Assembly (NCBI GenBank): GCA_963827655.1
Contig: CAWHCF010000034.1
Span: 1 to 64,000 of the forward strand
Source of the DNA: an uncultured Acidobacteriota bacterium
GTDB taxonomy: Bacteria; Acidobacteriota; UBA6911
DNA: 64,000 nucleotides
Direction of reading: 5' to 3'
Part shown: piece after piece, positions 1 to 64,000 of the stretch
Layout of the letters: every line of letters begins with the position of its first letter
Numbering within the stretch: position 1 is the first letter of the stretch
The notes under the pieces: generated by a model
What the model saw: the letters and a program-made list of their open reading frames with translations, nothing else
Told to the model about the DNA's origin: nothing
The model's database searches: none
Position numbers and translations under genes: made by a program

Positions 1-53
1 GAACCAGCCGACTTGGTCTACACGAGCCTGAGCGGAACCGGTGAGCTTCAGAC

Positions 54-1334
54 TCAAGGCGTGGTTTTCACCTTGCGCCGATAAGCCTGGCCCTTGAAGA
101 ACATGTGGACCCGATGGCCCTTGTAGGAAAGGTAAGACCCTGTTTTAGAAAGATGGGCGTCATCCAGGGTTTTGTCGCTGACCTTTCCAAGCAATGGCGC
201 CATGACGTATACCTGGCCGAAAAGCGGGTCGTCGGCGGGGTACAAGAACCGGTCGATGCCGGCCACCTTCTCCTTCTCAGGTTCTTTGACGACCACAACC
301 CAATGCCCCAGCGAAGGGCCCGGGGGATAATTGTAATCGACTCCCGTCATGACGGTGTTTCCGTCCTTGAAGTAGTCGGCGCCAATTGTGCCGGCGATGA
401 GTTCCTTTGAGCTTTCGATCCACTTCTCGTCGGCACCAGCGACATAGGCGGTCCCTGAGGCGGGCAAGTGGGTCTTCATGAACTCATATCCCTTCTTGGC
501 CGACTGCGCCTTGAAAGCGGCGAGAAGTCTGGGCATTTGCGTCATGATGTTCGCGACGGTGAAGCCACCCCAATTCGCTCCCCGCAAAGTCGCCTCAGTC
601 ACTGTAAGCTTGCCGATGGAGGTAGCGCTTTTTGAGGGACGCGGCGTCCCCTGGAGCGCCTCCGTTACAAGGTCGACGGGCTTTGCGTCGGGCTGCGCCT
701 TCCCCGCTACCTCAATGGAATCGGTCTTCGGATCTCCCGAGCGCTTGGGGTCTTTAGGGTTCAGCGGGGTGAAGGCGTACTCGAATTCCTCGCGCGTCAT
801 GTCTGGAGGGACGAGCCCGTAGCTCTGGATCATGTACATGACGGAGGTGCCGTAACAGGTCATTCCATACTCGTAGAGCACCTGATACGGGCGGGTAATC
901 TTGTCTGTCCTGCCGCCGGCCCGAACCCCATGACCTTGCGACTCGAACGAGGCTCTCTGAATCGAAGCCGGACGGTCCTCCGATGTGTTGCCAGGTGTGC
1001 CGGCCTCGGTGCCGGAGGACGTGTGCTCCCCGGCACGCAGATCTTTGATCCCCTCGCCAACTGCGAACTGCCGCACGTCATCCGCAGGCTGCTCATACGG
1101 GTCTGCCGCTCGTCCCACAGGCTCTTGAAGCTGAACGCTTCTCCGAGGAGACTGCCCACGATCTCGCTGCCGCGACTGAAGCATGGCAGATACAGCCCGG
1201 TTGCCGATGCGGTGTTGCAAATAGAGAATCGGATGTGAATGGGTGACAGGTCTGGACACTACGGTCCTGGACCTTCCGGGGTCAAGTGATCCGGCTTGGT
1301 ATCTTCGAACTTCCTGCTTGGCAAATGTGCGCAC
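54..1334 (-). CDS. eCIS/DUF4157-type leader fused to a papain-like (C39-like) cysteine peptidase domain; putative effector
   Basis: N-terminal HPILYLQHRIGNRAV and DPYEQPADDV motifs, IQR junction, then TCYGTSVMYM ... GHWVVV ... DDP (Cys-His-Asp order); GGAGAGG RBS before GTG. Confidence 0.6.
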   Translation of the reverse strand: MRTFAKQEVRRYQAGSLDPGRSRTVVSRPVTHSHPILYLQHRIGNRAVSAMLQSRQRDRGQSPRRSVQLQEPVGRAADPYEQPADDVRQFAVGEGIKDLRAGEHTSSGTEAGTPGNTSEDRPASIQRASFESQGHGVRAGGRTDKITRPYQVLYEYGMTCYGTSVMYMIQSYGLVPPDMTREEFEYAFTPLNPKDPKRSGDPKTDSIEVAGKAQPDAKPVDLVTEALQGTPRPSKSATSIGKLTVTEATLRGANWGGFTVANIMTQMPRLLAAFKAQSAKKGYEFMKTHLPASGTAYVAGADEKWIESSKELIAGTIGADYFKDGNTVMTGVDYNYPPGPSLGHWVVVVKEPEKEKVAGIDRFLYPADDPLFGQVYVMAPLLGKVSDKTLDDAHLSKTGSYLSYKGHRVHMFFKGQAYRRKVKTTP

Positions 1335-1395
1335 CGCTCACCTCTCCAGGTATCAGGAGGCCTGACTGGCCCGCTTCTGTTCCAGTTGAATGGCT

Positions 1396-4044
<2,649 letters not shown>

Positions 4045-4066
4045 AGAAGTCTCTCCGTTTCGACTC

Positions 4067-4300
4067 TTACAACCTGCTGCGCAACAGATCGTTTTGGCAT
4101 TGGACGGCGCGCAGCCGGGGGATGACGGAAACATCAAACAGCGGGCGGGCGCCTGCCCATTCGACCGGCTCTACCAGTCCGGATTCGATCAACCGTTCAA
4201 CCAGCCCCGGGTGAATGCCAGCGCTCGAGGCGAGTCCCTCCAGTGTGAGATGGCTCCTCGCGTCCCTGAGTAAAGCCATTTCGTATCGTCGCGGGTTCAT
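4067..4300 (-). CDS. cbpM: CbpM-like chaperone modulator (MerR-like HTH), shortened
   Basis: Lies between dnaJ/cbpA and clpB; [26 protein letters not shown]; lacks the usual LGxNLxG helix pair. Confidence 0.65.
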
Positions 4301-5322
4301 TTCTTGGGTACCTTCATCAACTCGCGCGCATTGAAGCGCGACTGAGCGGCCAGCTTCTGGAAAAGATCTTTTTCGCTGTCCGACAGTTTCGGAGGGATGA
4401 CGATCTTGAGCTTCACGTACTCGTTCCCCCGACCACCTCCCCGGCGATTCAGGCCTTGTCCGCGCAGCCTCAGCCGCTGGCCTCCCTGAGCGCCGGCAGG
4501 AATCGTCATCTCGACCGGACCATCAAGCGTCGGGACATTCGCCCTCCCTCCCAGCGCAGCCTCCCAGGGCGCGACCGGTAGTTCGATCTGCACGTCGTCG
4601 CCCTGGATCCTGAACAGTGGATGCGGCTGAAGGCGCACGTGAAGGAAAAGGTCTCCTGGCGGACCGCCGTCCGTGCCCGGGTCGCCCTGTCCTGCCAGCC
4701 GGATGACCGATCCTTCGCGCACGCCTGCAGGGATCGTAACCTCGAGCGATTTGGGACGGCTGATAACGCCGGCGCCGCGGCAGGTGGGACACATCTTGTT
4801 GTCTTTTCTTCCCGTCCCGGCGCAGTCCGGGCAGGTCTCGGTCCCCTGGAGCGCAAGGGACCGGGTCGTGCCCCGGTGGGCCGCCTCAATCGGGAGTGCG
4901 ATTTCGGCCTCGATATCCTGACCGCGCATGCGAAAGCCTGCGCCTGCGCGAGCGCTCCGCTTTCCTCCGAACAACGACTCGAAGAAATCGCTGAACCCGC
5001 CCGGCTCACGGCCAGAGCCGAATAAATCGCCGAGGTCTCCGTACTCGACCCGCATGCCTTCCCACCCGGGCGGCGGAGTGAAGTCGGCGCCGGCCTTCCA
5101 GTTTTGTCCCAGCTGGTCGTAACGCTTGCGCTTCTCGGGATCGGATAAGACTTCATTGGCCTCGTTGATCTGCTTGAATTTCTCTTCCGCAGATTTGTCT
5201 CCAGGGTTAACGTCGGGATGATATTTGCGCGCCTGCTTGCGGAAGGCCTTACGGATTTCGTCCTCGCTCGCGGTGCGAGGAACACCGAGGACCTCATAGT
5301 AATCTTGAAATTTAACCGCCAT
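4297..5322 (-). CDS. DnaJ/CbpA-class J-domain co-chaperone
   Basis: [11 protein letters not shown] motif, G/F region, two CxxCxGxG motifs, DnaJ C-terminal domain. Confidence 0.93.
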
Positions 5323-5404
5323 GACCAGTCGGCAAGTAAGTAATGAGATGTTGTGGAGGGACCGAGTTAGTGGTGCCGGGATCGATTCCTGTTGCTTTGG
5401 CCAT
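5312..5404 (-). pseudogene. dnaK: dnaK N-terminal stub (30-codon ORF, first 15 codons DnaK-like)
   Basis: AGGAGG RBS then [15 protein letters not shown], matching the Hsp70 GIDLGTTNS signature; similarity stops after codon 15. Confidence 0.85.
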
Positions 5405-5507
5405 GAGCGGGATCCCTCCTGGGATGGTTGTAGCCTGACGCCTCAAGATAACACACCTGAAGTTTCGGTATGCTGATAAGGGGCCTACTATTCTAACGCA
5501 ACTCTAA

Positions 5508-5523
5508 CGCAACACGCATGCCA
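5508..5523 (-). promoter_or_regulatory. sigma54 (-24/-12) promoter of the chaperone operon
   Basis: Minus strand TGGCAT-GCGTG-TTGCG fits TGGCAC-N5-TTGC, about 100 bp upstream of the dnaK stub. Confidence 0.7.
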
Positions 5524-5636
5524 TCAGGAGAGCCGAGAGTCTAAATCAACGATTGAGTGCTAAAGGGTACGGTGTCTGGCTTCAACTTCCCGATGGCGGT
5601 ACCGATTCTCCGGTTACGGTCGACGAATTGGAACGG

Positions 5637-5700
5637 GCGAAGCAAGCTACCGCACTCCAAGAGCGCCTCTGGAGTGCGCAAGCTAGATTTCTGCGCAGTC
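5637..5700. repeat. REP-like palindrome (GCAAGCTxCCGCACTCCAA family)
   Basis: GCACTCCA..TGGAGTGC inverted repeat; related copy GGCAGCAAGCTGCCGCACTTCAAA at about 25200-25225. Confidence 0.55.
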
Positions 5701-5895
5701 TCCTATTGTTATAGTTCCCGATTGAATATGCGAGCAATCCTGGCCTCAGGCGCTGGAAGATCCATCGAAACCGAAGACAGCAACCAGGATGGGAAGTAGA
5801 ATAGCGCGGTTCGAGAAGCATCGGGCCTGGTACGGCCGGATTGCGGGCGCGCGGCGAGAAGCTTCGGGTCCAGACGTCAGTCCGCATGAAAGGAG

Positions 5896-6204
5896 ATGGT
5901 CATGGTTAATGTAGCGTTACTCGTTCGACTGGAGGCGAAACCAGGAAAAGAGGCGGAGGTTGCAAGCTTCCTGCAAGGGGGCTTGCCGGTGGTCCAGGCG
6001 GAGCCCGCAACCATCGCGTGGTTCGCGATTCGCCTCGGTCCATCGACGTTCGGCATCTTCGATGCCTTCCCGGACGACGCGGGCCGGCAGGCGCACCTTT
6101 CCGGCCGCGTTGCGGCCGCATTGATGGCGAAAGCTTCCGAGCTTCTCGCGCAACCGCCCGTTATCGAGCAGGTCGACGTCCTTGCGGCCAAGCTGCCGCG
6201 GTAG
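5896..6204 (+). CDS. Antibiotic biosynthesis monooxygenase (ABM) family protein
   Basis: ALLVRLEAKPGKE...FGIFDAFPD.GRQAHL; AAGGGAG RBS. Confidence 0.85.
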   Translation: MVMVNVALLVRLEAKPGKEAEVASFLQGGLPVVQAEPATIAWFAIRLGPSTFGIFDAFPDDAGRQAHLSGRVAAALMAKASELLAQPPVIEQVDVLAAKLPR

Positions 6205-8946
6205 ATGCCAACTGTAATGGCAACGAGCAATCCCGAATTGAATGCAGATGGGTTGAATCATCGCGTCGAGGTCTCACCCCACGCCGTTGAAGCGGCGGAC
6301 ACGCTTCGAGCTCTGGGCGTTGATTTGCGGCGCGGTCTGACTAATGAAGAGGCAGCGAAGCGGCGTGCCCGCCATGGCATGAACGTCCTGCAAAGTATCC
6401 GCCCGCGCCCGGCGTGGCGCATCCTGCTGGATCAGTTTAGGAGTCTCATTGTCGGGTTGCTTGGTCTCGCCGCGGTGGTGGCGTGGGCCACGGGTGACGC
6501 GGTCGAAGCGGCGGCGATTCTGGTTGTGCTGGTGTTGAATGCGTTCGTCGGTTTCGCCACAGAATGGCAGGCAGGGCGCGCTCTTGATGCGCTGCGGCGT
6601 CAGGCGCGCACGCAGGCGCGGGTGCGGCGCGATGGCCGCGAAATAATCCTTGATGCGGCAGACCTCGTGCCGGGCGACATCATCGTCCTCAACGCTGGTG
6701 ACCGCGTGCCGGCCGACGCGCGGATCATTGAGGCCGCAAGCCTCCGTGTTGAAGAGTCGGCTCTGACCGGCGAGAGCGCCACCGTGGGGAAGGCCGTCAT
6801 TCCGGTGGCGAGTGAAGCGTTGCTGGCGGAGCGTCACTCGATGGTGTATCTCGGCACGACGATCGTAGCAGGACACGCGGTAGCTGTGGTAACGGCGACG
6901 GGCGCCCAAACGGAGCTGGGCAGGATCGGGCGATTGGTTGCGGAGGTCCCGGACGAATCCACACCGCTGGAACGCCGGCTGGCAGAGCTTGGCCGCCGTC
7001 TGGTTTATATCGTCCTGGCGATTGCGGCCGTGGTCATTGTCGCCGGCTGGCTGCGGGGAGATAACCTGTGGATGATGGTGAAAGTGGGGGTCAGCCTGGC
7101 GGTCGCCGCGGTGCCTGAAGGTTTGCCGGCGGTGACGACGCTCATTCTGGCTCTTGGAGTGTTGCGCCTGGCGCGCGAGCGCGCAATCGTGCGGCGGCTT
7201 CCGGCCGTGGAAACGCTCGGCAGCACCACCATCATCTGCACGGACAAGACCGGCACTCTCACTGAGAACCGCATGACGGTGCGCGAGTATCGTCTGGCAG
7301 GTGGTCAGATCCTTGAGCTTGATGGATCGCGCCCGTTGCTTGAAGACAACCCGCTCCTGTCGCGCGCACTGCGTGTGGGAGTGCTGTGCAACGAAGCGGT
7401 CCTTGATCCGCAAGCACCGGATGCTGCGCGCGCGGTTGGCGATCCGACGGAGATCGCATTGCTCGTGGCCGCCAATGGGCTGGGCATGGATGTGGCGGCC
7501 GAGCGCGCCCGCTATTCGCCGCTGGACCAACGCCCGTTTGATGCAGCAACGAAGCGGATGATCACAGTACATCGGGGGCCGGATGGGATGCGCCTGGTAG
7601 CTCTCAAGGGAGCGCCGGCGGCTGTGCTGGAGCTCTGTGACAACTATGCTGAGAGCAGCGCCGCCGGGCGCCGGCTTGATCGCGAGGCGCGCCAGCGTCT
7701 TCTGGCGGTGAATGAGGAGATGGCGGACCGCGCATTGCGCGTGCTCGCGCTGGCTGAGAAGCGCCTCGATCACGCGGATGAAGCTCGAGGATCAGCCGCC
7801 ATCCCTGATGCGGAGATCCTAAGCGGTTACACCTTTCTGGGTTATGTGGGCATGATGGATCCGCCGCGCGCCGAAGCCGCCGGCGCAATTCGCCAAGCGC
7901 GTGAAGCGGGCATCCGCGTTGTCATGTTGACTGGGGACCAGATTCGCACTGCGCGCGCCATCGCGCGGGAATTGCGCCTGAGCGGAGGCGCAGAGCCGTA
8001 CGCCCTCCATGCCCGCGATCTTGCCCAGGCCAGTCCCGACCGCATCGCTGAACTGGCCCGTACCACCGATGTCTTCGCCAGGGTCTCGCCCGAAGACAAG
8101 CTCAACATCGTCGCCGCGTTGCAACAGGGCGGTGAGATCGTGGCTGTCACCGGCGACGGCGTCAACGACGCGCCGGCGCTCAAACGTGCCGACATCGGTG
8201 TGGCCATGGGCCAGCGCGGGACCGAAGCGGCGAAAGAGGCGGCTGATGTGGTGCTGGCCGACGACAACTTCGCCACCATTGTGCGCGCGGTCGAAGGCGG
8301 GCGCACGATCTACGCGAACATAGTAAAGTTCGTGCACCTGATGTTTACCCACAACCTCGGCGAGGTCATAACCATCTTTCTCGCGATCGTCGCCGGATGG
8401 CCGCTGCCGCTGTTGCCGCTCCAGATTTTGTGGATCAATCTGGTCACGGACGTGTTTCCGGCACTCGCGCTGGCGGTGGAGCCGAGTGCGCCGGACGTGA
8501 TGCGCCGCCGGCCGCGCTCCCCGCGAGCGACGTTGTTATCGCGCCAATTCCTCTTACTCATCGCCTGGCAGGGAACGCTGCTCGGCGGCATTGCGCTTGC
8601 GGTCTATTACTGGGCATTGCATGTTTACGGGGCAGGACCGCACGCTCGTACGCTCGCGTTGCTGGCGCTCGTGGGCGTGCAACTCGGTCACATGTTTAAC
8701 TGTCGTTCGCGGCGTCACTCAGCCTTCACGGGCCTTTTCCGCAATCCATTCGTCTGGCTCGCAACGGCGGCAGTGATCGGGCTGCAACTGCTGGCGCTCT
8801 ATCTGAAGCCGCTGGCGCGCGTCCTTGATACCGTGGTGCCCACGTTCACCGACTGGATGGTGGTCGCCGCTTGCATGGTGGCGCCCATCATCGTGGTGGA
8901 AGGCACGAAGATGTTTGCCCGGCGGAAACAAGAGCAGAAGGGCTGA
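6205..8946 (+). CDS. Cation-transporting P-type ATPase (type IIA, Ca2+-like)
   Basis: TGES, PEGL, DKTGT phosphorylation site, KGAP, MLTGD, TGDGVND motifs; about 10 TM segments. Confidence 0.95.
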   Translation: MPTVMATSNPELNADGLNHRVEVSPHAVEAADTLRALGVDLRRGLTNEEAAKRRARHGMNVLQSIRPRPAWRILLDQFRSLIVGLLGLAAVVAWATGDAVEAAAILVVLVLNAFVGFATEWQAGRALDALRRQARTQARVRRDGREIILDAADLVPGDIIVLNAGDRVPADARIIEAASLRVEESALTGESATVGKAVIPVASEALLAERHSMVYLGTTIVAGHAVAVVTATGAQTELGRIGRLVAEVPDESTPLERRLAELGRRLVYIVLAIAAVVIVAGWLRGDNLWMMVKVGVSLAVAAVPEGLPAVTTLILALGVLRLARERAIVRRLPAVETLGSTTIICTDKTGTLTENRMTVREYRLAGGQILELDGSRPLLEDNPLLSRALRVGVLCNEAVLDPQAPDAARAVGDPTEIALLVAANGLGMDVAAERARYSPLDQRPFDAATKRMITVHRGPDGMRLVALKGAPAAVLELCDNYAESSAAGRRLDREARQRLLAVNEEMADRALRVLALAEKRLDHADEARGSAAIPDAEILSGYTFLGYVGMMDPPRAEAAGAIRQAREAGIRVVMLTGDQIRTARAIARELRLSGGAEPYALHARDLAQASPDRIAELARTTDVFARVSPEDKLNIVAALQQGGEIVAVTGDGVNDAPALKRADIGVAMGQRGTEAAKEAADVVLADDNFATIVRAVEGGRTIYANIVKFVHLMFTHNLGEVITIFLAIVAGWPLPLLPLQILWINLVTDVFPALALAVEPSAPDVMRRRPRSPRATLLSRQFLLLIAWQGTLLGGIALAVYYWALHVYGAGPHARTLALLALVGVQLGHMFNCRSRRHSAFTGLFRNPFVWLATAAVIGLQLLALYLKPLARVLDTVVPTFTDWMVVAACMVAPIIVVEGTKMFARRKQEQKG

Positions 8947-9325
8947 GGATAGTTAAGAGGATGCGCAATCACTCATGCAAAACAGCTCCCCTTAGCCGCC
9001 GGTCGTAGTGACAATCCGGCGTCACCGTTGAGTACATAAATGCGGTGGCGTATTTGCGACAGGCTCTTTGGGCCAACCGAGGACGCCCATCTTCGCCTCG
9101 ACGGTCATCCCGGGTCAGACGGATCCATTCACTCAATGACGAGAATCATATAAATGCCGCGAAACGTCCGGCACGGCAAGCTTCGCCAAACCAAAGCTTG
9201 CTGAATCGGCAGGAAATCGCCGATTGAAGGACCCTCCGGGGAACCTGCGCATGCCTCCACCCCGGGGATGCGAAGAGGCAATGCCGAGCGATCCAGGTTG
9301 AAGTGGCGTAAGGGGAGAGCTTATC

Positions 9326-9420
9326 ATGGCGCGTCACGATAGTTACCCAATTGCGTTTCCCATACTCGACGATGCACAGATCACGGCATTGGGCCAGTTC
9401 GCGACATTCGAGCCGTTCCA
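9326..9420 (+). pseudogene. N-terminal stub resembling a cNMP-domain thioredoxin-reductase-like oxidoreductase
   Basis: AAGGGGAG RBS then MARHDSYPIAFPILDDAQITALGQFA; similarity lost after about 30 codons; a zf-UBP gene, often its neighbour, lies downstream. Confidence 0.5.
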
Positions 9421-9515
9421 CGTGGCGCAGGCCAGAGTTTGCCGCGGCGTGAGCGTTCATGGAAAAGCGAATAGAGGGGGAAACAGTCACGGATCAGATC
9501 ACCAGGAGGTCTTTC

Positions 9516-9914
9516 ATGGTCACCCTTGATGATGCAAGAAAAGTCATTGCTGCTGCTGAGAAGAAGGCCGCGGAAATTGGCCAACCCATGAACATAGCGG
9601 TCGCCGATGCGGGAGGCAACCTGATCGCTCACGCGCGCATGGACGGGGCCTGGATTGGTAGTATTGATATTTCCATCAAAAAGGCCTTTACCTCGCGCGC
9701 CTTCGATATTGCCACGAAGGATCTGGCGACACATTCTCAATCCGGCGGACAGTTTTTCGGCATTCATGCGTCCAACGATGGACGGATCATGATCTTTGCG
9801 GGCGGCATTCCACTCAAACGGGACGGGAAGGTGGTTGGCGCCATAGGAGTGAGCGGCGGCTCAGGCGAGCAAGACCATGCTGTGGCTGAGGCGGGCGCCA
9901 AAGCGTTCAAGTAG
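9516..9914 (+). CDS. GlcG/HbpS family heme-binding protein
   Basis: NIAVADAGGNL..HARMDGA, KKAFTS, GGIPL...VGAIGVSGG; AGGAGG RBS. Confidence 0.9.
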   Translation: MVTLDDARKVIAAAEKKAAEIGQPMNIAVADAGGNLIAHARMDGAWIGSIDISIKKAFTSRAFDIATKDLATHSQSGGQFFGIHASNDGRIMIFAGGIPLKRDGKVVGAIGVSGGSGEQDHAVAEAGAKAFK

Positions 9915-10197
9915 GACTTGAAAATCAAGCATGTCGACTTGGCGCCGAAGCGCCGCCCGTCTTGCTTTCGCGTTATTCAGCTCACGCTCAACCCCGAGTC
10001 GAGTGATTGAACCATTGGTCTACTCTTCGGCGCGATTCGGTTTTTCGCCGGAAATTGCCGGAGCGATCGACGGCTTCGTCCGCCGCAATTTCTCGTCCTG
10101 GCGTTTGGCTGGCTTATTTCGGCAAGAGGTCCCGCAAGTCCGCTGCTGATGCGAGGATTCTATTCTCTTGCCGCGGGCTTCAAGGAGGCTACCGGCC

Positions 10198-10452
10198 ATG
10201 AAATGCGCTCACCGAAGCCAGATCCGGGACGTTAGACCGCGCGCGAAGGGCTGTGAGGAGTGTCTCGCGATCGGGGATGACTGGGTTCATCTTCGTCTCT
10301 GCCTGACCTGTGGGCATGTCGGCTGCTGCGACTCGTCGAAGAACAAGCATGCCACCAAGCATTATTACGAGACGTCCCATCCGATTATCAGGTCGTTTGA
10401 GCCCGGGGAGAATTGGTTGTGGTGTTACCCCGATGATCTGTTCATGGAATAG
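10198..10452 (+). CDS. Stand-alone UBP-type zinc finger protein
   Basis: CEEC...WVHLRLCLTCGHVGCCDSSKNKHATKH; AAGGAGG RBS. Confidence 0.9.
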   Translation: MKCAHRSQIRDVRPRAKGCEECLAIGDDWVHLRLCLTCGHVGCCDSSKNKHATKHYYETSHPIIRSFEPGENWLWCYPDDLFME

Positions 10453-10479
10453 TCGAGAATTGCTCCACCTGCGATCTTA

Positions 10480-10618
10480 GGGCTCGCGCAGAAATAACTT
10501 CACATTCTGGCGCGCGAGTCGGTGGTCAATCATGAACCGGTTTCTTTTAGCTAAGCACGCGACGGATAGCGCCCCTGGGGGCCTGCAGCAGAATGCGAAC
10601 CTATTTCTGCGCGAACCC
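10480..10618. mobile_element. 139-bp MITE with ~30-bp terminal inverted repeats and TTA target duplication (ISAzo13-like ends)
   Basis: GGGCTCGCGCAGAAATAACTTCACATTCTG versus CAGAATGCGAACCTATTTCTGCGCGAACCC; TTA on both sides (10477-79, 10619-21). Confidence 0.8.
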
Positions 10619-10837
10619 TTAGTCCTGAATGCGATCGCTGGATCGCTTTGCGGACTGCACGGGCAATCCGCTCCCCGCGGCTTGATCGGCAGTCGTGCGG
10701 CCAGCCGCCAAAGGTACGGTAATTCGTGCGCGAGTCCTGGACGGGCCGGTTATCAATGGCCGGCCTTGCGCCGGTGTGAGTGTTCTGCAATTCAGGGCCA
10801 TAAAGGGTCAGTCATTCCTGGTTATATGCGAACGATC

Positions 10838-10853
10838 TGGCACTAAGGTTGCA
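10838..10853 (+). promoter_or_regulatory. sigma54 (-24/-12) promoter
   Basis: TGGCAC-TAAGG-TTGCA, an exact consensus match. Confidence 0.85.
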
Positions 10854-10863
10854 ATACGCCGTG

Positions 10864-11110
10864 TGGGGTTTCGAACACTGCGTGAATCGGCGGCATTACC
10901 GATTGAAAGACAAAGTGTTCGAGCCAAGCGAAATGGGGTAACGTTGCGAACGGTGCTAGAACCGCTCCGCGCTCGTGGAAAATGAGCGACTTTTGGGGCG
11001 ACGGTTGGGCCCGGCCCTTTGGGCGAAGAGCCTTTAACGGTTGAGACACGTCCCGCGGTTTTATGAGACCGACTAAGGGTTCCCGCTATAGGGAAAATTG
11101 CCCCGGTTTT
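10864..11110 (+). ncRNA. Candidate structured non-coding RNA (or very long structured leader) downstream of the sigma54 promoter
   Basis: Nested stems starting at the predicted +1 and ending in a closing helix plus TTTT; no credible ORF. Confidence 0.55.
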
Positions 11111-11225
11111 GAAAAAGAAAGGCAAGCCCTGCTACCGATTTGATTATGTGGAAGCCGGTTCACCAGAACTGGTTCAGCTGGCTATGTCATATCGATTGGG
11201 TGCCTCAGGGCAGAAAGGAAAGCTA

Positions 11226-11795
11226 ATGATTTCCCAGTCACGTGGCATCAGGATTTTTCTTCGATCGGCATCGACCACCTTTATGATCGCTGTTCTCGCC
11301 TTGTCCGTGTTCGCCCAGAAGAAACAGCAGGATCTGAGTCGAATTCAGTCCAGGCTGGCGGAAGAGGTGAGACACGAACTCGTCATGCTTCCGTACTACA
11401 GTGTTTTCGACAACCTGGAGTACCGTGTCCAGGATACCGACACGGTAGAGCTCTCGGGACAGGTGACGCGCCCGACACTGAAAAGCGACGCCGAAAATGT
11501 GGTTAAAAGGATCGAGGGTGTTGGCAAGGTGATCAATAACATCGAGGTCCTGCCGGTGTCTCCGCATGACGATGACATCCGGCGGGCAGCTTACCGAGCG
11601 ATATTCTCGAAACCGGGACTCGACCGTTACAGCCTCCAGGCCGTCCCGCCCATCCACATCATTGTCAAGAACGGTCACATTACCCTCGTGGGTATCGTGG
11701 CTACAGAGGCGGACAGGAATCTGGCGGAGATTTCCGCGAAGGGTGTATCAGGCGCGTTTAGCGTAACCAACAAACTAAGGGTCGAGAAATCGTAG
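11226..11795 (+). CDS. Secreted double BON-domain protein
   Basis: Signal-like hydrophobic segment; EVRHELVMLPYYSVFDNL; two BON repeats (V.LSGQV, ITLVGIV). Confidence 0.9.
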   Translation: MISQSRGIRIFLRSASTTFMIAVLALSVFAQKKQQDLSRIQSRLAEEVRHELVMLPYYSVFDNLEYRVQDTDTVELSGQVTRPTLKSDAENVVKRIEGVGKVINNIEVLPVSPHDDDIRRAAYRAIFSKPGLDRYSLQAVPPIHIIVKNGHITLVGIVATEADRNLAEISAKGVSGAFSVTNKLRVEKS

Positions 11796-11895
11796 CCTGG
11801 AAGCGTCGGTCCGCTGTCCGTTGGGCTCCTTCGATATTGATGAATATTCCTCACGGATCGTCACGACGTTCACACCGGCGTGCAGAGGTTCATGA

Positions 11896-12729
11896 ATGAG
11901 AACATTGTTTCTGCCATCGGGAAGGCCGATCCCTGCTCTTGGTCAAGGGACGTGGCTAATGGGAGAGGATCGAGCCAAGCGGCAAGCCGAGATCACGGCG
12001 CTTCGTCTCGGACTGGATCTTGGGATGTCGCTGATCGACACGGCGGAGATGTATGGCGAAGGTGGTGCGGAAGAAGTGATAGCCGAAGCGATTGCGGGCC
12101 GTCGCGCCCAGGTTTTTCTCGTGAGCAAGGTCTATCCGCACAATGCCTCCCGGCAAGGCGTGGTCGAGGCCTGTGGACGTAGCCTGCGGCGGCTCAAGAC
12201 AGATTACCTCGACCTCTACCTCCTGCACTGGCGAGGGTCGGTGCCGCTGGCTGAGACGCTTGAAGGATTTCAGTCACTCAAACGAACGGGAAAGATTCGG
12301 GACTACGGCGTCAGCAATTTCGATCAAGTTGACATGAAGAAAGCGAGCGCCTTGCCCGGCGGCGGCGAGATTGCCGCCAATCAAGTGCTGTACAACCTGA
12401 GGCGTCGTGGTATCGAGTGGGACCTTCTTCCCTGGTGCCGCGAACATGGCATTCCTGTTATGGCCTACACACCGATCGAGCAAGGGGCCATCCTGGACCA
12501 CCCTCAGCTGAAATTGATCGCATCGCGACACCGGGCTACGCCGGCCCAAGTGGCTCTGGCCTGGCTGCTTCGACAAGAGGGCATCGTGGTCATCCCTAAA
12601 GCGAGTAATGCGGAGCACGTACGGGAGAACCGCGCGGCTCTGGTCCTTACCCTCGCCGACCAGGATCTAGGGGAACTCGACCAGGCCTTTCCGCCGCCTC
12701 GCAAGAAAATGGCACTGGCGATCAGATGA
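11896..12729 (+). CDS. Aldo/keto reductase
   Basis: LGQGTW, IDTAEMYG, DLYLLHW, GVSNF, IPKAS. Confidence 0.93.
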   Translation: MRTLFLPSGRPIPALGQGTWLMGEDRAKRQAEITALRLGLDLGMSLIDTAEMYGEGGAEEVIAEAIAGRRAQVFLVSKVYPHNASRQGVVEACGRSLRRLKTDYLDLYLLHWRGSVPLAETLEGFQSLKRTGKIRDYGVSNFDQVDMKKASALPGGGEIAANQVLYNLRRRGIEWDLLPWCREHGIPVMAYTPIEQGAILDHPQLKLIASRHRATPAQVALAWLLRQEGIVVIPKASNAEHVRENRAALVLTLADQDLGELDQAFPPPRKKMALAIR

Positions 12730-12737
12730 TCTGCCGC

Positions 12738-13124
12738 TCAGTCCTTCACCCGCTTGGCTACAATCTGGTAAGAAGCAAGATCCGCTACTTTGCGAGTGAA
12801 GGTGATCTCATCTGGAGTGACTTTGCCGTTGTACTCGATACGGAGGTCGGTTCCATTAACGTTAGCAGTTTCTACAAAGAAAACCTCGTTTCCGCTGACC
12901 TTGCCTTCTTTGAGTTCCGCTTCTCCTTTCTGTCCCATCCTTTCAAAATAAGCCTTGCCCGTCAGCTTCCCGCCTTCGGCCTTGAGATCGAAGGTGTATT
13001 TCTGCGGGCCGATCTGTGAGTCAAACTCGGCCTTCCACTTGCCGGTGACGTCAGCCGCACGCGCAGTCAGGCTGAAAACGAACGCGACCGTCGGCAGAAG
13101 CAGCATCGTGCCACGGATTCTCAT
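12738..13124 (-). CDS. Small secreted beta-rich protein
   Basis: Signal peptide ending ARA-AD, then DVTGKWKAEFDSQIG...LTGK. Confidence 0.75.
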   Translation of the reverse strand: MRIRGTMLLLPTVAFVFSLTARAADVTGKWKAEFDSQIGPQKYTFDLKAEGGKLTGKAYFERMGQKGEAELKEGKVSGNEVFFVETANVNGTDLRIEYNGKVTPDEITFTRKVADLASYQIVAKRVKD

Positions 13125-13404
13125 AAGTTGCCTCCATTTCCATTGTGGCTGGTTTTTTACCTCGTACCACCCGCTCGTGAGCGCTAATCTCCGGTTGTTC
13201 GCGCCTATGGCTGGCCACACAATGCCGGGCGGTGGAGCCTACCGCCCGGGCTTCGTTCCGCCTTCAGGAGACCGCGCTTCCGATCGAGGCGCGGTCTCCA
13301 GGCATGACCACGAGGCCCGCCGACATGCTGCGCCACGCCGGCCAGCTGAGGAGGCGCGAGATCTCTCGAATGGCCACTTCGGTTGGGCCTTCGAACTCAG
13401 AAAC

Positions 13405-13776
13405 CTAAGCAGCGTTTTGGTCTTCCTGCCAGAGCCCGAAACAGTTTCCTTCCGGATCTAAGCAGAGGGCGAAATACCCCATTTGCGGCACCGCCGTCTT
13501 GGCCATGACCACCTGGCCGCCGCTTTCCGTGACCTTCTTGCTCCACGCATCCACAGAGGTAACATTGACGTAATTGACGGGAACGTGCTGGTCGTGCATT
13601 TTTTTCACCATCCCGCCGTTGATGCCGAGCGCTTCCTGGCTGGGCTTGGTATTCACCATCCAATAATCCATGCCGGGCACTTTTTCGATTTTCCAACCAA
13701 AAACGCCGGTGTAAAAACCGGAGAGCTTTTCCGGGCTCTGGGCCGGGATTTCAAAATGGACTACAGAACTGGCCAT
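13405..13776 (-). CDS. VOC/glyoxalase family protein
   Basis: VVHFEIPA, FY..VFGW, GINGG, DPEGNCFGLWQ; AGGAGG RBS. Confidence 0.9.
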   Translation of the reverse strand: MASSVVHFEIPAQSPEKLSGFYTGVFGWKIEKVPGMDYWMVNTKPSQEALGINGGMVKKMHDQHVPVNYVNVTSVDAWSKKVTESGGQVVMAKTAVPQMGYFALCLDPEGNCFGLWQEDQNAA

Positions 13777-13974
13777 AAAGCCTCCTGACAATACTAATGA
13801 CTTTTTCGAGGAAGGCACTGCGCCGACCTGCGTTTGGTGATATGGAAGGAAAGCAAAAGGGCTTGTCAAGAGCAACTGATTCTTTTGAAAAAAATCGACT
13901 GTTCAGCCAGGGACCTTCAAATTCTCTAACCAGGCAAGGGCTGCGCCCTTGATATCCCGCTAAAAGCAGCGGGA

Positions 13975-14115
13975 CAGAAGCCAGGAGTAACAGAAGCCAG
14001 AATACGGCGGCTTTCCGCATTTGTTGCACCAGGCCATAGATCTCGCGCCGCGGGAACGATTCCGTGGAACGATGCGCTTCGAGCACATTCTGGTCCTGAC
14101 TCCTGACTTCTGGTT
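13975..14115 (-). pseudogene. Four-helix-bundle (23S IVP/bAvd-like) gene fragment enclosed by inverted heptamer arrays
   Basis: VLEAHRSTESFPRREIYGLVQQMRKAAV matches FPxxExYGLxxQxRRAAVS; bounded by CCAGAAG/TCAGGAG heptamers and their reverse complements. Confidence 0.75.
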
Positions 14116-14286
14116 TCTAGCTGATTCTCCGGACCGGCGGAAGCCGCCCGCGCCGGCGGAAGACACCCATATCGAGTCTGGTGTCAACCGCCGGTCGCAG
14201 ATCACCGGATCGAGAAAATTCTACTGCAGACCGAAAATGGCGGGGACGCTCGCCAAACCTTCCGCCATCACTCAACGGCAACCGCG

Positions 14287-15979
14287 CTATTCTGGCACGA
14301 TCACAACCACGCCATACTGCGGTGCCGACCCGACGCCACATTTCGACGGGTTGATGTAGTAGAAGAACTGGTGGTCGGTGTTTGAGCTGATAGTGCGCTT
14401 GAACGTGTGGCGATGAGTCAGCGGAAATGGATCGCCGAGCTTCTGCGCCCAGTCGGTCCGCCGGCGCTGATGAAACAGATTGGCCCAGTCACGGATGGTT
14501 CGTCCGGAGGCGTTCGGGTTGAGCACCGGGCCGGCGGTCTCGGCCTCCCAGAGTTTTTGCTCGTAGATCTCAACAAAGATAGCGTCCGAGTTGTCCCAGG
14601 CATTCTGAAGCGTTGACTCCAATTCAATCGGATTGCTGACGCCGGATGGATTATTCGTCTGGAAGCCGGTGACCTGGCCGGCCTGGCCCGCTTCCAACAC
14701 CCACTTGTTCGGGCATCCGGAGCCGACGCCGGAAAAGGGTCCGACCGCCGGGTGGACGCCCTCGTTTGGACACGGCGGCTTGGGGATCGGCGAATCCTGA
14801 GGCTTCGGGCCGAGGCCGTTATGTTGAACGACGAAACGGAGGGCGTGCTCGTTCCGGCCCTGTTCTAAAATTTGCTTCCGTCTGTTCCGTGCCGCGTGGG
14901 AGAGGCGAAGTAAGCGGCTCCTTGTATTCACCGTTGTCATTCACCAACGGGAAGCCTGCTTGGATGAGCGCGTAGCTCATGTTCTTGTCGGGGAATTCTG
15001 CGGCCAGCAGCGCCGTTTGCTGGCGGTAAAATTCGTACAGCGCCTCAGGTGTGTAATGGCCCTGCTCGGCCCAGACCTGCGGATTACAGATCGCGCAGTT
15101 GGATTCGCAGTTATTGGGCAGCCTGTTTTCGTGGGAGAATAAATTCGCCCCCGAGGGTTTCACGTAGGCGAGCGCGCGGTACCAGGCGTTGCGCTCGCGA
15201 ATGTGGCGCGCGGCAGCCCGCCACAAAGCAAAGTAATGCCGGCGATAGTTCGGATCCGCCGGGCTGCCGAGATCCATGAGTGTGCCGCATCCGGATTGAT
15301 CTTCATCACCGGCGTCGCGAAAGGTTAACCGCTTGACCGCGGTCGCGCCGGCAATGGTCGGGTCAAAAATCCATTGAGGCGTCCCGCTTGATCCAGCCTT
15401 GAATGACAAGCTGTACAGTTTGCCGTTGCGCACGGCCTTTTCGATTTCCCGATCCATCGCCGTCCAGTCGTAAACGCCTGGACCCGGATTGACCTCGTCC
15501 CAGCGGAGGCGAATAAAGACGCCGGTGAAGTGTGGGTTTTGCCACGTCCAATCCATCGTCGCGTAGGGTTCGCCTGTGTTGCACAGATACTGGTTCCCCA
15601 CCTTGTCGGGCGCGCGGTTATAGTCACAGGATGGATTGGGCGTGCCCAGAGTTTCGATGATCAAACCTGGCCCATCAGGGCCGAGCGTGAAGATGCCGGA
15701 GGCGGCGCGGGGCATCGGGCCGGTGAACTCATTCGGGTCGGCGGGATCGTACGGTTTGTAAGCCGAACAAAGGCTCGCGGGCGGTCCCGACGAATCGACC
15801 GGAATGATGGCATCGGTGCGATCGTGAAATCTCCATTCAACTGTATCGCCATCGTGAATTTGAATGCGCCTGGGCGAAAACGATCCGTCTGGATTCACCG
15901 TTACCGTATGGATCATCGGTTGCCGGGCAAAGGCAACAGAAGAAATGAAGGCGAATAAAAGAAGGATAAGTTCCTTCAT
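14287..15979 (-). CDS. Secreted protein with cupredoxin-like N-terminus and GH-A (beta-galactosidase-like) barrel; frameshift near 14870
   Basis: Signal peptide; FSPRRIQIHDGDTVEW; GVFIRLRWDEVNPGPGVYDW...TPQWI; continues in ORF 14287-14940; AAGGAG RBS. Confidence 0.65.
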
Positions 15980-16355
15980 GACGAAATCTCCTTAAAAGAA
16001 AGCCGAATTGGTGCGAGTGATTATTTTCCGGTTGTTCTCGGGTCCCGCTTCGCATGTCAAGTTACGTACATGTTTTGAACTTGAACGTGCCCACCGCGGG
16101 CCGACAGGGAAAACAAAGAGCTCAAAGTTTCCCACTCCGATTCTTTGGCCGCCGGCAACTTGAATACCGTGGCCGTCGACGCCAATGGTGATCATGGTAA
16201 TGCCTCCTTTCGGATTGAAGCGTGCTTGAACGCTTTCATTGACAAGCACGAAAAAATGCGACCTGGAGTATCATCAGGGTTTGGATGCGGCCCGCATCCG
16301 AGCAGCACCGCGATTTCAGCCCCTTGGTTCGGTGCAATACCCGCTGGAGTTTGTC

Positions 16356-17135
16356 ATGCGCGCCAGAGCGTTCTTGTTTCTATTTTCCCTTGTCGGATTT
16401 TCCCTGCGCGCCGCGCAGAACCCGTTCACGGGCGCCGAAGATCGCGGCGCGGGAAGAGAGGCTTTCCGCACGCGATGCGCCGCTTGTCACGGACTGGACG
16501 GATCGGGAGGCGCCGACGCTCCGGACCTCACGACCGGCACGTTCCGGCGTGCCTCGACCGATGTTGAACTGTTCCGAATCATCGCGTCCGGGATCCCTGG
16601 AACAAGCATGACGGGTATCGATCTCACAAGCCGGGAGATCTGGCAGTTCGTGACCTACGTCCGTTCCCTTGGGGTGGGCCGTGCTGCAGCGAAAGCGAAA
16701 GGGAGTCCCGCTAGAGGGGAGAAAGTGTTCAAGAGCGCCGGCTGCCTCGAGTGTCACAGCATTGCGGGCGAAGGGGGACACCTGGGTCCCGATCTGAGCG
16801 GCGTAGGATCGCGTCGCTCGCTGGCCGAGCTGCAGCGGTCGCTGCTGGAACCGGACGCCGAGGTTTCCCCGGACTACTGGAGAGTGCGGGCGCGCACTCG
16901 AGGCGGGGAGGTGGTGACGGGCGTCCGGCTCAATGAGGATACCTACTGGTATCAGATCCGCGATATCAACCGTCGGCTGCGGGTGCTGGCGAAGCAGGAG
17001 CTTGTCGAGCATGAGGTCGTACGTACATCCGCGATGCCGTCGCTCCGGGGAAAGCTGGGCGAAGGGGAGCTTGAGGATCTGGTGGCTTATCTCGCCGGCC
17101 TGGATGCCGCCGCGAGGAAGGGGGACGCCCGATGA
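16356..17135 (+). CDS. Diheme c-type cytochrome
   Basis: Signal peptide, CAACH and CLECH, IPGTSM, GPDLS, SAMPS. Confidence 0.9.
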   Translation: MRARAFLFLFSLVGFSLRAAQNPFTGAEDRGAGREAFRTRCAACHGLDGSGGADAPDLTTGTFRRASTDVELFRIIASGIPGTSMTGIDLTSREIWQFVTYVRSLGVGRAAAKAKGSPARGEKVFKSAGCLECHSIAGEGGHLGPDLSGVGSRRSLAELQRSLLEPDAEVSPDYWRVRARTRGGEVVTGVRLNEDTYWYQIRDINRRLRVLAKQELVEHEVVRTSAMPSLRGKLGEGELEDLVAYLAGLDAAARKGDAR

Positions 17136-18763
17136 GACCTGCCCTTTCGGCCCTCGCGCTGTCCGCGATGCTTGTGGCCGCTCTCTTCAGTCAGGTCCGC
17201 TACGAGCGGCTGATCAAGGCTGATAGCGAGCCGCAGAACTGGTTGACCTACAACGGCAGCTACCGAAGCATTCACTACAGCGCTCTGGATCAGATTACCG
17301 CGGCCAATATAAAGGATCTCGAGCTCAAGTGGGTCTGGCAAGCCCAATCGTTGGAGAAACTCGAAACGACGCCGCTCGTCGTCGACGATGTCATGTACCT
17401 GACGGAACCGCCGGGCACGATCGTGGCCTTGGACCCGCGGACGGGGCGGATCTTCTGGAGCCATGACACGCGGATTCCGGGCGTGACGAACCAGTGCTGT
17501 GGCAGAGTCAACCGCGGGCTCGCGATTCTCGACAACACTCTCTTCATGGGCACGCTCGATGCCCGGCTCGTCGCCGTTGATGCAAGCACCGGGGTGAAAA
17601 AGTGGGAGACGACGGTCGCCGAGTACAAGCATGGTTACGCCTTGGCACTGGCCCCTCTCGCGGTCAAGGACAAGATCATCATCGGCACCGCCGGCGGCGA
17701 ACGCGGCATCCGTGGATTTGTTGCTGCTTATGAAGCGCGCACCGGACGCCAGGTGTGGAAGTTCAATACCATCCCCCATCCCGGCGAGCCCGGCCACGAG
17801 ACCTGGGAGAACGACGCGTGGAAGACCGGCGGCGGCTCGATCTGGGTTACCGGTTCCTTTGATCCGGAGCTGAACCTTACTTACTGGGGGATAGGCAACC
17901 CCGGCCCCGACTGGAACCCCGCGGTTCGTCCCGGCGACAACCTGTACACGGACTGCGTCCTGGCCCTCGACGCCGACTCGGGAAAGCTCCGGTGGCACTT
18001 CCAGTTCACCCCGCACGACGAATGGGACTGGGACGCGGCCCAGATTCCGGTGCTGGTCGATTTGCCCTGGAAAGGAGCGGCACGCAAGCTGATGCTCTGG
18101 GGAAACCGCAACGGGTTTTTCTACGTTCTCGATCGTGCGACGGGCGAGTTTCTTCTGGGCAAGCCTTTCGTGAAGCAGACGTGGGCTCGCGGGCTCGATC
18201 CAAAAGGCCGGCCGATCAAGATCCCCGGCCAGGGTCCGAGCGCCACCGGAACGGTCGCCTACCCGGGAGTGCAAGGGGGAACGAACTGGTACGCGCCCTC
18301 CTTCAGCCCGAGAACGAGGCTCTTCTACCTGACGGTCTGGGATGACTATCACAGCACCTACTACAGCTGGGACCAGAAGTACGAGCCGGGCGCTTCTTTC
18401 GGCGGAGGAACCACGAGATCCGCGATTCCTCCCACGCGCCGCGACCCCATTGTGCGCTTCGGTCCCGACGCGGGCTATGGCGCCGTCCGCGCGCTTGATC
18501 CTTTTACCGGCGAAAAGGTCTGGGAATATAGGATGACGGACGTGAGCGACGGCGGCATCCTGACGACCGCCAGCGACGTGCTGTTCTCCGGCAACCGCGA
18601 GGGCTACTTCTTTGCCTTGGACGCAAAGAGCGGAAAGCTGCTGTGGAAACGGCAGCTCGGCGGGCAGGTTGCTGCGTCTCCAATTACCTACACGGTCGCC
18701 GACCGGCAGTATATTTCGATTGCCTCCGGCCACTCTCTCTTCACATTCGGGTTAAGGGAGTAG
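17132..18763 (+). CDS. PQQ-dependent dehydrogenase, methanol/ethanol family
   Basis: WLTYNG, ETTPLV, CCG.VNRG, GGSIW, GNPGP, HDEWDWD, GGTNW; overlaps the cytochrome stop codon. Confidence 0.93.
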   Translation: MRPALSALALSAMLVAALFSQVRYERLIKADSEPQNWLTYNGSYRSIHYSALDQITAANIKDLELKWVWQAQSLEKLETTPLVVDDVMYLTEPPGTIVALDPRTGRIFWSHDTRIPGVTNQCCGRVNRGLAILDNTLFMGTLDARLVAVDASTGVKKWETTVAEYKHGYALALAPLAVKDKIIIGTAGGERGIRGFVAAYEARTGRQVWKFNTIPHPGEPGHETWENDAWKTGGGSIWVTGSFDPELNLTYWGIGNPGPDWNPAVRPGDNLYTDCVLALDADSGKLRWHFQFTPHDEWDWDAAQIPVLVDLPWKGAARKLMLWGNRNGFFYVLDRATGEFLLGKPFVKQTWARGLDPKGRPIKIPGQGPSATGTVAYPGVQGGTNWYAPSFSPRTRLFYLTVWDDYHSTYYSWDQKYEPGASFGGGTTRSAIPPTRRDPIVRFGPDAGYGAVRALDPFTGEKVWEYRMTDVSDGGILTTASDVLFSGNREGYFFALDAKSGKLLWKRQLGGQVAASPITYTVADRQYISIASGHSLFTFGLRE

Positions 18764-18968
18764 CGGAACAGGCCGATTCTACTTCGTCTCGTCAAGCCAT
18801 AGCGCGAGGGCTAAACCAGGGTACCACCAAGACGCGAAGGCAAATGCGGCTGATTTCATACGGCCTCTGGTATGTCCGCCGGCAGGCAGCGGGCGGAGTA
18901 GCGGCAGTCGGCTAGCGGCGCGGTTGATGCAGCACCTCAGACGGCATCTTGAAGAAAAAGGATAGTAG

Positions 18969-19310
18969 ATGAAACCGAAGCGACTGTACCTGTTGTTTTG
19001 CGTTGCGGGCACCGTTCTTCCGTATTCGCAATTCATCCCATTCCTCAGGGAACATGGACTTGATCTCGGCCTGTTCTTCGAGCAACTTTTTTCCAATCGG
19101 ATCGGCGGCTTTTTTGGCTTGGACGTCATCGTGTCGGCGATGGTGCTCTGGACGTTTGTGGTCATTGAGGGTCGGCGCTCCGGCGTGAAGCACCTTTGGG
19201 CTCCGATTGTTGCCAGCCTGACGGTCGGAGTGTCTCTGGGGTTGCCGCTATTTCTCTACCTGCGTGAGGAGCGGCTCGGGCGTTTACCCTGGGCCAGCGC
19301 GGGTCGCTGA
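18969..19310 (+). CDS. DUF2834-like small membrane protein
   Basis: Three TM segments, FFGLDVIVSA, VGVSLGLPLFLYLRE. Confidence 0.8.
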   Translation: MKPKRLYLLFCVAGTVLPYSQFIPFLREHGLDLGLFFEQLFSNRIGGFFGLDVIVSAMVLWTFVVIEGRRSGVKHLWAPIVASLTVGVSLGLPLFLYLREERLGRLPWASAGR

Positions 19311-19497
19311 AAAGTACCGCTCGACGTATCGCGAAACGCCCTTCAACCCAATCCTGTCTCGGACAGCTTCCGGCGCTGTTCGTGCCCCGGGTATGCTCAT
19401 TCCGCAGAAGAATCGCTTAGGTCTCCGCAAGCTGGCTTTCGATAGGCCGGGAAGCGTCCGTCATGACCAATGAATCGGTGATTTGGGAGTCCATCGT

Positions 19498-19528
19498 TTG
19501 ACGATTCGCTAATTGCTCATGATATCAT
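19498..19528 (+). promoter_or_regulatory. TA operon promoter with palindromic operator
   Basis: TTGACG, extended -10 TGaTATCAT inside the perfect palindrome ATGATATCAT (19519-19528), 7 bp before the GTG start. Confidence 0.55.
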
Positions 19529-19535
19529 AGGTGAT

Positions 19536-19958
19536 GTGAGACTCGTGCTTGATACAGATGTTGTGGTGGCGGCAATGCGGAGTCCAGGCGGAGCCTCCGC
19601 TGCGATTCTAACGGCTGCGCGTCAGGGCCGGACGACGTTGTTACTTACGGTCGCCCTGGCTCTGGAATACGAGGCGGTATGTTCAAGAGCAGAGCATCGC
19701 CTAGCGGCAGGGCTGTCCGAACGGCAAGTGGATGTTTTTCTAAACGCTGTGATGGCTATTGCGGAGCCCGTGGAAACCCATTTTCTCTGGCGGCCACAGC
19801 TCCACGATCCAGGCGACGAAATGGTTCTTGAAGCGGCTGTCAATGGTCGGGCGGATGCTCTGATTACATTCAACGCACGGGATTTTGGGAGTGTACCTTC
19901 CGAATTCGGAGTGGAGCTCTTGGTTCCACGTGAAGCCATAGCAAGGATTAGACGATGA
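19536..19958 (+). CDS. PIN-domain toxin
   Basis: RLVLDTDV, EYE, DPGDEMVLEAA, LITFNARDF acidic PIN motif. Confidence 0.9.
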   Translation: MRLVLDTDVVVAAMRSPGGASAAILTAARQGRTTLLLTVALALEYEAVCSRAEHRLAAGLSERQVDVFLNAVMAIAEPVETHFLWRPQLHDPGDEMVLEAAVNGRADALITFNARDFGSVPSEFGVELLVPREAIARIRR

Positions 19959-20206
19959 AAGACACGAAGACATATCCCCTGCGACTGCCGCGATCGTTAA
20001 AAGCGGCGGTTCAGCGGCTGAGTAAGGAGAACGGAACCAGCGTAAATCAGTTCGTGGCCACAGCCGTTGCAGAAAAAGTTTCTGCACTGGAAACGGCGCG
20101 TTTTTTTGAGGACCGCAAGGCAGCGGCTGATTTCAGGGCTTTCGATAAGATCATGAAGCGGCGGCGCGGTAAGCCACCTCGCAAAGGGGATGAGCTGCCG
20201 GAATAA
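19955..20206 (+). CDS. HicB-like ribbon-helix-helix antitoxin
   Basis: YPLRLPRSLK...GTSVNQFVATAVAEKVSAL; ATGA overlap with the toxin gene. Confidence 0.88.
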   Translation: MKDTKTYPLRLPRSLKAAVQRLSKENGTSVNQFVATAVAEKVSALETARFFEDRKAAADFRAFDKIMKRRRGKPPRKGDELPE

Positions 20207-20574
20207 TGGGCCAGACGGCCATAATAGTGCACGAAATCTATGGCCGAACGAAAGGGATTACCCCCGGACACATCCGGATGAACCGCTGCGTGAAGAATGC
20301 GAACAGGCCGGGACGTCGGCGCTCGCCCTTGCCAACCTCTTCCGAAATCGCGGACAAACCAGCGGCGGACCTGGCCATGCCGGCCGATTTCGACGGTCTA
20401 GAGGCGCTGGCCGCTAACGTGGCCCGGGCAACGGTCGCGGAACTCAAGCGGATGGTTGATCGAATCTTGAGCATCAACAAAGACGACCCGGTCAATCAAT
20501 GGTCTTCAGGTTCTACGTTTCGATTATTGCTGAGGTGCGCGTGCGCTGCACCAGACGCGTATACCAGAACAAGC

Positions 20575-20618
20575 ACAATCGGGCATTTTCAGCCAAGTGG
20601 CCGAAAATGCCCGATTGT
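20575..20618. terminator. 16-bp perfect inverted repeat downstream of the tRNA cluster
   Basis: ACAATCGGGCATTTTC / GAAAATGCCCGATTGT. Confidence 0.55.
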
Positions 20619-20645
20619 CTAGCTAACTGATTTTACGTTAGTTAA

Positions 20646-20722
20646 TGGCGCACCCGGGGCGACTCGAACGCCCGGCCTGCGGATTCGAAGTCCGACGCTC
20701 TATCCAACTGAGCTACGGGTGC
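20646..20722 (-). tRNA. tRNA-Arg (TCG)
   Basis: GCACCCGTAGCTCAGTTGGATAGAGC...CT-TCG-AA...TTCGAGT...GCCA; encoded CCA; U27-C43 mismatch. Confidence 0.93.
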
Positions 20723-20730
20723 GTTTCTCT

Positions 20731-20807
20731 TGGGGTGAGCGAGGGGATTCGAACCCCCGACCGCTGGAGCCACAATCCAGAGCTCTACCGACTGAGCTAC
20801 GCTCACC
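20731..20807 (-). tRNA. tRNA-His (GTG)
   Basis: G-1 plus GTGAGCG acceptor stem, TT-GTG-GC loop, TTCGAAT, C73-CCA. Confidence 0.96.
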
Positions 20808-20854
20808 AGAATCCTTGCGGTCGCACTTTGTGCATTCTCCGGCCGCCAGCGAAA

Positions 20855-20931
20855 TGGTACGCCCAGCTGGATTCGAACCAGCGACCCTCTGCTTAGAAGG
20901 CAGATGCTCTGTCCAACTGAGCTATGGGCGC
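20855..20931 (-). tRNA. tRNA-Arg (TCT)
   Basis: GCGCCCATAGCTCAGTTGGACAGAGC...CT-TCT-AA...TTCGAAT...ACCA. Confidence 0.96.
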
Positions 20932-21026
20932 AGAATCACCAAAAACTGCGGCGGGGTTTCAGGCAACCCCAAAACGAAGAAAGAGTATAGCAAATCAGTC
21001 AACGGGTTGACTACAAGGCAGGCGCC

Positions 21027-21221
21027 CTACCAGCGGGTCTGGTTGTGCCAGTAGTACAGAACACCGGCCCAGATAATGCCCGCGCCCCCCGTAATCATGA
21101 GAAAATCGCGGGTTGCAGGAACAGCCGCCAGGAACATGAACAGCGTGGCAGCCAGAAACAAGAGTCCCGGTATTCCCTCTACCGGGATCTGATCGATCAG
21201 GATTCCGGGGTGGTATTCCAT
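21027..21221 (-). CDS. Small two-TM membrane protein
   Basis: [22 protein letters not shown]...; two hydrophobic segments. Confidence 0.55.
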
Positions 21222-21323
21222 GCTGGTTAGTCTTCTTCTTTGAGTTTCATGTCTTCTGATAACGCCGGCCGACGCAGAAAGGTTCAAAAATTTCTTCACC
21301 TGAAGCCAGCGCGCCTTGGTCGA

Positions 21324-21358
21324 ACGATTGACGATTTACGATTGACGATTGACGATTG
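21324..21358. repeat. Heptamer array (GATTGAC)n, single arm
   Basis: About five copies; same unit as the murD-ftsW element. Confidence 0.8.
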
Positions 21359-21496
21359 AACCCGCAGGACGGTGGTTGATTCCATCGAGCATTCAATGAC
21401 GCTAAGAAACTCCTGAAACGAAGGGCGATTCGCAATCGCCTTCACTGTGGTACAGTGTGCGCATTTCGACCATCTACGAACTGAAAGGAGGTTCCT

Positions 21497-23599
21497 GTGC
21501 GGCTGAAGCGATTCGTCATAGCGATGCTCAGTTGGTGCGCTGCGATCGTTTTGTGGTCTACGCCTGGGACCATTGGTAACTCGTTTCAGGCGGTCCAGAC
21601 GCCGGGGCCGGTGGCTCTGGACCTTTCTGGCCTGCGTCCCGGACCGGTATCCGTTGCTGGAACCCGAGAGTCAGTGACCGTTCAATGGCAGGACGAATCG
21701 TCAAGGCCATGGACAGCCGTCTTTTCACTCGATCCCGCTCAGCCACTCATCACCGCGATCTCCGTGAACGGCAAACCGATCGTAGAACGGGCGCGTCCTC
21801 TCTATTGGTGCGAGACCGGCAAGCGCCGGGGCGGCTGGGACCAGTTTTTCGATTTTCCGCCCAGCCATCCGGAAGGCACACGCCGGTTCGCCGGAGAACT
21901 GAAGCTGCGGAATGCAAGCGCGCGCACGATAGGGGATCGCGTAGAGATCTTCTTTGAGGGCCTGCGAATTGGAATCTTCGACGGCGGAGTTGCCTACACG
22001 TTCTATCCGGGAAGCCGGCTGATCCAGCAGGAAGCTGTGGTTAAGACCGCGGAGCCCGATACCGCTTACTTTTACGACACCGGCCTGAGGATGGCCGCCG
22101 GCGCGGACGCTCGTCCCGGCGGCAACATGGATTCCCAGGTTTCATACTACGACACCCAGGGCCGGTTGCAGGTCGCCGCGGCTACGGGTCCGGAACGGCG
22201 CCCGCACACAGTGCGTTACCGCGCCATTGCAACCCGTCTGAACCAGGGGAGCCTGGCGCTCTTTCCCGCTCCGCACCAGTATTTCTTCGCGCGCGATTTC
22301 ACCAGCAATCTGGGCTCCGTATGGTCACGCGCATGGCGGGGCGAAATAGCTCTGGGCATCCGGCAGCTCCCGGATGACAATACCAGCTTCTATCCTTGGA
22401 TGAACGCTCCGCCGGGCACGGTCCAGCGCATGGGCGTGTTTTATCTCTTCTCGGATCGCGAACCTCAAGCGGTGCTCGAAGAAGTGCTCCGCTACACGAA
22501 TCGCGACCGGTTCGCGCCGCTGGAAGGGTACAAGACGCTGGCGACGCACTGGCATGTTGCGTACACGGTGCAGGCAATGGCGAAGGGGTTCGACTGGACG
22601 CCGCCGTTCAAACCTGTCCTGAAAGATATGGGAGTGGACGCCGCCATGATCATGGACTTCCACGGCGACGGCCACCCGCGCGATTTGACCGACTTGCGGC
22701 TGAAGGAGCTCGAAGCCTACTACCGGGCCTGCCGCGCGCAATCCGATGCCAGCTTCCTGTTGATTCCGGCCGAAGAGGCCAACGTCCATCTTGGAGGCCA
22801 CTGGGCGCTCTCGTTTCCCAAGCCGGTTTACTGGTTCATGAGCAGAACGGGCGACGCGCCGTTTCGTTCGAAACACCCCGAGCATGGCCTGGTTTATCGA
22901 ACCGCCAACGCCGGAGAAGTCATCGAGATGATCCGGAGCGAAGGCGGCATCCTTTATCAGACCCATCCCCGCACCAAAGGCTCGATGGGTTTTCCCGACC
23001 AGATCCGCGAGACCGATTACTTCCGTGACCAACGATACCTGGGCGCTGGTTGGAAGGCTATGCCCTCGGACCTCTCCACACTGCGAGAGGGGGTGCGAGC
23101 CTTGAATCTCCTCGACGATATGAATAACTGGGGGCTGAGAAAGCGTCTGCTGGGCGAAGTGGACGTCTTTCAGATTGATTCGACTCACGAACTGTACGCT
23201 CATATGAACGTGAACTATGTCCGGATGACGGAACTGCCCGGCTTCGATCGATACGGGCTTGTGCTCGAGGCCCTCTCGCGGGGAGATTACTTTATCTCCA
23301 CCGGAGAAGTCCTGCTGCCCGAGGTTTCCATTGCGCCCGGTCCATCCGGAAGTATCAAGGCGCGCGCCAAGGTACTCTGGACCTTCCCGCTTTCCTTTGC
23401 GGAAATTGTCTGGAGTGACGGAATGCAAACCGAGCGCAGAATCATCCCTCTGGACACGACCCGCGCATTCAGCAGCGGCTCCTTCGACTGGGAGGCAGGG
23501 GGCGCTAACTGGAAGTGGGCGCGAGTTGCTGTTTGGGACATCGCGGGTAACGGCGCCTTCGTCAATCCGGTATGGCGGGAAAGGCAACCTTCACAATGA
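21497..23599 (+). CDS. Secreted 700-aa protein with C-terminal PHP-like metallohydrolase domain
   Basis: AAGGAGG RBS, signal peptide, THWH, DFHGDGHP, GGHW, QTHPRTK metal-ligand-like motifs. Confidence 0.7.
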   Translation: MRLKRFVIAMLSWCAAIVLWSTPGTIGNSFQAVQTPGPVALDLSGLRPGPVSVAGTRESVTVQWQDESSRPWTAVFSLDPAQPLITAISVNGKPIVERARPLYWCETGKRRGGWDQFFDFPPSHPEGTRRFAGELKLRNASARTIGDRVEIFFEGLRIGIFDGGVAYTFYPGSRLIQQEAVVKTAEPDTAYFYDTGLRMAAGADARPGGNMDSQVSYYDTQGRLQVAAATGPERRPHTVRYRAIATRLNQGSLALFPAPHQYFFARDFTSNLGSVWSRAWRGEIALGIRQLPDDNTSFYPWMNAPPGTVQRMGVFYLFSDREPQAVLEEVLRYTNRDRFAPLEGYKTLATHWHVAYTVQAMAKGFDWTPPFKPVLKDMGVDAAMIMDFHGDGHPRDLTDLRLKELEAYYRACRAQSDASFLLIPAEEANVHLGGHWALSFPKPVYWFMSRTGDAPFRSKHPEHGLVYRTANAGEVIEMIRSEGGILYQTHPRTKGSMGFPDQIRETDYFRDQRYLGAGWKAMPSDLSTLREGVRALNLLDDMNNWGLRKRLLGEVDVFQIDSTHELYAHMNVNYVRMTELPGFDRYGLVLEALSRGDYFISTGEVLLPEVSIAPGPSGSIKARAKVLWTFPLSFAEIVWSDGMQTERRIIPLDTTRAFSSGSFDWEAGGANWKWARVAVWDIAGNGAFVNPVWRERQPSQ

Positions 23600-25041
23600 G
23601 GCCGAGGGTTCGTTCAATGATGCTGGCGGCGCTGGCGATCCTGGTGCCGTCGCAGCTGATTCTGATTATTGCCTTGCCGGCAGACTGGTCGAGCTTCCGT
23701 GGACCTAATGGATCAGGAATCGCGGAAACCTCCGGTCTTCCCAGCAGGTTTGGTCCTCAGCTGAACGTAGCCTGGAAGACCCCCGTGCCCGCGGGTGTTT
23801 CCTCGCCAGTCCTGACTAAAGATCGAATTTTCCTCACCGGCTTTGGCGATGGCCACCTGCTGACGATCTGCCTGAACCGGGAGACGGGGCAACTCTTGTG
23901 GCGCCGGCAGATTTCACCGGCCCGCTCGGAACAGTTGCACAAACTCAACAGCCCGGCCTCCGCCACTCCAGTTACCGACGGCGAGAATGTCTATGCTTTC
24001 TTCGCCGATTTCGGCCTGATCTCCTACGGGAAAGACGGAAACGAGCGCTGGCGCATGCCTCTCGGTCCTTTCGCCAACCTGCATGGAATGGGGACGTCCC
24101 CGATACTCTTTGAGGACAAGCTCATTCTGCTCTGCGATCAGGACAAGGATTCGTACCTGCTCGCCGTTGCGAAAGATACCGGGAACGTCGCCTGGAAAAC
24201 CGATCGCAGGGAAGTCGTCCATGGCTTTGCCACCCCGACTGTCTTCAGGCCTGACGGCGGCGCGGCGCAATTAATAGTCCCGGGCTCTTACATGCTGACT
24301 TCGTACTCGCCCGCCACCGGTGAGAAGGTATGGTGGGTACGTGGGCTCTCGTGGCAGGTGAAGGCCAGCGCCGTCGTAACATCGGATACCGTCTTTGCTA
24401 CCGGGTGGGCTCCCGGCGCCGATGCTGGCGAGAGAGAGGATCTCCCCGCATTCGAAGAAGTCATCAAGGAAGCCGACAAGGACCGCGACAACCGGCTTTC
24501 GCCCGATGAGGTGCCCGAGCCATTGAGGCACCGCGGCAGCTGGAACGCCATTGATCTCCAGCGCGACGGATTTCTCGACGCGCGTGACTGGAGTTTCTAT
24601 CGAGCGCGACGTTCGGCGCACAACGTGACCATGGCGGTTCGTCCCGGTAAAGCCACCGGCGATTTAACCGAAACCCATGTCCTGTGGCGTTACGAGCGCT
24701 CGGTTCCACAAGTATCTTCGCCGCTTCTCTACCAGGGCGGCTTTTACACCATCAAAGACGGCGGCATTCTGACGTCACTCGCCCCGGAAACAGGCGAAGT
24801 GCTGAAGCAGGGAAGACTGCAGAACGCAATCGACGGCTATTACGCCTCGCCGGTGGCTGCCGACAACAAGATCTTCCTGGTGAGCGAAACTGGAAAAGTC
24901 AGTGTGGTGAAACCGGGCCGCGAATGGGAGCTTCTGGTGGTAAACGACATGGATGAATCATGCTATGCCACGCCGGCGATTGCCGACAGCCGAATCTATC
25001 TGCGCACCCAGACTACGCTTTACTGCTTTGGACAACGTTAG
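23596..25041 (+). CDS. PQQ-like (BamB-like) beta-propeller protein with EF-hand insert
   Basis: DWSSFRGPNGSG, SSPV, ATPVTDG, DKDRDNRLSPDE, YASPVAAD. Confidence 0.85.
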   Translation: MRPRVRSMMLAALAILVPSQLILIIALPADWSSFRGPNGSGIAETSGLPSRFGPQLNVAWKTPVPAGVSSPVLTKDRIFLTGFGDGHLLTICLNRETGQLLWRRQISPARSEQLHKLNSPASATPVTDGENVYAFFADFGLISYGKDGNERWRMPLGPFANLHGMGTSPILFEDKLILLCDQDKDSYLLAVAKDTGNVAWKTDRREVVHGFATPTVFRPDGGAAQLIVPGSYMLTSYSPATGEKVWWVRGLSWQVKASAVVTSDTVFATGWAPGADAGEREDLPAFEEVIKEADKDRDNRLSPDEVPEPLRHRGSWNAIDLQRDGFLDARDWSFYRARRSAHNVTMAVRPGKATGDLTETHVLWRYERSVPQVSSPLLYQGGFYTIKDGGILTSLAPETGEVLKQGRLQNAIDGYYASPVAADNKIFLVSETGKVSVVKPGREWELLVVNDMDESCYATPAIADSRIYLRTQTTLYCFGQR

Positions 25042-25076
25042 CGCCTTGGCGACCTTGCATTACTAGGCCGTAATTC

Positions 25077-25184
25077 CTTGCTTTTTTGGCGAGATTCTTG
25101 GTGTTTCTTCGCGTCTTTGAGTCTCAGTGGTATTTGTTAGACAGCTCCAACCACGAAGACACGAAGAAACACTAAAAGCACTAA
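25077..25184. repeat. Nonamer-type palindromic element (ACCACGAAGACACGAAG family)
   Basis: Inverted arms; closely related to 46430-46522 in opposite orientation. Confidence 0.75.
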
Positions 25185-25251
25185 GCTTTGCCAAACCAGG
25201 CGGCAGCAAGCTGCCGCACTTCAAAATGCGAGACTGATTCATTGCGAAGGA

Positions 25252-26136
25252 GTGAACATGAACGACGTCAACCGTGGGTCCGTGATCGTTAACTTGTCAG
25301 ATGTGAGCGGCAAGACAATTACCGATCAAGTTGAAATGACCTTTTATAACCAGCGCAGCCAGAGTCTCAGTCAACGATTCAAAGTGCGTTTTCGGGGTGC
25401 GCCCGTGACTCTTCCCGATGTTCCGGCATTCCCTTTCGGTCTGGCCGAGGTATTCATAAAGCCCAAAAAATACCGGTTCAAGACGATTTTCGTGGATGTG
25501 CCTGCCGGCGAACCGGGGAGAATCACCGAGAAGTTTCTGGTAGATCCCAAACGCGTCTCGCCTGTGTTCCCGACGTTCAACGAACTTCAAAACCAGGCAA
25601 AATGGAGTCTTCTGACCAAGGTACTGAGAGAGTCGGAAATCTCGAGCGAAACCGCGTGGGATAAGCTTACCAGCCAGCAGAAGGCCGGATTGCTTAACAT
25701 TTTTTCCAAGATGCAAGATGAGATCGTGGATGGCGAAAAAGTGGGATTTGCTTTTCTTGAGAGAGTGACCAGATTTTTGCCCGCAAGAATCTACGCGCTG
25801 GTCGAGCGTGATTTACATGAAATCATCAACCGCAATCAGGATCGATTTCGACGGGTTTCGGGAAGTCTTCACGAATTTGGTGAGGGATGGACAATGATCG
25901 AGGATCCTAACAGCTTCAAGAGCACCAAGGGCCGGGCCGGAACATTGCAGCTTACCTTCGCCAGAGACTCAGGAGGCCGGATGATGGCAGACATCGACAT
26001 CGACGACCACGCCGGGATCAAACACGCTGCCGACGTTCTCAAACACAAGATTACCGACACCGATACTCATCCATATGACATTCACAACATTCTCGTGATG
26101 TTTCAGGGAGTGGATCCAGGGTATGGTTTTGCCTAG
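25252..26136 (+). CDS. Hypothetical cytoplasmic protein with His/Asp-rich C-terminus
   Basis: 294-aa ORF, lower GC; DIDIDDHAGIKH..DVLKH...THPYDIH. Confidence 0.75.
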   Translation: MNMNDVNRGSVIVNLSDVSGKTITDQVEMTFYNQRSQSLSQRFKVRFRGAPVTLPDVPAFPFGLAEVFIKPKKYRFKTIFVDVPAGEPGRITEKFLVDPKRVSPVFPTFNELQNQAKWSLLTKVLRESEISSETAWDKLTSQQKAGLLNIFSKMQDEIVDGEKVGFAFLERVTRFLPARIYALVERDLHEIINRNQDRFRRVSGSLHEFGEGWTMIEDPNSFKSTKGRAGTLQLTFARDSGGRMMADIDIDDHAGIKHAADVLKHKITDTDTHPYDIHNILVMFQGVDPGYGFA

Positions 26137-26147
26137 AAAACAGAGAA

Positions 26148-26243
26148 AACCGGGACGCCCACTACGCAACCGAATATTGATGAAGTTCGACGAAACCGTC
26201 CTGGCTTGTCAACAGTCGGTTGACGTCGTGGACGTCCTCCGGT
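26148..26243. repeat. Imperfect palindrome between convergent genes
   Basis: ACCGGGACGCCCACTACGCAACCGA / TCGGTTGACGTCGTGGACGTCCTCCGGT. Confidence 0.6.
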
Positions 26244-26246
26244 CCC

Positions 26247-26810
26247 CTATTTTCCAGGTATCGGGTTCTTGGGAATAACCCAGAAGTAGACGGATCGGCC
26301 TTCGACATCTATCGTCTGGTCCGGCTTCCAGTCACCCATGTCGAAACTGTGCGACACGATTCGGGTGCCTGGCTTCAGTTCCTTGAACAGTTTGGGCCGG
26401 AGCCGCAGATTGAGGTTGGGCAGCAGATAGAGGGTCACGACGGTGGCTTCGCTGATGTCGGTTTCGAAGAGGTCTTTCTGAAGGAATTTCACTTTGTCGC
26501 CTACCCCCGCCTGCTTGGCATTCGCTTCCGCCTCCTTGATTCGCTGCGGATCAATATCAATGCCTACGCCGCGCGCGCCGAGCTCCTTGGCGGCGGCGAT
26601 AACGATTCGCCCGTCGCCCGACCCGAGATCGTAGATGACATCATCTTTCGTCACCTTCGCGACCTTGAGCATTTCGGCAACAACCTCGGGAGGTGTAGGA
26701 ACATAGACCACATCCGGCGTGCGCGTCTGAGCAGGTGTGGCTTGGGCAAACGCGTAGCCGGCTCCCAAAAAACAGACCGTAAGATAGAGTAGAAAGTTTC
26801 GGTATGGCAT
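26247..26810 (-). CDS. Class I SAM-dependent methyltransferase with signal peptide
   Basis: DVVYVPTP, YDLGSGDGRI, GIDID, VTLYLL, RIVSHSF. Confidence 0.9.
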   Translation of the reverse strand: MPYRNFLLYLTVCFLGAGYAFAQATPAQTRTPDVVYVPTPPEVVAEMLKVAKVTKDDVIYDLGSGDGRIVIAAAKELGARGVGIDIDPQRIKEAEANAKQAGVGDKVKFLQKDLFETDISEATVVTLYLLPNLNLRLRPKLFKELKPGTRIVSHSFDMGDWKPDQTIDVEGRSVYFWVIPKNPIPGK

Positions 26811-27286
26811 CACATGTCTCCTTGCTCAAGCATGTCCGTCCCGCAGCCTCGCTTGAAATCGAAATTGCAGAACGCCTGCTTTACTTTTTGCGTTTGGCGA
26901 ACTTGCTTCGCGAGTCCTTGTCCTCCAGTCTGGGGTGGAGACTCAACCAGGTCCCAAGAAATGCGAAGCCTTGGCCGTCACGACCATGGTATGAAGAAAA
27001 GGTACGCGCTGGAACATGGTTCGTTTCGCCTTTTGTCCCGGCAGGCAGGCCGACCTTGACACGGCATGCCGGTTCAAGATTACGCAGAAGAGGCGATCAA
27101 TAGCAATCGCAATCTTGCGCTCGAGGTCATGTTTGCAGTAGCTTTGCTTATTCGAACGAAGTTCTTCGGTGTCTTTGAAAGGAATGATTGCGATGCCTTG
27201 CTTGATCCCTTGTCGCAGCTTCACTGCCGACGCTAACCGCGAAGACGCTAAGACTCGAGGAAGGAACAGAATCATGAGCTTCTGGA

Positions 27287-28171
27287 GTGAGTGTCGATAT
27301 AGGCAAAAAGCTATTATTTGCAGCCATGTTAGTGTCAATACCTGCAGTAGCACGCGAACCGCTCGAGAAGCGGATTGGAAGGACCGATCCCTCTAAGTAT
27401 CGCGTGGCAAAGTCGGTGCATGCCGGCGCGGGCGAGCTGCACTATATGGGTTTGTTCGACGCGACTTCATTCAACACCAACCTGATTTTTCTCCACCGCG
27501 GCGTCATTCCGCCGAAGGGTGGCATCGGTCATCACTACCATAATCACATGGAGGAGATGTTCGTCATCTTCGACAACGAAGCGCAATTCACGATCGACGG
27601 GCGCACGTCCCTGCTTCAAGGTCCGGCGGGCGCGCCGTGCCGCATGGGTCGGTCCCACGCAATCTACAACCCGACCGACAAGCCTACCGAATGGATGAAT
27701 ATCGCGGTCGGGAGCATCAAGGGAAAATACGACGCTACCGATATTGGTGACGATCGCGTGGGCGTCGCGCTCGATCCCAAGCCGGTTTTCATTACTCTGC
27801 GGCTTGACAAGAAACTGTTGCGCCCCAGGGAGAAGATGCACGGGGGCAATGGATCCGCCCAGTATCGGCGAGCACTCCCTCCGGAAGTGTTTTTCAGCAA
27901 CTGGTCTTACGTTGATCATTTGGTGTTGTCTCCTGGCGTCTCGGTCGGCCGCCATCGTCACGAAGGAGTGGAAGAATTCTACTACGTGATCAACGGCCAG
28001 GGGATTGCGCGCATCAACGATGAGACGGCCGCCATCCACAAAGGGGACGCCGTCCCGGTTCTGATGAACGACGTGCACTCCTTTGAGAATAACAGCGCGG
28101 CTGAGCTGGAGTTTCTCATCGTCGGCATCGCGCGGCAAAAATGGGCTCTCGACACAGCAGACGTGCCCTGA
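27287..28171 (+). CDS. Bicupin protein
   Basis: GHHYHNHMEE and GRHRHEGVEE cupin motifs; N-terminal signal. Confidence 0.85.
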   Translation: MSVDIGKKLLFAAMLVSIPAVAREPLEKRIGRTDPSKYRVAKSVHAGAGELHYMGLFDATSFNTNLIFLHRGVIPPKGGIGHHYHNHMEEMFVIFDNEAQFTIDGRTSLLQGPAGAPCRMGRSHAIYNPTDKPTEWMNIAVGSIKGKYDATDIGDDRVGVALDPKPVFITLRLDKKLLRPREKMHGGNGSAQYRRALPPEVFFSNWSYVDHLVLSPGVSVGRHRHEGVEEFYYVINGQGIARINDETAAIHKGDAVPVLMNDVHSFENNSAAELEFLIVGIARQKWALDTADVP

Positions 28172-28210
28172 AGAATTACTGAGGCCAGGACTCTGAAAGG
28201 AACAGCCATC

Positions 28211-28729
28211 ATGAGTGAGATCGCGATAACCCCGCAACAAGTCCGAGTGCTGTACGACTACAACGCCTGGGCCAACCGCCGGACGCTCGATGCCTGCAGC
28301 GCGCTCGCGAACGAACAGTTTACGCGCGATCTGGGTTGCAGCCATCGCTCCGTGCGCGATACGCTCGCCCATATCATGGGAGCGGCGTGGATCTGGCTGG
28401 AGCGCTGGAATGGCCGTTCGCCCTCGGGCCTGCCGCCGAGCGACCAGTATGATAACCTCAGCACCCTGCGCGCCCGGTGGGGTGAAATCGAGCGCGACCT
28501 GCTGCAGTTCGTCGCGGGGCTCTCCAAGGAAGAGCTCGAGCAAGACCGGCCGTATCGCACCACGGAAGGGAAGTCGTATTCGCAGCCACTGTGGCAAATG
28601 CTCCAGCACCTGGTCAACCACAGCACCTATCACCGCGGCCAGGTCGCCGCGATGTTGCGCCAGCTCGATGTCAAGCCGGTCGCGACCGATCTCATCGCTT
28701 TCTATCGAGAGCTAGGCGCGAGTTCTTAG
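28211..28729 (+). CDS. DinB family protein
   Basis: YNAWAN, SVRDTLAHI, HLVNHSTYHRGQ. Confidence 0.92.
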   Translation: MSEIAITPQQVRVLYDYNAWANRRTLDACSALANEQFTRDLGCSHRSVRDTLAHIMGAAWIWLERWNGRSPSGLPPSDQYDNLSTLRARWGEIERDLLQFVAGLSKEELEQDRPYRTTEGKSYSQPLWQMLQHLVNHSTYHRGQVAAMLRQLDVKPVATDLIAFYRELGASS

Positions 28730-28788
28730 CGTTTCATCAACCACAAGGACGCGAAGCCACCAAGAAACGCAAAGTGTTCAAACCAGAT

Positions 28789-30666
28789 ATGTCTTTCCAT
28801 CAACTGGTTGTTGGCTCTTTTGTGGTGATCGGTTTTTTGCTCGTCCGAGCCGAGGCGGCAGTGGATTCCAAGTCGCAACCACCCAATGTCCTCTGGCTCA
28901 CCTGCGAAGACATGGGACCGCACCTGGGCGCGTATGGCGACCGGTATTCCACGACACCGAACCTCGACCGCTTTGCGGCGCGCGGACTCCGATATCTGAA
29001 TGCCTGGTCGAACGCGCCTGTCTGCGCGCCGGCGCGGACCACGCTCATTTCCGGTTTGTACCCGACCTCGACCGGCTCAGAACACATGCGAAGCATGACA
29101 AGGTTGCCGGCGCGCATGAAGATGTATCCGCAGTTCCTGCGCGAAGCGGGGTACTACTGCACCAACAACAGCAAGGAAGATTACAATCTTGAAAAGCCGG
29201 GTCAGGTCTGGGACGATTCTTCACCCAAGGCACACTGGAAGAATCGGAAAGCGGGCCAGCCGTTCTTCGCGGTCTTCAATTTCACCATCACCCACGAGAG
29301 TCAGATTCGTCGCCGCCCTCACCAACTTGTGCACGATCCGGCCAAGGTTCGGCTGCCGGCCTATCATCCCGACACGCCCGAAGTCCGCCATGACTGGGCC
29401 CAGTACTATGACAACATCACCGAAATGGACGCGCAGTTCGGCGCGCGGCTCAAGGAGCTCGAGGAGGCCGGGCTGGCCGGGGACACGATCGTCTTCTTCT
29501 ACTCCGATCACGGCTCCGGAATGCCGCGCAGCAAGCGCTGGCCTTACAATTCTGGTCTGAACGTTCCCCTCATCGTGCATTTCCCCGACAAGTTTCGGCA
29601 CCTTGCGTCCAAGGGTTATGCGCCTGGGGGGACGACGGATCGGCTGGTCAGTTTCGTCGATTTCGCGCCCACGCTGCTGAGTCTCGTGGGTATCAAGCCG
29701 CCGGATTACCTGCAAGGTTATAGCTTCATGGGACAATACGAAGCTGCCCCACAATCCAATATCTACGGTTTCCGCGGCCGCATGGACGAACGCTACGATA
29801 TGGTGCGATCGGTTCGCGACAAGCGCTACGTCTATATACGCAACTACATGCCGCATCGAATCTATGGCCAGCACGTCGCCTACATGTTTGAGACACCGAC
29901 GACCCAGGCATGGAAGCGGCTCTTCGACGACGGTAAACTGAGGACGCCGCAAACCTATTTCTGGCAAGTGAAGCCCGCCGAGGAACTCTATGACCTCGAG
30001 CATGACCCGGACGAAGTCAATAACCTCGCCGGTTCGCCGCAGCACCACGAAATCCTGAACCGCCTGCGGCGCGCTCAGCAGGAACTGGCGCTCAGGATCC
30101 GCGACGTCGGTTTCTTGCCGGAAGACGAAATCCACACGCGGTCGGAAGGCTCGACCCCTTACGAGATGGGACATGACAAACAACGGTATCCTCTCGAGCG
30201 CATTCTATCCGCGGCCGATCTCGCAGCCTCGTTTCACCCCGAGGGAGTCGCGCAGCTGCGGCAGAAACTCGGGGATAGAGACAGCGCCGTTCGCTACTGG
30301 GCGGCGATGGGTATACTGGCGCGCGGCAAGTCAGCGGTGACCGCCGCCCGGGGCGAGCTTCACAAGGCCTTGCTGGATGAAGCGCCGAGCGTGCGGACGA
30401 TGGCAGGCGAGGCTTTGGCCAAGTACGGCGACGAGGAAGATTTGAACAAGTCCTTGCGCGTGTTGCTGGACCTGGCGACTTCAAGCAAGAAGGATCTCTA
30501 TGGATCGATCCGGGCTCTCAATGCGATTGATGAACTGGATGCGAAGGCGGCGTCGGCCCTACCAGCTATCAAGGAGCTTGGCCGATCCGAACAGACGGCG
30601 AACTCGCGCACAAGCGAGTATGTCGCCAGGCTGGTGGAAAAAATCCTCGCTGACATGCAGCGGTGA
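28789..30666 (+). CDS. Formylglycine-type sulfatase with C-terminal HEAT repeats
   Basis: PNVLWLTCED, CAPAR, SDHG, EELYDL..DPDE; DSAVRYWAA HEAT repeat. Confidence 0.92.
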   Translation: MSFHQLVVGSFVVIGFLLVRAEAAVDSKSQPPNVLWLTCEDMGPHLGAYGDRYSTTPNLDRFAARGLRYLNAWSNAPVCAPARTTLISGLYPTSTGSEHMRSMTRLPARMKMYPQFLREAGYYCTNNSKEDYNLEKPGQVWDDSSPKAHWKNRKAGQPFFAVFNFTITHESQIRRRPHQLVHDPAKVRLPAYHPDTPEVRHDWAQYYDNITEMDAQFGARLKELEEAGLAGDTIVFFYSDHGSGMPRSKRWPYNSGLNVPLIVHFPDKFRHLASKGYAPGGTTDRLVSFVDFAPTLLSLVGIKPPDYLQGYSFMGQYEAAPQSNIYGFRGRMDERYDMVRSVRDKRYVYIRNYMPHRIYGQHVAYMFETPTTQAWKRLFDDGKLRTPQTYFWQVKPAEELYDLEHDPDEVNNLAGSPQHHEILNRLRRAQQELALRIRDVGFLPEDEIHTRSEGSTPYEMGHDKQRYPLERILSAADLAASFHPEGVAQLRQKLGDRDSAVRYWAAMGILARGKSAVTAARGELHKALLDEAPSVRTMAGEALAKYGDEEDLNKSLRVLLDLATSSKKDLYGSIRALNAIDELDAKAASALPAIKELGRSEQTANSRTSEYVARLVEKILADMQR

Positions 30667-30685
30667 GTTGTAAGGAGGGTGCCTT

Positions 30686-31922
30686 TTGCGATTTCTTTGC
30701 TTCGTTGCGTCTTCGTGGTTGATGGCGGTCCAATTGCCAGCGCAAACCCGGTACGATCTGCTCTTGAAGGGGGGGCGCGTGCTCGACCCGGCCAACAACA
30801 TCGACCAGGTGATGGATGTCGCGGTCTCGGGTGGACGGATCGCGCGCATGGCGAAGGAGATTCCGTCGTCTGAGGCAAGGACAACCATCGATGTGCGGGA
30901 TCTTTACGTCACTCCGGGTCTGATCGACTTGCACGCGCACCACTTCGGCTACACGGGCGCCCTTTTCCCGGACGACGTCATGCTTTCCGCCGGGACGACA
31001 ACGTCGGTCGACTGCGGCGGCGCCGGCTGGCGCAACTTCGATGAGTTCAAGGCGAAGATCATCGACCGCGCCACGACGCGTGTTCTCGCCTTCATCAACA
31101 TCGTGGGGCGCGGGATGCTTGGCGCCGAGATCGAAAACAATGTGGAGGACATGGATCCTGCTGCGACTGCGGCGAAGATGCGGCAGTACCCCGACCTGAT
31201 CGTCGGAATCAAGACCGCTCACTTCAGCCGGCCCGGCTGGGCAGCGGTCGAGCGCGCGGTTGAAGCCGGGCGCCTCTCGGGAAAACCGGTCATCATCGAC
31301 AACAACATTCTGAGCTGGACGGGGCGGGATACGCGGACCAAGGTTCTCGAAAAGATGCGCCCGGGCGATATCCACACCCACACGTACAACGACCGGCATC
31401 TGGAGATCGTGGATCGCGCAAGCGGCAAGCTTCAGCCGTACATGGTCGAGGCGCGCCGCCGCGGCGTGCTCTTTGATCTCGGACATGGATGCCGGAAGCT
31501 TTCTCTGGCCGGTGGCGGAGGCCGCCGCAAAGCAGGGATTCATGCCCGACACGATCAGCACGGATCTGCACGCCAGCAGCATCATGGGGCCGCAATCCGA
31601 CATGCCGAACTGTATCTCGAAGATGATGCTGCTCGGCATGAAGCTCGAAGAGGCGGTTCGCCGCTCCACCGTCCGTCCCGCCGAAATCCTGCGCCGCTTC
31701 CCCGAGCTGGGCACACTCGGGGAGGGGCGTACAGCCGACGTCGCCGTATTCAAGCTGGAGCGGGGAGTATTCGGATTCAAAGATGCCTGGCTTATGAAGC
31801 GGCTGGGCACCCAGAGGTTGGTATCCGTATTGACAGTGAAGGAGGGAAAGATTGTTTTCGATCTCGACGGCCTCAGTTTCCCCGAATGGCAGAATGCGGG
31901 CGACTACCAGCGGATTCCGTGA
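30686..31922 (+). CDS. Amidohydrolase/deacetylase family metallohydrolase (frameshift near 31490)
   Basis: YDLLLKGGRVLDP, DLHAH, GIK, HTH, DLGHG, then TISTDLH and ADVAVF in the next frame; start uncertain. Confidence 0.85.
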
Positions 31923-31942
31923 GATGAAGATATCTGATTCTC

Positions 31943-54837: not shown

Positions 54838-54927
54838 AAATTCAGTGACAGGCACCAAATTGCGCTGTTAAGAGAGGCCAAAAGACTGGCGTTTCTGCCA
54901 CGCAATTGGAGCCTGTCACCGAATTTC
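54838..54927. repeat. Palindromic element between murC and ftsQ
   Basis: AAATTCAGTGACAGGCACCAAATTGCG / CGCAATTGGAGCCTGTCACCGAATTT. Confidence 0.75.
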
Positions 54928-54934
54928 GTCACAA

Positions 54935-56314
54935 CTACGTTCCCGTATGTTCTTCCCTTTCAAGAAACTCGTCCGCCAGCTTCCAGACGTCCCCGGCCCC
55001 GAGCGTGATCAGAAGGTCCCCGTCAGCGATTCTTTCCTTGATGATCTGACGGGCCGCGGCAAAGCTCTCGGCATAGGTGACGTCTCGGTGCCCGAATTTT
55101 TTCACTTGAGCCGCCAGGTTCTCAGCCGTCACACCCGGGATCGGTTCCTCGCCGGCAGGATAGATCGGCAGCACGATCAGAACGTTAGAGTGGTAGAAAG
55201 CCCGGGCAAAATCCTCTTCGAGGGCCTGCGTTCGGGTATAGCGATGGGGTTGGAACACCGCTACGATTCGCCGCTCGGAGGATTGGCGCGCCGCGCTCAA
55301 GGTAGCGATGATTTCCGTCGGATGATGGCCGTAATCATCGACAACAAGAACCCCCTCGCGCTCTCCCTTGATCTGGAATCGGCGATCGGCGTTCTGGAAG
55401 GTCGCCAGGGCATCGGCAATCCGGCCGAAGGGTATACCCAGTTCCAGTCCCACTGCGATCGCCGCCACAGAGTTCAGGACACTGTGCTGGCCCGGCACCT
55501 GGAGGCGGATCTTTCCGAGCAGCTTGCCGTGATGACTCACGCTGTAGGCGGCGCCAAAGTCTTCGAACTCAATGTGGAAAGCCATCAGGTCGGCCTGCCC
55601 GCCGGTGCCATAGGCCACAATGCGGCGCTGGATCCGCGGGATCACAGCCTGGACGTTCGGATCTTCCAGGCAGAGGATGGCCGACCCGTAAAACGGAACT
55701 TTATTGGCAAAGGCTGCGAAGGCGTCCAGGATCGCTGACAGATCCGTATAATGGTCCATGTGCTCCCGGTCAATGTTTGTGATGACCGCGATGGTCGGGC
55801 TCAGTTTCAGAAACGAACCGTCGCTTTCATCGGCCTCGGCGACGATGAAGTCTCCTTTTCCCAGCTTGGCATTGCTCCCGAGGGCGTTGAGCCGCCCTCC
55901 AATTACCACGGTGGGATCGTGGCCGGCATGGACCAGGACAGTCGCAATCATCGAAGTGGTGGTGGTCTTGCCGTGGCTCCCGGCTACGGCGACGCCGTAT
56001 TTGAGCCGCATGAGCTCGGCCAGCATTTCGGCTCTCGGAATCACCGGAATCTGCCGCTTCTTGGCCTCGAGAATTTCTACGTTGTCGGGACGGACAGCCG
56101 ACGAGACCACCACGACATCGGCGTTGGCAACATTGTCGGGAGAATGAGACGGGGAGATCTTTCCTCCCAGGGACTGCAGCCGCTGAGTGACAGCGCTCGC
56201 CTTGACATCCGAGCCGGAGACCTTGTAACCCAGATTGAGCAGGAGCTCAGCAATGCCACTCATCCCGATGCCGCCGATTCCCACGAAATGAATCCGTTGT
56301 ATCTTCTGAAACAT
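54935..56314 (-). CDS. murC: UDP-MurNAc-L-alanine ligase
   Basis: [34 protein letters not shown]. Confidence 0.97.
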
Positions 56315-56349
56315 GGCCGCGTGCTTCGTCTCTTAGCGGTTGGCTCCGG

Positions 56350-57423
56350 TCACTTTCGCGCCAACTCCATCAACAGGTCTGCAATTTGCCGGGTGGCATC
56401 GGGCTTGCCCAGTTTTCGAGCGGCTTCTTCCATCCGGGTCAGCCGCTCCGGATGGTGGAGAAAGTCTCGAACCTCTGCAGCGAGCCGATCGGGAGTCAAT
56501 TCCGCCTCAGGGATCATTCGGGCGGCGCCTAACTCCTCGAGCGCCCGGGCGTTCCTGGTCTGGTGATCGTCTGTCGCTGCCGGGAAGGGAACTAGAATCG
56601 CGGCTTTCCCCGCTACCGTAACCTCCGCGATAGTTCCAGCCCCTGCCCGGGACAGGAGAAGATCTGCCGCGCCAAACTCTTCGTATATCCTCGGCAAAAA
56701 CGCCCGTACGTCGGCTTCGACCTGGGCTTCCCGGTAAGCTCTTTGTACCGGTTCCAGCTCTCGTTCTCCGGTCTGATGAATTATTCTGAGTCCTGGGCTC
56801 ATCTTCTTAAGTTCCTCGAGGGCAGCACACACGACCGTATTCAGAGCGTGACTTCCCTGGCTGCCTCCATAAACCAGCAGCGTAAGCCTTCCGGAACGAT
56901 GTTCCCTGACCGGGAGACTGCCGAATTCCGGCCGCACCGGAATTCCTGTGACCACGCCCTTCCCCCTGAAGTGCCCGCCATGGTCGGGCAGCGCCAGAAC
57001 CGCGCGATCCACCATCAGCGCGAGCCAGCGATTGGTGAGGCCGGGGTAAGCGTTCGGTTCGACGATCAGCGTGGGTTTGCGCCGCAGCCAGGAAGCCAGC
57101 AGCACAGGACCGGACGAGTAGCCTCCCAACCCGATCACGACATCCGGCGCGAAGTCTCGCACCAGACGGCGGGACTGAACCATGCCCCGCGGCACGAGCA
57201 GGGCACTGCGAACCGCTCTGGTCAGGCTGACGCCTTTCAGTCCTGCCGAATCGATAAACTCCAGCCGGAACCCTTCTTGAGGGACGATGCGGGATTCCAG
57301 CCCGCGGCGCGTGCCCACGAACAAGAACTCGCTCGACGAATCCCGGCGCTTCAACTCGCGCGCAAGGGCTACCCCGATATAAATGTGGCCGCCGGTTCCG
57401 CCGCCGGCGATCATGACCCGCAT
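56350..57423 (-). CDS. murG: Lipid II GlcNAc transferase
   Basis: GGGTGGH, GGSQG, RAGA.T, DHQT.NA. Confidence 0.97.
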   Translation of the reverse strand: MRVMIAGGGTGGHIYIGVALARELKRRDSSSEFLFVGTRRGLESRIVPQEGFRLEFIDSAGLKGVSLTRAVRSALLVPRGMVQSRRLVRDFAPDVVIGLGGYSSGPVLLASWLRRKPTLIVEPNAYPGLTNRWLALMVDRAVLALPDHGGHFRGKGVVTGIPVRPEFGSLPVREHRSGRLTLLVYGGSQGSHALNTVVCAALEELKKMSPGLRIIHQTGERELEPVQRAYREAQVEADVRAFLPRIYEEFGAADLLLSRAGAGTIAEVTVAGKAAILVPFPAATDDHQTRNARALEELGAARMIPEAELTPDRLAAEVRDFLHHPERLTRMEEAARKLGKPDATRQIADLLMELARK

Positions 57424-57541
57424 TCCGATTCGCGGATTGTGGATTGCGGATTGGGCAAGAGTCGTCATGATCATGAGGCGAAGAATCGATTTGAGCCGCA
57501 CACGTGAGGTTTTCCAATCCGCAATCCACAGTCCGCAATCG
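57424..57541. repeat. Inverted heptamer-array element (GGATTG[C/T] / AATCC[G/A]C) filling the ftsW-murG gap
   Basis: Three to four copies per arm around a ~60-bp spacer. Confidence 0.8.
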
Positions 57542-58642
57542 TTACGCGCCCTCTCCGTAATGGGAGATATTCAAAAGGACACCGGTGGCTAAAAGGTTCA
57601 ACATAAGGGAAGATCCCCCCTGACTGATGAATGGCAGGGCAATACCCTTGGTGGGCATCATGGCCAGCACCATCGAAATATTTATGAAGGCTTGAATGAC
57701 AATCATCAGGGTTATTCCCACGGCCAGATAAAAGCCGAATCGGTCGGGCGCCTTGAACGCGATCTTCATTCCGCGATAGAAGAAAACCAGGAACGCCACC
57801 GCGAGGAAACAGGTTCCCACCAGTCCTAGTTCTTCTCCAATGACCGCGAAGATGAAATCGCTGTGTGCCTCGGGAAGAAAGAAGAGCTTCTGCTTGCTGG
57901 CTCCCAGCCCGAGTCCCCACGGCCCGCCGCTGCCAACCGCAGTCAGCGATTGAGATATCTGCCAGCCTGCGCCCAGGGGGTCATAAAACGGATTCAGGAA
58001 CGACTTGATGCGGTCCCAGCGGAAGGCGACGCGGACTACTGCAAAGTAGGCCACAGGGATGGAGAGCAGGACGGCGACGGCAATGTACTTCCAGTTCAGT
58101 CCTGCCAGGAATAAGACCAGGGCGGCGATGACGATGACGCATACCGCCTGTCCCAAATCGGGCTCGATACCTATCAGCCCGGCGAAGACTCCTATCGCCG
58201 CAACGCAGGGGAGAAGGCCTCTCCAAGGCTGGTTGAGTTCGCTCTCGTGCTTGTGGAGGTAGGCCGCCAGAAACACCAGCAGGACGAGTTTTGCTATTTC
58301 CGACGGTTGAAACGAGATCAGCGGGCCGTAGCGCAGCCAGCGGTGAGCTCCATTAACGCTTGGCTGTGCCAGAACAAGCACGAGACTGGCGGCGCTCAGA
58401 ATGAAGAGCAGCTTCACCACCTTCTCTTTTTGCCAGAAGTGATAATCCAGATTGAGCAGAAAGACCATGGACAGAAATCCCAGGGCCGCATACGCAAGCT
58501 GGCGCAGGAAATAGTAGTAGGAGATGCCGAATTTCGTGGAGGCCACCACGGAAGAGGCGCTGTAGACCATGACGAGGCCGAAGATGGTCAAGAGGCTGGT
58601 GACGATGAACAGAAGTCGATCGCTGGTCGCTTTGTAGGCCAT
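57542..58642 (-). CDS. ftsW: SEDS peptidoglycan polymerase FtsW
   Basis: VYSAS, FQPSE, EPDLG, LPEAHSDFIF, EELG, PFIS.GG. Confidence 0.96.
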   Translation of the reverse strand: MAYKATSDRLLFIVTSLLTIFGLVMVYSASSVVASTKFGISYYYFLRQLAYAALGFLSMVFLLNLDYHFWQKEKVVKLLFILSAASLVLVLAQPSVNGAHRWLRYGPLISFQPSEIAKLVLLVFLAAYLHKHESELNQPWRGLLPCVAAIGVFAGLIGIEPDLGQAVCVIVIAALVLFLAGLNWKYIAVAVLLSIPVAYFAVVRVAFRWDRIKSFLNPFYDPLGAGWQISQSLTAVGSGGPWGLGLGASKQKLFFLPEAHSDFIFAVIGEELGLVGTCFLAVAFLVFFYRGMKIAFKAPDRFGFYLAVGITLMIVIQAFINISMVLAMMPTKGIALPFISQGGSSLMLNLLATGVLLNISHYGEGA

Positions 58643-60211
58643 TATTTCGATTGACGATTGACGATTGACGATTGACGATTGATGAACGATTGACGATTGA
58701 TGATTGCAGATTGACCAATGTGGATTGGAGAATAGCGAATGTCCGCCGCGCTTGAGCTGTGAATCGTCAATCTGCAATCGTCAATCGTCAATCGTAAATC
58801 GTCAATTGTCATCAGTTTGACCTGATCTTTCTTGAGTTCGTAAACCGCTTCCTTGAAGACTCTGCCGCGATGCTCGTAATCTTCGAACATGTCGAAGCTG
58901 GCGCAGGCAGGCGCCAGAAGAACCACATCTCCCGCGCGTCGAATGGCCGCGGCAGAGCTGAACGGCTTCGCGAAAGCTCTTCACTTCGGTTGTCTCAGCG
59001 GCTCCTGCGAGAGCTTTTCGTATTTTCCCGGCGGCCTCGCCCAAAAGCAGAACGTGCTTCACTTTCCGCTCGACCAGGGGGCGCAGGAGGGTGAAGTCGC
59101 CGGCCTTGTCACGGCCGCCCAGGATGACGTGGATGTTTCCCGGGAACGCCTCCAGTGACTTGATCGTCGCATCGACGCTTGTGGCCTTGGAGTCGTTGAA
59201 ATACTGAACCCCGTCGATTTCCGCCACCCATTCCAGCCTGTGCTCGACTCCCTTGAATGAGCGGACAACCTGCCGCATGGTTTGGGGAGCGGCGCCGGCC
59301 AGGAGAGCTATGGTCGAGGCTGCCAGCACGTTTTCCAGGTTGTGGTCGCCGCGCAGCGCGATGTCATCCTTCCGGAAGAGCTCGACATCGCCACCTTCGT
59401 CCCGGTAGACCAACCGGTCGTCTTGTACGAAAGTTCCGCGGTCTACACCGGCTCGCCGGCTGAAAAGGACCGCAGTGGCCCTCACTTCGGCGGCCAAACT
59501 TGCCGTGGGTGGATGGTCCGCATTCAAGACCGCGAAATCGGTTGATTTCTGATTCATAAAAATGCGGCGCTTGGCTTCCACGTAGTCGTCAAAACCGGCA
59601 TAGCGGTCGAGGTGGTTGGGGGTCAGATTCAAGATCGACGCCACCGCCGGACGAAATTCGTGAATGGCTTCGAGCTGGAAGCTGGAGAGCTCTACCGCGT
59701 AGATGTCATCCGGCCTCGAACTCGCCGCGTAGCTGATCAGGGGCGTGCCGATGTTCCCGGCTACGTGACCTTTGAGACCGGCGCCCAGGAGCAATTCACC
59801 GACCAGAGTGGTGGTGGTGGTCTTTCCATTCGTTCCGGTTATCGCCACAACCTTTCCTTTCAGATGCCGGTAAGCCAGCTCCACCTCGGCCAGGATCGGT
59901 ATCTCCGCTTTTCGACTCTCATCCAAGTACTCCAGGCTCAGAGGGACTCCGGGGCTGACCACGACAAAATCGCAGCGTCTGAAGCTCTCCGCCTGATGGC
60001 CTCCCAGTTCCAGGGTCAGCTCGCCGTGCCGTGCAAGCTCTCGCAAAGGAGCAATCGCTTTGTGCAAGACCTCTTCGCCTCTTGTGTCCGAAAGCACTAC
60101 CCGCGCTCCGCGTGAGAGCAGGAACCCGGTTGCCGCGATGCCGCTGCGCGCCGCGCCCACGACCAGCGCCGTGGTTCCTTCATAAGCTTCTTTATCCCGC
60201 CGCGGATCCAT
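58642..60211 (-). CDS. murD: UDP-MurNAc-L-Ala-D-Glu ligase (frameshift near 58935; 3' end uncertain)
   Basis: [27 protein letters not shown]; [13 protein letters not shown] in the next frame. Confidence 0.93.
58648..58811. repeat. Inverted heptamer-array element (GATTGAC)n / (GTCAATC)n between murD and ftsW
   Basis: About nine copies on one arm and six on the other, around a ~50-bp spacer. Confidence 0.9.
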
Positions 60212-60261
60212 GGGTCACAACACATTCAGCGTCTCTGCGTTTTCGTGGTGGAGAACGGAGT

Positions 60262-61377
60262 TCAGCGCAGCTTCAAGGTCGTAAGACTGAAGAGCGCAAA
60301 AAAGATCGCCATTATCCAGAAACGAATCACGACCTGGCTTTCGGTCCACCCGCCAAGTTCGAAGTGATGATGTACCGGGGCCATGCGAAAGATTCGCCTG
60401 CCGGTGAACTTGAACGACGCTACCTGCAAGATCACCGACAGAGCTTCGAGTACAAACACGCCCCCGATCATGGGAAGCAGGAGTTCCTGCTTGATCAACA
60501 CGGCCACGGCTCCGATCGCCCCGCCCAACGACTGGGATCCCACGTCGCCCATGAAGACCTGGGCTGGATGAGCGTTGTACCAGAGGAATCCCATGGTAGC
60601 GCCCACCATAGCGCCGCAGAAGATGGTTAGCTCCGCTGAATAGGGATTCTTGAACAGATCCAGATACTCCGCCATACGCGCGTGTCCTGTGACGTAGGTG
60701 AGGACGGTCAACGCCGAAGCCGCTATGATCACGCACCCGGAGGCTAAACCGTCCAGGCCGTCCGTAAGGTTCACCGCGTTCGACACGCCCACAAGAATAA
60801 ACAGGACGAAGAATGCGAGAGGAATCGCCAGTGGAATTCCGGGGAACTCCCATAGGCTGAGCTCCGGCGTGAAATTCTTGAAGAAAGGGACGCTGAGCCT
60901 GGTGCTGTAAAGGCCCCACTCGGACAGGTAGTAGAGAGAGACGCAGATCACGAGTCCGATCGTCGCCTGCCACAAGATCTTGGCTCTGGCCGTCATGCCC
61001 AGCGATCGCTTCCTGGTGACCTTGGAGTAGTCGTCCAGGAAACCAACGATGCCGAACAGAAGCGTGGCGATCATTGCCAGCCAGACGTACAGATTTGTGA
61101 GGTTTCCCCACAGGAGTGTGGCGGTGAGAATGCCAATGAGAATGAGTATCCCTCCCATCGTCGGGGTACCAGCCTTGGTCTTGTGAGACGAAGGCCCCTC
61201 TTCCCGGATCTGCTGTCCGATCTGAAATTTTCGCAAGCGACGTATCACCCAGGGTCCCATTACAAGGCAAATCAAGAGCGCAGTCAGGTAAGCCGCCGCC
61301 GTACGAAATGTGATGTACTGGAAGACTCGAAACGGCGGGATCACGCTATGCAGGGAGTAGAGAAAGTAATAGAGCAT
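60262..61377 (-). CDS. mraY: Phospho-MurNAc-pentapeptide transferase
   Basis: KAGTPTMGG, NAVNLTDGLDG, FMGDVG, APVHHHFE. Confidence 0.97.
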   Translation of the reverse strand: MLYYFLYSLHSVIPPFRVFQYITFRTAAAYLTALLICLVMGPWVIRRLRKFQIGQQIREEGPSSHKTKAGTPTMGGILILIGILTATLLWGNLTNLYVWLAMIATLLFGIVGFLDDYSKVTRKRSLGMTARAKILWQATIGLVICVSLYYLSEWGLYSTRLSVPFFKNFTPELSLWEFPGIPLAIPLAFFVLFILVGVSNAVNLTDGLDGLASGCVIIAASALTVLTYVTGHARMAEYLDLFKNPYSAELTIFCGAMVGATMGFLWYNAHPAQVFMGDVGSQSLGGAIGAVAVLIKQELLLPMIGGVFVLEALSVILQVASFKFTGRRIFRMAPVHHHFELGGWTESQVVIRFWIMAIFFALFSLTTLKLR

Positions 61378-62781
61378 CTACTTCGCCTCCTCCTGATAGC
61401 GCGCTCTCAGAGCAGTCACTATTTTTTCCAGGTGGACCCCGCGTGAGCCCTTCACCAGCACAATGTCCCCTGGCTCGAGCGTGCGCTCGACGAACTCCCG
61501 CGCCGAATCGACGTCATGGAAGAATCGGGATTCAGCGACCCCATTGTCCGCGGCGCCCCGGGCCAGTTCCAGGGCATGACCCTGCACGGCCACGATGATG
61601 TCGATGCCGCAGGCCGCCGCCCAGTTGCCGCACTCGTAGTGGAGTTCCGCCGATCCTTTTCCCAATTCCAGCATCTCGCCGGCCACGAGGATGCGACGCT
61701 TGGAGAAGCGCAGTTTGCCCAGCGTTTCAGTCATCTGCCTGAGGGCTGCCGGATTGGAGTTGTAGGAATCATCGATCAATGTGAATCCCTCTGTGAAGCG
61801 CACGATCTGGCCCCGCATTGGCGCGTAATCCAGCCCCGTCAAGCTTTCGATAACCTGGTCCATGGGGATTCGATAGAAGCGTCCCAGCGCGACGGCAGGG
61901 AGAGCGTTCATCACATAGTGGGTGCCGGCCATTGGGATCATGGCGCGGCGCGTCACTTCTTCGCACGATACCGTGAAACGCGTTTCCTTGAGGCCCGCGA
62001 GTTCAATTTCAGCCGCGCGCACGTCGGCCTGGGGCGACAAACCAAAGGATATTTTAGGCCCGGTGAATCTTCCCGCTATGGCTTGAACCAGGTCGTCGTC
62101 GGCGTTGTAGACCAGCGTTCCATTGGGTTCCAGCGCCTGAGCCAGTTCACCCTTGGCCTGCGCAATTTCTTCCAGAGAATCAAAGAACTCCAGGTGGACG
62201 GCTGCGACGGCCGTAATCACGCCGGCATCGGGACGGGCGATGCGGCACATCTCGGCGATTTCTCCCCGGGCGCTCATGCCCATCTCAAAGATCCCGATCT
62301 GGTCGTCATCGCTCAGGTTGAAAAGAGAGAGTGGGAGGCCGAACAGATTGTTGTAGTTTCCCGGGGAATGGTAAACGCCATATGCGCTCTTGAGAACGTG
62401 CGCCACAAACTCCTTGGTAGTGGTTTTTCCCACGCTTCCCGTGATGCCGACGAGGCTTCCGGGCCAATGACGGCGCACGGCGGCGGCGAGGTCCTTTAAC
62501 GCCTGGTGTGTGTCTTGCACCCGCACGACGATCGGGCCTCCGGCCGGCGCTTGGTCAAGCTCGTACCCGGAGTCCACGACGACTCCGCACGCTCCTCGGG
62601 CGAGGGCCGAGGCAACGTAGTCGTGGCCGTCGGCGTTCGGGCCCCGAATCGCGAAGAAGAGCTCGCCTGGCATCAGGGTGCGAGAATCGATGGAAATACC
62701 GGGAATAATGGTGTCACGAGAACCTGAAACGAGGATCCCGCCTGTGCTTGATTCCACCTCGCCGGCTGTGACCTGTGCCAT
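61378..62781 (-). CDS. murF: UDP-MurNAc-tripeptide-D-Ala-D-Ala ligase
   Basis: IDSR, TGSVGKTTTK, EMGM, DDSYNSNP, VKGSRG. Confidence 0.96.
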   Translation of the reverse strand: MAQVTAGEVESSTGGILVSGSRDTIIPGISIDSRTLMPGELFFAIRGPNADGHDYVASALARGACGVVVDSGYELDQAPAGGPIVVRVQDTHQALKDLAAAVRRHWPGSLVGITGSVGKTTTKEFVAHVLKSAYGVYHSPGNYNNLFGLPLSLFNLSDDDQIGIFEMGMSARGEIAEMCRIARPDAGVITAVAAVHLEFFDSLEEIAQAKGELAQALEPNGTLVYNADDDLVQAIAGRFTGPKISFGLSPQADVRAAEIELAGLKETRFTVSCEEVTRRAMIPMAGTHYVMNALPAVALGRFYRIPMDQVIESLTGLDYAPMRGQIVRFTEGFTLIDDSYNSNPAALRQMTETLGKLRFSKRRILVAGEMLELGKGSAELHYECGNWAAACGIDIIVAVQGHALELARGAADNGVAESRFFHDVDSAREFVERTLEPGDIVLVKGSRGVHLEKIVTALRARYQEEAK

Positions 62782-62861
62782 GGTCTGCCCCGGGATTATG
62801 GCCGCCGACGAGAAGTTTCCTCGATGTCGCCGGTCAATGAAGGTACGGTTTTGCGTCGACC

Positions 62862-64000
62862 TCACTTTTGTCGTGCGCCTCGATAGTCAAGAAGTTCGTG
62901 GAGGATCTCTCGCGCGATACTCCGATCATCGAAGGGGAAAGCCTCGGTTCCGATGACCTGGTAAGTCTCATGTCCTTTGCCTGCGATCAGGACCACATCA
63001 CCCTCCCCGGCTTCATGAAGTGCGACCCCAATGGCTTCCCTTCGATCCGCGATTCGACTGTAGTCGCCGCCGCCACTCTTTAGGCCAGGCTCGATTTCCG
63101 ACAGGATCCTCTCCGGATCCTCCGTCCGGGGATTGTCCGATGTGACAATCACGCGGTCGCTTCGCCGCGAGGCGATTTCTCCCATGAGAGGCCGTTTCTT
63201 CCGGTCGCGGTCGCCGCCGCAGCCGAAGACGGTGATGATTTTCCGATGCGGGAGCTGCGATAGCGTTTCCAGCGCTTTTTCCAGGGCATCCGGGGTGTGC
63301 GCGTAGTCGACTACGACCGTGAAAGGCTGGCCGCAGTCGACCCGTTCCATGCGACCCGGTACGCCCTGGGACGACTCGATCCCGGCACGGACAGATTCCA
63401 GTGGAATGCGCAGACCGATGCTTGCGCTGACGGCGGCGAGGATGTTGTACGCATTCGGACGGCCAATCAGTCCCGACCTGAGGCTAAGTTCACCCTCGGG
63501 TGTCGCAATCCGAAGATCGCTGCTGCGGGTCCCCTGGCGCAAATCCAGTGCCCTGACATTGGCTTCGGATCTAAAACCGTAGCGAAGGACCGGGCAGGGA
63601 ACCTCACCTGCAAGCCGCTCCCCCCATGGATCATCGATGTTAACGGCGGCGAGATCGACCCGGTTTTCGCCTTCCGGCACAAAAAGGAGTCGCTTGGCCT
63701 GGTAGTAAGACTCCATATCATTATGAAAATCGAGGTGATCCGGTGTCAGGTTCGAGAAGACGCCGATTGCGAACTTTATTCCCAGTACTCTCTTTAACGC
63801 GAGGGCATGCGATGAGACTTCCAGGGCGCCGTGCGTAGCCCCGGCAATCACGGCCCTTCGCAGGAAGAGCAGGAGGTCAGGACACTCGGGTGTCGTGCGC
63901 TCGCTCGGAAACGGACTATCTCCAATCTGCATTCCGAGTGTCCCGACCAGACAAGACTTCAGTCCCGCAGCGCGAAAGATGGTATGGATTAGAAAGGATG
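62862..64000 (-). CDS. murE: UDP-MurNAc-dipeptide-meso-DAP ligase (5' part lies outside the window)
   Basis: TTPE, EVSSH, DHLDFH, DYAHTPD, DNPR, AGKGHE. Confidence 0.96.
   Translation of the reverse strand, partial: SFLIHTIFRAAGLKSCLVGTLGMQIGDSPFPSERTTPECPDLLLFLRRAVIAGATHGALEVSSHALALKRVLGIKFAIGVFSNLTPDHLDFHNDMESYYQAKRLLFVPEGENRVDLAAVNIDDPWGERLAGEVPCPVLRYGFRSEANVRALDLRQGTRSSDLRIATPEGELSLRSGLIGRPNAYNILAAVSASIGLRIPLESVRAGIESSQGVPGRMERVDCGQPFTVVVDYAHTPDALEKALETLSQLPHRKIITVFGCGGDRDRKKRPLMGEIASRRSDRVIVTSDNPRTEDPERILSEIEPGLKSGGGDYSRIADRREAIGVALHEAGEGDVVLIAGKGHETYQVIGTEAFPFDDRSIAREILHELLDYRGARQK

What the first reader, a model, noticed from the sequence alone, without database searches (positions are those of the whole stretch)
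10838..11110. Perfect sigma54 promoter followed by a ~245-nt multi-domain structured RNA candidate
Seen: TGGCAC-N5-TTGCA at 10838-10853, and pairing begins almost exactly at the predicted +1. Domain 1 is TCGAACACT(10871-79)/AGTGTTCGA(10914-22) enclosing AATCGG/CCGATT. Next come CGGT/ACCG and CGCTCGT-GGAAA-ATGAGCG hairpins. Domain 3 is closed by GGGGCGA(10995)/TTGCCCC(11104) and holds GCCC/GGGC, CGGTTT/AGACCG and TTCCC/GGGAA stems, followed by TTTT. G-U pairs favour the + strand. There is no convincing ORF, and the next gene (BON) starts about 115 nt later. I do not recognise it as tmRNA, RNase P, SRP, 6S or a common riboswitch. Inference: an undescribed sigma54-dependent ncRNA, or an attenuating leader for the BON envelope-stress gene.
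Basis: partly seen in the sequence, partly recalled or inferred. Interest (0 to 1): 0.8.

Follow-up and report, generated by a model that had tools for sequence, protein, structure and literature searches.

The report
Sigma-54 promoter with long BON-gene leader
A textbook sigma-54 promoter in a soil acidobacterium most likely drives a stress-type BON-domain gene through an unusually long, hairpin-rich untranslated leader found only in this lineage, and not a new stand-alone RNA gene.

Summary
The motif TGGCAC-N5-TTGCA is at 10838-10853 and the listed helices exist. In this genome the sigma-54 motif is informative. TGGCAY-N5-TTGC occurs 61 times, against 16-22 for wrong spacers, and rpoN plus about 12 activator genes are present. 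The candidate RNA region is single-copy. It matches no Rfam family. No homologue turned up in 136 other genomes of the class or beside 185 BON orthologues. Its fold is only moderately unusual: z -2.55, 7th percentile of intergenic windows. Soil metatranscriptome contigs of near relatives begin at 10873-10878. One of them runs unbroken through the leader into the BON gene, and no terminator is present. Indels in that relative break every small ORF. Its 12 leader substitutions avoid predicted stems (p about 0.002), and 5 lie in hairpin loops. Sigma-54-like promoters recur upstream of BON orthologues, mostly with short leaders. Verdict: a real sigma-54 promoter with a lineage-specific, roughly 362-nt structured 5' leader of the BON mRNA. 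An independent ncRNA is not supported. A MITE lies just upstream, at 10475-10616.

The parts
10475..10616 (.). Short copy (about 142 bp) of a dispersed MITE. Its terminal inverted repeats lie at 10476-10509 and 10589-10622. It was inserted between the zf-UBP gene and the promoter region and is not part of the RNA candidate.
   Evidence: Inverted repeat I1. The 17-nt TIR core has 80 exact and 255 (<=2 mismatches) genome hits, forming 103 paired elements. A DNA contig of a relative joins 10474 to 10617, which is the empty site; read depth is about 4700-5000 over the element against about 10 in the flanks.
10719..10738 (-). Degenerate third TIR-like stretch, either a remnant or a chance match.
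   Evidence: I2 and D2; 3-mismatch hit.
10838..10853 (+). Sigma-54 (RpoN) promoter: -24 TGGCAC, 5-nt spacer, -12 TTGCA. Predicted +1 at about 10864.
   Evidence: Sequence. Genome-wide N5-spacer enrichment is 61 against 16-22; intergenic hits 37 against 3-9; co-oriented with a gene within 500 nt, 12 against 0-2. rpoN and activators are present. Both core elements are unchanged in relatives' contigs, and the only change inside the motif is in the spacer (10848 G>C).
10864..11225 (+). Predicted 5' leader of the BON mRNA, about 362 nt, non-coding.
   Evidence: RNA-library contigs start at 10873 (X14) and 10878 (X4). X14 record 18 spans 10873-11749. Indels in the relative (+4 at 10904, +1 at 11004, +1 at 11030, -1 at 11150, -1 at 11219) break all small ORFs on both strands.
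10867..10925 (+). 5'-terminal bipartite hairpin ('domain 1'): 9-bp perfect outer stem 10871-10879/10914-10922 and inner stem 10885-10890/10899-10904.
   Evidence: The X14 relative has no substitutions in 10873-10978, only a 4-nt insertion in the internal loop. One X4 contig variant breaks the inner pair 10889-10900. By stability it ranks 4th of 39 sigma-54-downstream 65-mers.
10970..10988 (+). 7-bp hairpin with a GGAAA loop, followed by ACTTTT.
   Evidence: Pairing probability 1.0. The relative has two loop changes (10979, 10980) and a G-C to G-U change (10987), which is compatible on the + strand only. The scan does not call it a terminator.
10995..11104 (+). 'Domain 3': closing helix 10995-11001/11098-11104 around the small hairpins 11014-11024, 11056-11071 and 11080-11095.
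Evidence: Sequence and fold. The relative's changes at 11020, 11063 and 11089 lie in the three terminal loops. This is the most variable part: 12 substitutions in 10979-11125.
11126..11209 (+). Predicted long imperfect hairpin just upstream of the ribosome-binding site. This rests on the MFE only.
   Evidence: The relative has no substitutions here, but two 1-nt deletions (11150, 11219).
11213..11222 (+). Purine-rich Shine-Dalgarno-like stretch of the BON gene, unpaired in the MFE.
11226..11795 (+). BON-domain (OsmY-like) secreted protein gene, 189 aa, with an N-terminal signal-peptide-like segment.
   Evidence: PF04972, E 1e-21, two BON stretches. Orthologues at 47-74% identity start at the equivalent hydrophobic N-terminus. 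The in-frame TTG at 11109 is excluded as the start by the net -2 indels in the relative.

Best explanation
The site at 10838-10853 is a working RpoN (sigma-54) promoter. When an enhancer-binding activator (not identified) opens it, transcription starts near 10864. It yields one mRNA made of a non-coding leader of about 362 nt followed by the BON-domain (OsmY-like) envelope protein gene. The leader is a recent, lineage-specific acquisition in a Bryobacterales-type acidobacterium. It is a string of local hairpins, not a conserved multi-domain RNA. I infer that the hairpins act generically. The stable hairpin that begins 3 nt from the 5' end would protect the mRNA from 5'-end-dependent decay, and the downstream hairpins would leave the ribosome-binding site exposed. 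I do not think they sense a ligand or terminate transcription. Shown: the motif, its statistical weight in this genome, the presence of rpoN and activators, RNA-library contigs covering leader plus gene, and the absence of homologues. Inferred: the exact start, RpoN dependence, and the stabilising role.
For: Promoter. TGGCAY-N5-TTGC occurs 61 times against 16-22 for N3/N4/N6/N7 spacers. Of these, 37 against 3-9 lie outside called genes, and 12 against 0-2 are co-oriented within 500 nt of a gene. rpoN has 1 copy. Sigma54_activat gives 18 matches, 11 of them full-length and strong. The scan finds no sigma-70-like promoter anywhere in 10400-11900.

Link to BON. In 185 unique BON-orthologue loci the strict motif is co-oriented upstream in 4, against 0 in the opposite strand and 0 for four control spacers. 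With one mismatch allowed the counts are 16, against 2 opposite and 2-6 for controls. In L110 and L159 the leader is short, about 12 and <=35 nt.

Transcript. All 3 RNA libraries laid hold contigs over the leader. X14 record 18 covers 10873-11749 in one piece, with no cover at 10354-10839. Two X4 contigs start at about 10878, and X4 record 28 crosses 11110.

Non-coding. Indels in the relative break all small ORFs.

Structure. The 12 substitutions carry a summed pairing probability of 3.65 against 7.76 expected (permutation p 0.002). The one stem change is G-C to G-U. The + strand fold gives z -2.55.
Against: One RNA-library contig (X10 record 12) starts at or before 10811, upstream of the promoter. 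This means read-through, DNA carry-over or another start. Contigs cannot prove ends, and the runs were chosen because they hold this stretch. No activator binding site was recognised, and the region upstream of the promoter varies in relatives. The exact consensus is no more frequent than base composition predicts: 5 against 3.9. My gene caller under-calls (68% coding), so the 'intergenic' counts are inflated for all spacers alike. The leader's divergence from the near relative (12/353 = 3.4%, plus 5 indels) is about that of synonymous sites in BON (3-4 changes over 127 sites), so there is no overall purifying selection. The substitution-pattern test rests on one pairwise comparison, and two of its sites are adjacent. 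One X4 variant breaks an inner-stem pair of domain 1. The fold is only at the 7th percentile of intergenic windows. The stabiliser role is pure inference.
Confidence: 0.6

Rival explanations
1. The leader is a specific cis-regulatory RNA. It could be a ligand-, temperature- or protein-responsive switch, or a transcription attenuator using the 10970-10988 hairpin plus the T-run, that gates BON expression after sigma-54 initiation.
For: The leader is unusually long (about 362 nt), whereas the other sigma-54-like promoters upstream of BON orthologues mostly lie within about 10-60 nt of the estimated gene start. Substitutions avoid stems and fall in loops. Positions 10873-10978 carry no substitution in the X14 relative. 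The 10970-10988 hairpin is followed by ACTTTT.
Against: There is no Rfam match. No homologue appears in 50 family genomes or 136 class genomes with a covariance model, nor next to 185 BON orthologues. The L145 leader is unrelated and unstructured, z -0.76. No terminator-like site is found, and RNA contigs run through both T-runs. Overall divergence is near-neutral. CsrA was not found, and Hfq gave only a sub-threshold match.
Confidence: 0.15
2. An independent sigma-54-dependent small RNA of about 245 nt (10864-11110) ends at the T-run 11106-11109. BON would be transcribed by read-through or from its own promoter.
For: The closing helix 10995-11001/11098-11104 is followed by GGTTTT. The X10 RNA contig ends at about 11121. 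Sigma-54-dependent sRNAs exist elsewhere: GlmY/GlmZ and Pxr appear in the listing, and Qrr is recalled.
Against: The scan finds no terminator-like site. RNA contigs X14 record 18 and X4 record 28 cross 11110, and DNA contigs also break near 11107, so the break is not specific to RNA. There is no homologue anywhere. No other promoter for BON was found. BON orthologues carry sigma-54-like promoters directly upstream.
Confidence: 0.1
3. The motif is a chance or decayed match with no promoter activity, and the 774-nt gap is neutral spacer enlarged by mobile-element activity. The hairpins would be by-products of G-rich sequence.
For: The exact consensus count (5) is close to chance (3.9). A MITE and a TIR remnant lie in the same gap. 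The leader diverges at about the synonymous rate. The fold is only at the 7th percentile, and its strand asymmetry is explained by G excess. The X10 RNA contig starts upstream of the motif.
Against: Spacer-specific and orientation-specific enrichment makes an intergenic, co-oriented hit likely to be real. RNA contigs from two studies start 9-14 nt after the predicted +1, with nothing upstream in X14. Sigma-54-like promoters recur at BON orthologues. Substitutions are non-random with respect to the hairpins.
Confidence: 0.15

Closest known systems
Canonical RpoN (sigma-54) promoters of activator-dependent stress and nitrogen genes (-24 GG / -12 GC class)
   Same: Both elements match the consensus fully and have the exact spacing. 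rpoN and about a dozen enhancer-binding proteins are in the genome. The site is intergenic and co-oriented with a gene.
   Different: No upstream activator site was identified. The leader is about 362 nt, much longer than at most other candidate sigma-54 promoters in this genome and at BON orthologues. RpoN dependence is untested.
Sigma-54-dependent small RNAs (GlmY/GlmZ, Pxr: seen only as titles and abstracts in the listing; Qrr, CrcZ: recalled)
   Same: An RNA with stable stem-loops begins right at a sigma-54 start site.
   Different: There is no terminator, the RNA is contiguous with a downstream coding gene in RNA contigs, there is no conserved family, and no sequence or Rfam similarity.
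5'-terminal stabiliser hairpins of long bacterial 5' UTRs, such as the E. coli ompA leader (recalled, not checked in a paper here)
   Same: A stable hairpin begins about 3 nt from the predicted 5' end of a long leader of an envelope-protein mRNA.
   Different: Function is untested, there is no sequence relation, and the organism's RNA-decay machinery was not examined.
OsmY-type BON-domain stress proteins (RpoS-controlled in enterobacteria; the RpoS link is recalled. One search lists papers that mention OsmY and sigma-54, but none was read)
   Same: The downstream gene encodes a secreted two-BON-domain protein.
   Different: Here, and in some 6-8% of Bryobacterales/Terriglobia orthologues, the upstream promoter looks sigma-54-type. 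No paper in the searched library holds 'BON domain' together with RpoN and promoter.

Membership tests
RpoN (sigma-54)-dependent promoter | -24 GG and -12 GC elements with the consensus TGGCAC-N5-TTGCW | tested here: met
   10838-10853 matches 11 of 11. The spacer-specific enrichment in this genome is 61 against 16-22.
RpoN (sigma-54)-dependent promoter | The organism encodes RpoN and enhancer-binding activators | tested here: met
   Sigma54_DBD at E 1.5e-57. Sigma54_activat gives 18 matches, 11 of them strong and full-length.
RpoN (sigma-54)-dependent promoter | An upstream activator binding site about 80-200 bp upstream | tested here: inconclusive
   No convincing palindrome lies in 10617-10837. 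The repeats seen there are MITE termini, and the region varies in relatives.
RpoN (sigma-54)-dependent promoter | Transcript start about 12 nt downstream of the GC element, dependent on rpoN | tested here: inconclusive
   RNA contigs from two studies begin at 10873-10878, but a third begins at or before 10811. Contigs cannot prove ends. rpoN dependence cannot be tested here.
Any described RNA family (Rfam 15) | Covariance-model score at or above the gathering threshold | tested here: not met
   The window yields only 4 tRNAs. At E<=10, region 10700-11300 yields only sR19, at E 6.2 and on the opposite strand.
Independent small RNA gene | Its own terminator or a defined 3' end separate from the downstream gene | tested here: not met
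   There are 0 terminator-like sites in 10400-11900. RNA contigs cross 11110.
Conserved structured RNA or riboswitch | Homologues in other lineages with compensatory base changes | tested here: not met
   BLAST against 60 relatives gives no real match. Model R1 gives 1 weak hit (E 0.006) over a gene start among the 136 other genomes of the class, 50 of them in the family. There is no similarity beside 185 BON orthologues. The one near relative shows 1 one-sided compatible change and no double change.
Dispersed repeat or MITE (for the RNA candidate 10830-11115) | Multiple copies in the genome | tested here: not met
   There is one match, to itself, in 8.18 Mb.
MITE (for 10475-10616) | Terminal inverted repeats, many copies of uniform size, target-site duplication, empty site in a relative | tested here: met
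   The TIRs are 34 nt and 85% complementary. There are 103 paired copies, 64 of them in the 230-239-bp class and 19 in the 140-159-bp class, with flanks that read as CTWAG on both sides. A contig of a relative shows the empty site.

The most novel reading that the evidence does not exclude
The leader is a young, lineage-specific regulatory RNA. It would either be a sensor that gates a sigma-54-driven envelope-stress BON gene, or the source of a stable 5'-UTR-derived sRNA. It would have been caught soon after its birth in an uncultured Bryobacterales lineage, with its hairpins already under structural selection.
Probability: 0.15. Interest if true: 0.5.

Novelty: new member of a known kind. Interest (0 to 1): 0.25.

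Why it matters
If correct, this adds a BON/OsmY-type envelope protein to the sigma-54 regulon of soil Acidobacteriota (Bryobacterales), a phylum with almost no experimental promoter or RNA data. It also gives an example of a long, recently acquired 5' leader whose hairpins already show signs of structural constraint. That is of modest interest for annotation and for how leaders arise. It does not open a new class of RNA. The recurrent sigma-54-like promoters at BON orthologues are the more general and more testable observation.

Tried and rejected
Known RNA family: rejected.

Dispersed repeat for the RNA region: rejected, as it is single-copy.

Coding small ORFs: the 20-aa ORF from ATG 10982, the 26-aa ORF from ATG 11064, the 26-aa ORF 11146-11226 whose stop overlaps the BON ATG, the in-frame TTG 11109 extension, and the minus-strand 105-aa and 68-aa ORFs. 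All are rejected because the near relative's indels shift their frames.

Homologues by BLAST or nhmmer in 60 relatives, 29 family BON loci, 80 metagenome loci and 80 genome loci: none. The only hit (L088) is to the MITE terminus, not the leader.

A single-sequence covariance model of 10864-10994 found only one weak hit, which overlaps a gene start. A single-sequence model is weak, and filters were strict above 40 genomes, so this is 'not found', not 'absent'.

Synteny: none of 109 BON loci carries the HbpS-like, zf-UBP or aldo-keto reductase neighbours.

A shared motif with other sigma-54-downstream or upstream regions of this genome: only scattered single 9-mers.

CsrA-type control via GGA loops: CsrA was not found in a genome that is 90% complete, and Hfq gave only a sub-threshold hit.

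The L145 leader as a homologue: no similarity, z -0.76.

Contig depth was not used to compare leader and CDS levels, because the tool says depth cannot rank parts of a gene. Gaps in cover are not used as evidence, except for the tool's own 'weak hint' rule.

The literature searches were read as listings and abstracts only. No paper was opened, and supplements were not consulted. No paper in the searched library holds 'BON domain', RpoN and promoter together.

A Pfam scan of the 30-aa ORF 5315-5404 (-) found nothing.

Full report
WHAT IS THERE. The window reads TGGCAC (10838-10843), five bases, then TTGCA (10849-10853). With C10852 as -12, the expected start is about 10864. The site lies in a 774-nt gap. 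Upstream is a zf-UBP-type zinc-finger gene (10168-10452, PF02148). Downstream is a gene for a secreted protein with two BON stretches (ATG 11226 to 11795, PF04972, E 1e-21). Relatives of the BON protein named in public records are Bryobacteraceae, Solibacteraceae and other Terriglobia MAGs.

IS THE PROMOTER MORE THAN CHANCE? The exact 11-base consensus occurs 5 times in the 8.18-Mb genome, against 3.9 expected from composition. Perfection alone proves nothing. The spacer control does carry weight. TGGCAY-N5-TTGC occurs 61 times, against 17, 22, 17 and 16 for N3, N4, N6 and N7. Outside my crude gene calls the counts are 37 against 3-9. Co-oriented with a called gene within 500 nt they are 12 against 0-2. 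The gene caller covers only 68% of the genome, so 'intergenic' is generous, but equally so for all spacers. The genome has one rpoN. It has 18 Sigma54_activat matches, 11 of them strong and full-length. An intergenic, co-oriented, perfect site is therefore probably real. I put this at roughly 0.8-0.85. The simple scan found no sigma-70-like promoter in 10400-11900.

IS THE RNA STRUCTURE MORE THAN CHANCE? The fold of 10864-11112 is -96.5 kcal/mol, z -2.55 (2 of 200 shuffles as good). The reverse strand gives -79.4, z -2.13. Against 800 GC-adjusted intergenic windows of the same genome, the + strand is at the 7th percentile and the - strand at the 58th. The strand difference of 17.1 kcal/mol is reached by 7.5% of 400 windows and follows from G excess. 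The 5' half alone gives z -1.42. Thermodynamics is thus suggestive, not compelling.

KNOWN FAMILY OR REPEAT? Rfam 15 gives only four tRNAs in the window. Near the site it gives nothing better than a junk E 6.2 hit. The stretch 10830-11115 is single-copy in the genome, so it is not a MITE.

The gap does contain a MITE. The inverted repeat 10476-10509/10589-10622 belongs to a family whose 17-nt terminus has 80 exact and 255 (<=2 mismatch) hits. These form 103 paired elements, mostly about 235 bp, with a class of about 140-159 bp. A DNA contig of a relative joins 10474 directly to 10617, which is the empty site. Depth over the element is about 4700-5000, against about 10 beside it. This explains part of the long gap, but it lies upstream of the promoter.

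HOMOLOGUES. BLAST of 10830-11115 against 60 relatives gave one 30-nt match at E 0.0096, which is not meaningful. BON orthologues (47-74% identity) exist in 28 of 50 family genomes, in 80 metagenome loci and in 80 genome loci. After removal of duplicates there are 185 unique loci. None shows nucleotide similarity to the leader. None of the 109 loci tested shares the neighbouring genes. A covariance model of 10864-10994 with three hairpins found only one weak hit (E 0.006 per genome) in the 136 other genomes of the class, 50 of them in the family. That hit overlaps a gene start. The leader is lineage-specific as far as these searches reach.

NEAR RELATIVES IN SOIL DATA. Twenty public runs hold 11-31% of the sampled words of 10400-11800. 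I laid three RNA libraries (X4, X10, X14) and one DNA run (X1).

For my reading:
- X14 record 18 is one 881-nt contig covering 10873-11749, that is, the leader plus most of BON. X14 has no cover at 10354-10839.
- Two X4 contigs start at about 10878.
- X4 record 28 (11085-11307) crosses the T-run at 11106-11109.
- The DNA run goes on across the promoter (X1 record 2, 10762-10905).

Against my reading:
- X10 record 12 covers 10811-11121, so it starts upstream of the promoter.
- All of this is contig data from libraries chosen because they hold the stretch.
- DNA carry-over cannot be excluded.

WHAT THE DIFFERENCES SAY. The X14 relative differs from the window in the leader (10873-11225, 353 nt) by 12 substitutions and 5 indels. 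In BON (11226-11749) it differs by 14 listed substitutions. Three codon changes are synonymous and ten are not, most of them in the signal-peptide region, with 127 synonymous sites. Synonymous divergence of about 2.4-3.1% therefore matches the leader's 3.4%. Overall, the leader is not under detectable purifying selection.

The indels (+4 at 10904, +1 at 11004, +1 at 11030, -1 at 11150, -1 at 11219) break every small ORF on either strand and the TTG 11109 extension of BON. The leader is non-coding and BON starts at 11226.

The substitutions are not spread evenly. There are none in 10873-10978, 12 in 10979-11125, and none in 11126-11225. Their summed pairing probability is 3.65, against 7.76 expected (permutation p 0.002).

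One X4 variant carries three changes in domain 1, and one of them breaks the pair 10889-10900. No double, compensatory change was seen. This is a single pairwise comparison with two adjacent sites. I read it as modest evidence that the local hairpins are maintained. It is not evidence for the long-range 'multi-domain' architecture.

THE LINK TO BON. Among the 185 unique BON loci, the strict sigma-54 motif lies co-oriented within -700 to +60 of the estimated start in 4 (L104, L110, L145, L159). The count is 0 on the other strand and 0 for four control spacers on either strand. With one mismatch allowed (GG and GC fixed), 16 co-oriented hits compare with 2 on the other strand and 2-6 for control spacers. 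In L110 and L159 the leader would be about 12 nt and <=35 nt. In L145, a perfect consensus, it is about 260 nt, but unrelated in sequence and not notably folded, z -0.76. Sigma-54 control of this BON family therefore recurs, and the long leader here is a local peculiarity. That argues that the promoter serves BON, not a separate RNA gene.

MECHANISM. Most likely (0.6): an unidentified activator opens the RpoN promoter, transcription starts near 10864, and one mRNA carries the leader of about 362 nt plus BON. The 5'-terminal hairpin (10867-10925) starts 3 nt from the 5' end, is the best-conserved part, and ranks 4th most stable of 39 sigma-54-downstream 65-mers. By analogy with 5' stabiliser hairpins (recalled knowledge), it would protect the mRNA. 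The ribosome-binding stretch 11213-11222 is unpaired in the MFE. These functional steps are inferred.

Rivals are a specific regulatory leader (0.15), an independent sRNA (0.10), and a non-functional motif in neutral spacer (0.15). No terminator-like site exists. CsrA was not found, and Hfq gave only a sub-threshold match.

NOVELTY. Sigma-54 promoters, long structured leaders and sigma-54-dependent sRNAs are all known kinds. GlmY/GlmZ and Pxr were seen only as listing entries. No paper in the searched library combines 'BON domain', RpoN and promoter. The OsmY and sigma-54 listing was not read further. This is a new member of a known kind, of modest interest (0.25).

Noticed in passing
window 10475-10616 (TIRs 10476-10509 / 10589-10622); genome-wide in G000: An abundant MITE family. 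The 17-nt terminus has 80 exact and 255 (<=2 mismatch) hits, forming 103 paired elements, mostly about 235 bp with a shorter class of about 140-159 bp. Flanks read CTWAG on both sides, suggesting a TWA or CTWAG target duplication. A contig of a relative shows the empty site, and depth in a soil DNA run is several hundred times that of the flanks.
   Followed up: partly
L088:1113-1151 (metagenome contig): The only nucleotide match of the gap to any BON-orthologue locus is to the MITE terminus (39 nt, 82%, E 7e-4). The MITE family therefore also occurs in a more distant relative.
   Followed up: no
window 5508-5523 (- strand): A second sigma-54-type motif (TGGCAT-N5-TTGCG) lies about 100-190 nt upstream of a DnaJ-like gene (5322-4297, -) followed by ClpB (4137-1396, -). 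A 9-bp perfect inverted repeat at 5678-5670 / 5659-5651 lies about 140 nt upstream of it and could be an activator site. A 30-aa ORF (5404-5315, -) between them looks, from memory, like the N-terminus of DnaK, but Pfam finds nothing.
   Followed up: partly
BON-orthologue loci, e.g. L145:1242-1257, L159:386-401, L110:2006-2021: Sigma-54-like promoters recur directly upstream of BON orthologues in Bryobacterales/Terriglobia MAGs and soil contigs. The strict motif is found in 4 of 185 loci against 0 in controls. With one mismatch the count is 16, against 2-6 in controls.
   Followed up: partly
window 20649-20931 and 41467-41540 (- strand): Three clustered tRNA genes and one further tRNA gene are the only Rfam matches in the window.
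   Followed up: no
G000:C29:2119-2537: A Sigma54_activat domain is split over two adjacent frames (125-aa and 89-aa open frames). This could be a frameshifted activator gene or an assembly error.
   Followed up: no
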